From a bacterium (GTDB taxonomy: Bacteria > UBA8248), in contig CBDBEV010000001.1 in assembly GCA_965204535.1 (NCBI GenBank), positions 640,001 to 704,000 of the forward strand: DNA of 64,000 nucleotides. Reading direction: 5' to 3'. A program made the position numbers and the translations under genes. The notes beneath the pieces are model-generated. The model worked only from the letters and a program-made list of their open reading frames with translations. It was not told the origin of the DNA and did not search any database. This document shows, piece by piece, positions 1 through 64,000 of the stretch; within the stretch, counting starts at the first letter, position 1; each line of letters opens with the position of its first letter.

Positions 1-220
1 GGCGGTGACCGTTGCGGTAGCCCTGGCCGGGCTTCGCGCCGTGTTCGTAGTACTCCCGGCCCAAGGCGTCGCGGCTCTCCGCCTCCAGCGCCTCTTCCAC
101 GATGAGCCGCGTGGCGAGCTTCACCAGGTCGGCTCGCGCATCGGGACTCGACAGACGGCCTTCGATCAAGTCGGACAGGGATTGGCGAGTGTGCATCGAT
201 GCCTGTATTCTCTTCTTCAT
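1..220 (-). CDS. IS256-family transposase, N-terminal part (not in ORF track)
   Basis: Manual translation from ATG at 220: MKKRIQASMHTRQSLSDLIEGRL...LIVEEALEAESRDALGREYYEHGAKPGQGYRNGHR; the EAE..LG..YE....YRNG pattern is typical of IS256; GAGGAGG RBS upstream. Confidence 0.8.
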   Translation of the reverse strand, partial: MKKRIQASMHTRQSLSDLIEGRLSSPDARADLVKLATRLIVEEALEAESRDALGREYYEHGAKPGQGYRNGHR

Positions 221-325
221 GGGGTTGCCTCCTCGGTCGGACGCCGGCGCTCACCGGCACGGTTTTGTGGTTCCTCTACCGAGGATGCACCCCTCCAATT
301 TTTCCAGCAAGTTTAGGACTTCACC
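1..325 (-). mobile_element. IS256-family insertion sequence, left end (continues beyond window start)
   Basis: Transposase N-terminus on the minus strand; probable terminal sequence ggtgaagtcctaaacttgctggaaaaa ending near 325, after which composition turns AT-rich. Confidence 0.7.
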
Positions 326-424
326 TCTTAATCTGGATTCGAACGAAAGTAATGTATTGGTTTTGACAATCGTGCATGGTAAATTTAGTTATGTAGGACG
401 TTAAAGGAAATCGAAGGAGAGTCC

Positions 425-2233
425 TTGCAAGTCGCACTGCTTAAGATCGAGAATTTTCGGGGAATCCGGTCGGGTACAATACAGTTTCATAACCACACCG
501 TTCTGATAGGCCCTAACAACAGTGGTAAAACCACGATCATTGAGGCACTAGCGCTCGTGCTGGGCCGGGAGCGTCTGGTGCGCACCTTGACCGAGCACGA
601 TTTTTTTGGATCGAATCCTCAACCCGCTGATCGGATTAGCATCTTGGCAACGATCACGGGGTTCGAGCCGGAGGATTTTACAGCACACCCTGACTGGTTC
701 CGTGATGGACGTGGCGTTCCGAAATGGTTCGACCCTCAGACGGGAGAAGTGGTCGCCGAGCAAACGCATGAGAACCAATCGCTTGCGTGCCAGATCGCAT
801 TCGCCGCTCGATTTGACCATGAAAGCATAGAGGTCGAGACCGCTCGGTATTTTCACGATGACTCGGGTTTCGATGTTTTCGCGGAAGAAGGCTTTGTCAC
901 GGTTCCCCCAAAGCTTATCCGTGATGTCGGCTTTTTCCTCATTCCCGCAAGTCGCTCCTGGGATCGCATGCTTTCGTTCGGCTCCGAACTGTTCAGACGA
1001 GTAATTCGTACGGCTGGAGGATTGCCAGCGGAAACGGTCCTGGCCGAACGGGACCGATTGCGTAGTCCACAACAGCGGCTTGAAGACGATGAACGAATCC
1101 AGCCGATTGTAGATGAAGTCAATGCTGAGATCACGAATCTGTTGGGATTGGACATCAACCTGCAACTGAGGCTGACGGCAACGGACAGTAACAGCGTGCT
1201 CGAATCCATCGTGCCACATTTCCTGACCGGAGGGGAGCATGCTGTGCCATCGAAGCGAGAAGGGAGTGGTTTGATTTCGCTGCAAGTCCTGTTCTTGCTC
1301 TTACACTTCGGACAAAAACGACTCGAGAACGGCGAGAGTTTTTGTATGGCGCTTGAGGAGCCAGAGCTCCACCTTCCGCCAGCTGCACAGCGTCGAGTGC
1401 TGTCGCGTCTGCAATCACTTTCAACGCAAACGATTGTATCGACACACTCACCGTTAGTTGCAGGGTACTGCGATGCAACGGCTCTACTCGTTATCCGGAA
1501 TGACAGTGGTATGCTCAGCGCAGTACCGATGCTTGAACGACCTCTTGGGCAAGATGCGACAAACGCGATACGCAAGCTCTTCCAGATCAACCGGGTCGAA
1601 ACAGCGGCGGCAATGATGTGCGAATATATTATCGTGCCGGAAGGTAAGCTGGATTTCGACTGGCTGAGCCTTCTGATGCGGGCTGTAGAACTTGAGAAGG
1701 ATTCCGAGGAACTGTGCATGTTTGGCGTCCGGGTCGGATTGGTTCCGACAGGCGATGCAAAGATCAAGGAAACCTGCGAAATGCTCAGCAAGGCACACCC
1801 CAAGGTCTGTGCATTGGTAGACGGAGATACGGAAGGCAAGCGTTATGCGAGAGAGTTGGCTGAGCCCACTGCCGGTGTGGGTAAGGTGCTTTGTTGGCCG
1901 GATGAATGGATGATTGAAGATGTGGTTGGCTGGATAATTGAGGCGGATGAAGCTGAGGTGATGGAGCGATTAAGCAGGGAACTTGACGGCGTGACTGGTG
2001 ATCGTGCGGAACTCGTAGCGCAACTGAAATCCTATGATCGCACCCGATACGGGATGAAAGGCGATCTCATCGCTTATGAGGTTATTGCCAACGCCCTAGC
2101 TGATAATCCATCGTGCTTGCAGCGTGCACGCACAATGCTCCATGCGCTTGCTCAAGTATGCGCTGGTGAAACTACCCCGTATTTCGAGCAAGTGCGGGAC
2201 GATACCGTGTCTGGTTTGGTATTTAGACCATGA
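425..2233 (+). CDS. OLD-family ATP-dependent nuclease (ABC ATPase + TOPRIM), GajA-like
   Basis: IENFRGI, Walker A GPNNSGKT, Walker B LEEPELHLPP, H-loop STHSP, TOPRIM IVPEGKLD and LVDGD; GAAGGAG RBS before TTG. Confidence 0.85.
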   Translation: MQVALLKIENFRGIRSGTIQFHNHTVLIGPNNSGKTTIIEALALVLGRERLVRTLTEHDFFGSNPQPADRISILATITGFEPEDFTAHPDWFRDGRGVPKWFDPQTGEVVAEQTHENQSLACQIAFAARFDHESIEVETARYFHDDSGFDVFAEEGFVTVPPKLIRDVGFFLIPASRSWDRMLSFGSELFRRVIRTAGGLPAETVLAERDRLRSPQQRLEDDERIQPIVDEVNAEITNLLGLDINLQLRLTATDSNSVLESIVPHFLTGGEHAVPSKREGSGLISLQVLFLLLHFGQKRLENGESFCMALEEPELHLPPAAQRRVLSRLQSLSTQTIVSTHSPLVAGYCDATALLVIRNDSGMLSAVPMLERPLGQDATNAIRKLFQINRVETAAAMMCEYIIVPEGKLDFDWLSLLMRAVELEKDSEELCMFGVRVGLVPTGDAKIKETCEMLSKAHPKVCALVDGDTEGKRYARELAEPTAGVGKVLCWPDEWMIEDVVGWIIEADEAEVMERLSRELDGVTGDRAELVAQLKSYDRTRYGMKGDLIAYEVIANALADNPSCLQRARTMLHALAQVCAGETTPYFEQVRDDTVSGLVFRP

Positions 2234-3516
2234 CCGTTACCGCCTTCGAAGGTCCGGCCGGTACGGGGAAGACCCATAGCCTAATGGAACAACTCGCAGG
2301 TGCAGTCGAAAGGAATGCACTGGCTTCCCATGAGCGCGTTCTGGCGCTGACCTTTATGCATGGATCGAGACGGCGGCTCGATACGCGACTGCGTGAGATC
2401 GAAGCGCTCAGCGGGCGGTTCCAAGCGTCGACGTTGGATAGCTTTGCTTGGCGGCTGTGCCAGCGGTGGCGTTCACTTGCCCAGAGTCTCGGTCATGCCA
2501 TCCCTTCCGAAGGAAATTTTGACTTGACCTGCTCGCTCGCTGCTGCTTTGCTGGCCCGACCTGCTGTTAGCGCTTGGGTCTGTGCGTCCTATCCTTTCAT
2601 CGTCGTCGATGAGGCGCAGGATCTTAGCACCGAGCGATCCATGATGATCCAAGAAGCGGCGGTAGCATGTCATGTCCTACTAGCTTTCGATGAGTTCCAA
2701 TGCCTAAACCCGACCCTGCGCCCGATACCGATTCAGACATGGCTGCCGGAATTCTGCGAGCCTGTAAAACTTGATACATGCCGTCGTACCGAGGATGCCG
2801 AATTGCTTGAAGCGGCGCGGGCCGTGCGAGATGGACGCTCGGTAGATCGGGACGGACGGAGCTTTAAATTGGCGGTGACACCGGGCCGCCCCCAATATGC
2901 AGCCACTTACTTGGCAAATTTCATCGCTTGGCGTCGCGGCGGCAATGTCGCAGTGCTTACGCCGGCCCGTCGCGGCTTCGCCACCGACATTGTCGATCTT
3001 GTGCGAGCGGGGCCACTTGGAAAGAGTCGCCATGGACCGTTCCCGATCGAATGGGAAAACAGTGACGCAGCCGAACGCGATGCACTATGGGAAGGTTTGG
3101 CGATGCCTGCAAACTGCAACGTCTCCGATGCGCTTGCGCACCTGGAACCACACAGCCATTTGCCTGCAGTGAAGAGTTCCATGGAGTGGATCGGTCGTCA
3201 GCGGCGTGTTCTTGGCACCGACGAGTTCACGGCCAATGAAATCCAACGGCAGATTGACCGGGGGCTGGCGGCACGGCGTCACTATGGGAGCAGTGCTCGT
3301 ACGGAATACAGTGCGATGACGATCCATCAAGCGAAGAACCGGGAATTCGATCACGTTGTCATCATATGGCCGTACACGGTCCCAAGCGATGATGAGCAAA
3401 AGAGGCGATTGCTCTATAACGCGCTTACGCGTGCACGACGTAGTTGTCTAGTCCTAGTCCAGGCCCAGAAATTGGCTGATGCCCCTCCATTCGTGGGCGA
3501 AGCGGTTGTAGCCTGA
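2230..3516 (+). CDS. Short UvrD/Rep SF1 helicase, GajB-like
   Basis: GPAGTGKT, LALTF, VVDEAQD, TIHQAKNREFD, LLYNALTRAR; ATGA overlap with the upstream nuclease gene. Confidence 0.85.
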   Translation: MTVTAFEGPAGTGKTHSLMEQLAGAVERNALASHERVLALTFMHGSRRRLDTRLREIEALSGRFQASTLDSFAWRLCQRWRSLAQSLGHAIPSEGNFDLTCSLAAALLARPAVSAWVCASYPFIVVDEAQDLSTERSMMIQEAAVACHVLLAFDEFQCLNPTLRPIPIQTWLPEFCEPVKLDTCRRTEDAELLEAARAVRDGRSVDRDGRSFKLAVTPGRPQYAATYLANFIAWRRGGNVAVLTPARRGFATDIVDLVRAGPLGKSRHGPFPIEWENSDAAERDALWEGLAMPANCNVSDALAHLEPHSHLPAVKSSMEWIGRQRRVLGTDEFTANEIQRQIDRGLAARRHYGSSARTEYSAMTIHQAKNREFDHVVIIWPYTVPSDDEQKRRLLYNALTRARRSCLVLVQAQKLADAPPFVGEAVVA

Positions 3517-3857
3517 TCGTCCTGAATCAAGGCGATAACGGGTAGTCTTCATATCAGAGAGGCATTTTCGATGAGCAAGGTTTCAATCGCGAAAGCGGCA
3601 GCATCTTCTAGTGAGCATTGTTAACGTATCCTTGCTTAAGCAATATGTTAAGCACAAACTTGACTAGAATTGGCTAGAATTCGCTTACACAGATGTATGT
3701 CGCTTACTGCTAGACCTGTGCCAATCATACTTTTACATATGCTCATCTTAGTATTCTGCAATGATTAATAGAGTTAAAAAATGGGAATTATATAGGTGAG
3801 TAAGCAGACACCCCGCAAGGGGCGCTCCCCCCGGCGGGTTTCTATAGGAGTAAATCA

Positions 3858-4064
3858 ATGGATAGATTCAATCCTGAAAATTATCGATGGCCTGAATCGT
3901 GCTTTGAAGCTCCTTGGATAGAGCTCGGGCTTGATCCAGTTGAATATCATAAGAAGTATGGAGGGCGCATGCCTGTTGTTTCAGGGATTCCTCTGGATCA
4001 TCCGATAAGTGTTCTACAGAGGAAAAACCAAAAACAACAAGTCGGTGAGGAAAATCAGCCGTAA
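3858..4064 (+). CDS. Small hypothetical protein (transposon cargo)
   Basis: 68 aa ORF with TAGGAG RBS, followed by a terminator-like hairpin. Confidence 0.55.
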   Translation: MDRFNPENYRWPESCFEAPWIELGLDPVEYHKKYGGRMPVVSGIPLDHPISVLQRKNQKQQVGEENQP

Positions 4065-4134
4065 TATTCCAGTTTGTGATTATACGGGTTGTGCGGTCGT
4101 TCACGGTTCATCCTCCTTTTTGTTGGACAGACTG

Positions 4135-4175
4135 CGGCCCCGGAGTGTTGGGTTCTCCGGGGCCGTTTTTCTTCT
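4135..4175. terminator. Intrinsic terminator between convergent cargo genes
   Basis: CGGCCCCGGAG...CTCCGGGGCCG stem followed by TTTTTCTT. Confidence 0.6.
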
Positions 4176-4186
4176 TGTTGCCGATT

Positions 4187-4486
4187 CTACCTTCCGCGAA
4201 GCCTGAGCGCACATCCCTTGTTGTACTGGTAGCACTGGAGCAACATGTTGCGCTCGTCGGCCTGATCTTGGCGGTGCAGATCGTACTTCTGCTGAGGCGT
4301 CAGGCCGAAGCTGCGGGTGTAGGGCTTGGTTCCGTAGGGGTCGGACGGATTGTATTGGCACTGTTGCTGGTAGCTCCGTTGCTTGTGTGGCTGTGGGTAC
4401 AACGGTGTCCAGTATGGGCTCTGGACGGCCGCGATCGTCGGCACCAGAAGTGATATTGCAAAAGCCAGTGTAATTATGTGTTTCAT
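4187..4486 (-). CDS. Small secreted Q/Y/P-rich protein (99 aa)
   Basis: MKHIITLAFAISLLVPTIAA signal-peptide-like start; AGGGGG RBS; directly downstream of the YHYH-like gene. Confidence 0.6.
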   Translation of the reverse strand: MKHIITLAFAISLLVPTIAAVQSPYWTPLYPQPHKQRSYQQQCQYNPSDPYGTKPYTRSFGLTPQQKYDLHRQDQADERNMLLQCYQYNKGCALRLRGR

Positions 4487-4497
4487 GGGCATTCCCC

Positions 4498-4641
4498 CTA
4501 ATGACAGTGGTAGCTGACGCGGACGCCATTGACCCAAACCCAATGGCACCCTGAGAAGTTCTTGCCTCCACCATGCGCTGCCGCGAGCGCGGGCGCCAGG
4601 AGCAAAACGGTAATGAAGACGATTCCGGCCAATGTACGCAT
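4498..4641 (-). CDS. Secreted YHYH-domain-like peptide (47 aa)
   Basis: Signal peptide then AHGGGKNFSGCH...YHCH, matching the HxGG..xGCH...YHCH pattern; GGGAGGGAG RBS. Confidence 0.65.
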   Translation of the reverse strand: MRTLAGIVFITVLLLAPALAAAHGGGKNFSGCHWVWVNGVRVSYHCH

Positions 4642-5036
4642 ATGCACTCCCTCCCGGTCGCGAGTCCGGGCGCACCACGCACCCGGAAGTGCTCGCTCGT
4701 TGTGATGTACGGTGGGGTATGCTAGAACCGATGGTTCAACTGGTTGAATGGTGGCTAACCCCACCACGTGGGAGTCTCGGTTCCAGCCGGGGCTCCCACG
4801 CTCTTATTCTTTTGTTTTCCCGACAGCGCCGGGCCTTAGCATCGTCACAAGTAGTATGTGAAGTCCCGCCTATTCACCTTTTGCCAGGGGAGCTACCCCC
4901 GGTCGGGTTCAAGGCTGTTTTATTCGGCGAGTGACCCGACTAGAAGGTATCGGGTTCTACTCGCGACAATGCTATCCTGTGAATATGGGCAAAACGAGGT
5001 CGCTTGTTAAATGTCCAAAAGGGGTGGTGACGCCGT

Positions 5037-5065
5037 TTGACACAACGTGAGTCAAGCCAGATAAT
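5037..5065 (+). promoter_or_regulatory. Sigma70-like promoter with an overlapping palindrome
   Basis: TTGACA-N17-GATAAT; TTGAC...GTCAA inverted repeat overlaps the -35 box and spacer. Confidence 0.65.
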
Positions 5066-5096
5066 CGAAGTCCTGACAAAAAGGAGGGCGGATATC

Positions 5097-5228
5097 ATGG
5101 CTACCACCCAGAAGAAACCCCGCGGACGACCACCCAAGAAAATCATCCCACCGATACCACGGACGCCCGAGCAGGTCGCCAAGGCCATATTCGACGCCAA
5201 CGACAAGAAGCTACAGAAGACGGGCTGA
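5097..5228 (+). CDS. 43-aa basic protein with AT-hook-like motif
   Basis: MATTQKKPRGRPPKK...; AAGGAGG RBS and canonical promoter upstream. Confidence 0.65.
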   Translation: MATTQKKPRGRPPKKIIPPIPRTPEQVAKAIFDANDKKLQKTG

Positions 5229-5514
5229 GCCGAGAGGGCCGCTTTCTACGTAGGTTTTGAGTTCCTCGTGTTTCCTGCGTTGGCCGGTGGCCTGCCGCCC
5301 CTCTTGACAACGTCCGTAGCTTGTGGCTCAACGGATGAATGGTTAGATGAACAACCTCTTGTGTAATGCCTCCTTGGTCGGGAGGGGAGGCGCGAGAAAG
5401 GGGTTTATTATAACGAAGGTCAGGAGAGGGCTGTTGTTGGTTCTGCCCATTATGGCGATACGTGACGGGACTGCCCAGGGGGCCCTCTCCGGGCCGCGGG
5501 GACACTAATAAAAA

Positions 5515-5787
5515 ATGAGTCATACCTTGCTGGTGTTGCAAATGATATTGTTGCTCGTTCAAATTATAGGTGTATTTCTGCTTTATTATTATTGGAACTC
5601 ATTTGACACCCCACCCCCAAACGCTTTGATTGTATCAATGAGTGCAGTGCAGACCGTTTTGTCTGTGATGGTGGTTGTACTCATAATTGGGGGAACATGG
5701 GTGATACAAAAAGTATTAGAACAGGAAAAAACCAAAGAAAGAGGCTCAATTTCAATTTCTGCTTCTCAAAATAAGGAGGAGGATTAA
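5515..5787 (+). CDS. Small two-TM membrane protein (low-GC cargo)
   Basis: Two hydrophobic stretches; first of three tightly packed AT-rich ORFs. Confidence 0.55.
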   Translation: MSHTLLVLQMILLLVQIIGVFLLYYYWNSFDTPPPNALIVSMSAVQTVLSVMVVVLIIGGTWVIQKVLEQEKTKERGSISISASQNKEED

Positions 5788-5791
5788 GACA

Positions 5792-6109
5792 ATGAAAATT
5801 TGGGGCTCTGAGCAGGATGCTATTGATTACTTGCAAGGGCAAGTAGATCTCTGCCTCACAATCATTTTTTTTCTGGTCAGGGAAGGGTCTTTTAATAAAA
5901 AAACGCTAGAAAAAAACATTACGGACACTCTCTCTCGAAATATCGATATATACACCCCTAGCAGAATGAAAGGATTCAAAAATTCTTCCAATACGATTTT
6001 AGGGGAAGATGCTTTTGTAGGTAGAAGTGAGAAATTCTATGACATGCAAACCTATGACATACTAGGACTAGCTGATACCTTGAAGTTGAATCCAGAGAAA
6101 TGGTCTTAG
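5792..6109 (+). CDS. Hypothetical protein (low-GC cargo)
   Basis: 105 aa, GGAGGAGG RBS, 4 nt after the previous stop. Confidence 0.55.
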   Translation: MKIWGSEQDAIDYLQGQVDLCLTIIFFLVREGSFNKKTLEKNITDTLSRNIDIYTPSRMKGFKNSSNTILGEDAFVGRSEKFYDMQTYDILGLADTLKLNPEKWS

Positions 6110-6110
6110 G

Positions 6111-6395
6111 ATGAATGAAGCAGATATCGAAAAAATCAAGACAGATATTCGAAATATTGAAGTAAACCAACATGCGATACACGTTCTGATTCTTTTGCTA
6201 TTTACCTTCTCTGCGCCATCTAAAGATCTGCACGTATTGATAGAAAAATTTATGCGTTTGCTCGCAGTTACCCGAGATGGCTCAAATGTTGAAATTCTTG
6301 ATTTAAGCAAGGAAGCCCTTGAGGATATAAAAAAATTTTTCAGAGATATTCAAGAAACTTTAAATGAGCAGAGAGCGGAAAAGAATGATGCCTAA
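6111..6395 (+). CDS. Hypothetical helical protein (low-GC cargo)
   Basis: 94 aa, starts 1 nt after the previous stop; its stop overlaps the convergent transposase stop. Confidence 0.55.
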   Translation: MNEADIEKIKTDIRNIEVNQHAIHVLILLLFTFSAPSKDLHVLIEKFMRLLAVTRDGSNVEILDLSKEALEDIKKFFRDIQETLNEQRAEKNDA

Positions 6396-7030
6396 TTAGT
6401 GAGCTTCGCCCATGTAAGCCTTTTGCCCTCGAACCCCCGGACCACCGTGCCCATACGTTCGGCCGTCCCGAGCAAGCGGGTGTTGTGACGGCCGACAAAC
6501 TCCTGAACATAGCGATGCAGATGCCGGCGGTTCCAGAAGTGGTACGTTCCCTTGAAGCCGCGGCCGAGATTCTGTTTCTTGCGCCAGTGCTTGTTGCGCT
6601 CTAGGCCCCCGACGTACGTCTCATCGACTTCAACGGGGCCCTCTATCATGGCCTCGCCCTGCATCCAGCCTTCACGGATTCGGTGGCCCATAAACCAGGC
6701 GGTCCTCTGCGTGACGTCCAAGTATTCGGCCAGCCTGGTGCTCGGTATGCCCTTAGGGTTGGTGGTCAGCAGAAATATGGCGATGGCCCACTTGCGGAGC
6801 GGCAGCTTGGACCGGTGCATCGGCGTTCCGGTCCGGACACTGAAATGACGCCGGCAATCAGCGCACCAGTACGGTAGGGGTTTCTTGTTGGGGGCTGGCG
6901 ACACGTTGGTCGAGCCGCAACACGGGCAGATGAGCCCATCCTTCCAACGGACCCGTTCGAACCACTGGCGCGCCGCTTCATCGTCTGGGAACGTGTTGAG
7001 AATCTGTAGCAAAGGTATTCGTAGGGGCAT
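6392..7030 (-). pseudogene. IS1595-family transposase with in-frame internal deletion
   Basis: Zn ribbon CPCCGS...YWCADC, FSVRTGT, VEVDETYVGG, then LGRG joined directly to FKGTYH...HLHRYVQEF; central catalytic segment absent; only 212 aa. Confidence 0.85.
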
Positions 7031-7274
7031 TTCGGGAACCTCCCCATCGTTTGGGTGAAAGTTACCATTCCCGAAAAACGCAATGTGAACACAATATCGG
7101 TCGGCAGGTTGATTCTGTCAAATGTGTGATATGATCGGTTGAAATGAGGACGCACCCTTGCCAAGGGGTGTGAAGCGCTACAGAAAAGACAGGGATGTCC
7201 TTTCTGTAACGCATTCCTCGAAAAAATGCAAGTCCATTTTTACGGAGAAGATGCGCCTACAGGAGGGGAGAGAA

Positions 7275-7445
7275 ATGCAAATACCAGACATCCGACCGTT
7301 CCATGAATATCCTATCAGAGATCCTCTCCCTGAACCTGTCCGTCACAAAGTAAAAATCGTTCTAGACCGCTTGTGTTTCCAAAAACGATTGGAAGAACTT
7401 GAGGAAAAGTATAGTGACTGGGGCCGAAAAGACTGGTATCCATAA
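7275..7445 (+). CDS. Small hypothetical protein
   Basis: 56 aa from ATG 7275 with AGGAGGGGAG RBS. Confidence 0.45.
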   Translation: MQIPDIRPFHEYPIRDPLPEPVRHKVKIVLDRLCFQKRLEELEEKYSDWGRKDWYP

Positions 7446-7455
7446 GGAGAAGAAA

Positions 7456-7644
7456 ATGGGATCGGAAACAAAAGGCAAAACTCGCGCCGTAGACTTCATC
7501 CATATCGTTCCAGAAGAAGGTATTGTTACTGTGAAATTCAAGGATGGCGCTGAGGCAAGAATACCTAAAGACGGCCTAGAGCTTATACAAATGAAGGTTG
7601 GTGATATCGTTCTCCAGGCCAGCAGATCAGTTGAGCCCGAGTAG
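7456..7644 (+). CDS. Small hypothetical protein
   Basis: 62 aa with AAGGAG RBS; ends just before the right TIR. Confidence 0.5.
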   Translation: MGSETKGKTRAVDFIHIVPEEGIVTVKFKDGAEARIPKDGLELIQMKVGDIVLQASRSVEPE

Positions 7645-7974
7645 CCTTTGCTTACTCACCTATATAATTCCCTAAAAAATAGTGTTGCCAGAAACGGGGA
7701 AGTTCTGAAAATCATATTTTCAATATGCTAAAATTTGTAGCGATAGGATTTGAACCTGCGATCTTGATGCGAAGAACCTAAATGACCTGTTCTGCACATT
7801 TCTCTCGCAACGTTTACGAAAATCTATATTCTTTGGTGGTGGTAACCTGGTGAAGCTACACGAAGTTCTGCTCTTGTCATTCAGCTATCTTGCCAAGCCC
7901 TCATGGACTCTTTTTCACGGTCTCTGCTCGAGGCATGATGTCTCACCTAACTTCACATGAGCGGTTTTTCGATT

Positions 7975-9144
7975 TTAGCCCATGATTTCGGCAGCGATGC
8001 TCTTCGCGATCCGCTCCGCCGTCTCGCGCACCGATTCGCGCGACAGGTGAGCGTAGCGCGCCGTGGTCTCGACCTGGGCGTGGCCGAGCAGTTTCCCGAT
8101 CATCGGCAGGCTCTCGCCAAGCGCCAGCGCCCTGGATGCGAAGGAATGGCGCAGGTCGTGGAGCCGGACGTCTGAGAGACCCGCGCGCGTCCGGACGGTC
8201 TGCCAGGCGTCGTCGAGTTCGGTCATGTGCGTTCCCGGCCTCTTGCCGTGGATGACCCACAGATTGCCCTCGATGCGCGGGAGTTCCGCGAGGAGCTTCA
8301 CCGCCCGCGGCGAGAGCGGGACTACCCGCGCGCCCGTCTTGGCGTCGGGGAGCCTCAGTTCATTCTCCTCAAGCGCCACGTCCTCCCACCTTAATTTCAG
8401 TATCTCGTTCTTCCGGCACCCAGTCAGCATCAGGAGCCGGATGGCGGCCACCGCGGGCGCCGTGGCGCCTCCTCTTGTCCCGACCTCATCAAGCGTCTGC
8501 CCCAGGCGCGTGAATTCCTTGTCGGTCAGGAACCTCTCCCGCCTGCGCTCGGGGTGTTTGGTGATCGAGCGGCAAGGGTTCATTCCTTCCGGAACGAGTC
8601 CCCACTCACCGGCCAGGCGGTACATCAGGGAGAGGGTGCGGAGCGCCATGTTCGCGGCAACAGGCGTCGCGCACAGCCGCTGGTGCATCTCCGCGACCTG
8701 CGCGCGCTCGACCGCCGTGAGCGGCAGCTTCCCCAGGGCCGGCAGGATGTGCTTGCGGACCGCCGTGCGGACCGTCTCGAGGGTCTTCGGCTTGCACCGC
8801 ACCGCGGCGTATTCCGCGAGATACCTCCCGGCGAGTTCGGCCACGGTGGGGCCGCCGGCGGGCTTCTTCGGCTTGAGCGCCGCCTCATCGCCCGCCTTGA
8901 TCCGGGTGATGATCATGGCCGCCCTCTGGCGCGCCTGCTCGGCATGGACCACCCCGTACCGGCCGACCGCCACGCGCCTCGGTCCCTTGGGACCTCTTGC
9001 CTGGGCGACGTAGACCTTCGTCCCCGTGGGATAGACCCTGACGCCGAAGCCGGTGAGCTCCCTGTCCCAGAACACGGTCTCTTTCTCGGTATCGAGCTTG
9101 CCGACCATGCGGTTCGAGAGCGTCCTGTACTTGAGTTTCGCCAT
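7975..9144 (-). CDS. Tyrosine recombinase/integrase with N-terminal Arm DNA-binding domain
   Basis: FWDRELTGFGVRV arm domain; LTGCRKNEI, HDLRHSFAS, LLGH...TTARY catalytic residues. Confidence 0.92.
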   Translation of the reverse strand: MAKLKYRTLSNRMVGKLDTEKETVFWDRELTGFGVRVYPTGTKVYVAQARGPKGPRRVAVGRYGVVHAEQARQRAAMIITRIKAGDEAALKPKKPAGGPTVAELAGRYLAEYAAVRCKPKTLETVRTAVRKHILPALGKLPLTAVERAQVAEMHQRLCATPVAANMALRTLSLMYRLAGEWGLVPEGMNPCRSITKHPERRRERFLTDKEFTRLGQTLDEVGTRGGATAPAVAAIRLLMLTGCRKNEILKLRWEDVALEENELRLPDAKTGARVVPLSPRAVKLLAELPRIEGNLWVIHGKRPGTHMTELDDAWQTVRTRAGLSDVRLHDLRHSFASRALALGESLPMIGKLLGHAQVETTARYAHLSRESVRETAERIAKSIAAEIMG

Positions 9145-9170
9145 ATCCGATTCTTCCTCCTCGTCCTGAT

Positions 9171-10352
9171 TCACTCTTGAGCGGTCTGAGCGCCAAGGTG
9201 GGTTCCGATGCTGTCGCCCACCCGGGCGGCCGCCGCCTTCTCCGCGTCGCGCATCAGGTGCGCGTAGCGCGCCGTGGTCGATACCTTGGCGTGGCCGAGC
9301 AGCTTGCCGATCGCGGTGAGACCCTCGCCCAGCGCCAGCGCCCTTGATGCGTAGGAGTGCCTGAGATCGTGGATCCGCACGTCATCGAGACCGGCCCTGG
9401 CCCTGATGCGTTTCCAGTAGGAAGTGATATCCAGGGGACGACCCGCCCCGTTACGCCCGGGGAACACCCAGGGGTTTCCGGGTGAGCGCGCGATGCCGTC
9501 CAGCACACGCCTCGCGGGCGTCGTCAGGGGGACCATGCGCGGACCCGTCTTGGCGTCCCGGAGCCTGAGTTCCCCCGCCGTGTGGTCCACGTCGTCCCAG
9601 CGAAGGTTCAGTATCTCGCTCTTCCTGCACCCGGTCAGCATCAACAGCCTGATCGCGGCGAGCGCGGGCGGCCATACCGACCCGTCCGCCTCCGCGTCCC
9701 TGAGCGTCCCGCCCAGGCGGCGGAACTCCTCATCGCTCAGGAAGCGCTCGCGCCGGCGCATGCTGTAGGGCCGCACCGCGCGGCAGGGATTGTTCCCGGG
9801 AGGGAGCAGTTCCCACGTCTCGGCCAGCGAGAACATCTTGGAAAGGACGCCGAGCGAACTGTTGGCCATATCGGGCGTGTCGCAAAGACGGTGGTGCAGC
9901 GCCGAGACTTCCGCTCGCCCGACCTGTTCGATCTCCATTCCGCCCAGGGCAGGCAGGATGTGTTTCTCGATCAGGTACCGGTATGATGCAATGGTGCCCG
10001 GTTTCAGATGCGTCTCGACATGGTCCCGCATGAAGCGTTCGGCCAGGCCGGACACGGTGAGCGCAGGCTCGGGCGGCTTCGGTGTGGGAGACTCTCCGCG
10101 CTTGATGCGGTCGATGACGGGGACGGCGCGTTTTCTCGCCTCGTCGGTCGACAGCTCCCCGTGCCGGCCGATAGTCACGCGCTTAGGTCCCCCCGGCCCG
10201 CGGGTCTGTACCACGTAGACCTTGCGACCCGTGGGGTGGACACGCACGCCAAAGCCGGCAAGGTCCCGGTCCCAGAAGACGGCGTCCTTGCCTTCGACTT
10301 CGAGTGCGTCGACGGCGCGCTTGGTGAGTTTGAGTTCGCTTTTTTTGGGCAT
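9171..10352 (-). CDS. Tyrosine recombinase/integrase with N-terminal Arm DNA-binding domain (paralog of the neighbour)
   Basis: FWDRDLAGFGVRV; LTGCRKSEI, HDLRHSYAS, LLGH...TTARY. Confidence 0.92.
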   Translation of the reverse strand: MPKKSELKLTKRAVDALEVEGKDAVFWDRDLAGFGVRVHPTGRKVYVVQTRGPGGPKRVTIGRHGELSTDEARKRAVPVIDRIKRGESPTPKPPEPALTVSGLAERFMRDHVETHLKPGTIASYRYLIEKHILPALGGMEIEQVGRAEVSALHHRLCDTPDMANSSLGVLSKMFSLAETWELLPPGNNPCRAVRPYSMRRRERFLSDEEFRRLGGTLRDAEADGSVWPPALAAIRLLMLTGCRKSEILNLRWDDVDHTAGELRLRDAKTGPRMVPLTTPARRVLDGIARSPGNPWVFPGRNGAGRPLDITSYWKRIRARAGLDDVRIHDLRHSYASRALALGEGLTAIGKLLGHAKVSTTARYAHLMRDAEKAAAARVGDSIGTHLGAQTAQE

Positions 10353-10548
10353 GATTTCTCTCCGCCTATTCGTAATCAAAACGTATACGAATGGCGTATA
10401 ACTGGAGCGTATTTAAGCATAAATATGGCGAAAACACAAGGGGGAAAAGACAGGGAGAAAAAAGAAATACTTGAGTAAAAACAAATATTTATATTAAAAC
10501 TAGAGGGTCAGTCGCATCATAGTCGGTAAGGCGGAATTTCATCCCTGT

Positions 10549-10784
10549 CTACCCCCCCTTGTCAGGGGGGTATGAAAAGGCGATGCTCGCCGCCGGTAGA
10601 GGGGTTTTTGTTTTTTCTTGCCCCCCCTGACAAGGGGGGGGGTCCGTAGGGGCGGCCCCCTGTGGCCGCCCGCCGGTCGTATTCACCCCGATACAGCAAG
10701 GGCGCGAGGGCCACGGACAGGCACGGGGGCCTGTCCCTACGGCGAACAATCTCTAAGGGCGGACAGGACTTATCCAACAACCCC
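10549..10784. repeat. REP/MITE cluster A (left end truncated)
   Basis: CCCCCCCTTGTCAGGGGGG / CCCCCCCTGACAAGGGGGG pair, inverted GTAG-type REP pair (10646-10671, 10715-10740), terminal TCCAACAACCCC. Confidence 0.85.
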
Positions 10785-10791
10785 GTTCTCC

Positions 10792-10876
10792 CCGCCGGTT
10801 TCATCTGTTGACCTGACTATGCCTCTCCCGCATTATTCGGGAAGCTTGAAACAACTCCTGAGGATTTAATGACCAC
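10792..10876 (+). promoter_or_regulatory. Promoter/RBS/start block, copy 1 of a direct repeat
   Basis: TTGACC-N17-CATTAT (10808-10836), GAGGA, ATGACCAC; recurs at 12584-12669. Confidence 0.8.
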
Positions 10877-12608
10877 GGATGCGCCTGCCGCCGCCTCGAA
10901 GATCGAACACTGGCGCAGACGCATGAGCCTCGTGACCGGCTGCGTCCTTTTCCTCTTTCTCATCACGCATCTTGGAAATCATACGCTGGGTCTGGCCTCG
11001 CTCGCCGCGATGGACGCGGGCAGATACTGGTTTCTGGGATTCTGGCGGAGCGTTCCGGGTTCGGTGCTCTTTTACAGTTCGCTCATCCTGCACACGGTGC
11101 TCGCGATGTACGGCCTGTTCAATCGCCGCAGCCTCCGGATGCCGCTCTGGGAGGCGGCCCAGATCGTCCTGGGCCTGTCCATCCCCCTGTTCATGATCTC
11201 ACACGTCGTGGGCACGCGCCTGGCGCATGAGTGGTTCGGCACGATCGATACCTACGAGCGCCTGATGTACCTCTACTGGGAGCGCTCGCCGGACGTAGGC
11301 CTCAAGCAGTCGATTTTTCTGCTCATCGCCTGGACGCACGCCTGCGTGGGCCTCCACTACTGGCTGAGGCTCAAGCCCTGGTACCAGAAATGGTTCCCGG
11401 CGTGTCTGTCCGTCATGGTGCTGGTGGCGGCCCTCTCGCTGGCGGGCTTCAGTCAGGGCGGGCGCGAGGCGGCGAGGCTCTCGGCGGATGCGGAGTGGCG
11501 GCGCGGGATGCTCAGCCGCACCGGGATGCCGGATCGCGCCCAGAGGGGAGAACTCCACCTCGCGCGCGACGCGCTCTGGTGGGGCTACCTGGGCCTGGTC
11601 GCGCTGGTGTTCGCGGGGCGGGGAGCGCGCTCTGCGCGGGAGCGGATGCGGAAGACGTTCCGCGTCGCCTATGCGGGCGGGCGCGAGGCGGTCGCGCCGG
11701 TGGGCTCCACCGTGCTGGAGGCGAGCCGCGCCGCAGATATACCGCATGCCTCCGTATGCGGGGGGCGCGGGCGGTGCTCCACCTGCCGGGTGAAACTGCT
11801 GGGCGGTGTGGATGCCCTGCCGCCCGCACAGCCGGAAGAGCAGCGCGTTCTGGAGCGCATCAAGGCCGCGCCCGACGTTCGCCTGGCGTGCCAGTTGCGC
11901 CCGGGGGCGGACCTCTCGGTCCTGCTCCTGCTGCCCGCAGGCGCGGACGCGGCGCAGGGTTTCGCGCAACGCGGCTACACCGCAGGCCAGGAGCGCGGCG
12001 TGGCCGTCCTGTTCGCGGATTTGAGGGGCTTCACGCGCATCGCCGAGAGGAAACTCCCCTATGACGTCGTGTTCTTCCTCAATTGCTACTTCGACGTGAT
12101 GGGCGAGGCGATCACGAAGGAGGGGGGACTCATCAACCAGTTTGTGGGAGACGGCGTCATGGCGCTCTTCGGCGTCGAGGAGGGTCCCGAAGAAGGCTGC
12201 AGGCAGGCCCTCTCGGCGGCCTGCGCCATCGTGGACGCGATTGAGGAGATGAGCGAGACGCTCGCTGATGAACTCGAAGAGCCCCTCCGCGTCGGAATCG
12301 GCGTACACACCGGCCCCACCGTGGTGGGCCACATGGGCCGGGGCGTGGCGAAGTACCTCACGGCGGTGGGCGATACGGTGAACACGGCCAGCCGCTTACA
12401 GGACCTGACCAAGGAATACGGTTGCAGGCTCGTCATCTCCGCCCAGGTGGCCGAGCGCGCAGGGGCGGACGTCTCCGCTTTTCCCGCGCACCAGATCGAG
12501 GTGCGTAACCGCGCAGCACCCCTCACCATCCGCGCGGTCGAGAATCCACACGACGTGGTATTGGGCCGGGGGAACGATTCGCACCGCCGGTTTCATCTGT
12601 TGACCTGA
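10869..12608 (+). CDS. Class III nucleotide cyclase with His-containing membrane domain and 2Fe-2S ferredoxin domain (CyaC-like)
   Basis: Multiple TMs with His residues; CGGRGRCSTC...RLACQ; FADLRGFT, FVGDGVMALFG, GDTVNTASRL. Confidence 0.9.
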   Translation: MTTDAPAAASKIEHWRRRMSLVTGCVLFLFLITHLGNHTLGLASLAAMDAGRYWFLGFWRSVPGSVLFYSSLILHTVLAMYGLFNRRSLRMPLWEAAQIVLGLSIPLFMISHVVGTRLAHEWFGTIDTYERLMYLYWERSPDVGLKQSIFLLIAWTHACVGLHYWLRLKPWYQKWFPACLSVMVLVAALSLAGFSQGGREAARLSADAEWRRGMLSRTGMPDRAQRGELHLARDALWWGYLGLVALVFAGRGARSARERMRKTFRVAYAGGREAVAPVGSTVLEASRAADIPHASVCGGRGRCSTCRVKLLGGVDALPPAQPEEQRVLERIKAAPDVRLACQLRPGADLSVLLLLPAGADAAQGFAQRGYTAGQERGVAVLFADLRGFTRIAERKLPYDVVFFLNCYFDVMGEAITKEGGLINQFVGDGVMALFGVEEGPEEGCRQALSAACAIVDAIEEMSETLADELEEPLRVGIGVHTGPTVVGHMGRGVAKYLTAVGDTVNTASRLQDLTKEYGCRLVISAQVAERAGADVSAFPAHQIEVRNRAAPLTIRAVENPHDVVLGRGNDSHRRFHLLT

Positions 12609-12669
12609 TCGAAGCTCTCGCGCATTATTCGGGAGGCTTGGAACTACATCCGAGGAAATCCATGACCAC
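12584..12669 (+). promoter_or_regulatory. Promoter/RBS/start block of mqnC, copy 2 of the direct repeat
   Basis: TTGACC-N17-CATTAT (12600-12628), GAGGA, ATGACCAC. Confidence 0.8.
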
Positions 12670-13741
12670 AGCGACGACGGCGTTCTATGAGGCGATTGAG
12701 AAGGCGGCGGGAGGCGAGCGGCTGTCTTTCGAGGAGGGCCTCGCCCTGCTAGAAGGCGACGATCTCGTGGCGCTCGGCGCCGCGGCGGACGACGTTCGCG
12801 CACGACTGCATCCCGAGGGTATCGCCACCTACTGCGTGGACAGGAACATCAACTACACGAACGTGTGCGACGTCTACTGCACCTTCTGCGCGTTCTACCG
12901 CCCGCCGGGCGATCACCCCGAAGCCTATATCAGGACGCGCGATGAGATAAGGCAAAAGCTGGATGAACTCTACGCCGTGGGCGGCAGGCAGATCCTGCTC
13001 CAGGGGGGGCACCATCCCGACCTCCGAATCGAATGGTACGAGGAGCTTTTCTCCTGGATGAAGGGGGAGTTTCCCGATCTCCACCTCCACGCCCTGAGTC
13101 CGCCCGAGATTCACCACATCGCGAGGCTCGAGGACATGCCCTATGAGGTGGTCCTTACGCGCCTGAATGCGGCGGGTCTCGATTCGGTGCCGGGCGGCGG
13201 CGGGGAGATTCTCGTCGACCGCGTGCGGGAGAAGATATCGAGGCTCAAAGTCGACACGGAGGGCTGGCTCAAGGTCATGCGCGTCGCCCACAACCTGGGG
13301 ATTCGCTCCTCCGCCACGATGATGTTCGGCCACGTGGAGACGGATGCCGAACGGGTCGAGCACCTACACCGCCTGCGCGGGCTTCAGGACGAGACGGGCG
13401 GCTTCACGGCCTACATCTGCTGGACGTTCCAGAACGACGGCGCAGCACCCTTGAAGGCGCAGACGGTGGGCAGCAGCGAGTATTTGAGGATGCTGGCCAT
13501 CAGCCGCCTGTACCTGGACAACATTGCGAACTTCCAGTCCTCCTGGGTGACGCAGGGCATGAAGATAGGCGAGATATCGCTCCACTACGGCTGCAACGAC
13601 ATGGGTTCCACCATGCTGGAGGAAAACGTCGTGAGCGCCGCCGGCACCACGTATGCACTGAACGAGGACGACCTCCACCGCATGGCGCGAAACGCGGGCT
13701 TCACGCCCAGGCGGCGCAATTTCTTCTACGATCTGATCTGA
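12662..13741 (+). CDS. mqnC: Cyclic dehypoxanthinyl futalosine synthase (radical SAM, menaquinone futalosine pathway)
   Basis: DRNINYTNVCDVYCTFCAFYR, LLQGGHHP, PGGGGEIL, QSSWVTQG, GSTMLEENVV. Confidence 0.9.
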   Translation: MTTATTAFYEAIEKAAGGERLSFEEGLALLEGDDLVALGAAADDVRARLHPEGIATYCVDRNINYTNVCDVYCTFCAFYRPPGDHPEAYIRTRDEIRQKLDELYAVGGRQILLQGGHHPDLRIEWYEELFSWMKGEFPDLHLHALSPPEIHHIARLEDMPYEVVLTRLNAAGLDSVPGGGGEILVDRVREKISRLKVDTEGWLKVMRVAHNLGIRSSATMMFGHVETDAERVEHLHRLRGLQDETGGFTAYICWTFQNDGAAPLKAQTVGSSEYLRMLAISRLYLDNIANFQSSWVTQGMKIGEISLHYGCNDMGSTMLEENVVSAAGTTYALNEDDLHRMARNAGFTPRRRNFFYDLI

Positions 13742-13754
13742 CAACGCCTCTCCC

Positions 13755-15038
13755 GTGACGACGGAACCGCCCCGAACGCCACAGACGCAGAAGATGGAGC
13801 TTTGGCTGGCGGACCTGGTCTGTCCGGTGGACGGGCCGCCCATCCGGCGCGGCGCGATCCTGACTTCCGGGGGCCGCGTCCTGGCGGTGGGGGAGGAGGC
13901 CTTCGTTCGTCCGGCGGAACCCGTGGCCGAGGAGCGCGATTTCGGCCGCGCGATCCTGATTCCCGGCCTCGTGAACGCGCATACGCACCTCGAACTCTCG
14001 GGCCTCAAGCGCAAAGCCGGGCCGATGGAGGAGTGGATAGTCTCCCTCGTGCGCGAGATGCGAGGCTGGCCCGCGCACCTGTTTCTGGCTTCGGCCCAAA
14101 TCGGCGCCGCCGCGAGCCTGGCGGCGGGCGTCACCTGCGCCGGCGACGTCTCGACTTCTGGCGAGAGCGCCACGGCGATAGCGGGCGCCGGCATGCGCGG
14201 CGTGGTGTTCCACGAGGTGCTGGGGCTGGATCCGGCGCGAGCGGATGAGATTCTGGCGGAAAAAATGAAGGCCTGCGACCTTTTCCCGGAATACGAAGGC
14301 CCCGTACCGGGCGCCGTGCGGTACGGCCTGAGCCCCCATGCGCCCTATAGCGCATCGCTCGCCCTCTACCGGGCCGTACGGGAGGAGGCGCGGGCAAGAG
14401 GCTGGCCCGTGGCGACGCACCTGGGCGAGAGCGCGGAGGAGGTCGTATTCTTACAGGACGGCGGCGGCGCGCTCGCGAGAGTGCACCGGGCGCTGAACGG
14501 CTCCTTGGACGGCTTCAGGCCCTCGGGGCTTCGGCCCGCCGCCCATCTCGATCTCACCGGCGCGCTCGATGGCCTCACCCTCGCCGTTCACGCGAACCAG
14601 ACGAACAATGAGGACTGGGCGCTCTTGAGAAAGAACGGGGTGCGCGTTTGTCTCTGCCCGCGCTCGGCGCGTTTTTTCGGCCATCCCTTCGCCGATGCGG
14701 CGCGCATGCGCGAGGCGGGTCTCGATCTCTGTCTGGGAACGGACAGTCTGGCGAGCAGCCCCTCGCTTTCGCTTCTGGACGAGGCCCGCGCGCTTCGCGA
14801 GGCGGATGCGGAGGTCGCGGACGCCGAACTGCTCGAGATGTGCACACTCTCGGGCGCCAAGGCGCTCGGTTTCGAGGAGGTGGGCGTCCTGAAGCCGGGC
14901 GGCGCGGCCGATTTCTGCGTCGTCTGCCCGCCGCGCGGGGTGGGCGGTTTGCATCTGGGCGACGTGTTCGAGGAGGACGCGTTCGTCGTCTGCACCGTCA
15001 CGAACGGGGAGATACGCTACGAGGCGCCGGGCGTTTGA
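13755..15038 (+). CDS. Metal-dependent amidohydrolase, probable aminodeoxyfutalosine deaminase
   Basis: PGLVNAHTHLELS, SPHAPYS, THLGES, LGTDSLAS; directly after mqnC. Confidence 0.75.
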   Translation: MTTEPPRTPQTQKMELWLADLVCPVDGPPIRRGAILTSGGRVLAVGEEAFVRPAEPVAEERDFGRAILIPGLVNAHTHLELSGLKRKAGPMEEWIVSLVREMRGWPAHLFLASAQIGAAASLAAGVTCAGDVSTSGESATAIAGAGMRGVVFHEVLGLDPARADEILAEKMKACDLFPEYEGPVPGAVRYGLSPHAPYSASLALYRAVREEARARGWPVATHLGESAEEVVFLQDGGGALARVHRALNGSLDGFRPSGLRPAAHLDLTGALDGLTLAVHANQTNNEDWALLRKNGVRVCLCPRSARFFGHPFADAARMREAGLDLCLGTDSLASSPSLSLLDEARALREADAEVADAELLEMCTLSGAKALGFEEVGVLKPGGAADFCVVCPPRGVGGLHLGDVFEEDAFVVCTVTNGEIRYEAPGV

Positions 15039-15170
15039 GGCGGGTTTCGTCGCTCGCGCCCGTCCCCGGCATGCGCGCCGGGGTCCGGTGTGGTATAACC
15101 CCGAAAATTTCGCGTTCAGCATATCTTTTCACATACGAGGCGGTGTGCCTCTCAGGGAGAATGAGTATCC

Positions 15171-15776
15171 ATGGCGAGAAAACTGACGAATTTCGATAAT
15201 TCCAACTGGAAGACCCGCAAGGCCCGCTACGACGTGGCCGAGGCGGGCATCGGCCGCGTCCTGGCCATCCGCATGGCGCCCGGCGACGATCTGTTCGGCA
15301 CCACGCTCAAGATTTGCCAGGAAAAGGGCGTGAAGGCGGGCGTCATCCTGAGCGTGGCGGCGAGCCTGCAGAAGGCGGTGCTCAGAAACGTCTGGCAGTT
15401 CCCCAACCCGTTTCCCATCAACGACGAGTGCCGCATCTTCACGCCCATAGGCGGCCCGCTGGAACTCCTGCAGATGAGCGGCAACATCACCGAGACCGAG
15501 GCGGGAGAGCCCTACCTCCACGCCCACGTCACGATTTCGATGGGCCGGCCCGAGGCGACGTGCTTCGGCGGCCACCTCGTGGAGGGATGCACCATCTTCA
15601 GCACGTGCGAGATGGTGATCGCGGAGTTGTCGGACATCTCCTTCATGCGCCTGATGGACAAGCACACCCGCGTGGGCGAGGTCTTCGGCATCGAGACGAA
15701 CGGGAAATCGGGCGCCGCGATCAAAAAAGAGATCACCAAGCGCAAGGCGCGCCCCAAGCCCAAAGGCGTGCGTTAG
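15171..15776 (+). CDS. PPC/DUF296 domain protein
   Basis: IRMAPGDDL, ELLQMSGNI, PYLHAHVT, FGGHL. Confidence 0.85.
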   Translation: MARKLTNFDNSNWKTRKARYDVAEAGIGRVLAIRMAPGDDLFGTTLKICQEKGVKAGVILSVAASLQKAVLRNVWQFPNPFPINDECRIFTPIGGPLELLQMSGNITETEAGEPYLHAHVTISMGRPEATCFGGHLVEGCTIFSTCEMVIAELSDISFMRLMDKHTRVGEVFGIETNGKSGAAIKKEITKRKARPKPKGVR

Positions 15777-15805
15777 TTTTTGAGAGTTTTTTCAGTTCGC
15801 GCTTT

Positions 15806-15842
15806 GAGGGGCCGCTCCGCACGGGGCGGCCTCTTTTTTTTC
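15806..15842 (+). terminator. Intrinsic terminator
   Basis: GGCCGCTCCG...CGGGGCGGCC stem followed by a T tract. Confidence 0.75.
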
Positions 15843-15859
15843 GAGTGAGCTGTGCTGGA

Positions 15860-16245
15860 GGGGTTGTTGGTAAAAGTCCTCGTTGGGGGATATTGTCTTT
15901 AGCAGGAAGACCGCTTTCGCGCTAACCCCAATCTCCCTCGTCGAAAGGCAACCCCCCCTACCCCCCCTTGTCAGGGGGGCAAGAAAAAGCAAACCCCCCT
16001 CAGCTAAAATGGCGCGAGGATTCAGGTATGGCGGTGTCGGGGGCAAGAAAAAGCAAACCCCTCTCAGCCCGGCGGGGGCGAATCGTCTTTTTATACCCTC
16101 CTGTCAAGGGGGGGTAGGGGGGGTTGGTTTCAACAGGCGAGGGGGTAATCAAACCGATCGAATAGGAGCCGCCCCGTAGGGACAGGCTCCCGTGCCTGTC
16201 CGACACCCCGACGAAGGACAACTACGGAGGGTTGCCCCTGCAGGT
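15860..16245. repeat. REP/MITE cluster B
   Basis: GGGGTTGTTGGTAAAAG left end, C7TTGTCAG6 palindromic pair, internal direct repeat GGGGGCAAGAAAAAGCAAACCCC, GTAGGGACAGG REP. Confidence 0.85.
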
Positions 16246-16262
16246 TATCCCCCACCGCCGCG

Positions 16263-16814
16263 CTACAACCAGCGGCGCACGCTCTGGCAGTATTCGCCGT
16301 ATTCCTCGCCGAATTTCTCCGTGAGGTAATCCTCCTCGCGCGCGACGATAGCCACTTGCACCGTGGCGAGGAGCGGTGCGCCCAGAACGAATATCCACAG
16401 GTTGTTGAGGAAAATCCCGAGTCCCAGGTAGAGGCATATGTAGCCGAGATAGATGGGGTTGCGCGAGAAGCGGTAAGGGCCGTCGGTGATGAGGGCGTGC
16501 GCGGGCTTGTCCGTCTCGTGGTTCGTGCGGGCGTTTCTGTAGCAGACGAGGGAGGTCGAGTTCATCACGGCGCCTGCGAGAACAAGCCCCGCCCCGAGCG
16601 TGAAGCGTACGCTCTCCGGGAAGGCGTAGGTGGGGAACAGGGTGTCGAACCCCACGCCCATGATGAAGTACATGGCGAAATACCAGACCGGCTTGATGGG
16701 GATTTGGGGATGATCCTCCGGCGTCTCCCCCTGGGGTTCGGGGCTTTTGTCCTTCCAGGGCATGAGCTTGTTCGGATCGTCGAAATCCGTGAATCTCCTG
16801 AACCAGTCTTTCAT
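16263..16814 (-). CDS. Isoprenylcysteine carboxyl methyltransferase (ICMT/PEMT)-family membrane protein
   Basis: LITDGPYRFSRNPIYLG, REEDYL..KFGEEY..Y...VRRWL. Confidence 0.88.
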   Translation of the reverse strand: MKDWFRRFTDFDDPNKLMPWKDKSPEPQGETPEDHPQIPIKPVWYFAMYFIMGVGFDTLFPTYAFPESVRFTLGAGLVLAGAVMNSTSLVCYRNARTNHETDKPAHALITDGPYRFSRNPIYLGYICLYLGLGIFLNNLWIFVLGAPLLATVQVAIVAREEDYLTEKFGEEYGEYCQSVRRWL

Positions 16815-16824
16815 AGGGGGGTCT

Positions 16825-17097
16825 CTAGGTATCACTCTGGTTGCGGGAAGCCTTGTAGCGCTGGTTCATGCTCTGGGCGACCCCCGCCATGACGGCGGCG
16901 GTCAGGTCGAATGCGGCGTCGAGCGTCTCCTCGGAGAGGCCCGCTTTCCCGGCGTCCGCCAGGCGGCGGTCCACTCACGGCTGGCAGTTGCGCACGATGG
17001 CGACGGCCAGGCCCATGAGGATTTTCTCGCGGTCGGTGAGCAGGTCCACGTTGTGGGCGTCGCGGTAGAACTGGCGAAAATCGGCGCGCTCGGTCAT
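16825..17097 (-). CDS. Probable selenoprotein, CMD/AhpD family (CQPU), 90 aa
   Basis: MTERADFRQFYRDAHNVDLLTDREKILMGLAVAIVRNCQP-TGA(16975-16977)-VDRRLADAGKAGLSEETLDAAFDLTAAVMAG...; SECIS-like hairpin after TGA; GAGGAG RBS. Confidence 0.82.
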
Positions 17098-17200
17098 ATT
17101 CTCTCTCCTCGGGTGGCGAACGGCGGAATCGGTGGATTATAAGGGGGCGTATGCGCATTCTCAAACATTCTCGGACTTCTAGCGCCTTGTATCAAAAAGG

Positions 17201-17995
17201 ATGAACGATATGGATTTGGGACTTCACGGAAAAGCCGCCATCGTCACCGGCGGGAACTCTGGGCTCGGTCTCGCGGTCGCAAGAGAACTCGCGCGTGAGG
17301 GCTGCGACGTCTGCATCTGTGCAAGGAACGAGGAGCGCCTGGCGGCGGCGAAACAGGAAATTCAGTCGGTATCTGAGGGCGTCGTGCGCGCGATGCGCTG
17401 CGACGTAAGCGCCCCGGAAGACATCGCCCGCGTGGTGGAGGAGACGGTCGCCCTTTTCGGCACCGTGCACATCCTCGTGAGCAACGCAGGCGTGAGCACG
17501 ACGAAGGATTTTCTCGACGTCGAGCGTGCGGATTGGGATTACTCGATGCGCAGTATTCTCTTCGCGGCGGCCGAGTTCAGCCGCCTGGTGATCCCCTACA
17601 TGCAGAAGCAGAAGTGGGGCCGCATCATCATGACCGGCTCCACGAGCAGCCGCCAGCCCCGGCCCCGCCGCGCCGTCTCGAACGCGTCCAAGGCGGCGCT
17701 GCTCAACTTCACGAAATCCCTCGCCGGCGAGTTCGTGCGCGACGGCATTCTCGTCAACATCGTGAACCCGGGGCGCTTCAACACCCACTGGCCCGAGCGC
17801 ATCGCGAAGATGGCGGCGGAGGGCGGCCGCACCGAAGAGGAAGTCTACGCCGAGGTGACGAAGGACATCGCTATCGGCCGCCTCGGGGAAGCGGAGGAAT
17901 TCGCGGCGGCGGTGGCTTTTCTCGCCAGCGAGCGCGCGAGCTACATCACGGGTGCTGCGCTGCAGGTCGACGGGGGCGAGATGTCTTCGATTTGA
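17201..17995 (+). CDS. SDR-family oxidoreductase
   Basis: TGGNSGLG, ILVSNAG, SNASKAA, VNIVNPG, VDGG. Confidence 0.9.
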   Translation: MNDMDLGLHGKAAIVTGGNSGLGLAVARELAREGCDVCICARNEERLAAAKQEIQSVSEGVVRAMRCDVSAPEDIARVVEETVALFGTVHILVSNAGVSTTKDFLDVERADWDYSMRSILFAAAEFSRLVIPYMQKQKWGRIIMTGSTSSRQPRPRRAVSNASKAALLNFTKSLAGEFVRDGILVNIVNPGRFNTHWPERIAKMAAEGGRTEEEVYAEVTKDIAIGRLGEAEEFAAAVAFLASERASYITGAALQVDGGEMSSI

Positions 17996-18254
17996 GGGGA
18001 CATGGGGTGTAGTTGTAATTCCGTCGGGCTCGCTCGTGGATAAGATGTTGGCAACGTGTGAATTGATTTAGTATGTTTGTAATGCTACCCATCAGGCTCG
18101 CTTGGTGGTCCCCGTTGCCCCGCGGCGCGGGGAATTTTTATGGGGTATTCACCTGAGCATTTTTATGGTATTATCGTATTTTATTCGTATATTGAAATTT
18201 TGAATATCTATGTCCAGAATGGGTGAATACAGAAAGTCGAAAGGGGAGGGAGGC

Positions 18255-18686
18255 ATGACGTCGGTTTATGATGTCGCGGAATATATTCTATCGAAAACCG
18301 GCAGGATCACGACGTGGAAACTTCAAAAGCTTGTTTATTACGTGCAGGCTTGGCATCTCGTTTGGGATGAAGAACCTTTGTTCTCCGAAGAGATTCAGGC
18401 GTGGGCGAATGGTCCAGTGTGTCCCGATTTATACAAAAAGCATCAAGGGTTTTTCCATGTCTCCACGGTCCGGGCGAGTGCCGACGCATTGTCCGAGAGC
18501 GAGTGTGAGACCGTTGATGTCGTGGTGGCTCATTACGGGGAATACAGCGGTCAGCAGCTGAGCGATCTCACGCATTCCGAACCCCCATGGATGAACGCAA
18601 GGAAGGGTATTCCGACCAGGGAAAGAGGCAATCAGGTTATCTCACATGAATCACTGGCGGAATATTATGGCTCCCTCCAGGAATAG
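18255..18686 (+). CDS. Panacea (SocA/GepA, DUF4065) antitoxin
   Basis: KLQKLVYYVQAW, LFSEEIQAWANGPV, LSDLTHSEPPW. Confidence 0.88.
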   Translation: MTSVYDVAEYILSKTGRITTWKLQKLVYYVQAWHLVWDEEPLFSEEIQAWANGPVCPDLYKKHQGFFHVSTVRASADALSESECETVDVVVAHYGEYSGQQLSDLTHSEPPWMNARKGIPTRERGNQVISHESLAEYYGSLQE

Positions 18687-19164
18687 AGGTAGACGGCGAA
18701 AAACAATTCCCCGACAATCCAGCCCCTCAAGCAGGGAATCCGTCAAGGAAGTTCGTCAGGAAATAAGTGAATCTCATGAGCATCTGGTGATTTGCTGGCA
18801 CGTGGGCAAGATCGACTGGGATGGCCCGTGGGGCATGAGGGCTTGCGCAAATCTCGATTTCAGGCGCCTCGTCGACGAAACGATTTCAAACTGGGAAACC
18901 ATGACTTGGGCCGAGTTGTATCGGGCGAGCGGCGGTAGAAGGCGAGGCACCAACCATCATCCGATCCTCGTTTCGAAACTTTCCTCGACCGCAAAGAAAA
19001 GACTCAAAGACATCGAAGAAGACGACATCGAGACAATCGTATCATTGCGGATCAACTCCAGGGAAAGACTGTATGGAATCAGGGCCGGTCAGGTGTTTGA
19101 GGTGCTCTGGTACGATCCGTGGCACGACAATCGCAGCAAAGCCGTCTGCCCGACCAGAAAATAA
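18667..19164 (+). CDS. Putative toxin partnered with Panacea (possibly RelE-like)
   Basis: Overlaps the antitoxin 3' end; SLRINSRERLYGIR...FEVLWYDPWH C-terminal motif. Confidence 0.65.
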   Translation: MAPSRNRGRRRKTIPRQSSPSSRESVKEVRQEISESHEHLVICWHVGKIDWDGPWGMRACANLDFRRLVDETISNWETMTWAELYRASGGRRRGTNHHPILVSKLSSTAKKRLKDIEEDDIETIVSLRINSRERLYGIRAGQVFEVLWYDPWHDNRSKAVCPTRK

Positions 19165-19194
19165 GGAAACCTCGCCGGGGAAGTTTTGGATGCG

Positions 19195-19569
19195 CTATGT
19201 CATCGCGGCGGTGAGTTGAAACCCCGCCCAGACGGCGAGGAGACACCCGACGACCGAGAGCGCCACGTAGAGCGCCGCGAGGAGCCAGTCGCCTTCCTGG
19301 AACATGAGGAGGGTCTCGAGGCTGAAGGCGGAGAACGTGGTGAACCCGCCCAACAGTCCGATCATCGTGAACAGGCGGACTTCTTCGCTAAGCAGTTCTC
19401 TCGAAACGAGCAGTTCGTAGGTGCAACCGATGATGAACGAGCCGATGACGTTGGCCGCCAGGGTGCCGAAGGGCCAGCCTGCGCCCAGTGATCTCTGCAC
19501 GAAGAGCGCCAGTCCGTAGCGCAGCGCACTACCGATCGCGCCGCCGCCCGCTACCAAAAGCCAGTTCAA
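19195..19569 (-). CDS. crcB: Fluoride efflux channel CrcB/FluC
   Basis: GGAIGSALRY, PFGTLAANVIGSF, GLLGGFTTFSAFS; TTG start with AAGGAG RBS. Confidence 0.93.
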   Translation of the reverse strand: MNWLLVAGGGAIGSALRYGLALFVQRSLGAGWPFGTLAANVIGSFIIGCTYELLVSRELLSEEVRLFTMIGLLGGFTTFSAFSLETLLMFQEGDWLLAALYVALSVVGCLLAVWAGFQLTAAMT

Positions 19570-19701
19570 ACGAGGCTCCTTTCCGCCGTGTGGAATCCGC
19601 ACCGCCTTGGTCTCACCGAAAATGACACCATTGCGGATACGGCGCAAGAGTTTCGCTGTCCCTCGCTTTTCGGGCGCGTCTTTGTCTCCTAAAATGCCTG
19701 G

Positions 19702-20937
19702 ATGGATGAGACGAGCGTGAGCAACGCCCAAGAGGACTGGAAGGCGCAGCTAGGTGCGGAGTTGCGCGAACTCACCGAAGCCAACCTGCACCGGAATCTG
19801 CGCATCGTCGAGGGGATGCAGGGCCCCATCATGCGTTATGGCGGCAGGACCCTCGTCAATCTTTCGAGCAACAACTACCTGGGCCTCGCGGGCTATCCCG
19901 CCATCATCGAGGCGTCCGTCGAGGCGGCCAGAACCGCAGGCGCGAGCGGGGCCGCCTCCCCGCTCATTTCGGGTCACATGGCCGCCCACGAGGAGCTGGC
20001 GCGCGCGCTGGCCGCCTTCAAGCGAAAGGACACCGCGCTCGTCTTCGGCTCGGGTTTCCTGGCGAACCTGGGATTGATCACGGCCCTGACGGGTGAGGGA
20101 GACGCCGTTTTCAGCGATGCGTTAAACCACGCGAGCATCGTGGACGGCTGCCGGCTGTCGAGAGCGCGCGTCCACGTCTACCCACACGGGAGCCTCAATC
20201 GCCTGGAAGACGCCTTGAAAAAGGATTCCCGAGCGCGCCGGAAGCTCATCGTGACGGACGGCGTGTTCAGCATGGACGGGGATCTGGCGCCTCTGCCCGG
20301 AATCTGCGAACTCGCGGATAAATACAATGCCGTGCTCGTGGTGGACGACGCGCACGGCACGGGCGTCATCGGCGAGGGCGGCAGGGGGAGCGCCGCTCAC
20401 TTCGGTGTGGAGGACGGCGTTTCGGTGTCCATGGGCACGCTGGGCAAGGCGCTCGCCTCTTACGGCGCGTTCGCCTGCGCGGATTCAGAAGTGGTGGATT
20501 ACCTCATCAACAAGGCGCGGCCCTATATCTACTCGACGAGTCCCCCGCCCGCGGTGGCCGCCGCCTCCCGCGCCGCCGTTCGCGTCGCAGAAGGCGCCGA
20601 GGGGGAGCGCCGCCGGGAGAATCTGGCGAATCTCTGCGCGCGTTTTCGCGCCGGGCTTCGCTTTATCGGAGTGCGCCTGAACGAACCGCCGCCGGGTGCC
20701 GAGATTCCGATTTTCCCCATCATCATCAAGGATACGGAAAAAACGCTGGCGCTCGCGGAGTATCTAATGGAGGCGGGTGTCTACCTGCTCGCCATCCGCC
20801 CGCCCACGGTGCCCGAAGGAACCAGCAGGCTCAGGGCCACCCTCATGGCGACGCACACCGAAGCGCAGATCGACCGAACGCTCGACGCCCTGGAATCGGG
20901 TCTCAAGAAGCTGGGCCTTGCTCCCGGGGGTTGTTGA
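19702..20937 (+). CDS. bioF: 8-amino-7-oxononanoate synthase
   Basis: SSNNYLGL, NHASIVDG, DGVFSMDGD, DDAHGTG, GTLGKAL, IRPPTVP. Confidence 0.9.
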   Translation: MDETSVSNAQEDWKAQLGAELRELTEANLHRNLRIVEGMQGPIMRYGGRTLVNLSSNNYLGLAGYPAIIEASVEAARTAGASGAASPLISGHMAAHEELARALAAFKRKDTALVFGSGFLANLGLITALTGEGDAVFSDALNHASIVDGCRLSRARVHVYPHGSLNRLEDALKKDSRARRKLIVTDGVFSMDGDLAPLPGICELADKYNAVLVVDDAHGTGVIGEGGRGSAAHFGVEDGVSVSMGTLGKALASYGAFACADSEVVDYLINKARPYIYSTSPPPAVAAASRAAVRVAEGAEGERRRENLANLCARFRAGLRFIGVRLNEPPPGAEIPIFPIIIKDTEKTLALAEYLMEAGVYLLAIRPPTVPEGTSRLRATLMATHTEAQIDRTLDALESGLKKLGLAPGGC

Positions 20938-21150
20938 AAACCCCGGTCCCGATAGCGGGCGGCATGGAGGTTCACGCGGCGGCGGAGAGGAAGCCGGCTT
21001 GGCGCGAACTGGTGTGATCGGTCGTGTAGGGGCCGCATATATGCGGCCCATGGTCGGTAGGCGTAAAAGGCAGGGTCGCATGTATGCGACCCCTACAACT
21101 CCATATCCGTTGAACCGAATTACGAAATCAGGGCTTTTTCAACAAGCCTC
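20926..21150. repeat. MITE C with REP pair
   Basis: GGGGGTTGTTGAAAA ... TTTTTCAACAAGCCTC ends; inverted REPs GTAGGGGCCGCATATATGCGGCCC and GGGTCGCATGTATGCGACCCCTAC. Confidence 0.85.
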
Positions 21151-21173
21151 TCAGGCACCGCTTGGCTCTCGCT

Positions 21174-22178
21174 CTAGTCGATTTCCACAATCACGTTGCC
21201 CACCGCCTCACCCGCTTCCACGGCCTCGTGCGCGCTTGCGAGTTCATCGAGCGGGAACCGCTCGGCGATGTGATGGGTGAGCGCGTCCTCATCCAGGGCG
21301 CGGGTGATGTCCGCCGCCGCATGGAGCAGAGCCTCCGGCGGACAGCAGTGGACCATCACGAGGCGGATGGTGATGTTGTTCAGCATGAGTTCGTAGTGGG
21401 GGAAGGGAGGCGTGCGATCCCCCATGGAGGAATAAGATGTGATGACCCCGCCGATTTTCAGGATCTTGTAGTTCGTCTCCCAGTTCACGCCCAGGTTCAC
21501 GTCCACCACGCGGTCCACGCCCGCGCCGTTCGTGATCTCCATGACTCTCTCGGCGACGTCTTCTTCTCGGTAGTTGATGACGTGATCGGCCTTGGTAGCG
21601 CGCGCCGCCTTGGCCGCCGAACTCACCGTGGCGATGACTTCCGCTCCCGCCCATTTGGCCAGTTGCACCGCGTAGACGCCCACGCGGCCCGCACCGCCCG
21701 TCACCAGCACCGACTTGCCCGCAACGGGGCCGTCCGCGAACAGGCAGCGGTGGGCCGTCATGGCGGGAATGCCGAGGCACGCGCCCTCTGCGAAGGTGGT
21801 TTCCTCAGGCAGACGCACCAGAAACTTCTCCGGCAGGCAGACGTATTGCGCCGAGGTGCCGAACGCGCGTTTGTAGCGCGCGTTGTAGACCCACACCCGA
21901 TCGCCGGCTTCATGGCCGACAGCGCCCGGTCCGATCTCCTCCACGACCCCCGCCCCGTCGTTATGGGGGATGATTCTCGGGAAATCGGGAAAATGCGCGA
22001 AATAGCCCCAATCCTCGGAACCAAGGCCAGCACGGCGCTTGCAGTCCGTGGGATTCACGCCAGACGCGTGGAGCCGCACCCTTATTTCCCCGGGGCCGGG
22101 TTCGGGCGCCGCCATCTCGCCGACTTCGACCACCTCGCGCGCCCCGCCCTTGCGCTCGTACCAACCCGCTCGCATCAC
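21174..22178 (-). CDS. NADPH:quinone reductase (MDR family)
   Basis: ASGVNPTD, PHNDGAG, LVTGGAGRVG. Confidence 0.9.
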   Translation of the reverse strand: MMRAGWYERKGGAREVVEVGEMAAPEPGPGEIRVRLHASGVNPTDCKRRAGLGSEDWGYFAHFPDFPRIIPHNDGAGVVEEIGPGAVGHEAGDRVWVYNARYKRAFGTSAQYVCLPEKFLVRLPEETTFAEGACLGIPAMTAHRCLFADGPVAGKSVLVTGGAGRVGVYAVQLAKWAGAEVIATVSSAAKAARATKADHVINYREEDVAERVMEITNGAGVDRVVDVNLGVNWETNYKILKIGGVITSYSSMGDRTPPFPHYELMLNNITIRLVMVHCCPPEALLHAAADITRALDEDALTHHIAERFPLDELASAHEAVEAGEAVGNVIVEID

Positions 22179-22199
22179 TTGCGCTCTCCTTTGCCTGCC

Positions 22200-22628
22200 T
22201 TACCCGTGGGTGACCGAGACGCCCAGGTAAACGACGATGAGGGCGAGGATGAGGTTGAAGAGAAGCCACATCTTGCGCTGCGCCTTCATGCCCTCGAATC
22301 CCCTCGGGATGGTGAGCGCGACGCCCACGAAGATGATAACGAGCGCCAGGACGATTTTCACGATCAGCGATCCCGGAATGGCGAGGCCGCTCCGCACGAG
22401 GCGGGTTAAGTGGTGAAGCCCCGTCAGCAACAGGATCAGGAACGAGCCGTGGAGAATCGGGATGAACCGTTTCTGGATTTTCGCCATGAACGGCCCGCGC
22501 TCCGCTTCGGGCAAATCCGCCGCCGTGGGTATGACCACGAAACGGAGAAAGGCCACGCCGCCGACCGCAAGTATCGCGCTCAGGACGTGAAGGGTCGTGA
22601 TGATGATGCTTCCCGTGCTGTATCCCAT
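22200..22628 (-). CDS. Four-TM membrane protein (CopD-like)
   Basis: LHVLSAILAVGG, LLLTGL, four hydrophobic helices. Confidence 0.6.
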   Translation of the reverse strand: MGYSTGSIIITTLHVLSAILAVGGVAFLRFVVIPTAADLPEAERGPFMAKIQKRFIPILHGSFLILLLTGLHHLTRLVRSGLAIPGSLIVKIVLALVIIFVGVALTIPRGFEGMKAQRKMWLLFNLILALIVVYLGVSVTHG

Positions 22629-22666
22629 GAGTCGCACTCCCGTTGATGATGAGGAAATTCTTTTCT

Positions 22667-23887
22667 TTAAGCCGTGTCCTCTCCCAGCAGAACGAGGACG
22701 CCGGAATACTGGTGGAGATGGTCGATTTTTCCGATGGGCGCGATCTCGGAACCCGTGAAGAACCCCGCGACGGGCAGCCCGCGCATCTTCTCTCTGATCG
22801 CTTCGGCGTCCACCTCCATCTCCCCGTAGAGGGAACTGCCCCGGCCCGCGCAGTTGAAGTAAAGGCCGAACGCGCTTGCGTCTGAATCCTCTGAAGCGCC
22901 GAAACGGTGCGCGCCTTTTTCCAGCATGGCGCGGAGGTCATCGCGCGCACGCGAGCCGTCCCGTTTGGCGAAGGTGATGGCCTGGCCGGTCTTGACCGGC
23001 GTCGGCAGCGCGATGACGCCGCGCTCCTCGTCCGCGCCCACGATGGGCCGCACGATGTACTCGCCGTGATCGAGGGTGACCTTGTCGGGGTCCCCCGGAA
23101 TGCCGATGAACAGGTTCATGGCGGCGAAGCGGATGTTCTCCATCCATTCGGGGCCCGCCGCCTCGGCGTAGGCGTCGTATGCCCGCTCGCCCGAGATTTC
23201 CCAGACGACGTTCTCCTCCGCCCGGGTAATGAGCCGGGGCTCGCCCACCGGCAGATAGGCCTGCGATATTCCGATGAACCGCCTGGATGCGCCCGCGAAT
23301 ACGACGCCCGAGACGGCGTTTGTCTGCACCTGCCCGTCCATGAACTGGAAGGTTCTCCCCGCGGAACCGTCCTCCGCGGCGCCGCCTCCCACGATGATGG
23401 CCTCCTCGCCCAGTTCCTCGTGAATTCCCTCGAAAAGCGCGTCGGCCTGGAGGTGATAGCTGTCGGGCATGATGACGACCAGGGGCGGGTTCCCGCGGGC
23501 GAGCGCGTCTCCCAGTTCTTTTTTCGCCGTCCGGCCGATGGCGCGTCCGCATTCTGCGGGCGCGTCGGAGAGGCTCTCGACCAGAAAAGGCGCTGCGGGC
23601 GGGGCGTCTCCGCCCACCGCCAGGACCGAGATTCCCGGCGTCCGCTCGATTTCGCCCTGCGCCGTCATGACGCCGAAGCCCGTGCAGCCCACGACCCGCG
23701 CACCGCCTGTTCCCTCGGCGACGGCGGCGACCACCTCGGGCCATCTGCTCAGGTGTCCCGGCGTCGCGAACAGGAAGACGAGGGAGGCGGCGTCGAGCTT
23801 CGCCTCCGCCATGGCTTCTTCTATCGCCTCTTGCGCGGCGGCGGCGGAGTCTGCGTTCGCGGAAAGGCCGCTGCCCGCGCGCGTCAT
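22667..23887 (-). CDS. FIST domain protein
   Basis: VVGCTG, IVGGGAA, YFNCAGRG, GFFTGSEI. Confidence 0.88.
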   Translation of the reverse strand: MTRAGSGLSANADSAAAAQEAIEEAMAEAKLDAASLVFLFATPGHLSRWPEVVAAVAEGTGGARVVGCTGFGVMTAQGEIERTPGISVLAVGGDAPPAAPFLVESLSDAPAECGRAIGRTAKKELGDALARGNPPLVVIMPDSYHLQADALFEGIHEELGEEAIIVGGGAAEDGSAGRTFQFMDGQVQTNAVSGVVFAGASRRFIGISQAYLPVGEPRLITRAEENVVWEISGERAYDAYAEAAGPEWMENIRFAAMNLFIGIPGDPDKVTLDHGEYIVRPIVGADEERGVIALPTPVKTGQAITFAKRDGSRARDDLRAMLEKGAHRFGASEDSDASAFGLYFNCAGRGSSLYGEMEVDAEAIREKMRGLPVAGFFTGSEIAPIGKIDHLHQYSGVLVLLGEDTA

Positions 23888-24579
23888 GGAGATTCCTCAC
23901 GCATGAGCGCGCCGGGCGTCCCGTTCGTGATGAGTTTCGGTTCGCTCACCGCCTGTACGTCTTCTATGGTGAGGCCTTCGGCCACTTCTCTTAAGATGGG
24001 GCCGTCCGGCGTGAACTCGATGAACGCGATGTCGGTGAACAGCTTGGTGACCACCCGCCGCGCGGTGAGGGGATAGCTGCAATCTTCCAGGAGCTTCAGG
24101 CCGCCGTCCTTCATGGTGTGCGTCATGATGGCGTAGACCTCGCGCGCGCCCGCCGCCAGGTCCATCGCGCCGCCGATGCCGCCCTTGCCCAGGCCCGGTA
24201 CCGTCCAGTTGGCGAGGTCGCCACGGGCGGAGACCTGCAGCGCGCCCATGACGGCGATGTCGATGTGGCCGCCGCGTATCATGGCGAAGGCGTCGGCGTG
24301 ACCGAACACCGAAGCCCCCGGAAGGGTGGTGATGGGTTCGCGCGACGCGTTGATGTAGTCCTTGTCCTCCTGACCCTCCTCGGGCCTCGGGCCTGCCCCG
24401 ATGATTCCGTTCTCGGCCATGAACATCACACCGCGCCCGGCATCCACGTAATTGCCGACCAGCGTGGGGATGCCGATGCCCAGGTTCACCACCGCGCCGT
24501 CTGGCAGTTCCGCCGCCACGCGCCGGGCGATGTCGGCCGGCTTGAGGGCGCAGCTTTCAAGTTTCGGATCGGAGGTCAA
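23884..24579 (-). CDS. 3-oxoacid CoA-transferase subunit B
   Basis: VNLGIGIPT, AENG, RGGHID, GIGGAMDL. Confidence 0.9.
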   Translation of the reverse strand: MTSDPKLESCALKPADIARRVAAELPDGAVVNLGIGIPTLVGNYVDAGRGVMFMAENGIIGAGPRPEEGQEDKDYINASREPITTLPGASVFGHADAFAMIRGGHIDIAVMGALQVSARGDLANWTVPGLGKGGIGGAMDLAAGAREVYAIMTHTMKDGGLKLLEDCSYPLTARRVVTKLFTDIAFIEFTPDGPILREVAEGLTIEDVQAVSEPKLITNGTPGALMREESP

Positions 24580-25246
24580 GGTCTTCTCCTCTGACGACTC
24601 TTTGCACGTATATCGAGGGCGTGTGCACGCTCTCGGGCGCGATGACGCCGGGTTCCACGATTTCCTCCACCTCGGCGATGGTGAGCGGGGCCGCGGTCGC
24701 CATGACGGGGTTGAAGTTCGCCGCCGTGCCCCGGTAGACGAGGTTTCCTGTGCGGTCGGCCTGGTGCGCCTTGATGACGGCCACGTCGCCGGGCAGGGGA
24801 TATTCGAGCACGGCATCGCGACCGTTTATCGTGCGGGTCTCCTTGCCCTCGGCCGCCTGCGTACCGACGCCGGTGGGCGTGTAGAAGGCGGAAACGCCTG
24901 CGCCCGCCGCCCGGATTCTCTCGGCCATGGTCCCCTGGGGGAGCTGTTCGAGCTCGATTTTCCCCTCGAGATAGAGCTCCCGGAACACGAACGCGCTCCT
25001 GTGGAAGGCGTAGCTGCAGATGATTTTCTTCACCTTCCCCTGCCGGAGCAGAACGGCCAGGCCGCGCTCGCCGAAGCCCGCGTGGTTCGTGACGACGGTC
25101 AGGTCGCGCGCGGGGTGATCGGCCATGGCGACCAGGAGGTTTTCCGGGATGCCCGCGCCGCCGAACCCGCCCAGCAGAATGGTGGCGCCGTCGGGTATGT
25201 CGGCGATGGCGGCTCTGGATGATGGGTATACTTTATCGGAGGCCAA
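24557..25246 (-). CDS. 3-oxoacid CoA-transferase subunit A
   Basis: GGFGGAGIPENL, PQGTMAERIRAAGAG, NFNPVMA. Confidence 0.9.
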   Translation of the reverse strand: MASDKVYPSSRAAIADIPDGATILLGGFGGAGIPENLLVAMADHPARDLTVVTNHAGFGERGLAVLLRQGKVKKIICSYAFHRSAFVFRELYLEGKIELEQLPQGTMAERIRAAGAGVSAFYTPTGVGTQAAEGKETRTINGRDAVLEYPLPGDVAVIKAHQADRTGNLVYRGTAANFNPVMATAAPLTIAEVEEIVEPGVIAPESVHTPSIYVQRVVRGEDLDLRSET

Positions 25247-25469
25247 ATCGTCGTTCTCATGTTGAGGAAAAGTCCACGGTGCGCCGCTCGGCGCGAATTT
25301 CATTCTATTTATGCGGCATCGACCCGAAAAAATCCAGGCGGACCCCGGCTTGCCACCGGTCTCTCCGTGCCATAGAGTGCGGATTCATTTTTGCCGGGTG
25401 TGGTTTTCTTTTTTCGAGGAGTGCGTGGTGGCCAGGCAGCCCAGGCGAGCGCCGCAGGCCAAAGAGCAG

Positions 25470-27023
25470 GTGAGCAAAGAGAGGAGCATTGCGGGCTTCT
25501 ATCTCTATTTCTCGGTATTTCTCTCGGGCGGTTCGATTCTCGTCATGGAGATCGCGGCGGGGCGCGTGCTCGCCCCCCATTTCGGCAACACGCTCTACAC
25601 GTGGACCTCGATGATAGGCATCATCCTGGCCGCGCTGAGCCTCGGCTATTCCATCGGCGGGAGGCTCGCGGACCGCAACCCGTCGACCAGGCTGTTTTTC
25701 TCCCTCATGCTGGGCGGCGCGGGCCTGGTCGCCCTGGTGCCCGCCCTGCGGGGGATCCTGCTGCCCACGATGGAGGAGAGCCTGAGCCTGCAATCGGGGC
25801 CGGTGTTCGCCGGTCTCCTGCTCTTCGCCGCTCCGGGTTGCGTGCTCGCCACGCTCACGCCATTCGCGGTGAAGCTCGCCGCAAGGGGAGAGGGAAGCCT
25901 GGGAGCAGTGACGGGAAACCTCTTCACCTGGTCCACCATCGGGAGCATCCTCGGCACGTTCGCGACGGGCTTCGTCTTCATTCCCTTTTTCGGACTGAAC
26001 GGCATCTTCCTGACGACGGCGGCGGCGCTCACGCTCACGGCGACGCTGGGGCTCTACCTCAGCGGCGACCTCGCCAGATTGTTCTCGAAGCGAAACGCGC
26101 GGGCGAACCTGCTTCTCGCGGCGTTCCTCCTGGCCTCGATGGGGACGGGCGCCGCGTGGCTGGGCGTCATCCCCGGCGTGGATAAGGATACGGTGTGGGT
26201 GCGCGAGAACATGTACCACATGATCCGCGTGTTCGAGAGGGACGAAGCGGGCGGCGCGCGGGTGCGCGAGATGTTTCTGGATCACCAGCCCGAAGGGGCG
26301 ATGGTCCTGGGCGACGATAGAAAGTTCTTCTACGAATACACCCGCTTCCTGGAATTGGGGCCGCTGTTCGTGCCCCACATGAAGCGCGCGATCTTCATCG
26401 GTGGCGGCGCTTTCACGATGCCCAAGGCGCTGCATCTCATGCGGCCGGAGATGGACATCGCCGTGGCCGAACTCGACGCGGAAGTCGTCGATGCGGGGCG
26501 CAAGTTTTTCAGGCTGGGGAAGTTCCCGAAGCTCAAGAACCTGGTGGGAGACGGCAGGCGCATTCTTCGCTCATCGGGTGAAAAATACGATCTCATCGTG
26601 GGCGACGCCTACCGGGGCTTGCGGAACATACCGCCGCATCTGGTCACGAAGGAGTTTTTCGAAGAAGCGAGCGAACGCCTCTCGCCCGGCGGCGCCTTCA
26701 TGCTGAACCTGATCGGCTACCGCGCGGGCGCAGGCGGGGCGATATACGCGTCCGTCTACCGGACGATGAACAGCGTGTTCCCGGAGATTTTCATCTACAG
26801 CACCGACCCCGCGAATCCCTACACGGCGCAGAACATTCTGTTCTTCGCGTTCCGGGACGAGGACCCGGGCCGGTTCCGCCGCGTGAGCGAGGCGATGCGC
26901 CGGAAGCCCGGGTTCGCGTTCGCCGCTCGCGCGCGCGTGTCGCCGCCGGGAGAGCGCATCTACGGGCCTGTTTTGACGGACGACTACAATCCGGTGGAAT
27001 ATCTGATCGAAAGGGGACTTTAA
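25470..27023 (+). CDS. Fused MFS-like membrane / spermidine synthase-like methyltransferase
   Basis: MEIAAGRVLAPHFG, STIGSILG, IGGGAFTMP, GDGRR, PPHLVTKEFF, LTDDYNPVE; start position uncertain. Confidence 0.85.
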   Translation: MSKERSIAGFYLYFSVFLSGGSILVMEIAAGRVLAPHFGNTLYTWTSMIGIILAALSLGYSIGGRLADRNPSTRLFFSLMLGGAGLVALVPALRGILLPTMEESLSLQSGPVFAGLLLFAAPGCVLATLTPFAVKLAARGEGSLGAVTGNLFTWSTIGSILGTFATGFVFIPFFGLNGIFLTTAAALTLTATLGLYLSGDLARLFSKRNARANLLLAAFLLASMGTGAAWLGVIPGVDKDTVWVRENMYHMIRVFERDEAGGARVREMFLDHQPEGAMVLGDDRKFFYEYTRFLELGPLFVPHMKRAIFIGGGAFTMPKALHLMRPEMDIAVAELDAEVVDAGRKFFRLGKFPKLKNLVGDGRRILRSSGEKYDLIVGDAYRGLRNIPPHLVTKEFFEEASERLSPGGAFMLNLIGYRAGAGGAIYASVYRTMNSVFPEIFIYSTDPANPYTAQNILFFAFRDEDPGRFRRVSEAMRRKPGFAFAARARVSPPGERIYGPVLTDDYNPVEYLIERGL

Positions 27024-27084
27024 TACCTGGCGGCCCGGATGTGCTCGACACACCTGCCGCGTATGGAATCATGAAGGAGAAGCG

Positions 27085-28146
27085 ATGGCGAAGCACAGCA
27101 TCGGTTTGATACCGGCGGACGGCATCGGGCCCGAAGTCGTCACCCAGGCGGTGCGCGTCCTGCGCGCGCTGGCGAAGAGCGAGCGGGGTCTCGCGTTTTC
27201 TTTTACGAAATACCCCTGGGGGAGCGATTTTTACCACGAGACGGGCCGGATGTGCCCGGAGAATTTCCTGAACCGCGTGAGAAAACACGACGCGATTCTG
27301 CTCGGTGCCGTGGGCCGGCCCGACATTCCCGACCACATCACGCTCAACCAGCTCCTGCTTCCGCTGCGCCGGGGGTTCGACCTCTACGTCAACATGCGGC
27401 CCATCGTCCTGTACGAAGGGCTGGAATCGCCGCTGCGCGGCTACGAGCCGGGCGACATCGACATGCTCTTCTTCCGCGAGAACACAGAGGGGGAATACAG
27501 CCCCATCGGCGGCAGGCACTACGAGGGGCACCCCTCGCAAATGGCGGCCCAGATAACAGTCTTCACGCGCATGGGTTGTGAGCGGATCATCGAGGCGGCG
27601 TTCGAGGCGTCGCTCAAGCGGAAAAAGCACGTCACGAACGTCACCAAATCGAACGCGCAGGGCCACACGCTGGTGATGTGGGATGAGATTTTCGAGGAGG
27701 TCGCGGCCAGACCCCGCTACAGGAAAGTCGAGACGGCGAAGTATCTCGTCGACGCCGCCGCCCTGGAGTTCGTGAGGAGGCCCGAGCATTTCGACGTCGT
27801 GGTGTCCACGAACCTCTTCGGCGACATCCTGACGGACCTGGGCGCCGCCATCGTCGGCGGGCTGGGGGTCGCCGCGAGCGCCAACACGAATCCCGCCGGC
27901 GACGCGCCCGGCCTGTTCGAGCCCGTGCATGGCTCAGCCCCCGACATCATGGGCAAGGGAATCGCCAACCCGGTGGCCGCGCTCATCTCCGCCGCCCTGA
28001 TGCTCGATTACCTGGGCGAGGAGCGTGCGGCGAAGCGGCTCGACGACGCGGTCCGCGCGCATCTGGCTCACGGGAACCGGACGGCGGACTTAGGCGGCAC
28101 CGGGACGACGCGCTCCGTCGCCACCGACGTCATCAAGAGACTCTAG
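27085..28146 (+). CDS. Tartrate/isopropylmalate-family beta-decarboxylating dehydrogenase
   Basis: DGIGPEV, RENTEGEY, TKSNAQ, NLFGDILTDL, EPVHGSAPDI. Confidence 0.9.
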   Translation: MAKHSIGLIPADGIGPEVVTQAVRVLRALAKSERGLAFSFTKYPWGSDFYHETGRMCPENFLNRVRKHDAILLGAVGRPDIPDHITLNQLLLPLRRGFDLYVNMRPIVLYEGLESPLRGYEPGDIDMLFFRENTEGEYSPIGGRHYEGHPSQMAAQITVFTRMGCERIIEAAFEASLKRKKHVTNVTKSNAQGHTLVMWDEIFEEVAARPRYRKVETAKYLVDAAALEFVRRPEHFDVVVSTNLFGDILTDLGAAIVGGLGVAASANTNPAGDAPGLFEPVHGSAPDIMGKGIANPVAALISAALMLDYLGEERAAKRLDDAVRAHLAHGNRTADLGGTGTTRSVATDVIKRL

Positions 28147-28163
28147 CCTTAAGGAGTGACGCG

Positions 28164-28691
28164 ATGTCCATCGTCACGAGGAGGGGAGACGACGGGAACA
28201 CCGATTTGTGGTTCGCCGACAGGGTTCCCAAGTATCATCCCCAGGTGCAGGCCTACGGCGCGCTCGATGAGGCGAAGGCGGCGCTCGGCCTCGCCCGCTC
28301 GACCGCGCCCGAATGGCTGAAGCCCGAAATCCTCAAAATCCAGAAAGACCTCTACCTTGTGAGCAGCGACCTGGCGACGCTCCGGGGCAAGCTCGGCAGG
28401 CTCAAAGAGCGCGTGGGCGCGGAGCAGGTCGCGTGGGCCGACGCGCAGGTGGCGCGCTATGAAAAGGAGATTCAGATCACCGACTGGGTCATCTCGGGCG
28501 ATTCTCCCTGCGGCGCCGCGCTGGACATGGCGCTCACCATCATCCGCCGGGGCGAGCGATGGTCGGTCAAGCTGCGGGACGAAGGCTACATCGACAACCC
28601 CGAACTGCTCGTCTATCTCAACCGCGTATCGGACCTCCTCTTCCTCATGGCCCGCGCCGTGGACCGGGGCGTGGAAGTGCCCGCTGATTAG
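28164..28691 (+). CDS. PduO-type ATP:cob(I)alamin adenosyltransferase
   Basis: TRRGDDGNT, AYGALDE, IRRGER, YLNRVSDLLF. Confidence 0.9.
   Translation: MSIVTRRGDDGNTDLWFADRVPKYHPQVQAYGALDEAKAALGLARSTAPEWLKPEILKIQKDLYLVSSDLATLRGKLGRLKERVGAEQVAWADAQVARYEKEIQITDWVISGDSPCGAALDMALTIIRRGERWSVKLRDEGYIDNPELLVYLNRVSDLLFLMARAVDRGVEVPAD
28531..28684 (+). repeat. Direct repeat copy 1 (3' 154 bp of the pduO-type gene)
   Basis: 148/154 identical to 30147-30300 by manual alignment. Confidence 0.95.
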
Positions 28692-28754
28692 ATTCGAAAA
28701 ACGCGAAACGCTCTACGGGTTTATTCAGCCTTCGTACTCTGTCTGTAGGACGCT

Positions 28755-29480
28755 ATGCCCAAAAACCAATCTTTATCCCCTCAACGCCTCGATGATGTGA
28801 AGCGGTTTTACGCTTCTCTCTTTACTCTTGAAGAACGTCTCGGAGGAGCGCGGCGATTGTCCGGTTGCTCCGGTCGAATGAAATGGCCGAAGCGCGGAAT
28901 ATATTTTTTTATGGAGGAAGGTGAAGTCCGCACCGAAACCGGGGATGGCCCGCGCATCGTGCGGGTCGGCACGCACGCTCTGAAAGCCGGCTCCAAAACC
29001 AAACTATGGTCGCGCCTGAAACAGCATAAAGGCACAGTTCGATCCGGCGGCGGCAATCACCGGGGCTCGATTTTCAGGCTTATCGTGGGAGCGGCCTTGA
29101 TGCAGAGAGATCGTCTCGATTTTCCCTCCTGGGGCAAGGGCGGCACGGCGCCGCGTGAAGTGAGAAAACTCGAACAACCCTTGGAAAGAAAAGTAAGCAC
29201 GATGATCGGCGACATGTCGTTTCTCTGGCTGGCCATCGAGGACGAGCCGGGTCCCCAAAGCAAGCGCGGATACATCGAAAGGAACGCAATCGCCTTGTTA
29301 AGCAACTATGGCAAGCAACCCGTCGATCCGCCCTCTTCTTCATGGCTTGGTTGTCATTGTGACAGGGAAAAAGTGCGGAACTCGGGCCTCTGGAACTCGA
29401 ACCACGTCGATCAAGACTACGCCCCGGCTTTTCTCGACGAACTGGCGCGCCTGATCGATGAGATGGAGATTCCCGGATGA
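28755..29480 (+). CDS. GIY-YIG-like nuclease (putative)
   Basis: RGIYFF...IVRVG...LWSRLKQH, a later IE and terminal WN, an order matching the GIY-YIG catalytic core. Confidence 0.6.
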   Translation: MPKNQSLSPQRLDDVKRFYASLFTLEERLGGARRLSGCSGRMKWPKRGIYFFMEEGEVRTETGDGPRIVRVGTHALKAGSKTKLWSRLKQHKGTVRSGGGNHRGSIFRLIVGAALMQRDRLDFPSWGKGGTAPREVRKLEQPLERKVSTMIGDMSFLWLAIEDEPGPQSKRGYIERNAIALLSNYGKQPVDPPSSSWLGCHCDREKVRNSGLWNSNHVDQDYAPAFLDELARLIDEMEIPG

Positions 29481-30130
29481 TCGTCGTCATCCAATGCGCC
29501 GCCCGGAAAAATCCCGAAGCCGGACATCTCTGCAAACGAGACGGACGAAAGGTGCTGTTCGTCGCCAACCCCGAAGCGGCGCCGGGTAACGCACACTACT
29601 CCTACGCGCGGCCGGATGATGCTTCCGACGCTGGGAAGCCGTGGCGAACCACCCTCCGTGAATACAATGCCGAACCTCGCGGCAACCCGCACGGCCTTCT
29701 TCCCGCCTGGCGGCTCTATGAAAACCCGGTCTATGAACTCTTGGAGAACCATTGCGGGCCGGAGCGGTTTTATATCCTCTCCGCGGGGTGGGGCTTGATC
29801 CGCTCCGATTTCCTGACACCGGCTTATGACATCACCTTCAGCCCCAGTGCTGATGCGTACAAACGCAGACGCAAGAAAGATTCGTATGACGATTTCAACA
29901 TGCTGCCAGAACAAACAGAGGAAGACATCGTGTTCTTCGGCGGCAAGGACTATGCGGGCCTGTTTTGCGGGTTGACGCAGAACGTCAAAGGGCCGCGATA
30001 CATCTGGTTCAATTCCAAAAGCCCGCCCAAAGCGACTGGCTGCACGCTTCGGCGGTTCCATACGAAGACCAGAACCAACTGGCATTACGAGTGCAGCAAA
30101 GCCTTTATCGAAGGAAATATCCAGGTTTAG
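29477..30130 (+). CDS. DUF6884-like protein (putative)
   Basis: VIQCAARK, PAWRLY, YILSAGWGLI...PAYD, FFGGKDY; ATGA overlap with the nuclease gene. Confidence 0.6.
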   Translation: MIVVIQCAARKNPEAGHLCKRDGRKVLFVANPEAAPGNAHYSYARPDDASDAGKPWRTTLREYNAEPRGNPHGLLPAWRLYENPVYELLENHCGPERFYILSAGWGLIRSDFLTPAYDITFSPSADAYKRRRKKDSYDDFNMLPEQTEEDIVFFGGKDYAGLFCGLTQNVKGPRYIWFNSKSPPKATGCTLRRFHTKTRTNWHYECSKAFIEGNIQV

Positions 30131-30146
30131 ACGAGGACGCCGATTT

Positions 30147-30304
30147 CGCTCACCATCATCCGCCGGGGCGAGCGGTGGTCGGTCAAGCTGCGGGACGAGG
30201 GCTACATCGACAACCCCGACCTGCTCGTATATCTCAACCGCGTATCGGACCTCCTCTTCCTGATGGCCCGCGCCGTGGACAGGGGCGTGGAAGTGCCCGC
30301 CTGA
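30147..30304 (+). pseudogene. Displaced 3' fragment of the pduO-type gene (direct repeat copy 2)
   Basis: Encodes LTIIRRGERWSVKLRDEGYIDNPDLLVYLNRVSDLLFLMARAVDRGVEVPA-stop, with no start codon. Confidence 0.9.
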
Positions 30305-30305
30305 A

Positions 30306-30822
30306 CGGCCTTTGAAAAAGCCCCCTCCTCAGGGGATAAAGGCAACCCCCCCTACCCCCCCTTGACAGGGGGGCAAGAAAAAACAAAACCCCCGCTGTCG
30401 GCGTCTGGTGTTGCCTTTTTATACCCCCCTGACAAGGGGGGGTAGGGGGGGTTGGTTTTGCAGGGACAGGCCCCCGTGCCTGTCCGAGGTCCCCACGAGG
30501 CAGTGCGGTTTTGTTCGTCATTCCGGCAATCAATGCCGACCGAGGAGGGAGGGATTGCCCGGAATCCAGGGACTTTGTTTTTGAATTTGCCTTTTCGCTT
30601 AATCGTTTTTCTTGGCCTTTCTGTGATTCGGTATCCCCGTCTGCTCTGGATTCCGGCATGCGCCGGAATGACGAACCAAGGCGGATGACGTGTGTGCCTG
30701 TAGGGGTCGTTCGCGAACGACCCCTACGATCAGGTTGACGAACAACCAGAACCGGGCGGACACACGGGTCCGCCCCTAGGGAAACCCGTTCCCTGCTTCC
30801 GGGGATTTTTCCAACAGCCCCC
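30306..30822. repeat. REP/MITE cluster D
   Basis: C7TTGACAG6 pair, GTCATTCCGGC...GGAATCC pair, GTAGGGGTCGTTCGCGAACGACCCCTAC palindrome, right end TTTTCCAACAGCCCCC. Confidence 0.85.
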
Positions 30823-30869
30823 TGATCCGCGTTGCAGTTCGTTATCTTTCCAGAAACGTCCGGGAGAAC

Positions 30870-31916
30870 TTACGCGAGGTAGTAGTCGCTGATGGCTTCG
30901 AGGGCCACCTTGATGGCCGCCGCGAGCGGAACGGCGAGGAGGATTCCCGCGAAGCCCATCAACTCGCCCCCTATCATGATGGCCGCGAGCACCACCACGG
31001 GATGAAGCCCGATTCGGTTGCCCAGGATGCGGGGAACGAGCGCCATGCCCGCGATGGGCGATATGACTCCGAACACGGCCAGCGTCCCCAGCGGGTGGAG
31101 CCAGTCCTGATGCGCGAGCCCCGAGAGCAGCAGTGCGATCGGCAGGGCCACTATCCATTCCACATAGGGGAACATGCAGGCGATACCCGTGAAGATGCCC
31201 ATCACCAGCCACAGCGGCATCTCCACGATGAAGAAGCCCAGCACGTAAAAGGCGGAGAGGATGCAGGCGATCAGCAGTTGCCCCTTGATGAACGAACCGA
31301 GGAGCTCGTCGAGACGGAAGACCCTTTTCTCCACCTCTTTGCGGTAATCGCGGTGCACGTAGGCGAAAAACCCCGCCCATAGCTCTTTCCAGTCCCTCAG
31401 GATATAGAAGGTCATGACGGGGATGAGGACGAGATAGACGATACCGATGGCGATGGAAAAAATGCCGCTGGTCGTTCTCAGCAGAAACCTGAGCGCGGTA
31501 ACGGGAAACTGTCCCAGGAGGGAGAGGTTTTCGGTGAAGTATTTCTTGAGTTCGGCGGTCTGGGGGAGTTCGAACCTGTCGAGCGTGGCGATGAGCCACG
31601 ATTGGGCGACGGTGATGTAGCCGGGAAGTTGTTGGGCGAACGCCCTCACCTGCTCCTGCACCACGGGTGATATGCTGACCCACAGGATGAACAGTCCCAG
31701 TCCCAGCCCCAGCAGGGGAATCAGGACGGCGAGGGGGCGCGGTATCTTCCATCTCTCCAGCTTATCGACCAGCGGCTGGAGCAGATAGGCGAGGATGAAC
31801 GAAGCCGCCAGGGGGACCAGCGCCGCCCGGGCGCTCACCAGGAGCCAGACGGCGGCGATGAGTATGAGAATGAGCCAGATTCTCTTCCACGTGAGGATTT
31901 GGGATGGGTTGTCCAT
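30870..31916 (-). CDS. AI-2E family (PerM-like) transporter
   Basis: LAYLLQPLVDKLE, FIKGQLL, PRILG..IGLHP, GILLAVP. Confidence 0.9.
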   Translation of the reverse strand: MDNPSQILTWKRIWLILILIAAVWLLVSARAALVPLAASFILAYLLQPLVDKLERWKIPRPLAVLIPLLGLGLGLFILWVSISPVVQEQVRAFAQQLPGYITVAQSWLIATLDRFELPQTAELKKYFTENLSLLGQFPVTALRFLLRTTSGIFSIAIGIVYLVLIPVMTFYILRDWKELWAGFFAYVHRDYRKEVEKRVFRLDELLGSFIKGQLLIACILSAFYVLGFFIVEMPLWLVMGIFTGIACMFPYVEWIVALPIALLLSGLAHQDWLHPLGTLAVFGVISPIAGMALVPRILGNRIGLHPVVVLAAIMIGGELMGFAGILLAVPLAAAIKVALEAISDYYLA

Positions 31917-31932
31917 GTCGGGTCGCCTGGCC

Positions 31933-32538
31933 TCAGTTCCGGGCCGCGGAGGTGGGTTTTTCCGCCTGATCGTCGTCCGGTTTCTCGTAAATCATCCGGG
32001 TGCCCACGAAGAAGAGATAATGAACCCCCGAGGCGAGCGTCAGCCCACAGGTGATCAGGTAGGTGGACAACAGCACGACGTTCTGCTCCGCCGCCAGCGC
32101 CGCCGCCAGAAGGGCGGCCCCCGCGGTGACCATCTGGGCGGTCGTCGTGGTTTTCCCCAGCATGGATGGAGACGGCGTCTGAAAGCCCACCGTCATGAAC
32201 AGCATCAGGCAGCCGATGGACAGCAGCAAATCCCGGCTCACCACAGAGACGGCCAGCCAGATCGGGATTTGTCCGGAAATCCCCATCATCATATAGGCGG
32301 TGAACATGAGCAGCTTGTCCGCAATGGGGTCGAGCATGGCGCCCAGTTCCGTCATCTCGCCGCGCCGTCTCGCGATATAGCCGTCAACGCCGTCCGCCAC
32401 GCCCGCGATGATGAAGACGGCCAGGGCGATTCCCGGCTTCCTGTAGGCGAGACACATGACGAAAACGGGGATCAGGATAACCCGGACCAGCGTGATCTTG
32501 GTCGCCAGCGTTAATCTGTTTGAAGCAGGTGCGCTCAT
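31933..32538 (-). CDS. CDP-alcohol phosphatidyltransferase (PgsA-like)
   Basis: DGVDGYIAR...G..LDPIADK motif. Confidence 0.9.
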   Translation of the reverse strand: MSAPASNRLTLATKITLVRVILIPVFVMCLAYRKPGIALAVFIIAGVADGVDGYIARRRGEMTELGAMLDPIADKLLMFTAYMMMGISGQIPIWLAVSVVSRDLLLSIGCLMLFMTVGFQTPSPSMLGKTTTTAQMVTAGAALLAAALAAEQNVVLLSTYLITCGLTLASGVHYLFFVGTRMIYEKPDDDQAEKPTSAARN

Positions 32539-32636
32539 CGTTTAAGCGGCCTTTTCCTTCTCTTAAGTGTGTTGCCGCATCATAACACAGGAACCCCGCG
32601 GTTTCCCTCGTCCGGTTTGCTCGTCGAGCGAGTGTT

Positions 32637-33506
32637 TCATGAAGAGGCGGGTTTCCCGGGTTCTCTCGCCTGCTGTTTCGCGGACCCTTTGCGCGCGGCG
32701 CGTTTCGGGTTCGTCCTGGCCTTGGCCCAGCCCGTCCTGGAAGGGGGGCGCCTGGATGTGTTGGGAATGATGTTCGTCATCATTTTCAGCTTTTCGACCT
32801 CATCGCGGGTGAGGGTCCTCACCTTGGCGCCGGGAAGACCCCTGGCCGTGATGCCCCCGTATGCGCGCCGGACGAGCTTGATGACGGGATGCCCCACGGC
32901 CTCGCACATTTTCTTGACCTGGTGCTGCCTGCCCTCTCGGAGTTCGATTCTGAGCCAAGCGTTCTTCTCCGTCTTGCCCCGGACGATCCGCACGCCGGCC
33001 GGCTGGGCGTTTTTACCCCGCCCGCGCATCCACGACCCGTCCGCCATCCGGGCGAGGGCGATCTCGGAGGGCGTGCCCTTCACCTTCGCCTCATATACGC
33101 GGGGTATCCCGTATCTCGGGTGGGCGAGGCGGTTCGCCATCTCGCCGTCGTTGGTGAGTAGCAAGACGCCCTCGACGTCGAAGTCGAGCCTGCCGACGGG
33201 GAATACGCGCCGAAGGCCCTGGGGCAGCAGGTCCGCCACGGTGGGCCTGTCCTTCCCCTCCTCGTCGCGCATGGTGGTGAGCACGTTCTTCGGCTTGTTC
33301 AGCACGAGATAGACGGGCGGCTCCTTTTTGGTGATGAGCTTTCCGTTCACCTTGATGGCATCGGCCAGCGGATCCGCCTTGGCGCCCAGGGTGAGTACGC
33401 GCACTCCGTTCACCTGCACGCAGCCCTCAGTGATCAGGCGCTCCGCCTCCCGGCGCGAGGCGAGACCCGCCTGGGCGATGATTTTCTGGAGCCGGATAGC
33501 GGCCAT
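32637..33506 (-). CDS. rluB: rRNA pseudouridine synthase with S4 domain (RluB/RsuA family)
   Basis: RLQKIIAQAGLASRR, PVGRLDFD, EGRQHQVK. Confidence 0.85.
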   Translation of the reverse strand: MAAIRLQKIIAQAGLASRREAERLITEGCVQVNGVRVLTLGAKADPLADAIKVNGKLITKKEPPVYLVLNKPKNVLTTMRDEEGKDRPTVADLLPQGLRRVFPVGRLDFDVEGVLLLTNDGEMANRLAHPRYGIPRVYEAKVKGTPSEIALARMADGSWMRGRGKNAQPAGVRIVRGKTEKNAWLRIELREGRQHQVKKMCEAVGHPVIKLVRRAYGGITARGLPGAKVRTLTRDEVEKLKMMTNIIPNTSRRPPSRTGWAKARTNPKRAARKGSAKQQAREPGKPASS

Positions 33507-33644
33507 TTTTTGTTTTTCTCCCTGGCCCGTTCTACGACAATTACAGGACACGCGATTATAGCCATTCGGGGCCGAACAGGGTAACCTGTCGCGCAAACGC
33601 ATGAACAGGGCGACATCTCACACTCTTTGCGAAGGAGGTCCGTT

Positions 33645-34754
33645 TTGCCGTCTTCTCAAACCATCATCAGCATGACGCCGGCGCACGTTTGCGTGCCGCT
33701 GGAGCGGCCGCTCAAGGTGGCCACGTTCGAGGTGCACGCCGTCGACACCTGCTGCGTCACCCTCCGCACGAAAGAGGGCTTGAAGGGCCACGGCTGGTGC
33801 TTCGCCTTCGGTCCGGAGCGCACCCGCGCGATGATAGCGATGGTGCGCGATCTGTTCGCCAATCTGCTGGGCAAGGACCCGGCGGACACGGATACGAACT
33901 GGGAGGCGATGCGCAAGGCGGTGAGTTTCGTGGGCCGCGACGGCATCAGCGCCCTGGCGATGTCCGCACTCGATACCGCCTGCTGGGACCTGGCGGCCCA
34001 GGCGGCGGGACAGCCGCTATGGAAATATCTCGGCGGCGAGAGGCGCGAGATTCCCTGCTACGCGAGCGAAGGACTCTGGCTGAACCTCTCGATAGACGAA
34101 CTCGTAGAAGAAGCCGCCGCCCTCAAGGCGCGCGGCTTCAGGGCCATGAAGCTCCGCGTGGGAGGCAGGGTGGATGATGACGTAGAGCGGATTCGCGCCG
34201 TGCGCGAGGTGATAGGCGATGAGGTCGCGCTCATGGTGGACGCCAACCAGGCCTGGGACGTGGAAACCGCGATAAGCGCGTGCAGGGCGTTCGAGCCCTT
34301 CGGCCTCTACTGGGTGGAGGAGCCGGTCGATCACGAAGACATCAGGGGGTGTGCTGAGGTCGCGGAGGCCAGCAGCATCCCCATCTGCACCGGGGAGACG
34401 AACTACAACCCGCGCGGGATGCGGCATCTGCTCGTGGCGGGCGCGGCCGATATTCTCATGCCCGACCTCGAGCGCTGCTCCGGCGTCACGGGCTGGCGCC
34501 GCGCGGCGGCGATGGCGAAGGAATTCGGAAAGCCGGTGACCCCGCACCTGTTCCACGAGGTATCGGCGCATCTTCTGAGCGCTGAGGAACACGGCGTCTG
34601 GTGCGAGCACATGCCCTGGTGGGAGTGCATCATCGAGGAGCCGATGGCGTTTCAGGACGGGAATCTGGTGCTCACCGACAAGCCCGGACTCGGGCTGGAA
34701 TGGAAAGAAGAGGCGCTCCGGGAGTTCGCGCCGCCCGCTGGAGGGTCTCTGTAG
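33645..34754 (+). CDS. Mandelate racemase/muconate lactonizing enzyme family
   Basis: ALDTACWDL, MKLRVG, MVDANQ, WVEEP, TGE; GGAGG before TTG at 33645. Confidence 0.88.
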   Translation: MPSSQTIISMTPAHVCVPLERPLKVATFEVHAVDTCCVTLRTKEGLKGHGWCFAFGPERTRAMIAMVRDLFANLLGKDPADTDTNWEAMRKAVSFVGRDGISALAMSALDTACWDLAAQAAGQPLWKYLGGERREIPCYASEGLWLNLSIDELVEEAAALKARGFRAMKLRVGGRVDDDVERIRAVREVIGDEVALMVDANQAWDVETAISACRAFEPFGLYWVEEPVDHEDIRGCAEVAEASSIPICTGETNYNPRGMRHLLVAGAADILMPDLERCSGVTGWRRAAAMAKEFGKPVTPHLFHEVSAHLLSAEEHGVWCEHMPWWECIIEEPMAFQDGNLVLTDKPGLGLEWKEEALREFAPPAGGSL

Positions 34755-36088
34755 TGGGAGGGACGCTCCTGCGCGGGGGGAGCATCCTCACGCTCGACCC
34801 CGTACTCGGCGATATTGAAGGCGGCGACCTGCTCATCGAGGACGATGAGATAAGAGACGTCGGCCGGAGCGTCCATGCGCCCGAGGCCGAGGAGGTGGAT
34901 GCGAGCGATTTCATCGTCATGCCCGGTTTCGTGAACGCCCACCAGCATACATGGCAGACGGGCATCCGCGGGGTGGCGGGCGACTGGACGCTGGTGGAGT
35001 ACATCCGGCAGATGCACGAGGGTTTCGGCCCGAGGTTCGGGCCTGAGGATATTTATCTCGCGAACCTCGTCGGCGCGCTCAACCAGCTAAGCGGCGGCGT
35101 CACGACGCTGTTCGACTGGTGTCACAACAACCCCACGCCCGAGCATACCGATGCGGGCCTCGACGGCCTGGAGGAAGCGGGGGTTCGCGCCGTTTTCGGC
35201 CACGGAACGCCCAAGCCCAGGATTGCGGAGGGCGAGACGCCGCTCAGCCACAGGCCGCATCCACCAGAGGAAGTCAGACGCCTGCGCTCGGGGCGGCTGG
35301 CTTCGGATGGCGGTCTCATCAAACTGGCCCTGGCCACGAGAGGCCCCGATCTCTCTACGCTCGAGATGTGTGTGCACGATATCTGCCTGGCCCGCGAATA
35401 CGATCTGCTCTGGAGCGCGCACATCGGCGGCGGGTTCCACCGGGTGACGCCCGACGGGATACGGCGGTTGGCGCGCAAGGGGCTTCTGGGGCCCGATTTC
35501 AACGCCGTGCACGCGAACCAGTTGAGCGGGGAGGAGTTGCGGATACTCGTCGATTCGGGCTGCTCGCTTACCTCCTGCCCCGAGGTGGAGATGCAGATGG
35601 GCCACGGCGAGCCCGTCATCGGGCGCGTGCTGGCGCTGGGCGGCAGGCCGACGCTGGGGATCGACGTGGAATCGAACATCAGCGGCGACATGTTCACCAT
35701 GATGCGGGCGGGGCTCCAGTTCGCCCGCGCGCAGGAGAACCAGAAGGTGCTCGACGGGCGAACCTCCCCGGCGCAAATCGCGGTTCCGGCGAGGCGCGCG
35801 CTGGAGTGGGCGACGATAGACGGCGCCAACGCCCTGGGGCTCGGGTACAAGGCGGGCACGCTCAAGCCCGGCAAGCAGGCGGACGTCGTCCTGATCAGAA
35901 AGAGCGACCTGAACCTCTTCCCCGTGAACGACCCGCTCGAAACGGTCGTCTTTCAGGCGTCGTTCGCCAACGTGGACACGGTGTTCGTGGCCGGAAAGGT
36001 CGTGAAGAAAAACGGTGAACTGCTCTACCCCCGCCTGCGGGAGAAGATGGAGGCGTTGGCGGAATCGGGGAGGAGATTGCTACACTAG
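34754..36088 (+). CDS. Amidohydrolase-family (deaminase-like) protein
   Basis: MPGFVNAHQHTWQ, AVHAN, CPEVEMQMGHG, LGIDVE, PGKQAD. Confidence 0.88.
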   Translation: MGGTLLRGGSILTLDPVLGDIEGGDLLIEDDEIRDVGRSVHAPEAEEVDASDFIVMPGFVNAHQHTWQTGIRGVAGDWTLVEYIRQMHEGFGPRFGPEDIYLANLVGALNQLSGGVTTLFDWCHNNPTPEHTDAGLDGLEEAGVRAVFGHGTPKPRIAEGETPLSHRPHPPEEVRRLRSGRLASDGGLIKLALATRGPDLSTLEMCVHDICLAREYDLLWSAHIGGGFHRVTPDGIRRLARKGLLGPDFNAVHANQLSGEELRILVDSGCSLTSCPEVEMQMGHGEPVIGRVLALGGRPTLGIDVESNISGDMFTMMRAGLQFARAQENQKVLDGRTSPAQIAVPARRALEWATIDGANALGLGYKAGTLKPGKQADVVLIRKSDLNLFPVNDPLETVVFQASFANVDTVFVAGKVVKKNGELLYPRLREKMEALAESGRRLLH

Positions 36089-36141
36089 CGCGCTCATCGT
36101 CATATACCGGTATTCATACACATCAATTATGGAGAGAGAAC

Positions 36142-36882
36142 ATGAGACTGGCGTTTTATTCCGACATTCATGCCCAACTCGCACCTCTGGACGCCGTTCT
36201 GGCGGAAGTCGACAAGCACGACGTGCACTGGGAGATCGTCCCCGGCGATCACGTCATGGGAGGACCCGAGCCGGGTGAGGTGGTGGATCGCCTCCGCTCC
36301 CGGAAAAACTGCCTGCCCATACTGGGGAACTTCGACCGCTGGGTCATCGACCACGTGGATGAGGGGGAAAACGATTTTCCCGCGAGAAACGAGAGTTCGC
36401 GCCTGACGCGCGAGCACCTGACGGATGAGCAACTCGACTGGCTCCGGGGGCTGCCCCGCGAGATGACGATTACGCCAGAACCCGGACACGATCTGCGCAT
36501 CTTCCACGGCTCGCCGGGGAACGACGAGGGCGCGCTTCCGCTCAGGCTTACCGACGACGAGATACTCGAACGACTCGCGGGCGAGAAATCTGAAGTCGTG
36601 GCCTTCGGGCAGTGCCACGGCCCCTACATCCGCCAGGTCGGGAACCAGACGCTCGTGTGCTCCGCTTCCGCCGCGGTGAACTGGGACGGGGACAACCGCC
36701 CCGCCTACGTCCTCCTCGAATACCAGGGGGGCGGGAACTGGGAAGGGGAGGTTCACCGCGTCGAGTATGATTTCGAAGAACAGGCGCGCAAGAACGAGGA
36801 GAGTTGGGACCCCGGCGGGGACAAGCAGGCCCACACGATTCGCACGGGCGAGTTCTGGAACCCCGCCCACATGCCTCACTAA
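36142..36882 (+). CDS. Metallophosphoesterase
   Basis: SDIHA, GDHV, GNFD, FHGSP, FGQCH. Confidence 0.85.
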   Translation: MRLAFYSDIHAQLAPLDAVLAEVDKHDVHWEIVPGDHVMGGPEPGEVVDRLRSRKNCLPILGNFDRWVIDHVDEGENDFPARNESSRLTREHLTDEQLDWLRGLPREMTITPEPGHDLRIFHGSPGNDEGALPLRLTDDEILERLAGEKSEVVAFGQCHGPYIRQVGNQTLVCSASAAVNWDGDNRPAYVLLEYQGGGNWEGEVHRVEYDFEEQARKNEESWDPGGDKQAHTIRTGEFWNPAHMPH

Positions 36883-36883
36883 A

Positions 36884-37344
36884 GGGGGCTGTTGAGAAAG
36901 CCTTTGTCCGACTTTCGAGATCGTTCGCCGTAGGGACAGGTCGCGACCTGTCCGTACAAGAGGTGATGTGGTTTTGTTCGTCATTCCGGCGCATGCCGGA
37001 ATCCAGGCGGACGGGAATGGAAGAAGGCGAAAATCCGGCGCCCGACAGGGACGGCAGGTTTCCCTCCCCCCTGTATTCGCATCGGCTCTGGATTCCGGCA
37101 TGCGCCGGAATGACGGCAATCCCGGTATCACAGGGTTTTTCAACAGCCCCTTGAGGGTCTGGCTTTCCGAGTGGAAAGCCAGACGGTTAGGGGAGTTTTT
37201 TCTGTGGCATATCCCCCCACCGAATCGGCCTTCGTCAAGGCTCGGCCTCTTCGACTCCCCCTCAAGGGGGGAGTGGATTTGAAATTCTCGTCCGTGGAGA
37301 GCGGTCTCCGTTGGGGTCGTATACCGGCTTTTTCAACAACCCTC
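36884..37344. repeat. REP/MITE cluster E (nested or tandem MITEs)
   Basis: GGGGGCTGTTGAGAAA left end, right ends at 37136-37150 and 37329-37343, GTAG REP, GTCATTCCGGCGCATGCCGGAATCC pair, ACTCCCCCTCAAGGGGGGAGT palindrome. Confidence 0.85.
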
Positions 37345-37618
37345 ATACGGCGGGGACTGCGTAGACGGGGACTTTCTCTCTCCTTTTTTTCGGGACGGTT
37401 TCATTTTTCCCGGAAAATACCGGCTTTCCCGAATGAAGGCGGAGCGTATTTTGTGGCATGTTTTCAAAGTTGGGGGTATCATCTATTATAGAGAAGGAAG
37501 AATCCGGTGCATTGATAGTGGCATGACATCGGTGGCCGGCGATTTATTGATATGATGTAGACGAAGAAATTTCAAATTCTGTCCGATTCCCGTTGAACAC
37601 TGCCTGGAGGGCCAGAAA

Positions 37619-39037
37619 ATGAACAAACCTTCTTCAGAGAATCCCGTTCCTGCCGAGGCGGGGACGCCAAAAGCCCAGAACGGCGGTCCGAACGGCCAGA
37701 ACCTGTTGTCCATCGATCCGCCTCGCTACAAGCCCATCGTGGTCCAGCAGATAGACAAAGTCCCCGAGTTGCAGAGTCTCCCCGAGGACATACGCTTCAG
37801 CATGAAGGTGGTGGGGCACGTGCTGCCCTTCCGCACGAACCGCTACATGGTGGAAAACCTCATCGACTGGGACAACGTGCCCGAGGATCCCCTGTTCCAG
37901 CTCTCTTTTCCCCAGGAGGGGATGATCTCGAAAGAAGATTTCGATTCCGTGGCGGCTCTCTTGAAGCGGGACGCGCCCAAGGAGCAACTCAACGCCGCCA
38001 TCCACGAGATCAGGGCCGGCCTGAACCCCCACCCCGCCGGACAGCAGACGCTGAACGTGCCCGTCCTCGACGAGGAGCATGTCGAAGGCATGCAGCACAA
38101 ATACCATGAGACGGTGCTCTTCTTCCCCGGTCAGGGACAGACCTGCCACGCCTACTGCACATTCTGTTTCCGCTGGGCGCAGTTCGTGGGCGACAAGGAG
38201 CTTCGCTTCATCTCCACGGACGCGGACATCCTGCACAGGTATCTCGCCGAGCACAAGGAGGTGACGGACGTCCTCTTCACGGGCGGCGATCCCTTGATCA
38301 TGAAGACCAAGGCGCTCGAGGGCTACATGCAGCCCCTGCTGGACGATTCGCGCTTCGCGCACATCCGCGACATCCGCATCGGCTCGAAGGCGCTGACCTT
38401 CTGGCCGTATCGCTTCACCACGGACGCCGACGCGGACGATCTGCTGCGTCTATTCGAGAAGATGGTGGAAGGCGGCAAGCACATCGCCATCATGGCGCAC
38501 TTCAATCACGAGCGTGAAGTCCAGACCCCGATGGCGCGCGAGGCTATCAGAAGGGTGCGGGATACGGGCGCCGTCATCAGGACGCAGGCGCCGCTTCTCA
38601 AGCACATCAACGACGACGCCGATATGTGGGCGCGCATGTGGAAGGAGCAGGTGCGGCTGGGCCTGATACCCTATTACATGTTCGTGGAAAGGGACACGGG
38701 CGCCAAGCGCTACTTCGAGCTGCCCCTGGTGGAAGCGCACGCGATCTACCGGAAGGCGTACTCCCAGGTTTCCGGTCTGGCGCGCACCGCGCGGGGTCCC
38801 TCGATGAGCGCGGCGCCCGGCAAGGTGCAGGTACTGGGAATCGAGGAGGTCCGCGGCGAGCGCATCATCGCGCTTCAGTTCCTCCAGGCGAGAAACCCCG
38901 AGTGGCTGGGCCGCGTCTTCTTCGCCGAGTACGACGAAAACGCCACCTGGCTCACCGGCCTCAAGCCGGCCTTTGGAGAGAAGGAGTTCTTCTACGAGGC
39001 GGACTTCGAGGCGATGAAGCAGCGCCTCGCGAGCTAG
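37619..39037 (+). CDS. KamA/lysine 2,3-aminomutase-like radical SAM protein
   Basis: HKY..TVLFFP, TCHAYCTFCFR, LFTGGDP, PYYMFVERD. Confidence 0.88.
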   Translation: MNKPSSENPVPAEAGTPKAQNGGPNGQNLLSIDPPRYKPIVVQQIDKVPELQSLPEDIRFSMKVVGHVLPFRTNRYMVENLIDWDNVPEDPLFQLSFPQEGMISKEDFDSVAALLKRDAPKEQLNAAIHEIRAGLNPHPAGQQTLNVPVLDEEHVEGMQHKYHETVLFFPGQGQTCHAYCTFCFRWAQFVGDKELRFISTDADILHRYLAEHKEVTDVLFTGGDPLIMKTKALEGYMQPLLDDSRFAHIRDIRIGSKALTFWPYRFTTDADADDLLRLFEKMVEGGKHIAIMAHFNHEREVQTPMAREAIRRVRDTGAVIRTQAPLLKHINDDADMWARMWKEQVRLGLIPYYMFVERDTGAKRYFELPLVEAHAIYRKAYSQVSGLARTARGPSMSAAPGKVQVLGIEEVRGERIIALQFLQARNPEWLGRVFFAEYDENATWLTGLKPAFGEKEFFYEADFEAMKQRLAS

Positions 39038-39065
39038 GAGCGCCGAGTCTTTACGCTGCGCATGG

Positions 39066-39533
39066 TTACTTCTTCGCCATGCGCAGCACCTCGTCGAATT
39101 CCTTTCTGGTCACGGGCTGGACGCTCAGGCGCTGGCCTCGCTGGGTGACGCGCATCTCGGCGAGCCTGGGATTTTCTTTCAGTTCGTTGAGCGAGACGGG
39201 CCGGGGGAGTTTTTCCATCGCCTGCAGGTCGACCATGTGCCAGCGGGGGGCGTCGGCGGGGGCTTTCGGGTCGTAGTATTTGGATTTCTTGTCGTATTGG
39301 GTGTGGTCAGGGTACGATTCCCGCGCCACCCGCGCGGTGCCCGCCACGTGGGGCGGTTTCGCGTTCGAGTGATAGAAGAGAACGTAGTCGTCCACCTTCA
39401 TCTCCATCATGAAATTTCTGGCCTGATAGTTTCGGATGCCGTCCCAGCAGGCGGTCTGCTCGGGCTCCGCCATCAGGTCGTCGAACGAGTATGCGTCCGG
39501 TTCGCTCTTCATGAGCCAGTATTTTCGGGCCAT
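39066..39533 (-). CDS. EVE domain protein
   Basis: YWLMKSEP, WDGIRNYQARN, FYHS, RLSVQPV. Confidence 0.92.
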   Translation of the reverse strand: MARKYWLMKSEPDAYSFDDLMAEPEQTACWDGIRNYQARNFMMEMKVDDYVLFYHSNAKPPHVAGTARVARESYPDHTQYDKKSKYYDPKAPADAPRWHMVDLQAMEKLPRPVSLNELKENPRLAEMRVTQRGQRLSVQPVTRKEFDEVLRMAKK

Positions 39534-39628
39534 CGGAAGCGTATCTCCATGGTTGGCGTGGATGAATTCAGGATTATGGTGAGCCTACCACGTCGCGGTT
39601 GATGGTGAAATATGGGTGAGCGGCGCGC

Positions 39629-40573
39629 TCAGGATGCCGGCTTCACCTCGCCCGCGATTTGGAGGTCGGCGAGTTTCAGGGTGTGCGAGATGAAATCGTT
39701 GCACGGCGTCTCGACGCCCACCTCCGCCCCGATGCGCGAGACCGTTCCGCACAGCGCATCGATCTCGAGGCGTCTGCCCGCTTCGAGGTCATGGCACAGG
39801 CTGCCCTTGCTGGCCGGGTTCTGCTCGTCGATGAAGCGGTAGCGATCCTCGTCCGCGCCCTCGGGGAGGTTCACGCCCTTCGCCCTGCCCACGAGGTAGA
39901 CCTCGCGCATCGTCTCGCGCATCATGTTTTTCGTGCCCTCGTAGGCCATGATTTCGCCGAGGGTGGAGCGCGTGAGCGCCGTCACCCCGCCGACCGCGCA
40001 GATGAAGATGAACTTCGTCCAAAGCTCCGCTTCGATGTCTTCTGAATATACCGCGTTGATTTCCGCGTCTTTCAGCTCGGCGAGTATCGCATCGCCGCGC
40101 GCGCTCGCGCCGCCGCCCGTTTCGCCGAAGACCAGCCGCCTCGGCCCCCCGATTTGCCGGATGAGGCCCGGCGCCGCGATGGAGGTGAATATATAGGCCG
40201 CGCCGCCCATCACGCGTTCAGCACCATAGACGGCCGCGAGTTTCTCTTCGCCCGCCACGCCGTTTTGCAGGTTGATGATGACGGTGTCCGGGCCGACCAT
40301 GGGTGCGATGGCGGGAACGGCTGCGTCGTCGGCGGTCGTCTTCACGCAGTAGAGGATGACGTCGCATACGCCCGCCTCTGCCGGAGAATCCGTAAGCACC
40401 CCATCGCGCACGCTGAATTCTCCGGGCGCGACGCTCTCCACGCGGAGCCCCTCTTTCCGCATGGCTTCCAGGTGTTCTCCGCGCGCGATGAAGGCGACGT
40501 CCTTGCCGCCCCTCGCCAGCATGGCGCCGAAATAGCCGCCCACGCCTCCTGTCGCCATGATGCCGAAACGCAT
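39629..40573 (-). CDS. panE: Ketopantoate reductase family
   Basis: GGVGGYFG, CVKT, LQNG, LWTKF, SL..DL..GRRLEID. Confidence 0.85.
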   Translation of the reverse strand: MRFGIMATGGVGGYFGAMLARGGKDVAFIARGEHLEAMRKEGLRVESVAPGEFSVRDGVLTDSPAEAGVCDVILYCVKTTADDAAVPAIAPMVGPDTVIINLQNGVAGEEKLAAVYGAERVMGGAAYIFTSIAAPGLIRQIGGPRRLVFGETGGGASARGDAILAELKDAEINAVYSEDIEAELWTKFIFICAVGGVTALTRSTLGEIMAYEGTKNMMRETMREVYLVGRAKGVNLPEGADEDRYRFIDEQNPASKGSLCHDLEAGRRLEIDALCGTVSRIGAEVGVETPCNDFISHTLKLADLQIAGEVKPAS

Positions 40574-40613
40574 GTTCCATCCTTCCCGGAAAGACGCGGT
40601 TCCCGCCGTGCAC

Positions 40614-40655
40614 GGAAAAAAGAAAAGGAGGAAAGCCCAAGCTCTCCTCCTTTTG
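40614..40655 (-). terminator. Probable terminator after scpB
   Basis: AAAAGGAGGA...TCCTCCTTTT stem with an adjacent A tract. Confidence 0.55.
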
Positions 40656-40681
40656 GTTGTACCAGAACCTCGGGGTTTTCG

Positions 40682-41689
40682 TCAGGAGGCGGTATCCATT
40701 TTCTTTTCCGGTTCTTGGGGCGTCGTCGTTTCCGCGGACATCTCTCCTTGCTCCGTGCTCTCGTGCGCGTGACCGTTGGAATGACCGTTAGCGCCGTTTG
40801 TATGGCCGTTTGAACCGTTTGCGTGGCCGTTCGACCCCGTCGCCTGCTCTTCGGCGTCCAGAGAGATGATCTCCTCTTGACCGCCCACAGGCCCCAAGTC
40901 GAGGTCTTCGGTTGCCTCGAACTCCTCGGGTTTCGGCATGTCCGAGAGGCTCTTGAAGCCGAAATGCTCCAGGAACAGGGGCGTGGTGCCGTAGACGATG
41001 GGCCGGCCCACGACGTCACGCCGCCCGAGGATGCGGATGAGGCCGCGCTCGAGCAGGGTGTGCAGCACGCCGCCGCAATCCACCCGCCTGATCTCCTCGA
41101 TCTCCGCTTTGGTGATGGGCTGCTTGTAGGCCAGTATGGCCAGGGTTTCGAGCGCCGCCTGGGAGAGCTTGGTTTTTCTCTCCCTCTTGGAGAAGCGCTT
41201 CACCCAGGGGGAGAACTCCGCCCGCGTGCAAAGGCGAAAGCCCTCGGCCACTTCGATGATCTGCAGGGTCTTGTCGCCATATTCCTCGACCAGCTCGCCC
41301 AGGAGTTTTCGGACGACCTTGACGTTCACGTTGGAGACGCCCTTGAACAGAAAAGAAATATCCCGGGGCCGGAGCGGCTCGCTCGCGACGAAGAGAATGG
41401 ATTCGACAATCTTTTTCGCCTCATCCAGGTCCATGACGAGCGGCGCGTCCTTGTCGATTTCTCCGGCTTCCTCCGCATCGGGCGCCTCTTCGGCCATCCC
41501 GGCTTGTTCCTCCGGCTCCTCGATCTCGAAGAGCGTCTCCTGGCGAGGCTCCTCCATGGCTTCCAGCTGATGTTCCGCCAGCGCCCTGGCCGCGGCGTCC
41601 GGGGACGACGCTCCATCCTCGGCGAGCTCGAAGGGAACTTCCGTTTCCGCCCGCGCTGTTTCTTGATTTTCCGTTTGGGGGTCATTCAT
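40682..41689 (-). CDS. scpB: SMC-Scp complex subunit ScpB
   Basis: LSQAALETLAILAYKQPIT..EIEEIR, GRPIVYGTT..FL..FG. Confidence 0.93.
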   Translation of the reverse strand: MNDPQTENQETARAETEVPFELAEDGASSPDAAARALAEHQLEAMEEPRQETLFEIEEPEEQAGMAEEAPDAEEAGEIDKDAPLVMDLDEAKKIVESILFVASEPLRPRDISFLFKGVSNVNVKVVRKLLGELVEEYGDKTLQIIEVAEGFRLCTRAEFSPWVKRFSKRERKTKLSQAALETLAILAYKQPITKAEIEEIRRVDCGGVLHTLLERGLIRILGRRDVVGRPIVYGTTPLFLEHFGFKSLSDMPKPEEFEATEDLDLGPVGGQEEIISLDAEEQATGSNGHANGSNGHTNGANGHSNGHAHESTEQGEMSAETTTPQEPEKKMDTAS

Positions 41690-42611
41690 CACGCACCGCC
41701 TTTGTAATTCGGATTTCACCGAAATTGGACGCCTGTTGCGCCACGACAAGATTTCCCTTGATGAGTTCCAGAAGCGCCAGGAATATGGCCACCACTTCGA
41801 GCACGCGCCTCGTCTGGAACAACGAGTGGAAGAGCACTCCGTCCCCGCCTGCGTCCTCCAGGGTGTCCATGAGCATGGTTCTCATGTCGGCGACTTCGAG
41901 CTCATCGATGTCCACGAGGTGGACGCCTTCTTCCCCGATGGATTCGATGAGGTGCTGCATGGCGCTGATGAGGTCGAACACCGTGACTTGCAGCCTGGGC
42001 GCTTCTTCTTCCTCGTCATCCTCCAGGAGGAGAGGATCGGCGCCCCGCGTATAGAGCCAGGATTGCTCCTCCTCGGCATGGCGGAACACCTGGCTGATTT
42101 TCTTGAATTTCTGGTACTCGATGAGCTGGCGCTGGAGCTCCTGGCGCAGGACTTCGGGGTCTTCCTCTTCCGCGTCGTCCTCGGTCCGGGGCAGAAGCGT
42201 TCTGCTCTTGATGTAGACCAGATAAGAGGCCATGACGAGGTATTCCGACGCCAGGTTGATGTTCAGCTTTTTGAGGAGTTCCACGTATTTCAGGTATTGA
42301 TCCGTAATGAAGGCGACCGGAATATCGTTTATGTCCAGCCTGTGCTCGCGCACCAGATGCAGCAGCAGTTCGAGCGGACCCTCGAAGACGTCGATCTTGA
42401 CGTTGAATCGCTCGGAATCATCCGAAACTTCAGGTGCGGTCTCCAGACCCTCGGGGCGGTCCGCATCGGGCGCACGGCCGGTCTCCAGGATTTCCCAGTT
42501 ATCGGGGTTTCCCGCGGACATATCGCTGCCCCAGGGCAGATCGGCGAAGCCGGTCTCCTCTGAAGGCGCAGCCGAGCCTTCTGGTGGTGGCGTATTTTCT
42601 GGGGGATTCAT
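41682..42611 (-). CDS. scpA: Segregation/condensation protein ScpA
   Basis: FEGPLELLLHL, ITDQYL, EYLVMA..IKSR.LLP, FLALLEL. Confidence 0.93.
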   Translation of the reverse strand: MNPPENTPPPEGSAAPSEETGFADLPWGSDMSAGNPDNWEILETGRAPDADRPEGLETAPEVSDDSERFNVKIDVFEGPLELLLHLVREHRLDINDIPVAFITDQYLKYVELLKKLNINLASEYLVMASYLVYIKSRTLLPRTEDDAEEEDPEVLRQELQRQLIEYQKFKKISQVFRHAEEEQSWLYTRGADPLLLEDDEEEEAPRLQVTVFDLISAMQHLIESIGEEGVHLVDIDELEVADMRTMLMDTLEDAGGDGVLFHSLFQTRRVLEVVAIFLALLELIKGNLVVAQQASNFGEIRITKAVRDE

Positions 42612-42870
42612 GCTCACCCCGGATGGGCGGACTGAGCGGTCTTTGCCGGGCGCTTTCACGAGCCCACGGGCGGGGAGGCTCTTTATCGCCCTGGAATTAC
42701 TATCCAGCCTAGAAAATATGGATATTCTTGTCAAATGGGAAAAATCGGAATTTTTCAAAAAATTCAAGCGCTTATGCGTCTTCCTCTCGACGGGTCGGTC
42801 CCTGCGCCTTGAGGGAGAAGCGCCTCTGGGGGATAATCGGAGTTCTGGTAATCTCGACGAGGAGGAATCG

Positions 42871-43713
42871 ATGGCAGGCAAAATCATGTCCCTCACGCAA
42901 GCGGCGGCCCTGGTGCAGGATGGAGATTTGCTCGCCCTGGGCGGAAACGCGCTCACGAGAATTCCCGCCGCCTTCGTCCGGGAACTCGCCCGTCAGGGGC
43001 GGGAGAATTTGCGTCTCGTGAAGACGGCCGGCGCCTATGACGTCGACTTGCTCTGCGCGGCGGGGGCCGTAGCGCAGACGCAGACGGGCTACGTGGGATT
43101 CGAGAACCTCTTCGGCCTGGCGCCCTCCTACCGCCGGGGCGTGGAGGAAGGCCGCGTGCAGGCGGTCGAACACGCCTGCTCCACCGTCATCGCGGGTCTC
43201 AGGGCCTCCGCGCATGGCCTGCCGAGCCAGCCCGTGGCGGGTCTGGAGGGCAGCGACGTGGCGGCGCATACCGGTTTCCGGCAAGCAAGAGACCCCTACA
43301 CGGGTGAGTCGGTATTCATGATTCCAAAAATCAGGCCCAGATTCGCCGTTCTCCATGTGACGTACGCAGACTCCGAGGGGAACGCGCGGATAGACGGCGG
43401 GGCGTTCGAGGACGTCTTGATGTCCAGAGCCGCCGAGTCGGTGATCCTGACGGCGGAGCGCATCGAGGAGACCGCGTTTTTCGTCGAGAAACCCGAAAGA
43501 ACGGCGGTTCCCGCCTTCATGGTGCAGGCGGTGGTTCACGCGCCGGGAGGCGCGCGGCCCGGGGGATGCCATCCGTTTTACGATATCGACGAAGAAGCCG
43601 TGGGCGCATACCTCGATTCGGCGGCCGGCGCGGAATCCCTGCGCGCTCATCTCGATTCCTGGGAGGAGCGCGACCATGCAGGAAGCGTGGCGGCGTCGAG
43701 GGGCGCCGGATGA
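42871..43713 (+). CDS. CoA-transferase subunit A (glutaconate CoA-transferase-like)
   Basis: GKIMSL..AA..V.DGD, GLAP.YRR, ADSEGNA. Confidence 0.82.
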   Translation: MAGKIMSLTQAAALVQDGDLLALGGNALTRIPAAFVRELARQGRENLRLVKTAGAYDVDLLCAAGAVAQTQTGYVGFENLFGLAPSYRRGVEEGRVQAVEHACSTVIAGLRASAHGLPSQPVAGLEGSDVAAHTGFRQARDPYTGESVFMIPKIRPRFAVLHVTYADSEGNARIDGGAFEDVLMSRAAESVILTAERIEETAFFVEKPERTAVPAFMVQAVVHAPGGARPGGCHPFYDIDEEAVGAYLDSAAGAESLRAHLDSWEERDHAGSVAASRGAG

Positions 43714-44462
43714 GCGTCGCGATGCGCGAAGGCGCGTCCCAGGAGGTGCGCGCCGCCGCCGACAGGATGGCGGTTTTTCTCTCCAGATTCATCCGCGACG
43801 GGGAACTCGTGTTCCACGGCGTGGCATCTGCGCTGCCGATGGCGGCGATCGTCATGGCCCGGAACACCCACGCGCCGAACCTGACCTACCTGAACATCCC
43901 GGGCGGCGTGGACCCACGACCCTCCTATCTTCCCGGCTCCACCGTGGCGCGGCAACTCATGGAAGGCGCGCTTTCGTATTTCAGCCTCACGGAAATTTTT
44001 GATCTGTCCGCCCGGGGCAAGCTCGACCTGGCGTTTCTGGGCGGCGCGCAAATCGACGCGCGGGGCGACATGAACCTCTCCTTTATCGGGGACCCCGCTG
44101 CGCCCAATGTGCGCCTTCCGGGCGGTGCGGGCAGCGCGCACATTCTGCCCACGGCGGGGCGAACCGTATTATGGCGGACGGTGCACGACGCGAGGAGCTT
44201 TCCCGAGCGCTGCGATTTCGTGACGGCTTCGGGCAACGTGGATGCGGTGGTGACCCCCTTGTGCATTTTTGAGAAGGCGGACGGCCGTCTCCGGGTGAAG
44301 TCGATTCACCAGGGCGTAACGGCGGACGGCTTGCGCGCGGCCACGGGGTTCGACCTCGGTGATTTGGAGCGCGCCCCCACCACGCCTGAACCGACGGATG
44401 CCGAGCGCACAGCACTCCACGCTGCAGACCCCGAAGGTGTCCGCCTGCGCGAATTCATCTGA
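43710..44462 (+). CDS. CoA-transferase subunit B
   Basis: LAFLGGAQIDARGDMN, RLPGGAG, ATGF. Confidence 0.82.
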   Translation: MSVAMREGASQEVRAAADRMAVFLSRFIRDGELVFHGVASALPMAAIVMARNTHAPNLTYLNIPGGVDPRPSYLPGSTVARQLMEGALSYFSLTEIFDLSARGKLDLAFLGGAQIDARGDMNLSFIGDPAAPNVRLPGGAGSAHILPTAGRTVLWRTVHDARSFPERCDFVTASGNVDAVVTPLCIFEKADGRLRVKSIHQGVTADGLRAATGFDLGDLERAPTTPEPTDAERTALHAADPEGVRLREFI

Positions 44463-44479
44463 AGCGGAAATTTCCTTTC

Positions 44480-45415
44480 ATGCCGCAGAAAAGATTCGAC
44501 GCCGTGGGAATCGGCCTGAACTCGGCCGATCAGTTCTGTGTGGTGCGCGAATACCCGCTGGCGAACACCAAGAGCGGGATTCTGGACATGGCGCGCGAAG
44601 GCGGCGGGCAGGCGGCGACGGCCATGGCGGCGCTGGCGCGTCTGGGTATGCGCGCGGCCTACATCGGCGCGGTGGGCGACGACGAGGCAGGCGCGTTCTC
44701 CCTCGCGAGTTTGAGGGCCGAGGGCGTGAACGTGGAAGGCGTCGTCACGCAGCGAGGACGCGCGAGCCAGTCCGCCCTCATCATCGTGCAGCAAGAAGGC
44801 GACGGGGAGGAGAAAGGCTCGCGGACGATTCTGTGGCGGCGCGAGGTGTCCCTGGCGCGAGGAGACGTGAATGAGGATATCGTTCGGGCGGGACGCGCAC
44901 TTCATCTCGACGGCCACCACGTCGAGGCGGAAATCCGGGCCGCGCGGTGGGCGCGCGAGGAAGGCGCGCCCGTGTTCCTGGATGCCGAGCGCGCACCCGA
45001 GGGCATCGCGGACTTGATAAGTCTCACGGATTACCTGATCGCGGCGGAAGACTTCCCCGCTTTGCTCACCGACGTTTCCGAACACCGCGAGAGCTTAAGC
45101 CTGCTTCATGCGATGGGCCCCAAGGTGGCGGGCGTCACCCTGGGCACGCGCGGCGCGCTCGCATACGATGGAAAGCGGTTTTATGAAGCACCCGGTTTTC
45201 ATGTAGACGTGCTCGACACCACGGGGGCGGGCGATGCGTTTCATGGTGGATTCCTGTACGGCGTATTGCGAAAGATGGGCCTTGAGGATACGTTGCGCTT
45301 CGCAAACGCGGTCGCCGCGATGAACTGCACCGCCCTTGGGGGAAGGGCCGCGCTCCCTCGCCTGAACGAAGTGGAAGCCTTTCTGCGAGCGAATTCACCA
45401 GGGAAAAGCGCATGA
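44480..45415 (+). CDS. PfkB-family carbohydrate kinase
   Basis: GGGQAATA, VGDDEAG, DTTGAGDAFHGG. Confidence 0.9.
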   Translation: MPQKRFDAVGIGLNSADQFCVVREYPLANTKSGILDMAREGGGQAATAMAALARLGMRAAYIGAVGDDEAGAFSLASLRAEGVNVEGVVTQRGRASQSALIIVQQEGDGEEKGSRTILWRREVSLARGDVNEDIVRAGRALHLDGHHVEAEIRAARWAREEGAPVFLDAERAPEGIADLISLTDYLIAAEDFPALLTDVSEHRESLSLLHAMGPKVAGVTLGTRGALAYDGKRFYEAPGFHVDVLDTTGAGDAFHGGFLYGVLRKMGLEDTLRFANAVAAMNCTALGGRAALPRLNEVEAFLRANSPGKSA

Positions 45416-46641
45416 AGCGCATACTCGAAAAATTTTGCTACGCTCTCGTCCTGCTGTGCCTGTCCGTCGTTCTGAGCGGTTGCGATCTGCTCCCCGAGCT
45501 CGGCCCGCCGAAAGAATCCGTCTCGGGCACCATTCGGATGAGCGGGAAGCTGCCAGTCAAAGCGTGGCGCACACGCACGCTCTTCATCATCGTCGAACCT
45601 GAAGAAGGCGGACTGCCGCTCGCGGTGCAGCGCCTCGTGGAGACGCGGTTTCCCTACCGATACGTCATCACGAAAGACGACGTGATGATGAGCGGGCAAG
45701 AGTTCTCAGGGCGGGTCCGCGTACGCGCCCGCCTCGATGCGGACGGCGTTCCGGGCCCGCTGGTCAAGGGCGATTTCGAGGGGCGGGCGGCAGGCTTGGT
45801 TACCGTGGGCGCGAAGAACGTGGACGTGGTGATCGACCGAATCGGAACCGCTCCTCCCCCGGAAGTGGCGAAAAAATCTCCTCCAAAACCCGCTCCGCCT
45901 CCAAAGGCGACGCCACCGGCCGGGAGCGGCAAGACGATTCGCGGCGTGGTTCGCGTTGCGCCAGCCCTGGCGGATAAGGCGAAGGACAAGGCGGCGATTT
46001 TCATCATCGCGCGCGGAAAACAGCCCGGCCCGCCGCTTGCGGTCATGCGGATTCTCAATCCCCGGTTTCCCCTGGAATTCAGCATGAGCGAGCAGAACGT
46101 GATGATGCAGGGGGTGGCGTTCGAAGGCGAGGTCCGCCTCATCGCCAAGCTGGACGGCGACGGAAAGGTCGGGACCGAGCCGGGCGATATTTTCGGCGGC
46201 GCGCGCGGGCCGGTGCAGGTGGGGGCGCGCGGCGTGGAGATCGTTCTGACGCAGGAGGCGAAAGGCGCAGCCGCGCCGAAACCCGCAACCAGGGAAGAAA
46301 CGGGCGAGGTGATTTCGGGAACGGTCGAGGTCGCCCCCGCCCTGCGGGCGAAGGCCGAAGGCAAGCCGGTCTTGTTCCTGATCGCGCGCCAGGGCGGGGG
46401 AGGCCCCCCGCTGGCGGTCGTGCGCGTGGCGAACCCCCGCTTCCCGCTGGCGTTCGAGATTTCGAAGCGGAACGTGATGATCCCGGGCGTCCCGTTCGAG
46501 GGGATGGTTTCGCTCGCAGCGCGCCTGGACGCGGACGGCTCGGCGGGACCCGCGGGCGTGGGCGATCTGGAAGGCCGCACGGCGCGCCCCGTTCGGGTGG
46601 GAGAGAGGAACGTGCGCATCGTGATCGACAGGGCGTTTTGA
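45412..46641 (+). CDS. Lipoprotein with three tandem CycH/CcmI C-terminal-like domains
   Basis: Lipobox LSGC; three repeats of (L/I)F(I/L)I...G.PLAV.R....FP...V...A(R/K)LD.DG with Pro/Ala-rich linkers. Confidence 0.7.
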   Translation: MKRILEKFCYALVLLCLSVVLSGCDLLPELGPPKESVSGTIRMSGKLPVKAWRTRTLFIIVEPEEGGLPLAVQRLVETRFPYRYVITKDDVMMSGQEFSGRVRVRARLDADGVPGPLVKGDFEGRAAGLVTVGAKNVDVVIDRIGTAPPPEVAKKSPPKPAPPPKATPPAGSGKTIRGVVRVAPALADKAKDKAAIFIIARGKQPGPPLAVMRILNPRFPLEFSMSEQNVMMQGVAFEGEVRLIAKLDGDGKVGTEPGDIFGGARGPVQVGARGVEIVLTQEAKGAAAPKPATREETGEVISGTVEVAPALRAKAEGKPVLFLIARQGGGGPPLAVVRVANPRFPLAFEISKRNVMIPGVPFEGMVSLAARLDADGSAGPAGVGDLEGRTARPVRVGERNVRIVIDRAF

Positions 46642-46768
46642 CGGCGCAAGGCCGCGCGCTCTGGCGCGGCGGCGGCAAAGTGTGCATAATCGCCCCTCGA
46701 AATTCCCGAGAATCTATTTTCTGAAAGCAGGTTTTTCCTCATTCACGCACCGATAAGGAGAAGTCCAG

Positions 46769-47785
46769 GTGATCATCGACCCCCATGCCCACATCGCTCC
46801 CGAGAGTTTCATCGAAGACGTACGCCAGGGCCGTTTCGGCGACGCCGTCACCATCGAAGCGGGCGACCCGTGGGAACAACTCGTCACGAAAAACACCGTG
46901 CTCGGCGAGGAGCGGATCCACAAGAACCCGCTGCCGAAAGAAACCTATGACGTCGAGATGCGCCTGAGCGACATGGCGAACAACCAGAACGTGGACATAC
47001 AGATACTCTCCGTCGTTCCGCCCATGACGCACTACGCGCTCGACGCAGGGCTGAACAGGGAGCTTTCCGCATCGCTGAACGACGCGCTCACCGCGCTCAC
47101 GAAAGAGCACCCCGACCGCTTCCTGTGCATGGCGCAGATTCCGCTCCAGGACCCCGAAGCCGCGGCGGCCGAACTCGACCGCGCGGTGAAAAACGGCCAC
47201 CTGGGCTGCCAGATCGGCTCGAACGTCGCGGGCAAAAACCTCGACGACCCCGAGCTCGACGCCGTCTGGGCCAAGGCGTGCGAGCACGACGTGCCGATAT
47301 TCATTCACCCGGTGGACGTCATGGGCGTCAACGACAGGCTCAAGGACTATTACCTGAGAAACTTCATCGGCAACCCGCTCGACACGACGATATCCATCGC
47401 CTGCCTCATCTTCGGCGGCGTGTTCGACCGCTTCCCGAACATCAAGTTCCTGGTCTCGCACGTGGGCGGCTTCGTACCCTGGATACGGGGCCGCTGGCAG
47501 CACGGCTACGGCGAGCGCAGGGAGCCCAAGGTGCACGGTTCTAAGGACCCCGAACAGTATTTCGGCAAGATTTATTACGACACCATCATCCACAACGCGG
47601 ATTCGTTCGAGTTCGCCGTGAAAACGCTCGGCGTGGACCGGATTCTCTACGGCACGGACTATCCCTTCGACATGGGCTATCTGGCCGGGGCGAAGGAGAT
47701 TCCGGGGCTTTCGCGCTTCTCGGCGGATGAGCAGGAGCAGATGCTCTACGGGAACGTGAAGAAGCTCTACAAGCTGGACGTGTAA
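46769..47785 (+). CDS. Amidohydrolase_2 (ACMSD-like) decarboxylase/hydrolase
   Basis: IDPHAH, PIFIHP, SHVGG, YGTDYPFDM. Confidence 0.88.
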   Translation: MIIDPHAHIAPESFIEDVRQGRFGDAVTIEAGDPWEQLVTKNTVLGEERIHKNPLPKETYDVEMRLSDMANNQNVDIQILSVVPPMTHYALDAGLNRELSASLNDALTALTKEHPDRFLCMAQIPLQDPEAAAAELDRAVKNGHLGCQIGSNVAGKNLDDPELDAVWAKACEHDVPIFIHPVDVMGVNDRLKDYYLRNFIGNPLDTTISIACLIFGGVFDRFPNIKFLVSHVGGFVPWIRGRWQHGYGERREPKVHGSKDPEQYFGKIYYDTIIHNADSFEFAVKTLGVDRILYGTDYPFDMGYLAGAKEIPGLSRFSADEQEQMLYGNVKKLYKLDV

Positions 47786-47902
47786 GACCTGAAGCTGAGA
47801 AAACAACCCGGCTATCATGCGGCGAGGGGGCCGTGAGGGGTAGTTAAATGAGCCGGGTTTCGTGATTCTGGATATGTAGCTGACCGGTGAGAGAGGAGGC
47901 TT

Positions 47903-48236
47903 CACTCCCCCCTTGAGGGGGCTGTTGGAAAAGTCCTCCTCAGGGGATAAAGGCACCCCCCCCTACCCCCCTTGTCAGGGGGGTATAAAAAGGCGATGCG
48001 CCGCAAAAGAAGGAAAAAAGGATCAACTCCCCCCTTGAGGGTCTGGCTTCCCGAGGGGAAAGCCAGACGAAGAGGCCGAGCCCTGGCGAAGGCCGATTCG
48101 GTGGGGGGACATGCCACAGAAAAACTCCCCCCACCGGTTCGGTTTCGGGGAAAATCCCCCTCACCTCACCGACTCCCCCTCAAGGGGGGAGTGAAGTCTT
48201 CTCCCTCCACAGTATCTGGACTTTTTCAACAACCCC
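47903..48236. repeat. REP/MITE cluster F
   Basis: GGGGGCTGTTGGAAAAG ... CTTTTTCAACAACCCC ends; C6TTGTCAG6 and ACTCCCCCTCAAGGGGGGAGT palindromes. Confidence 0.85.
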
Positions 48237-49664
48237 TTACAGCGCAGGCCACCGGTTCCGCAGCTCGGGCGTCGCCGTCTCGTAGGCGTGGACCGCGCGC
48301 AGCACCTCCGCCTCCTCCCAGGGCCGTCCGATCACCTGAAGCGACATGGGCATGCCCTCTTTCTCCGAAAACCCGGTGGGAACCACCGCCGCCGGGAAAC
48401 CCGTCAGGTTCTGGTGGGTGAGGAACGGCATGGTGAGCGCGAGTGAGTAATCCACCTCCTCGCCGTTGATCACGGCCTTCAAATCGTCGAGTCGCGGGGC
48501 GATGCAGGGCAGGGCGAGCGTCAGGATGACGTCCACCCCCTCGAACAGATCAAGCACCTTGCGCCGTAGCACTTCCCGTTCGCGCCCCGCGCGGATGTAC
48601 TCGTCCAGGTCGGCCCCCGCGATACTCGCCTCCACCCGCTCGCGCGTCGATGGGCCGTAGCCGTCGGGGTTCTGTTCATAGAGTGGTCTGTGGAACTCGG
48701 CGAATTCGCACTGGATGATGACGCGGCTCACGTGCATCAAGCTCTCCGCATCGTCGAAGGGCAGCGTCTCGACACTCGCTCCCGACTCGCGGAGCACGCC
48801 GACGGCGCGCTCGAAGGCTTGCGCGACCTCCGCGTCCGCCTCGAAGCCGCCCGAAAGCCCGGGGCACAAGCCCACCCTTAAGCCCTCCGCACCCTCATCG
48901 AGCCGGGCGGAGAAATCGGGAACCGGCGCGTCGCGGCTATAGGGGTCTTGCGCATCATAGCCCGCCATCCCCTGTAAGAACAAAGCGGCGTCACGTGCCG
49001 AGCGGGCGATCGGCCCCACGTGGTCGTAGCTCAGACAGTTGGGGCACACGCCGCGCAGGCTCACCCGCCCGTGGGTGGGCTTGAGCCCGACGAGCCCGCA
49101 CAGCGCCGCAGGCCCTCGGATGGAGCTGCCCGTGTCCGTTCCGATGGCGGCGGGGCACAGGCCGGCGGCGACCGAAGCGCCCGACCCCGTGCTGGAGCCT
49201 CCCGTCATGCGCTCGGTGTCCCACGGGTTGCGCGCCGTGCCGTAGTGGACGTTTTCGCTCATCGGCCCCGAGGCGAACTCCTGGGTATGGCATTTTCCGA
49301 GCAGAATCGCGCCGGCGCGCTTGAGACGGACGACGCATTCCGCATCCGTCTCGGGCACGTTGTCGCGGAAGAAACTCGACCCGCGCGTCGTCCGCACGCC
49401 CGCCGTGTCGACGATGTCCTTGACCCCGTAGGGAACCCCGTGCAGAGGACCCAGCCTGCGCCCGGCGGCGATTTCCTCCTGCGCGCGCTTCGCCTCGGCC
49501 AGCGCGGCGTCCGCCGTCACTTCGAGAAAACCGAAGACGGTGGGATTCAGCGAATCGATGCGGCGCAGGAACGCCTCGACCACTTCCACGGAAGAGAGTT
49601 CCCCCGCCCCGATTCGTTCTGAAATCTCGTGAAGCCCGAGCCGGCAAATATCATCTTCTCTCAT
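48237..49664 (-). CDS. Amidase-signature family amidase
   Basis: GPLHGVPYGVKD, GGSSTGS, GTDTGSSIRGPA. Confidence 0.92.
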   Translation of the reverse strand: MREDDICRLGLHEISERIGAGELSSVEVVEAFLRRIDSLNPTVFGFLEVTADAALAEAKRAQEEIAAGRRLGPLHGVPYGVKDIVDTAGVRTTRGSSFFRDNVPETDAECVVRLKRAGAILLGKCHTQEFASGPMSENVHYGTARNPWDTERMTGGSSTGSGASVAAGLCPAAIGTDTGSSIRGPAALCGLVGLKPTHGRVSLRGVCPNCLSYDHVGPIARSARDAALFLQGMAGYDAQDPYSRDAPVPDFSARLDEGAEGLRVGLCPGLSGGFEADAEVAQAFERAVGVLRESGASVETLPFDDAESLMHVSRVIIQCEFAEFHRPLYEQNPDGYGPSTRERVEASIAGADLDEYIRAGREREVLRRKVLDLFEGVDVILTLALPCIAPRLDDLKAVINGEEVDYSLALTMPFLTHQNLTGFPAAVVPTGFSEKEGMPMSLQVIGRPWEEAEVLRAVHAYETATPELRNRWPAL

Positions 49665-49964
49665 GGTATGCCCTCCTCGGAAACTTGTTTCATCCCCTGG
49701 ATAGGAATAATCGCCCGTCAAAAAACCACCTTCACCCGAAGACCCGCGTCCCGATGCGCGCGAGCCTGCGCGAGGTTCCTGATGCTTCGCGAAATAGTAT
49801 TAAAGACGATACCTTTGCACTCTAACACGTTCATGCTATAGTACGGAGCATACATTTCATACCATATCCCATACCCCTCTAAGGGAAGGGGGGTGCAACA
49901 CGTATGATTGCTGTTGCAGGCCTTCCCTTCATCGTGCCGAGTCATACACGCAGGAGGCGTGCAA

Positions 49965-50822
49965 ATGACTTTCTGGCTCACCCAGATATTCAACGGCATC
50001 TCCTACGGCGCCATCGTCTTCCTGCTGGCCATGGGCCTCTCCCTGATATTCGGCGTCATGAAGGTCATCAACGTCACGCACGGAACCTATTTCCTCGTGG
50101 GCGCATACTTCGGGCTCACGACCCTCAAGCAGACGGGAAATTTCTTCCTCGCCATCCTGATCGGCGGAATCGCGATCGCCGTCATGGGCATCGTGATCGA
50201 GCGCGTCTTCCTGCGCCGCCTTCAGGGAAACGACCTTGGCCAGGTGCTCATCACCATGGGATTCGTTCTCGTTCTTCAGGACGCGATTCTCGTCGTCTGG
50301 GGTCCCGACCCGGTCAGTATGGATGCGCCGAAATTCCTGGCCAGCACGGGACGGATCGGGGGGTTCTCCTTCCCGATGTACAGGTTGTTCCTCATCGTAT
50401 TCGCAGCGGTAACGGCGGCGGCGCTGTGGTTCTTCGAGAGCAGGACCAAAGTCGGCTCCTCGGTGAGAGCCGCCGTCGACGATGTGGAGATGGCGGGCGG
50501 GATGGGGGTGAACGTGCCCGTCGTGTTCAGCCTCGTTTTCGGACTCGGCTCGTTCCTGGCCGGCATGAGCGGCGTGCTGGCGGCGCCCTGGCTCGGTATC
50601 CAGGCGGGGCTTGACTTCGAGATCCTCCCCTTCGCCTTCGTCGCCATTATCGTGGGCGGGATGGGCAGCCTGAAAGGCGCGGTCGTCGCCAGCCTCCTCG
50701 TCGGGATCATCGACAATCTGGGGAAAACCTTCTTTCCCGAATTCGCGTATTTCACCCTGTTCCTGCCGATGGCCGTCATTCTCGCCATTCGTCCCTCCGG
50801 GCTGTTCGGGAGAGCGATGTGA
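49965..50822 (+). CDS. Branched-chain amino acid-type ABC permease (LivH-like)
   Basis: GLSLIFGVM..IN..HG, IIVGGMGSL.GA. Confidence 0.9.
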   Translation: MTFWLTQIFNGISYGAIVFLLAMGLSLIFGVMKVINVTHGTYFLVGAYFGLTTLKQTGNFFLAILIGGIAIAVMGIVIERVFLRRLQGNDLGQVLITMGFVLVLQDAILVVWGPDPVSMDAPKFLASTGRIGGFSFPMYRLFLIVFAAVTAAALWFFESRTKVGSSVRAAVDDVEMAGGMGVNVPVVFSLVFGLGSFLAGMSGVLAAPWLGIQAGLDFEILPFAFVAIIVGGMGSLKGAVVASLLVGIIDNLGKTFFPEFAYFTLFLPMAVILAIRPSGLFGRAM

Positions 50823-51772
50823 GGGGGGAACTTCTGGCCACCCGCGGCAGAGTGATTGCGATTGCCGCAGTCCTGGTTTTCGCATGCGTATCGCCGCTGT
50901 TCGTGGATGAATTCTCGGTGCTCGTCCTGAACCAGTGCCTGATCTGGGGCATCCTCGCCTTAAGCCTCGACTTGATGCTCGGCTACACCGGCATGGCGTC
51001 TCTGGGCCACGCGGCCTATTTCGGCACCGGCGCCTATGCGGCGGCCATCATGTCGGCGACCTACGGCGCTTCGTTCGGTGAGGCGTTCGTCGTCGCGCTC
51101 ATCGCCGCAGCGGTGGTAACGGCCATCTGCGCGCTCGTCGCACTGCGGGCGTCGGACGTGTATTTCCTGATGATCACGTTCGCCCTGGCCATGCTCATGT
51201 GGGGACTCGCCTATCGCTGGGACTCGATGACCGGCGGCGAAAACGGCATCGCGGGCATAGACCGCCCATTATTCATGGAAGATACGATCACTTACTACTA
51301 CTTCACCCTCATCGTGGCCGCCGTCGTATTCCTGTTCTTCTCCGTTCTCGTTCACTCGTGTTTCGGGAAGACGATGGTGGGGATCCGCGAGAGCGAATCG
51401 CGCATGCGCGCCCTGGGCTACAACGTATGGCTCCACAAGTTCATCATCTACATGATCTCGGGCATATTCAGCGGCTTCGCCGGTTTTCTCTGGGTGTTCT
51501 ACAACAGCTACGTCGCTCCGACCGACGTCGAACTGGTGACCTCGTTCAACGCCCTGCTGATGGTCTCGCTGGGAGGACCGGGCACGCTGGCCGGCCCCCT
51601 CCTGGGCTCCACCATATTCGTCATTCTCGACAACTCCGTGAACATGTTCACCGAACGCTCTCTGACTGTCGTGGGCTGCATTTACATCGTGGTGGTTCTT
51701 TTCGCGCCCGAGGGCATCATGGGCTTCATCAAGCAACTGAGAACGAAGGTTGGCGAAACGGACAACGGATGA
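50819..51772 (+). CDS. ABC permease (LivM-like)
   Basis: GYTGMASLGHAAYFG, TGGENG, IRESE.R..ALG. Confidence 0.9.
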   Translation: MRGELLATRGRVIAIAAVLVFACVSPLFVDEFSVLVLNQCLIWGILALSLDLMLGYTGMASLGHAAYFGTGAYAAAIMSATYGASFGEAFVVALIAAAVVTAICALVALRASDVYFLMITFALAMLMWGLAYRWDSMTGGENGIAGIDRPLFMEDTITYYYFTLIVAAVVFLFFSVLVHSCFGKTMVGIRESESRMRALGYNVWLHKFIIYMISGIFSGFAGFLWVFYNSYVAPTDVELVTSFNALLMVSLGGPGTLAGPLLGSTIFVILDNSVNMFTERSLTVVGCIYIVVVLFAPEGIMGFIKQLRTKVGETDNG

Positions 51773-51818
51773 TCAGCCCACTCCAGGGCCGTCATCGTCT
51801 ATAAGAGGAGGAATTCCC

Positions 51819-53075
51819 ATGATTCGAAAACGCATCGTTTTTCTCGTCGTTCCCCTCGCATTTACACTCGCTGCGCTCCTCGCCACAGGTCCTGCGCTCG
51901 CGGCGAAGGGACCCATCAAAATCGGGCTGCTCACCTCCAAGAAGGGCGTTCTCGCCAAGCACGGCTCGGACCAGATGAACGCACTCAAGGTGTTCCGCGA
52001 GAAGTTCGGGGACAAGGTCGCCGGCCGCGATGTGAAATTCTTCATCGAGGACAACGAGAGCAAGGTGGCCCTGGCCGTGACCCGGGTGCGCAAGATGCTC
52101 ACGCGGGACAGGGTCCACATCGCGATGGGCGGTCTTTTCGGCTCGACCGGCTACGCGATTGCGCCGCTGGCCGACAGGTACAAGACCCCGATCCTCATCT
52201 GGTCGTGTCCCGACGATATCTCCAAGCGCAAGCGCAAGAAATACGCGATCACGTATTTCTCCTGCAGCCAGCCCATGCACGCATTCGCCCACTGGGTGCG
52301 GACGGCGATGCCGAACATCAAGAAGGTGATCACCATCGGCCCCGACTACGCCTTCGGCTACGAGTCGACGGGCGGCTTCCAGCAGGTGTTCGAGGACATG
52401 GGCGGCAAGGTGATCCAGAAGATGTACATGCCCATCAACACGGTGGATTACGGACCCTACATCGGCAAGCTCAGAAAAGACGCCGACGCACTGTTCCTCA
52501 CCCTGGCCGCGGCGCAGGGTCTGCGGCTTCCGAAACAGCTCAAAGAAGCCGGCTTGGCGAACAAGTACGTGATCCTGGGCAACGGGACGAACACGGACGA
52601 ATTCGTCATTGACGCACAGGGGGATGAAGTGCTCGGCTGGATTTCGGCCCTGATCTACAGCGCCGACATCCAGACCAAGGACAACCTGGATTTCGTCAAG
52701 GCGTTCCGGAAGCACGCCAAGAAAGACCCCGGCTACTACGCCGAGGGGTATTACGGCGGACTCCGCCTCATCTACAAGGCCATAGAGGAAGTAAACGGCA
52801 ACGTGGAGGACAAGGACAAATTCTTCGCCGCGCTGAGGAACCTCAAGGTGGCCGCCGGCATGCCGGCGGGACCGAGGGCGTCCGACGGCCACGGGACGTT
52901 CAAGATGAACGTCTACGTCCGCATGGTCATGAAGGACGAGACCGGCAAGAAGAAAAACAAGGTCCTGGCGGTCATCCCGAACGTGAGCCAGTTCTGGAAT
53001 TACAAGCCGGACGAGTTCATGAAGAAGCCGCCCTACAGCAGGGATTACCCCCCGTGCAAGCATTGCGCGAAGTAG
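51819..53075 (+). CDS. ABC substrate-binding protein (Liv type)
   Basis: Signal peptide, IKIGLL, PDYAFG. Confidence 0.88.
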   Translation: MIRKRIVFLVVPLAFTLAALLATGPALAAKGPIKIGLLTSKKGVLAKHGSDQMNALKVFREKFGDKVAGRDVKFFIEDNESKVALAVTRVRKMLTRDRVHIAMGGLFGSTGYAIAPLADRYKTPILIWSCPDDISKRKRKKYAITYFSCSQPMHAFAHWVRTAMPNIKKVITIGPDYAFGYESTGGFQQVFEDMGGKVIQKMYMPINTVDYGPYIGKLRKDADALFLTLAAAQGLRLPKQLKEAGLANKYVILGNGTNTDEFVIDAQGDEVLGWISALIYSADIQTKDNLDFVKAFRKHAKKDPGYYAEGYYGGLRLIYKAIEEVNGNVEDKDKFFAALRNLKVAAGMPAGPRASDGHGTFKMNVYVRMVMKDETGKKKNKVLAVIPNVSQFWNYKPDEFMKKPPYSRDYPPCKHCAK

Positions 53076-53189
53076 CGGCCGGTTAAGCGCCTGAACAAGG
53101 GCCATCGCGCGCGGATGGGAATTTTTCCATCACCCGCGCGCGGTGGTCCCCTCGGCCCCACCGAGGCAGGCTGAACGACGCTAAGGAGG

Positions 53190-53972
53190 TTGGTCTTGGA
53201 GCAGGAAGCCCATCAGGGTTCGAACGGGTCCGCCGCGTGTCTGAAGGTAGAGGGGCTAGGCAAGCACTTCGGCGGCCTCGTCGCGGTCAACAACGTCGAC
53301 CTCGTGGTGGAAAACGGCGAACGCCGGGGCATCATCGGCCCGAACGGCGCGGGGAAAACCACGTTTTTCAACATGATAGCGGGGGAACTCGACCCCACGC
53401 ACGGCAAGGTCCATCTCTACGGGGAGGACATCACACGGCTGCCGACCCACCAGCGGACCCATCTCGGCATGGCGAGGACCTTCCAGATCACCAACCTGTT
53501 CCCCAATCTGTCCGTGCTGGACAACGTCCTGCTGGCGGCGCAGGCCCTGGAGAAGTCGAAATTTTCGATGCTCCGCACCATCAAGAGCCATCGGCATATC
53601 TACCAGAAAGCCGAGGAGATGATGAGGAGGCTCAAGCTGTGGGACATACAAACCGATCTCGTCAAGAACCTCTCCCACGGCTACCAGCGCCAGATTGAGA
53701 TCGCCCTCGCTCTGGTCGAGAACCCGAAGGTGCTGCTCCTGGACGAACCCACGGCCGGGCTCTCGCCCGCCGAATCCGCCGAGGTGGTTTCCCTGCTCAA
53801 GGAACTCGACCCGGAGATGACGATGCTCATCATCGAGCACGACATGGACGTCGCCTTCGAGCTGGTGGACAAGCTCATGGTCATGCACGAGGGGGAAGTC
53901 ATCGCCGACGGTCCCAAGGAAGAGGTTCGGGCGAACCAGACCGTTCAGGAGATATACTTAGGCTATGACTGA
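53190..53972 (+). CDS. ABC ATPase (LivG-like)
   Basis: GPNGAGKTT, ARTFQ, LSHG, LLDEP. Confidence 0.92.
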   Translation: MVLEQEAHQGSNGSAACLKVEGLGKHFGGLVAVNNVDLVVENGERRGIIGPNGAGKTTFFNMIAGELDPTHGKVHLYGEDITRLPTHQRTHLGMARTFQITNLFPNLSVLDNVLLAAQALEKSKFSMLRTIKSHRHIYQKAEEMMRRLKLWDIQTDLVKNLSHGYQRQIEIALALVENPKVLLLDEPTAGLSPAESAEVVSLLKELDPEMTMLIIEHDMDVAFELVDKLMVMHEGEVIADGPKEEVRANQTVQEIYLGYD

Positions 53973-54690
53973 TAACGACCCGATGCTGAAAGTGGACGAC
54001 ATCCACACCTATTACGGGGACAGCTACGTCCTCCAGGGGCTCTCTCTCGAAATCGCCGAGGGCGAGGTAATGGCCGTTCTGGGCCGAAACGGCATGGGCA
54101 AGACCACGCTCATCCGCTCCATCATCGGGTTCACGAAGCCGCGCACGGGGAAAATCTCCTTCGACGGCGCCGACATCACGGCGCTGCAGCCGCACGAGAT
54201 CGTGAGCCTCGGCGTGGCGCTTGTGCCGCAGGGGCGGCGGATATTCCCCTCGCTCACCGTGATGGAAAACCTCCTGCTCGGGGAAAAGGAAGGCGTAGCG
54301 GAAGACGGTGAAGAACCTTGGGACACGGACCGGGTGCTGGCCCTCTTCCCGCGCCTTAAGGAACGCCTGCGCAACATGGGCAATCAGCTGAGCGGCGGGG
54401 AGCAGCAGATGCTCGCCTTCGCCCGCTCGCTGATGACGAACCCCAAGATGCTCCTGCTGGATGAACCGACCGAGGGACTCGCGCCTCTTCTGGTTCGTGC
54501 GATGGGAGATACTCTTTCCAAACTCAAGGAGAGCAAGCTCGCCATCCTGCTGGTCGAGCAGAACATGAAGTTCGCGCTCGCCGCCTGCGATTACGTGCAC
54601 GTGCTGAACCGGGGCCGCGTGGTGCATTCCTCCACGCCGGATGAACTCGCCGCGAACGAGGAGATCAAATCCCGCTTCCTGGGCGTCTGA
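53965..54690 (+). CDS. ABC ATPase (LivF-like)
   Basis: GRNGMGKTT, LSGGEQQM, LLDEPTEGLAP. Confidence 0.92.
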   Translation: MTDNDPMLKVDDIHTYYGDSYVLQGLSLEIAEGEVMAVLGRNGMGKTTLIRSIIGFTKPRTGKISFDGADITALQPHEIVSLGVALVPQGRRIFPSLTVMENLLLGEKEGVAEDGEEPWDTDRVLALFPRLKERLRNMGNQLSGGEQQMLAFARSLMTNPKMLLLDEPTEGLAPLLVRAMGDTLSKLKESKLAILLVEQNMKFALAACDYVHVLNRGRVVHSSTPDELAANEEIKSRFLGV

Positions 54691-54730
54691 TCGCAGAGCG
54701 GCCCCGCACTTCCCGTGAACCCTTAAAAAA

Positions 54731-55417
54731 TCAACCCTCAGAACCGGCGGACGCCGGAAGCGTTTCCGCTTCTTCTGAGGCTGCGCCCTCTTTCGCCCAC
54801 CAGCACTCGTTCATGAACTCGGCCAGGTCCTGTTTGTCGATCACGGCAGATTTGGTGAACAGGGTCATCTGGTCGTCGCCTTCGAGATCGGTCTCGAGCG
54901 CGTCGGTGAAGCGGTTCCACATGTTGAAATAGCCCGAGACCAGCGTCGCCTCGACGAGCTGGGCGTGATCGTAGTGTTTCTTCATGTTCTCCAGCGCCTC
55001 GGGGTTCCGGGAGAAGGTGTATTTCGTCAGGTGATAGGCCCAGGCGATGGCCGCCTTCTCGGCGTCGTTGAACAGATCCGAATCCTGATACGCGTCGTCC
55101 CTCACGGCGTCAATCTGCGCATCCGACAGCCCGCACGCTCGACCGAACGTGACGTTGTGGGCCGTTCAGTACTTACACCCGTTTTCCATCGAAGTCTTCA
55201 AGATCAGGAGCGCCTTCGTCTTCGCGTCGAGCACGTCTGTAATCTCCGCCCGGCACAGCGAGATCAGAAAGCCGAACAGCGGCTGGAGCATCCTCGGGCT
55301 GGCCGAACTCACGCGGATAGCGTTCGCCACGCGGCCGAACATCTTGCGGCTCGCGTCGAACACCACGGCGGCCTCGGGGCCTGCCTCTTCATCGCTCAGA
55401 ATCGGTAGTTGCGCCAT
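54731..55417 (-). CDS. Probable selenoprotein, AhpD/CMD-like peroxidase-related (CKYU), 228 aa
   Basis: Track ORFs 55166-55417 and 54731-55105 are in one frame, joined through TGA (55166-55168): TSMENGCKY-U-TAHNVTFGRACGLSD; SECIS-like hairpin with GGUC loop. Confidence 0.88.
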
Positions 55418-55448
55418 CGAAGTTTCCTCCCGATACGGGTTATAAGGC

Positions 55449-56189
55449 TTAATTCACCGGCGGCCACAGGCGGCGGCCCACGCTCGGGCTGCCGGGCGCA
55501 TGGATGAGCGATCTCACCACCCGGCCCGACCACCCGCTCTCATCGAGCGAGAGGCTCTCGTGCTTCTGGAACCCCTCCTCCCGCGCTTCGAGCGAGGTGA
55601 ACTCATACATGATCGAATGCTTGGCCCAGCCTGCGGCGGAGAGCAGCTTTCTCGCGCCGATGCAGCCGGGCATCCCCTCCATGAATTTCAGGCGGTACTG
55701 TGCGTACCATGCGCCGAGGTCGTGCTCCGCCTCCGCGTCCCGGGAGATGAACTGCCCCATCTGGATCGCGGGGCCGGGCGTAATGCCGGGGCCTCTCGCG
55801 GCGACGTCGGGTCCGTCTACGCGGGCCTCCTCGCTGAAAATGCACTCGCGATATCCCACGCGAAGGCTTAAGTTGGCCTTCGTCTCATCGTCGTAATCTT
55901 TCGCGATATCGGCGAGCGTGGGGTCGAAAAAGGCGTGTGGCGAGACCGCCCCGATGAGGAGCACGTACCCCGTGCCGCCGGGAAGCTCACCGGGTGCTGT
56001 GTAGGTGAGCGCCGTGTTCTTCACCTGCTCCATCTGCGCCCCCTCATCTGCGACTTCATAATGCGCCGCCCACAGGAAGCCAGATCGCCGAAGCATGGCC
56101 GGCAGGTATTTGCCATGCAGCCACGCAAAATACTCTTCTTTATTATCTTCTGTCAGGTCGTACCAGGACGCCCAGATTCCTCGATCCAT
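55449..56189 (-). CDS. Hypothetical protein with two EthD-like alpha+beta barrel halves
   Basis: EEYFAWLHGKYLP..GFLWA and DLGAWYAQYRL..PGCIGAR halves; GGAG RBS; co-oriented with neighbours. Confidence 0.65.
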   Translation of the reverse strand: MDRGIWASWYDLTEDNKEEYFAWLHGKYLPAMLRRSGFLWAAHYEVADEGAQMEQVKNTALTYTAPGELPGGTGYVLLIGAVSPHAFFDPTLADIAKDYDDETKANLSLRVGYRECIFSEEARVDGPDVAARGPGITPGPAIQMGQFISRDAEAEHDLGAWYAQYRLKFMEGMPGCIGARKLLSAAGWAKHSIMYEFTSLEAREEGFQKHESLSLDESGWSGRVVRSLIHAPGSPSVGRRLWPPVN

Positions 56190-56221
56190 TACATGACTCC
56201 ATCCATAAAGTTGGTGAGACG

Positions 56222-56605
56222 CTACTGCACGAAGGTCGTGCCCGCCTTGTCCTGGTGGGAGCAGTTCCCGTAGGTGGCGATGAGCTCGGCGGGCTCGGTC
56301 TCGCTCGGGTTCTCCTGCCCGTGCGGCTCGCCCGCGGGCGCGTAGCAGAAATGGCCCGCCTCGACGAGGTGTTTTTCGGGATTTTTCGGGTCGCCGCAAT
56401 AGACGTAGATCGGCCCCTTGTTCACATAGAACACCGCGTCGCACGTGTGGGTGTGCATCTTGTTCTTCCCGCCCGGTGGGATGATGGTGCGCTGCATGGT
56501 CATGACCCTGGTGTCCGTCGTCTCGTCGTTCACCCCCCACATGATGGAGTAGGGAGGCTCATAGGCGTTGTCCTTGTCCACGCTCATGGAATTGATGATT
56601 TTCAT
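56222..56605 (-). CDS. Cupin domain protein
   Basis: IPPGG...HTH.CD..FY...G and PAGEPH..EN motifs; AAGGAG RBS. Confidence 0.85.
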   Translation of the reverse strand: MKIINSMSVDKDNAYEPPYSIMWGVNDETTDTRVMTMQRTIIPPGGKNKMHTHTCDAVFYVNKGPIYVYCGDPKNPEKHLVEAGHFCYAPAGEPHGQENPSETEPAELIATYGNCSHQDKAGTTFVQ

Positions 56606-56796
56606 GAATCTTCTCTCCTTGAATCCTCGGTTCGCGTCCGCGGCGCACGCATAAGAACGGGTGGGATGAAAGTTTGCTACGGCCAGCCGATTGGTGGAAT
56701 AATACGCAAACCCGTAGAACAAAACCACTTCATCAAAGTGATGAAGAACGCTTCGGGGTCGGCAGGAACGAAAGGCCCCATGAGACAGGACGATCC

Positions 56797-57375
56797 ATGG
56801 CTTCGGACAACGAATCGGCGAACGCACCAAGCCCCACGATGCTGCGCCTCGAAATTTATCTGGCCGCGGCGATGATGCTCCTCTCTGTGGGCTTCGCCGT
56901 CTTTATGCCCTACCTGATCGCGACGGGTGGCATTACCTCGGCGCAGGATTTCCTGCGCCTCACGCCCGTTTTTTTCCCGAGGCTCGCCTTCGCCGTGCTG
57001 GCCGCCCTGTGCGCGTTCTACCTGCTGGACGCCTGGCGAAGGGCGCGCTACGTCCGCTCCGACGCAAACCCGGATGAAGCGGCGCGCTTCCAGCGCGGGG
57101 CGGTGATGATCGTCGTCATCGCCGCCTATTCTCTCCTCGTTTCGGCGCTTGGCTACGGCCTCTCGACGCTTCTAATGGCGGGGGCGGTCATCTGGTATCT
57201 GGGCATACGGCAGATATGGATCGTCGCTTCCGTCTCCGTCCTCATGCCCATCGTCGTGCGTTTCATCTTCGAGAGACTGCTCCTCATCTCGCTTCCGAGG
57301 AGCGATTACGAGGCCATCGCCGTCGTCGAGGACGCCATCATGAAGTTTCTCTCCGGCATTTTTCTCGGGAAATAG
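56797..57375 (+). CDS. tctB: Tripartite tricarboxylate transporter TctB
   Basis: P.FFP, LGY..ST, IFERLL.ISLP; upstream of tctA. Confidence 0.8.
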   Translation: MASDNESANAPSPTMLRLEIYLAAAMMLLSVGFAVFMPYLIATGGITSAQDFLRLTPVFFPRLAFAVLAALCAFYLLDAWRRARYVRSDANPDEAARFQRGAVMIVVIAAYSLLVSALGYGLSTLLMAGAVIWYLGIRQIWIVASVSVLMPIVVRFIFERLLLISLPRSDYEAIAVVEDAIMKFLSGIFLGK

Positions 57376-57387
57376 GGAGCCAGGAAC

Positions 57388-58893
57388 TTGCTCGACGCCT
57401 TCCTGCAAGCCTTCGCCCTCCTGATGCGGGTGGATACCTATCTCTACATCTGCGCGGGGCTGACCATCGGCATGTTCGTGGGCGCGATGCCGGGCCTCAC
57501 CACCATTCTCGCGATGTCGGTGCTCCTGCCGATTTCCTTCAAGCTCGAACCCATGCTCGGCATCCCGTTTCTGATCGGCATCTACAAGGGCGGCATCTAC
57601 GGGGGCAGCATCCCCGCGATTCTGGTCGGCATCCCGGGAACGGGCGCATCCATCGCCACGACTTTCGACGGCCCGGCGCTCACGCGCAAGGGCGAAGGTC
57701 GAAAGGCGCTCGAGATGGCGCTGTTCTCCTCCACCATCGCCGATACGCTGTCCGACATCTTCACGCTTGCGCTCATCGGCCCCATCGCCATCATCACGCT
57801 CTTGATCGGCCCGCCCGAGGTGTTCGCCGTCATCATCTTCTCGCTCGTGCTCATCGCGAGCGTATCGAGCGATTCTGGCTTGAAGGGCGCCATCGCCGCC
57901 TGCATCGGCATGGGGCTCGGCTTCATCGGCACGGACGCCACCACCGGCGCGACGCGCATGACGTTCGGCCTCGAAGCCCTGAGCGGAGGCATTCCCCTCA
58001 TCCCGCTGGCCATCGGCATCTTCGCGATGCCCGAGGTGCTCGAAGCGGTCGAAACGCGCACCGTGCGCTTCATCAGCGAACACGTCGACCTCGCCAAGGC
58101 GGGAGAGCGCCTGCGCTGGCGCGAGTTCAAGGCGTCTATCCGCTCCATCCTGCGCTCGACCGCCATCGGTACGGGCATCGGCATGGTGCCGGGCGTGGGG
58201 CAGGTGGTGGCCGCCTTCATCGGCTACAGCGCGGCGAAGCGCGCATCCAAAAATCCGGAGAACTTCGGCAAGGGCGAACTCGACGGCGTCGCCGCGCCCG
58301 AAGCCGCGAACAACGCCGTGAACGGCCCCACGCTGGTCCCCCTGCTGACGCTGGGCATCCCCGGAGACAACGTGACGGCCATCCTGCTGGGCGCGTTCGT
58401 GGCGCACGGGATGCGGCCGGGACCCCAGATATTCCAGGAACAGGGCGCGCTCATGTACGCGCTCATCCTCACGATGGTGCTGGCGAACGTGCTGTTCTTC
58501 TTCCTGGGCTACGTTCTCTTGAAACCCTTCGCCCGCGCCATTCAGTTCAAAAAGGCGTATCTCATCCCCGTCATCGTTGCGCTCGCCTTCGTGGGTACGC
58601 TCTCGACGGGGGCGAACACCGACGTGATCCTGATGGTCATCATCGGTGTATGCGCCTATATTCTCAGAAAATTCAAGTTCGACCTGGCGCCCCTGATCAT
58701 CGCCTTTGTGCTGGCCGAGCCGATAGAGTATCGTTTGAGCCAGTCGATGCTCTACGCAAAGGGGGCCCCGTTCTCGTACCTGTTCCTGCAACGTCCGATA
58801 GCGTCCGCCTTTCTCATAGCGGCGCTGGTGTGGATCGCATTTCTCATTCTTCGCCCGATGTGGCAGCGCGCCAAGGGGTCCGCCGCTTCATGA
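57388..58893 (+). CDS. tctA: Tripartite tricarboxylate transporter TctA
   Basis: GAMPGL, YGGSIPAIL.GIPGT, APEAANNA, LTLGIPG. Confidence 0.92.
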   Translation: MLDAFLQAFALLMRVDTYLYICAGLTIGMFVGAMPGLTTILAMSVLLPISFKLEPMLGIPFLIGIYKGGIYGGSIPAILVGIPGTGASIATTFDGPALTRKGEGRKALEMALFSSTIADTLSDIFTLALIGPIAIITLLIGPPEVFAVIIFSLVLIASVSSDSGLKGAIAACIGMGLGFIGTDATTGATRMTFGLEALSGGIPLIPLAIGIFAMPEVLEAVETRTVRFISEHVDLAKAGERLRWREFKASIRSILRSTAIGTGIGMVPGVGQVVAAFIGYSAAKRASKNPENFGKGELDGVAAPEAANNAVNGPTLVPLLTLGIPGDNVTAILLGAFVAHGMRPGPQIFQEQGALMYALILTMVLANVLFFFLGYVLLKPFARAIQFKKAYLIPVIVALAFVGTLSTGANTDVILMVIIGVCAYILRKFKFDLAPLIIAFVLAEPIEYRLSQSMLYAKGAPFSYLFLQRPIASAFLIAALVWIAFLILRPMWQRAKGSAAS

Positions 58894-58919
58894 GGGCACA
58901 TTCATCAAAGGAGACCATC

Positions 58920-59900
58920 ATGAAAAAACGCTTCTTCGTCATCCTGGCCGCGCTGGCGCTCGTTGTCGCGCTGGGAGCCCCCTCCGCGAGCACGGCGGCC
59001 TATCCGGACAGGCCCATCACGCTCGTTCTGCCCGTTGGCGCGGGCGGCAGCCACGACCTCCACGCGCGCGGCATCACGAGCATCATCGCCGACATCCTCG
59101 GCCAGCCCATGGTCGTGAAGCTCGTGCCCGGCGGCGCGGGCATGAAGGGCACCGGCTTCGTCGCCAAGGCCAAGCCGGACGGCTACACCCTGCTCTTCAC
59201 GCACAACGGCTTCGACCAACTCGTGCCGCAGACCCGCAAGGTTCCCTTCGACACGCTGCGTGATTTCTCGGCCGTCGCCAAGATCAACCACGGGCAGCCG
59301 GTGTTCTTCTCGCTCGCGAACAGGCCGTGGAAGAACATGAAGGAATTCGTCGCCTACGCCAAGAAAAACCCCGGCAAGGTCAACTGGGGCCACAGCGGCG
59401 TATGGGGCGCGGGCCACGTGCCCTCCATGCAGTTCGTGCGCGCGGCGGGCATCAAGGTGAACTTCATTCCGCATAAGGGCGGCGGCCCCGCGCTGCGCGC
59501 CGTCCTCTCGGGCCAGGACGACGTGGGCATCGCCTTCCCGACCCAGCTTCGCCCCCACAAGAAGGCCGGAAAAGTCACCGTGCTCGCGCTCACGGGCGAT
59601 ATGCGCCTCTCGAAGGACCCGGACTTCAAGGAAGTCCCGACCACCACGGAACTCGGCTACAAGGGCGTGGGCTTCACGATGGACCGCATCTTCATGGCGC
59701 CCTCCAAGACGCCCGCCGACAGGCTGAAGAAGCTCCGGGACGCTTTCGAGAAGCTCACGAAGAACAAGTCCTTCAAGCGCTTCATGCGCAGTATCGGCGA
59801 GAACGTGGTGTTCGTTAGCGGCGCGGATTATGAAAAAACCAGAAAGCCGAACTTCGACGGCTACACGCAGCTCATCAAGGCCATGACGATGAAGAAATAG
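58920..59900 (+). CDS. tctC: Tripartite tricarboxylate transporter substrate-binding TctC
   Basis: Signal peptide, YPDRPITLV, AGGSHD..AR, PGGAG, PDGYTL. Confidence 0.92.
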   Translation: MKKRFFVILAALALVVALGAPSASTAAYPDRPITLVLPVGAGGSHDLHARGITSIIADILGQPMVVKLVPGGAGMKGTGFVAKAKPDGYTLLFTHNGFDQLVPQTRKVPFDTLRDFSAVAKINHGQPVFFSLANRPWKNMKEFVAYAKKNPGKVNWGHSGVWGAGHVPSMQFVRAAGIKVNFIPHKGGGPALRAVLSGQDDVGIAFPTQLRPHKKAGKVTVLALTGDMRLSKDPDFKEVPTTTELGYKGVGFTMDRIFMAPSKTPADRLKKLRDAFEKLTKNKSFKRFMRSIGENVVFVSGADYEKTRKPNFDGYTQLIKAMTMKK

Positions 59901-60011
59901 GTTTACAGGGCCAAGCATTATCGGGGGTGAGCGGTGGTGGCCGAAACGCGCACCGCTCACTCCCTTTGTTTTTTCGTGGGCAAAGCTAATCATCCCCGCC
60001 GCAAGCTGCGC

Positions 60012-60081
60012 GATTCCGGCGGATGCCGGAATGACGAACAAACCATCTATTTCCATTCACGAACGCGCGAACCGCCCCTAC
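60012..60081. repeat. Degenerate REP remnants
   Basis: GATTCCGGCGGATGCCGGAATGACGAAC and CGCCCCTAC. Confidence 0.6.
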
Positions 60082-60267
60082 GGAACACCCCCCTCTTCGA
60101 TCGGCGAACCTTCCAGCAACTAACGTCCGCAGCAGCCAGAATGGCCTCTCGTTTCCGATTCCCGGCGCCGCTTGGCGAAACGAAGACTCCAAGCTATATT
60201 TGCCCCCGAACGAAGCAAGACCGGATTCTCACACTCTCGAAAACTCACGCGCAGGGAGGCTCCTGTT

Positions 60268-60687
60268 TTGGCCGACATCATCACAGGCATGATCAAACGC
60301 TACGCGGCAGACGATCGCTTCACGCCCGAACCTGACCCTTCGGGCCGCTCCATCCGGCTCGTCATGAACGACGTCTGCTGGTTCGAAATCGCGAAAAACG
60401 AGGCCGAGGGCAAACTCCGCATCAGCTTCGCCACCAAAGACCGTTATATGAACGAGGACATCGAACTCGCCATCCTCGACAGCAAGGACCCGATTGACGA
60501 TTTCGTCTATGACGGTATGGAGGAAGCGGGCGAGGAGGAAGAGCACAAGGTGGAGCACTACCACGACGGCGTGTTCCGCTACGCCATCGACCTGCCGCTC
60601 GACAGGGCGGGCGTGGACGAGCAGGCGGCGCGGGTGCTCGACGGGCTGTTCTACACCTTCGAGGAGTACGCCGAAGGCGACGACTAG
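60268..60687 (+). CDS. Acidic hypothetical protein
   Basis: 139 aa from TTG with GGAGG RBS; host-like codon usage. Confidence 0.7.
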   Translation: MADIITGMIKRYAADDRFTPEPDPSGRSIRLVMNDVCWFEIAKNEAEGKLRISFATKDRYMNEDIELAILDSKDPIDDFVYDGMEEAGEEEEHKVEHYHDGVFRYAIDLPLDRAGVDEQAARVLDGLFYTFEEYAEGDD

Positions 60688-60732
60688 CCTTTCATACTTC
60701 GCTGCGAGAGTCCGGGTTCTCGTCCGAGCGAT

Positions 60733-61002
60733 TGGGCAGACACACAGGTCCGCCCCTACCCAAAACGCGAAGGTATTGTAGGGGCCGCATATATGCGGCC
60801 CGGCCTTTCGCCGACAAAACACGGGTCGCATAATATGCGACCCCTACAAAAAACATGCGCACTTCGATAGGCGGCTTCGCCGCTACTCAGGGTGAGGAGG
60901 AAGAATCCAGGGGTTTCATCTTTTACTTTCGTAGGGACAGGTCGCGACCTCTCCCTACAAAACCTGCAACCCCCCTTCGTTATACTTTTTTCAACAAACC
61001 TC
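60733..61002. repeat. REP cluster H
   Basis: Four GTAG/CTAC-ended palindromes and right end TTTTTTCAACAAACCTC. Confidence 0.8.
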
Positions 61003-61070
61003 TCAAGGAGGTACGAGAAAACCCAAGCAGAAAAAAGAAGTCGTTGCCTGAAGCATATCATTCCCATTGA

Positions 61071-61493
61071 TTAAGGATTATCACCCAGAATCTGCACCTC
61101 CACCCGCCTGCGCCTCGGGCGGTTGTCGAAATCGACCAGGACGATCTGTTGCCACGTACCGATGACGAGCGCGCCTTCCCGGACAGGAAGAGAGAGGCTC
61201 GGCCCCAGCAGGGCGGCGCGGACGTGGGAGAAGCCGTTCTCGTCCCCCCAGCGCGCATCGTGCGCATAGGCGATGCCCTCGGGCGCGATGCGGGCGATAG
61301 CGTCTTTCAAATCCGAAACCGCGCCGGGTTCATACTCTATCGTCGTGAGGCCCGCCGTCGAGCCGGGCGTGAAGGCCAGGACGATCCCGCTCTGCACCCC
61401 GCTCGCCGAAACGACGCGCTCCACCTGCGGGGTGATGTCCAGAACGTCCGTAAACCCCTTCGTCTCGACCACGAAGCCCTCTTCAAACGCCAC
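61071..61493 (-). CDS. YjbQ/UPF0047 family protein
   Basis: GSTAGLTTIEYEPG, NGFSHVRA, GTWQQI..DFD. Confidence 0.9.
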   Translation of the reverse strand: MAFEEGFVVETKGFTDVLDITPQVERVVSASGVQSGIVLAFTPGSTAGLTTIEYEPGAVSDLKDAIARIAPEGIAYAHDARWGDENGFSHVRAALLGPSLSLPVREGALVIGTWQQIVLVDFDNRPRRRRVEVQILGDNP

Positions 61494-61549
61494 GGAGATG
61501 TCTCCTCTGTTTCAGGTTGCGCATGAAGTCCTTTGGAAAAACCAGACGA

Positions 61550-61583
61550 AAAAAAGCGGCCCCCGTTCGAGAGGCCGCTTTTC
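61550..61583 (-). terminator. Intrinsic terminator after gltA
   Basis: AAAAAAGCGGCC...GGCCGCTTTT. Confidence 0.75.
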
Positions 61584-61599
61584 GGCTTGCTTATTGAAT

Positions 61600-62769
61600 C
61601 TAGCCGCGCTCGGCGATCGGCGTGTACTGCGATTCCAGGTCGCCGATGTAGACCGCGCGGGGTCGGAACAGCCGGTTGTCCGGCAAGTACTCGAGAATGC
61701 GCGCCGACCACCCGGCGATGCGCGGCACGGCGAAAATGGGCGTGAACATGTCGGTGTCGATGCCCATGGCGTCGTAGATGATGCCTGAGAAGAAATCGAC
61801 GTTGGGGAAGATGCCCTTGCCGCCCAAGTCCGCCACCACGAGGTCTTCGAGCTTTTTCGCGATCTCGTAGAGATGGCTCGTGCCGGCGCGCTCGGAGAAT
61901 TCCCTGGCGATGGGGTCGAACAGGCGCGCCCTCGGGTCGTAGGCCTTGTAGACGCGGTGGCCGAAGCCCATGACCTTCACCTTTTTCGTCTTCGCCTCGG
62001 CGAACCAGCCTTCCGTCGTGGCGGGGTCTCCGATCTCCTGGAACGTGCGCAGCGTGGCCTCGTTCGCGCCGCCGTGCAGCGGCCCCTTGAGCGAGCCGAC
62101 CCCTGCGACGATGGAGCTGTAGAAATCCGTCAGGGAGCTGTTCGTGACCATGGAGGAGAAGGTAGAGGCGTTCATGCCGTGTTCGGCGTGGATGATGAGG
62201 GCCATATCCATCACCTCCACGGTGCGGGTGTCGGGCGTCTCGCCCGTCATCATGCGGAGAAAATCCTCGGAGAGCCCTTTCGCGGGGTCGGGCTCGATGA
62301 GGAACTCGCCCCGTCTTGCCCGCTGGATGGCCGCCACGAGGGTGGGGAACTGCGCCGTGAGCGTGAGTGCGATGTCAAAATCGTTCTCCACCGTCACTTC
62401 GAACTCCCTGGGGTTCAGGCAGCCCAGCATGGAGACGGCGGTGCGCAGCGTGCTCATGGGGTGGCACATGCCGGCGATCTGCACGATCAGGTCTTTCACC
62501 GGCTGGGGGATGGGCCGGCGCAAGGCCAGATCCGCGTTGAAGACGTCGAGTTCGCTCCGGGTGGGCAGCTTCCCGTTCAGCAGCAGGTAGGCCGTTTCCT
62601 CATAGCCACCGCCTCCGGCGCAGAGGTCGTCGATGCTGTATCCTCGGTATATGAGCTTGCCGTTCGCTCCATCCACGTAGCTGATGGCGCTCTCGTTCGT
62701 GATGGCCCCCTCGAGACCCTTCTTGAACTCCACACTTCCAACGAACTGGCGGGGTTTTTCTTCTGCCAT
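61600..62769 (-). CDS. gltA: Citrate synthase
   Basis: HAEHGMNASTF, GPLHGGANE, MGFGHRVYK..DPR, FPNVDF. Confidence 0.93.
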   Translation of the reverse strand: MAEEKPRQFVGSVEFKKGLEGAITNESAISYVDGANGKLIYRGYSIDDLCAGGGGYEETAYLLLNGKLPTRSELDVFNADLALRRPIPQPVKDLIVQIAGMCHPMSTLRTAVSMLGCLNPREFEVTVENDFDIALTLTAQFPTLVAAIQRARRGEFLIEPDPAKGLSEDFLRMMTGETPDTRTVEVMDMALIIHAEHGMNASTFSSMVTNSSLTDFYSSIVAGVGSLKGPLHGGANEATLRTFQEIGDPATTEGWFAEAKTKKVKVMGFGHRVYKAYDPRARLFDPIAREFSERAGTSHLYEIAKKLEDLVVADLGGKGIFPNVDFFSGIIYDAMGIDTDMFTPIFAVPRIAGWSARILEYLPDNRLFRPRAVYIGDLESQYTPIAERG

Positions 62770-62942
62770 GGGCGTCTCCAAACGCAAGATGATGAATCGG
62801 CTCTCAAAATACTTTGATTTTCAGTGGTTTCCACATCCGGGATTAGCGGAAGGAAGCCACCGCATGTAAAGTATACTGTATACAATTCAAGTAATTATAT
62901 ATTAAAGTCTACTATACAAACATTTCCATCCGCGATGCAAAC

Positions 62943-63138
62943 GGGGTTTTGAACAAAACCCCGGTACGCGCCGCCATTCCGAAGCTTTTTCAACAACCCC
63001 CTCAAGATGGGAGTGAAAGTCAATGCCTTCTCGTCGGGATTGCCTCGTCGCGTAAGGATAAAATTATCTTGGTAGCCTGCAATAAGGTAGGGACAGGTCG
63101 CGACTTGTGGGACAGCCCCGAGGAGGGGCTGTCCCTAC
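62943..63138. repeat. Mini-MITE and REP cluster I
   Basis: GGGGTTTTGAACAAAA...CTTTTTCAACAACCCC and GTAGGGACAGG...CTGTCCCTAC. Confidence 0.7.
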
Positions 63139-63214
63139 GAGTGATTCTAATCGGATAACCGGTCTCCCGGTCGATTACCGGGAGGCTGTGGGATGTATTT
63201 CGTCTCCCACTACC

Positions 63215-64000
63215 CTACACCGGCTGCGCGCCGGCGATCTGGGTGCGGTGCATGAGGCGCGGATGCGTGCCCGCGTGGGGCTCGCGGTAGTGCATGGTGC
63301 AACGGTTGTCCCACAGCAGCACGTCGCCGAGCCGCCAGACGTGCGCCCAGACGAGCTCGTCGCGGCAGGCGTGCTCCCAGAGGAAATCGAGAAGCGCCTC
63401 GCTCTCCTGCTCTTCCATGTCATCGATGTATTGCGACGGATAGGCCCGCCTGCGTCCCAGGTAGAGCGCCTTCCTGCCCGATTCGGGGTGCGTGCATACG
63501 AGGGGGTGGTGCGGACCGGGAACTTCCGAGGGTTTCGTGGGCAGCTTGACGCCGGGCCGGAGCGTGCCGGCCGAGTTCCGGCTCGCATCGTGGACAGCGG
63601 TCTTCCCCTCGATTTTCTGCTTCACGTCCTCGGGCAGGGTCTCATACGCCGTGTACTGGTTGCTGAAGCACGTGTTCCCGCCCGACGGCGGCAGCCTCCG
63701 CCCGTAGAGCATGCTGCCCGCAGGCGGTTTCTCTGCGTAGGAATTATCGTTGTGCCAGACGACCTCGCCGCTGCCCAGGCTCTCGTTCTGCTGCACGGGG
63801 TTGCCGTCGTCATCCAGGTTGTGGACGACGGTGATCTCGGCGTACTTGGCGGCCCATGTCTGCTCTTTCCCGGCCTTGTCGTAATAGGCCTTGGCGGCGG
63901 GCACGACGGCCTCGCCGAAGATGCGCGTGGCGTCGAGGTGCTGCTCCTCGGTCATCTCCTGATCCCGGAACAACAAAACGAGGTGCTCCGTCCAGGCGTC
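63215..64000 (-). CDS. TauD/TfdA 2-oxoglutarate-dependent dioxygenase (5' end beyond window)
   Basis: LFRDQ, WHNDNSY, GGNT.F, HPLV, WDNRCTMH.R. Confidence 0.9.
   Translation of the reverse strand, partial: DAWTEHLVLLFRDQEMTEEQHLDATRIFGEAVVPAAKAYYDKAGKEQTWAAKYAEITVVHNLDDDGNPVQQNESLGSGEVVWHNDNSYAEKPPAGSMLYGRRLPPSGGNTCFSNQYTAYETLPEDVKQKIEGKTAVHDASRNSAGTLRPGVKLPTKPSEVPGPHHPLVCTHPESGRKALYLGRRRAYPSQYIDDMEEQESEALLDFLWEHACRDELVWAHVWRLGDVLLWDNRCTMHYREPHAGTHPRLMHRTQIAGAQPV

What the first reader, a model, noticed from the sequence alone, without database searches (positions are those of the whole stretch)
3783..7672. 3.89-kb IS1595 cargo transposon packed with tiny ORFs
Seen: perfect 24-bp TIRs (GGGAATTATATAGGTGAGTAAGCA) and an intact 8-bp TSD (TAAAAAAT) enclose about nine ORFs of 43-105 aa in both orientations, with promoters, terminators and mixed GC. 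Known: IS1595-family elements make 8-bp TSDs and some carry passengers. Inference: a recently inserted, non-autonomous vehicle for microproteins. The ORF track alone does not reveal the element.
Basis: partly seen in the sequence, partly recalled or inferred. Interest (0 to 1): 0.72.

Follow-up and report, generated by a model that had tools for sequence, protein, structure and literature searches.

The report
Broken cargo transposon with antisense leader
This is a real jumping-gene insertion of a known family that has lost the middle of its own transposase and carries small passenger genes, two of them behind a folded RNA leader that likely works like the self-silencing immunity RNAs of phages.

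Summary
The element is real: 24/24-bp inverted repeats, an 8/8-bp target duplication, identical cover by short-read contigs, and an empty site in a same-genus genome. It is an IS1595-family transporter IS. It is therefore predicted to be non-autonomous. It is not a microprotein specialist: sister elements carry 360-520-aa genes. Three of nine small ORFs have homologues; for six none was found. The most interesting part is non-coding: a covarying leader RNA (4974-4820, minus strand) ahead of two predicted secreted peptides. Its variable loop pairs with its own 5' end (best of 45 loops in 40 of 45 copies). It is a distant long relative of Rfam sRNA-Xcc1, found across many phyla, usually before exported-protein genes. 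Phage copies of canonical sRNA-Xcc1 show C4-type target sites on both sides (37 and 40 of 68, against 8% for controls). Processing and regulation are untested. This scan has already reported this leader several times on other DNA.

The parts
3775..3782 (+). left copy of the 8-bp target-site duplication
   Evidence: single copy of the target (one-base indel, one substitution) in G016/L002
3783..3806 (+). left terminal inverted repeat, 24 bp
3858..4064 (+). 68-aa ORF with Shine-Dalgarno-like motif; no family hit
   Evidence: one weak local tblastn hit (E 0.003)
4187..4486 (-). 99-aa ORF (101 from an upstream ATG) with signal-peptide-like N-terminus; homologue in another IS1595 element
   Evidence: (40% over 60 aa to L181)
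4498..4641 (-). 47-aa YHYH-like peptide with signal-peptide-like N-terminus
   Evidence: 76% to L181; L181 copy passes NF033223, window copy is below cut-off; 14 synonymous against 8 amino-acid differences in 35 codons
4711..4800 (-). second conserved module: GC-rich hairpin (4800-4767) followed by a long closed stem (4767-4711); role not established
   Evidence: z -4.0/-4.9 for the stretch 4700-4812; look-alikes in L048, L049, L052 and L181
4820..4940 (-). leader RNA core, long relative of sRNA-Xcc1: P1 4940-4933 with 4835-4828, P2-P4, variable loop A' 4854-4837
4957..4974 (-). seqA, 18 nt at the predicted transcript 5' end, complementary to A'
4982..5010 (-). predicted sigma-70-type promoter of the leader (9/12)
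   Evidence: TTGAC-type -35 at the same distance in many homologues
5037..5065 (+). predicted sigma-70-type promoter (11/12) of the 43-aa ORF
5097..5228 (+). 43-aa basic proline-rich ORF recurring in IS1595 elements
   Evidence: all 3 HMM hits in G000 lie in IS1595 elements (seeds included); also L175, L176, L079 and L177
5515..6395 (+). low-GC (0.37) run of three ORFs: 90 aa (two hydrophobic segments), 105 aa, 94 aa; no homologue found
   Evidence: 105 aa; 94 aa
6392..7030 (-). IS1595 transposase, 212 aa; zinc ribbon, first catalytic motif and C-terminus kept; in-frame deletion of about 90-97 aa at about 6557-6565
   Evidence: deletion present in contigs of runs X1 and X2
7093..7121 (-). predicted promoter of the transposase (10/12)
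7275..7644 (+). two ORFs, 56 aa and 62 aa, with strong Shine-Dalgarno-like motifs; no homologue found
   Evidence: (62 aa)
7649..7672 (-). right terminal inverted repeat, 24 bp
7673..7680 (+). right copy of the 8-bp target-site duplication

Best explanation
The 3,890-bp stretch is an IS1595-family transporter IS, inserted at an AT-rich 8-bp site between a Gabija-like gene pair and two integrases, whose transposase has lost its catalytic middle so that it is predicted to move only with a helper enzyme, and whose two predicted secreted peptides are likely gated by a C4-type self-antisense leader RNA. Shown: repeats, duplication, empty site in a relative, the deletion, the same cargo module in an element with other ends, the leader's covarying fold and the private complementarity between its loop A' and its own seqA. 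Inferred: (1) an intact ancestor inserted and the in-frame deletion followed, through short homology between two Arg-Gly codon pairs; (2) cargo travels as promoter-leader-gene modules exchanged among IS1595 elements; (3) the new transcript first folds seqA onto A', which excludes stem P1; host processing, likely by RNase P, would release the roughly 115-nt P1-closed RNA, whose open loop would then bind seqA of later transcripts and damp the downstream genes, giving a burst on arrival in a new cell and self-repression afterwards. Element identity about 0.95; antisense mechanism about 0.5.
For: Empty site. Deletion of the second acidic motif and the Glu motif, seen in two samples. Leader + YHYH peptide + second secreted ORF in the same order in L181, with different ends, transposase and seqA. 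Fold: 93.6% of cells paired, 104 double changes, 0/500 shuffles for four of five measures. Own loop is the best partner of own seqA in 40 of 45 de-duplicated copies, -28.3 against -12.6 kcal/mol; the window copy scores -29 on its own seqA and -6 to -14 on the other 12 tested in this genome. RCCA follows P1 in 46 of 108 copies, RCCN in 75; the host has RNase P RNA. Reciprocal similarity to sRNA-Xcc1 (8 of 20; 11 of 20). Canonical-type phage copies carry loop-complementary sites upstream in 37 of 68 and downstream in 40 of 68, against 8% for other loops. sRNA-Xcc1 was cloned as a discrete 88-nt RNA (PMC2996969, passages). Six of 7 repeat-bounded IS1595-type elements here (0.5% of the genome) hold 6 of the 16 leader copies.
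Against: No RNA data were available. The window copy lacks the RCCA tail. A second target site over the ribosome-binding site is weak in the long form (own loop best in 5 of 45, top 5% in 9) and absent in the window copy (rank 29 of 40). In the long form seqA is adjacent and the cis fold is much more stable (-71 against -43 kcal/mol), which a purely cis role explains as well. The hairpin after the leader has its U-run on the opposite strand. Rfam C4 does not match and the window copy does not hit RF02221. The count of pairs with double changes was reached by 46/500 shuffles, and P1 and P3 barely vary, partly because the search pattern fixed those columns. 51 of 79 long-flank leader loci have no IS1595 transposase within the DNA held. 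No intact transposase with matching ends was found, so the order of insertion and deletion is unknown.
Confidence: 0.55

Rival explanations
1. The element is as described, but the leader acts only in cis: seqA:A' closes a stable 5' domain that protects the mRNA or forms a two-state switch read by a protein or ligand at the conserved internal loop, with no released antisense RNA.
For: seqA is adjacent and pairs over about 18 continuous bp; cis fold -71 kcal/mol; weak downstream site; invariant unpaired A-rich loop residues; canonical copies lack an adjacent seqA (5 of 70), so the long form may have changed mechanism.
Against: The sequence of seqA/A' differs between nearly all copies in one genome, as expected for private specificity; RCCA enrichment; the relative is a discrete sRNA with C4-type sites.
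Confidence: 0.22
2. This copy is a decaying relic: the transposase is dead, most small ORFs are neutral captured DNA, and the leader no longer regulates anything here.
For: Single copy; deleted transposase; no homologue found for six ORFs; no RCCA; frameshifted or deleted transposases also in E4, L174, L175, L176, L177, L181.
Against: Perfect repeats and duplication; leader scores 98.7 bits on the family model it helped to build and keeps 18-bp seqA:A' pairing; synonymous bias in the 47-aa ORF; the deletion keeps the frame.
Confidence: 0.15
3. One reading: a dedicated non-autonomous vehicle for microproteins that is mobilised in its present form by a transposase in trans.
For: All nine cargo ORFs are at most 105 aa; ends are intact; three intact IS1595 transposases exist in the genome; a solo end with 22/24 identity lies at C2:1733038.
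Against: No second copy in G000, 50 other genomes of the phylum, or metagenome and viral collections by exact end patterns; helper candidates share only 16-18 of 24 end bases; sister elements carry large genes.
Confidence: 0.08

Closest known systems
IS1595-family transporter IS (tIS)
   Same: Single transposase with N-terminal zinc finger and DDE domain, 8-bp target duplication, ends starting GG, passenger genes (PMC8101967 and 10.1101/2021.05.26.445724, passages).
   Different: Transposase internally deleted in frame; nine small passengers in several transcription units; passengers fronted by a structured leader. The end motif resembles the ISNwi group (recalled, not tested).
sRNA-Xcc1 (Rfam RF02221)
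   Same: Same closing stem, same A-rich internal-loop core and same boundaries in 8 of 20 homologues tested; the model built here finds 11 of 20 canonical-type loci; carried by mobile elements upstream of a gene (symE in Xanthomonas cassettes, 10.1101/2025.06.18.660453, passages).
   Different: About 31 nt longer, 27-33 bits against a cut-off of 53; window copy not detected; open loop in place of the target hairpin; target adjacent at the 5' end; downstream genes mostly exported proteins. The papers seen treat sRNA-Xcc1 as a trans-acting, virulence-linked sRNA.
C4 antisense RNA of phages P1/P7 and CI RNA of P4
   Same: RNA closed by a stem, with single-stranded parts complementary to sites in its own transcript; processed by RNase P in C4 (PMC5320573, passages); seqA upstream and seqC downstream in P4 (PMC4825925, passage).
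   Different: No match to RF01695; one continuous 18-nt site in place of bipartite a/b; downstream site weak; controls exported-protein genes, not antirepressor or replication genes; not in a prophage.
MIC / MITE non-autonomous IS derivatives
   Same: Intact ends without a functional transposase (PMC3129680, passage).
   Different: Retains two thirds of its transposase as an open frame; single copy.

Membership tests
IS1595 family | DDE_Tnp_IS1595 domain and N-terminal zinc finger | tested here: met
   PF12760 32.5 bits, PF12762 31.5 bits; NF033547 79.6 bits, cut-off 75
IS1595 family | 8-bp target duplication and terminal inverted repeats | tested here: met
   empty site
IS1595 family (autonomous) | complete catalytic triad | tested here: not met
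   only the first acidic motif is kept; about 90-97 aa missing
transporter IS (tIS) | passenger genes between the ends beside the transposase | tested here: met
   three passengers have homologues elsewhere
ISNwi subgroup | subgroup end motif and catalytic spacing as in ISfinder | not testable with these tools
   resemblance recalled; ISfinder is not available and the review asked for was not held
sRNA-Xcc1 (RF02221) | score at or above the Rfam cut-off of 53 bits | tested here: not met
   window copy no hit; homologues 27-33 bits in 8 of 20
sRNA-Xcc1 (RF02221) | shared closing stem and internal-loop core | tested here: met
   alignments; reciprocal hits 11 of 20
C4/CI-type antisense RNA | sequence-structure match to RF01695 | tested here: not met
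   one unrelated hit at E 3.2 in G000
C4/CI-type antisense RNA | cognate complementary site upstream in the same transcript | tested here: met
   40 of 45; 94 of 108 within the top 3 of 41
C4/CI-type antisense RNA | second cognate site downstream over the ribosome-binding site | tested here: inconclusive
   long form 9 of 45 in the top 5%, absent in the window copy; canonical-type copies 40 of 68
C4/CI-type antisense RNA | release by RNase P and repression in trans | not testable with these tools
   RCCA in 46 of 108 copies, not in the window copy; no RNA run listed

The most novel reading that the evidence does not exclude
IS1595 transposons of marine host-associated bacteria act as a shared pool of surface- and secreted-protein cassettes, each fronted by a sequence-coded self-immunity RNA with a private 18-nt code. 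A cassette is expressed in a burst on arrival and silenced only by its own RNA, and the whole sRNA-Xcc1 family is a C4-type self-targeting immunity RNA rather than a trans-acting virulence sRNA.
Probability: 0.35. Interest if true: 0.72.

Novelty: new variant of a known kind. Interest (0 to 1): 0.47.

Why it matters
The element itself is an ordinary kind of object: IS1595 elements with passengers are described. What it adds is a clean, testable case of a leader RNA with a fixed scaffold and a variable loop matched to its own 5' end, spread over many phyla and placed mostly before exported-protein genes. If the antisense reading holds, phage-style immunity control has been taken over for transposon cargo, one genome runs about a dozen largely orthogonal RNA switches, and sRNA-Xcc1, whose targets have been sought elsewhere in the genome or in plant hosts, has its targets next door. 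That last point can be tested at once in laboratory strains.

Tried and rejected
Sister elements with the same ends: none by exact degenerate patterns in metagenome contigs or viral contigs; in 51 phylum genomes only G000 and one end in G008; the transposase scan of metagenome contigs gave 3 loci at 52-58% with other ends. The long-form leader pattern found nothing in viral contigs. Riboswitch or ribozyme readings: no Rfam family fits the window copy (best hit a generic two-hairpin match at 18 bits). Prophage context for non-IS copies: 131 of 266 neighbouring ORFs from 29 of 39 loci gave mostly housekeeping families and two integrases, no phage structural family at E 1e-10. Defence role of cargo: 0 of 9 hit PADLOC; PHROGs gave only weak membrane-type hits for the 90-aa ORF. 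Homologue searches returned only the query or nothing for the 47-, 105-, 94- and 62-aa ORFs; the 47-aa search missed the known L181 relative, so these blanks are weak. Atlas: unnamed hits below 0.9 for the 43-aa ORF; not answered for the 105-aa ORF. No RNA holder listed. Run X2 has no cover at 4520-4719; a hole proves nothing. An insertion hot spot shared with G018 was considered: its element lies before the same integrases but the flanking DNA differs. The 43-aa ORF as a universal accessory gene: found in 0 of 28 IS-linked and 1 of 51 other long leader loci with a four-seed HMM, so it marks a subset only. The first tblastn for that ORF used a wrong frame and was discarded. The original sRNA-Xcc1 paper (Chen 2011), Hartmann 1995 and the IS review were not held.
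Full report
OBSERVATION. The arms 3783-3806 and 7649-7672 are perfectly complementary over 24 bases. They enclose 3,890 bp and are flanked by the same 8 bases on both sides. The stretch occurs once in the 4.56-Mb genome G000. Short-read contigs agree with the assembly: one contig of run X1 covers 2800-8132 without a difference, and run X2, a second sample of the same study, covers 2800-4519 and 4720-8132 without a difference; no joint across the element was listed in any of the 4 runs. X1 may be the source sample. Nine ORFs of 43-105 aa lie on both strands and GC runs from 0.37 to 0.60 by segment. Promoter-like sites are mildly above chance (8 against 4.1+-2.0, two of them outside the element); terminator-like sites are not (4 against 4.7+-2.2).

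EMPTY SITE. Among 40 relatives searched, G016 matches both flanks and nothing between them. Its junction holds one copy of the target, with one substitution and a one-base indel. The flanks are 98% (left, window 325-3776) and 95% (right, 7676-10578) identical. The left flank is a GajA/GajB-like pair (PADLOC E 7e-57 and 2e-23); the right flank is two tyrosine integrases. Insertion by transposition after the split from G016 is the simplest reading.

THE MISSED TRANSPOSASE. A 212-aa ORF at 7030-6392 (-) carries the IS1595 zinc ribbon and the start of the DDE domain. Aligned with four intact relatives (43-54% identity), it keeps the N-terminal domains, the first acidic motif and the C-terminus, but lacks about 90-97 residues that hold the second acidic motif and the Glu motif. 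The deletion is in frame and joins two Arg-Gly positions; microhomology is inferred, since the cognate intact gene was not found. Catalytic death follows from the IS1595 DDE motif (PMC8101967, passages). G000 has four other IS1595 elements of 3.2-4.4 kb, each with its own ends and cargo, and two 1.1-kb elements with similar ends and no transposase. Three have full-length transposase frames; their ends share 16-18 of 24 bases with this element. No further copy of these ends in a pair was found. Passenger-carrying IS1595 elements are a described class, transporter IS (10.1101/2021.05.26.445724 and PMC11891212, passages).

CARGO. Three of nine small ORFs have relatives. The 47-aa ORF is YHYH-like: 76% identical to an ORF in L181 that passes NF033223, with 14 synonymous against 8 amino-acid differences over 35 codons. 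The 99-aa ORF matches the next ORF of L181 (40% over 60 aa). L181 is a different IS1595 element with other ends, so the module has been in two elements. The 43-aa ORF recurs in two other elements of G000 and in L175, L176, L177 and L079. For the other six, Pfam, NCBIfam, PADLOC and PHROGs gave nothing above cut-off, and database searches for three of them found nothing but the query. Sister elements carry 360-, 463- and 520-aa genes, so small size is a trait of this copy, not of the family.

THE LEADER RNA. A non-coding stretch at about 4820-4940 matched loci in many genomes of the genus. G-U pairs place the RNA on the minus strand, after a predicted promoter (5010-4982) and before the two secreted-type ORFs. 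Of the 79 loci with long flanks (15 shorter than 9 kb), 28 have an IS1595 transposase within the DNA held; 14 of 111 are bracketed by inverted repeats with a duplication. On 69 de-duplicated cores, four helices hold in 93.6% of cells with 104 double changes; 0/500 shuffles reach four of the five measures, 46/500 reach the fifth. A model built from them finds 16 copies in G000 at E<=0.01, 6 of them inside 6 of the 7 repeat-bounded elements, which make up 0.5% of the genome, and copies in 23 of 51 genomes of the phylum.

SELF-COMPLEMENTARITY. Between P2 and the 3' arm of P1 lies a variable loop of about 29 nt. In 108 scored copies (8 dropped for lack of the P2 3' arm) it pairs with its own upstream DNA at -28.8 kcal/mol against -15.3 for other loops; at most two of 40 other loops did as well in 94. 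With 45 de-duplicated loops, the own loop was best in 40. The paired stretch, seqA, is about 18 nt long and begins right after the predicted -10 element. Thirteen of the 16 copies in G000 have it, and the window's loop fits only its own. A second site near the downstream ribosome-binding site is clear in some copies but weak overall (9 of 45 in the top 5%) and absent here. RCCA follows P1 in 46 of 108 copies, though not in this one. Where a downstream ORF could be called (76 of 108), 52 begin with a hydrophobic stretch, against 372 of 2034 long ORFs of G000; the 49 scanned include porin-type barrels, CsgG, TbpB-like lipoproteins, peptidases and nucleases, and most have no Pfam hit.

RELATION TO KNOWN RNAs. 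The window copy hits no fitting Rfam family. Tested here: 8 of 20 homologues hit RF02221 at the same boundaries with 27-33 bits, below the cut-off of 53, and my model hits 11 of 20 canonical-type loci. To ask how the canonical RNA works, I fetched 120 viral loci with a consensus pattern; 16 of 20 checked pass the cut-off. They lack an adjacent seqA (5 of 70). But an exact complement of 6 or more bases to the hairpin loop lies 95-175 nt upstream in 37 of 68 and downstream, at the ribosome-binding site in many cases, in 40 of 68, against 8% for other loops. This is the layout described for C4 (PMC5320573, passages) and P4 CI (PMC4825925, passage). In the passages I saw (PMC2996969, PMC12189769, PMC7313666, 10.1101/2025.06.18.660453) sRNA-Xcc1 is treated as trans-acting or virulence-linked and no flanking targets are named; the searches were made, of which I saw listings, and the original 2011 paper was not held, so it may already say this. 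Searches for IS1595 with sponge symbionts or passenger genes (listings) showed no paper on this leader. The scan itself has reported it in at least nine other findings; these are AI notes and not independent support.

MECHANISM. Shown: element, deletion, module sharing, fold, private seqA:A' match. Inferred: the nascent RNA folds seqA onto A' (-71 kcal/mol) and so blocks P1; without seqA, P1 forms (-43). Processing would free the P1-closed RNA, whose loop would capture seqA of later transcripts and damp the cargo. A purely cis role, or decay of this copy, remain open.

VERDICT. A real, catalytically dead member of a known transposon class. The interest lies in the leader, a new variant of the sRNA-Xcc1/C4 kind, and in the flanking targets of canonical sRNA-Xcc1. 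Interest 0.47.

Noticed in passing
window 425-3516 (+): GajA/GajB-like pair (OLD-type ATPase 602 aa, UvrD-type helicase 428 aa) directly left of the insertion; present in G016 at 98% identity.
   Followed up: partly
window 7975-10379 (-): Two tandem tyrosine integrases, about 65% identical to each other; similar genes occur in many copies in this genus.
   Followed up: no
L190-L309 (viral contigs): Canonical sRNA-Xcc1-type RNAs have loop-complementary sites both upstream and over the next ribosome-binding site, a C4-type layout (37 and 40 of 68, control 8%).
   Followed up: partly
G000 C1:230420-233832 and about nine other places: A 3.4-kb element with perfect ends and varied 8-bp duplications is present in about ten copies, some in tandem; its ends resemble IS66 (recalled). 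It contrasts with the single-copy IS1595 elements.
   Followed up: no
G000 C2:1733038: Solo end with 22/24 identity to this element's repeat, no partner within 15 kb, next to a tRNA-like sequence.
   Followed up: partly
G000 C2:379399, C2:1585662, C2:2392990: Three near-identical short leader-like RNAs without an adjacent seqA, inside a repeated sequence; similar 88-nt repeats occur in G002.
   Followed up: no
G000 C1:83942-85002 and C2:508519-509608: Two 1.1-kb elements with IS1595-type ends and no transposase; each holds a small basic ORF, a short-form leader RNA and one cargo gene.
   Followed up: partly
G000 C1:38425-42864: IS1595 element with an intact transposase carrying methyltransferase-like ORFs in pieces and a 360-aa nuclease-like ORF (read from the translation, not scanned); the only one of the seven without a leader hit.
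   Followed up: no
L176:6753-9628 (G018): A different 2.9-kb IS1595 element sits before the same integrase pair, with unrelated flanking DNA.
   Followed up: partly
L175 and L177: Other IS1595 transposase remnants with internal deletions of different extent.
   Followed up: partly
window 7417-7444 and L175:3083-3110: A 28-base stretch is 93% identical between the two elements with unrelated surroundings; meaning unknown.
   Followed up: partly
window 10540-10640, 10714-10742, 15949-16202: Short G/C-rich palindromic repeats in several copies between genes.
   Followed up: no

Follow-up and report, generated by a model that had tools for sequence, protein, structure and literature searches.

Two small overlapping genes form the cargo of a short insert at the 3′ end of pduO in a 64,000-nucleotide stretch of bacterial DNA (hereafter, the window). 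What does such a pair do, and how did it reach this site? A reading made from the sequence alone had proposed a restriction-like defense unit that combines a GIY-YIG-like nuclease with a DUF6884-like partner handling nucleotides or modified bases. The two domain assignments of that sequence-only reading, a GIY-YIG-type nuclease and a DUF6884/YaaA-fold partner, were upheld by the profile and structural matches described below. Several of the sequencing runs that contain the stretch are labeled sponge metagenome, and the bacterium probably lives in association with a sponge.

Layout of the islet

The pair (Table 1) lies between two direct copies of the last 154 nt of pduO (28531-28684 and 30147-30300, 96% identity), which enclose a 1.46-kb insert with no genes other than gene 1 and gene 2. 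The stop codon of gene 1 overlaps the start codon of gene 2 as ATGA. The islet is bordered on one side by an operon that includes pduO and a tartrate/isopropylmalate dehydrogenase gene and on the other side by an AI-2E transporter gene. The insert has a GC content of 0.559, compared to 0.648 and 0.62 in the flanks, and the GC3 values of the two cassette genes are 0.62 and 0.69, whereas pduO and the dehydrogenase gene upstream of it have values of 0.86 and 0.88; by itself, the GC dip is modest, since 21.5% of the 3260 1.4-kb segments genome-wide have a GC content of ≤0.57. The translations contain the motifs GIYFF (residues 48-52), VRVG (69-72), RLKQH (87-91), E175, and N214 in gene 1, and CAARK (7-11), PAWRLY (76-81), and ILSAGWGL (100-107) in gene 2. 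The ATGA coupling, the lower GC, the absence of any further gene between the repeat copies, and the motifs had all been quoted in the sequence-only reading, and each of them could be confirmed. Both genes are under purifying selection, with dN/dS values of 0.15 to 0.37 across seven genomes of the genus.

Table 1. Features of the pduO islet and its immediate surroundings, in window coordinates
Feature	Coordinates	Strand	Evidence
pduO, cob(I)alamin adenosyltransferase; intact gene of the host, with a duplicated 3′ end	28164..28691	+	PF01923, E 3e-42; TIGR00636 above cut-off
Left repeat copy, 3′ 154 bp of functional pduO; stop codon and tail travel with the cassette	28531..28684	+	Tail common to the other repeat-bearing genomes
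Gene 1, 241 aa, GIY_YIG_3 / PDC-M57B putative endonuclease	28755..29480	+	PADLOC E 2e-90; PF26468; Atlas score 0.98
Gene 2, 217 aa, long DUF6884/YaaA-fold subfamily, predicted base reader	29477..30130	+	CxxxK (C7, K11), ILSAGWG; DUF6884 E 1.7e-5
Junction of the cassette end with the orphan pduO fragment	30131..30146	+	Identical breakpoint in 4/4 repeat-bearing genomes
Right repeat copy, orphan piece of the pduO 3′ end with the stop codon and downstream flank that the recipient originally had	30147..30307	+	Tail closest to the empty-site sisters G011 and G016
Intergenic palindromic repeats of the host, located downstream of the islet and outside the cassette	30312..30720		Inverted repeats; dozens of genome copies

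An open reading frame of 222 codons on the opposite strand (29417-30085) matched no family and was dismissed as a gene, and a promoter scan produced no credible promoter upstream of gene 1. The palindromic repeats downstream belong to families that are represented dozens of times in the genome and in its relatives; the first part of them is also found at the empty site of genome G016. The cassette is covered by contigs from four DNA-type sequencing runs. In one run, its depth was 112.5, compared to 71.5 and 73 in the flanks, but nearby pieces there were equally variable, and the difference was not read as amplification. These contigs included no joint that bypasses the cassette, although contigs would not be expected to reveal one; two RNA runs contained <10% of the sequence words.

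Gene 1, a putative GIY-YIG-type nuclease

Gene 1 matches the PADLOC model PDC-M57B (PDLC04714) with an E value of 2.1e-90 over profile positions 3 to 234 of 238. The Pfam family PF26468, listed as GIY_YIG_3 in the Atlas output, is present on all of the 120 homologues listed among the 5721 found and on 100% of the members of the best Atlas clusters, with a score of 0.98. The local copy of Pfam gave no significant match for gene 1, NCBIfam had no match for either gene, and PHROGs returned just a weak family of unknown function; a sequence search of solved structures had no significant match for either gene, and none of the annotated phage records carried gene 1.

In an alignment of 138 sequences that extends down to 39% identity, residues Y50, R70, H74, R87, H91, E175, and N214 are conserved in 98 to 100% of the members. 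The AlphaFold2 model of gene 1 (pLDDT 87.8) places Y50 on the strand 48-58, R70 on the adjacent strand 66-74, R87 and H91 on the helix that follows (84-92), and E175 on a later helix (170-182), and also includes N214. By residue order and by the model, gene 1 has a complete candidate active-site set of the GIY-YIG enzymes (Tyr, Tyr/Lys, Arg, His/Tyr, Glu, and Asn) on a ββα core. Residues Y50, R70, R87, H91, E175, and N214 parallel, in the same order, Y63, K73, R84, Y88, E149, and Q169 of the restriction enzyme R.Hpy188I. A basic residue replaces the second tyrosine in R.Hpy188I, as described for that enzyme (PMC2630997), and gene 1 likewise has a basic residue at this position.

A Foldseek search with the gene 1 model gave no match at an E value of ≤0.001. 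When 361 Foldseek chains were subjected to a second structural alignment, five entries emerged, all of them GIY-YIG nucleases: the N-terminal domain of UvrC, R.Eco29kI, and R.Hpy188I. The best match, to the UvrC GIY-YIG domain, had a Z score of 4.0, within the range of common structural arrangements, and an rmsd of 2.9 over 86 residues. Compared to these three proteins, gene 1 has much larger insertions, the 86 aligned residues being spread over positions 33 to 216 of the model, and shares 9 to 14% identity with them; unlike them, it is encoded in a unit that has neither a methylase nor a UvrAB partner. Taken alone, the structural comparison of the model is consistent with a GIY-YIG fold, but weak. 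Given the conserved site, gene 1 can be expected to have nuclease activity.

Gene 2, a predicted long member of the DUF6884/YaaA fold

Gene 2 matches DUF6884 (PF21818) with an E value of 1.7e-5 and 25.4 bits, under the 30-bit Pfam gathering cut-off, and DUF6884 is carried by 10 to 22% of the members of the best Atlas clusters. Its match to the PADLOC model PDC-M57A (PDLC04712; E value of 7e-6, PADLOC thresholds not applied) covers residues 92 to 168 of 217 and profile positions 38 to 114 of 138, and DpdC is matched weakly, over about 38 residues. The subfamily of gene 2 comprises 2041 homologues and 375 clusters at an E value of ≤1e-30. Profile comparison relates it to a short DUF6884 form with a probability of 95.8 and to a third, YaaA-like form with a probability of 97.0.

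Both motifs defined for DUF6884, CxxxK and LSAxxG (PMC11701544), are present in gene 2. Among 135 sequences, C7 is conserved in 96%, K11 in 98%, and L101, S102, A103, and G106 in 99 to 100%; the structure model has a pLDDT of 94.9. These motifs and the profile homology are common to gene 2, YaaA, YfjM (a DUF6884 member), and DpdC. Gene 2 differs from them in an insertion of ∼60 residues after the CxxxK motif and in a C-terminal extension, which carries a conserved NWHY motif of its own.

DUF6884 has been described as a YaaA-related domain with a basic DNA cleft and a modeled flipped nucleotide (PMC11701544). YaaA itself is reported to be an oxidative-stress DNA-binding protein (PMC11701544, PMC10220248), and YfjM was found to be enriched on abasic and RNA-base lesions (PMC10220248). 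DpdC, which has the same fold, is described as hydrolyzing dPreQ0 to dADG in DNA (PMC12839542); unlike in the DpdC context, neither DpdA nor DpdB is encoded near gene 2. Judging from its motifs and profile matches, gene 2 is predicted to be a long, divergent DUF6884/YaaA-fold protein and represents a candidate base reader. The lesion binding by YfjM fits a role in repair as well as it fits one in defense.

Coupling, fusion, and loss of partners

Gene 1 homologues were compared in 7 genome loci, 16 viral loci, and 80 metagenome loci, 69 of which were assessable and 11 of which end too soon; several of the metagenome loci are near-duplicates, so that the counts do not represent independent events. 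The long partner is found immediately downstream of gene 1 in all seven genome loci, two of which come from relatives in the same genus. In the assessable metagenome loci, the long partner is intact in 34, broken in 13, and cut by the contig end in 9; three loci have the short DUF6884 form, one has the third form, and nine have no partner, which puts a YaaA-fold partner into 60 of the 69. An NTGA overlap joins the two genes in 62 of the 64 loci with the long partner. The viral loci mostly (11 of 16) carry the short partner, and the long one was seen in a single case.

Fusions are also common. Among the best 120 long homologues, the nuclease is fused to a protein of the YaaA-fold subfamilies in 93 (18 long, 50 short, and 25 of the third form), and 27 are without a YaaA-fold partner. 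The accessory domains fused to members of the family are mostly small, apparently DNA-binding modules. In the triple fusions P0276 and P0286, the nuclease and the long partner are followed by a C-terminal HhH-GPD glycosylase-like domain with a cysteine cluster; the Pfam match to HhH-GPD is weak (E value of 0.011) and confined to P0276.

Either gene can also be found without an intact partner. Gene 2 is broken in 13 of the 47 full-length loci, with all seven conserved residues of gene 1 retained, although several of these cases are single frameshifts that may be assembly errors. In locus L034, the partner is interrupted by an IS1595 element, and in L057 it is largely deleted, in both instances next to a gene 1 with an intact site. 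Conversely, gene 1 is frameshifted in genome G022, and the long partner occurs without gene 1 alone behind ilvD (L172), in fusion with a Swt1-like HEPN domain, and in the Roseomonas plasmid NZ_CP024584.1 (L167:5916-7672). In this plasmid, one inspected of five such Roseomonas plasmids found, the gene preceding it codes for 319 aa and has a PD-(D/E)xK-type motif but lacks similarity to GIY-YIG; the neighborhood contains RecB-like and HNH nuclease genes. Its association with a PD-(D/E)xK-type gene and its fusion to HEPN suggest that the long partner acts like a reader with exchangeable effectors.

These data bear on the view of the pair as a restriction-modification or toxin-antitoxin system, in which gene 2 would either mark the host DNA, similarly to DpdC, or inhibit a gene 1 product that otherwise cuts. 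The invariant Cys and Lys residues and the DpdC-related fold mean that gene 2 could be an enzyme, and long target duplications of the kind seen at pduO were first described for restriction-modification genes (PMC2853133). In type II restriction-modification and toxin-antitoxin systems, the toxic gene is expected to be lost without its protector, whereas here the partner is broken in 13 and absent in 9 of the 69 assessable loci, with intact-site copies of gene 1 persisting next to an interrupted, truncated, largely deleted, or missing gene 2. Neither of the two genes between the repeats is a methylase, and a classical type II toxin-antitoxin pair would not be expected to be fused into one chain as often as is seen here. 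The apparent tolerance of either gene to the loss of an intact partner, together with the lack of a methylase, makes this view quite unlikely and argues instead for a reader that licenses a nuclease.

Insertion at pduO and spread in the genus

Within the 23 available genomes of the genus, the cassette is present at pduO in seven, four with the repeat and three without it, and was found nowhere else. At the same site, 12 of the remaining genomes are empty, and one each has a short relic of gene 1, a gene for a GmrSD_C protein, IS elements only, or a contig end. The synonymous divergence of the cassette is about twice that of its flanks (for G000 and G012, 0.43 and 0.41 versus 0.16 and 0.22). 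The four repeat-bearing genomes (G000, G002, G012, and G020) share one junction. The tail of the right repeat copy nevertheless resembles each genome's own empty-site relatives: G011 and G016 in the case of G000, G002, and G012, and G013 and G005 in the case of G020, where the resemblance is limited to the first 12 bases. The simplest reading would be that one illegitimate joint was formed and then spread by homologous recombination between host backgrounds; the flank tree, which is only partly resolved, does not point to a direction of transfer.

The pduO islet combines a repeat of >30 bp, an insert of <20 kb, empty sites in relatives, and the absence of any mobility gene, the features by which insertion with long target duplication is recognized. 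The repeat is thus the trace of this integrase-free, known mode of insertion. As in the cases described by Furuta, Abe and Kobayashi in 2010 (PMC2853133), a small defense-type cassette has no integrase or transposase, the duplication exceeds 30 bp, and relatives have empty sites. In contrast to that description, it is invariably a core gene whose outer end is duplicated here, cargo other than restriction-modification genes is carried as well, and up to about 30 gene ends of a single genome show the pattern. In a survey of the 3064 genes of the genome, an orphan copy of the 3′ end was found downstream of the gene in 24 cases and upstream in none; copies of the 5′ end were found upstream in seven cases and downstream in two, and the respective numbers for gene middles were 0 and 1, which amounts to a nearly strict polarity. 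A few of these cases are tandem paralogues that slipped past the filter. Of the 31 footprint regions, 20 were scanned for content, leaving aside the pduO islet, evident paralogue arrays, and a few others; toxin-antitoxin, methylase, AbiE, or DarTG genes were recognized in 11 of them. In a member of another phylum (L003), the same pair is enclosed by a duplication of another gene's end; no flanking repeat was found at the other 27 of the 28 loci examined.

A selfish or neutral cassette, whose nuclease spreads its own allele via the pduO duplication or which simply hitchhikes, would also account for the elevated synonymous divergence and for the same junction on different host backgrounds. This explanation is very unlikely, as many other genes of the genome show this duplication footprint around unrelated cargo, three genomes of the genus have the pair without the repeat, and L003 is the sole locus with a flanking repeat among the 28 others. 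The preferred interpretation, recombination-driven spread of a defense cassette, implies that the long target duplication could let the cassette enter other empty pduO alleles by ordinary homologous recombination. The genus series would then record the integrase-free spread of such a cassette, with a junction that arose once and was passed between host backgrounds.

An integrase-driven island was considered and rejected, as there is no recombinase in or beside the islet and the nearest recognized integrases are ∼18 kb away. The window encodes two tandem tyrosine integrases with Arm-binding domains (7975-10352), beside an IS1595 fragment (6392-7030). A second direct repeat (10786-10876 and 12578-12669; 93 bp, 82% identity) surrounds a gene coding for a 579-aa protein. 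Examples of other islets in the genome of the window (G000) are found at C1:531805-537457, C2:1895356-1898961, and C2:2786556-2792001.

Genomic neighborhoods

The three nearest genes on each side of the pair in 28 loci with the long partner (126 proteins in total) were compared to PADLOC models, setting aside generic matches to ATPases, ligases, inteins, HIT proteins, and group II reverse transcriptases. A defense-type neighbor was recognized in nine of them (L003, L009, L011, L012, L030, L032, L039, L062, and L071), by raw count; 19 had no such neighbor. Many of the contigs are short. In L012, the pair is located between Azaca/PD-Lambda-3B and Hma genes. The GmrSD_C protein found at the pduO site in genome G007 (L164:1340-2353) consists of 337 aa.

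Several viral loci carry the pair as morons among head genes. The related prophage-like contigs L118, L119, L122 to L125, L127, and L128 have the long partner in L118 and the short one in most of the others. A different arrangement is seen in the viral contig L130 (4701-8701), where a four-gene operon codes for QueC, a fusion of the short DUF6884 with GIY_YIG_3, a SIR2 and kinase-like protein, and a nucleoside 2-deoxyribosyltransferase. This operon looks like a separate 7-deazaguanine-linked defense system; it provides the only direct link to 7-deazaguanine chemistry among the loci examined, and its partner is of the short form.

The window contains two further gene pairs. One (425-3516) consists of a gene for a 602-aa ATPase with a weak Toprim domain that overlaps a gene for a 428-aa UvrD-like helicase, which, by its architecture, we take to be a Gabija/OLD-like defense pair. 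In the other (18210-19164), a SocA/Panacea antitoxin-like gene overlaps an open reading frame of 172 codons without a family; these two are likely to form a toxin-antitoxin pair.

The distribution of the pair is relevant to a possible role in accessory DNA repair, where gene 2 would recognize a lesion (an abasic site, a ribonucleotide, or an oxidized base) and gene 1 would incise beside it in a UvrC-like manner. Such a role would agree with the binding of YfjM to abasic and RNA-base lesions, the link of YaaA to oxidative stress, UvrC as the best structural match, the weak glycosylase domain at the end of P0276, and the many copies that stand alone between housekeeping genes. A repair function is nevertheless unlikely for a pair with very patchy distribution, which, besides the 7 of 23 genomes in the genus, is seen in 8 of 51 genomes in the phylum, gene 2 being found in 4 of 401 genomes of another class. 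The frequent decay of the pair, its insertion as a moron among prophage head genes, and the GmrSD-type gene swapped in at the same pduO site also speak against repair.

Abortive infection would make use of the same coupling, fusions, and defense context. In that scenario, a phage-derived signal, such as abnormal nucleotides or replication intermediates, is sensed by gene 2, which then turns on gene 1, and gene 1 degrades the DNA of the host as well as that of the phage. Gene 1 appears to be harmless alone, as could be expected of an effector that needs activation, and one operon combines a fusion with genes for QueC, SIR2, and nucleoside deoxyribosyltransferase proteins. The pair contains neither a sensor ATPase nor a TIR or membrane domain, and the fused accessory domains are mostly small and apparently DNA binding, as would suit targeting of marked DNA, which makes this scenario rather unlikely.

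Proposed mode of action

A defense role of some kind is probable for the pair. The more specific interpretation, that it is a modification- or lesion-dependent module of a reader and a nuclease, resembling type IV restriction, has about an even chance of being correct. In such a module, an unusual nucleotide would be flipped out upon DNA binding by the YaaA/DUF6884-fold protein, and the DNA that carries this mark, probably that of a phage, would then be cleaved by the GIY-YIG protein. The two proteins would cooperate physically in this scheme. The leads for the target are 7-deazaguanine derivatives and abasic sites; the former is an indirect link, suggested by the weak DpdC matches and by the one QueC operon with a short partner. 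The cassette itself would owe its position behind pduO to recombination at the 3′ end of this gene without an integrase, which would have left the long target duplication.

A bolder and unlikely version of this scheme would make the pair a representative of an undescribed class of type IV systems. A hypermodified base of phage DNA (for instance, a 7-deazaguanine), or the abasic site that its removal leaves, would be caught in the conserved Cys-Lys pocket of the YaaA/DpdC-fold protein, which would pass the DNA on to interchangeable nucleases of the GIY-YIG, PD-(D/E)xK, or HEPN type. If true, this would provide the first function for DUF6884 and a counter to a modification by which phages are shielded from ordinary restriction enzymes.

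Comparison with known systems

The sequence-only reading did not recognize the pair as a named system and proposed that the lack of a DefenseFinder or PADLOC match, together with enrichment in defense islands, would support its novelty. This part did not hold: PADLOC matched gene 1 to PDC-M57B (E value of 2e-90) and gene 2, weakly, to PDC-M57A (E value of 7e-6), which means that the pair is not unlisted, and an unlisted system could be ruled out. The PDC systems are 145 predicted candidates (Payne et al., bioRxiv 10.1101/2024.01.29.577857), and the main text of that preprint reports no test of them. A full-text literature search that included few subscription papers, using the terms PDC-M57, DUF6884, GIY_YIG_3/PF26468, and YaaA with GIY-YIG, found no paper that names the pair.

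The closest relative among listed systems is PDC-M57. Gene 1 fits PDC-M57B over almost its full length, and its partner has the CxxxK and LSAxxG fold of PDC-M57A, to which, according to profile comparison, it is homologous as a member of a different subfamily. In most phage loci and in many fusions, PDC-M57 has a DUF6884 gene of ∼140 aa upstream of the nuclease or fused before it. In the pair described here, the partner is located downstream, is 217 aa long, and matches PDC-M57A within residues 92 to 168. By these sequence comparisons, the pair is a variant of candidate PDC-M57 with a reversed gene order and a longer partner. Its novelty does not extend beyond the inverted gene order, the subfamily of longer partners, and the exchangeable nucleases of this subfamily.

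Both the pair and its mode of insertion were already listed, and their value lies in testability rather than surprise. The families are large (5721 homologues of gene 1 and 2041 of gene 2) and without a demonstrated function. As a compact, intact variant that is under purifying selection and has no accessory genes, the pair is a clean construct with which PDC-M57-type systems could be tested for the first time, and which could help to find out what the YaaA/DUF6884 fold reads. Among the control genomes, a PDC-M57B match was seen in Haloferax volcanii, a genetically tractable host that has a native homologue.

Among characterized types of defense, the pair is comparable to the type IV fusions of a winged helix (wH) with GIY-YIG (PMC11037411), which, as described there, likewise have separate sensing and cutting modules, a GIY-YIG domain, and no cognate methylase. 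In contrast to the wH, PUA, or SRA readers of type IV systems, the predicted reader here is a YaaA-fold protein with a conserved Cys-Lys pocket, for which dependence on DNA modification is a proposal.
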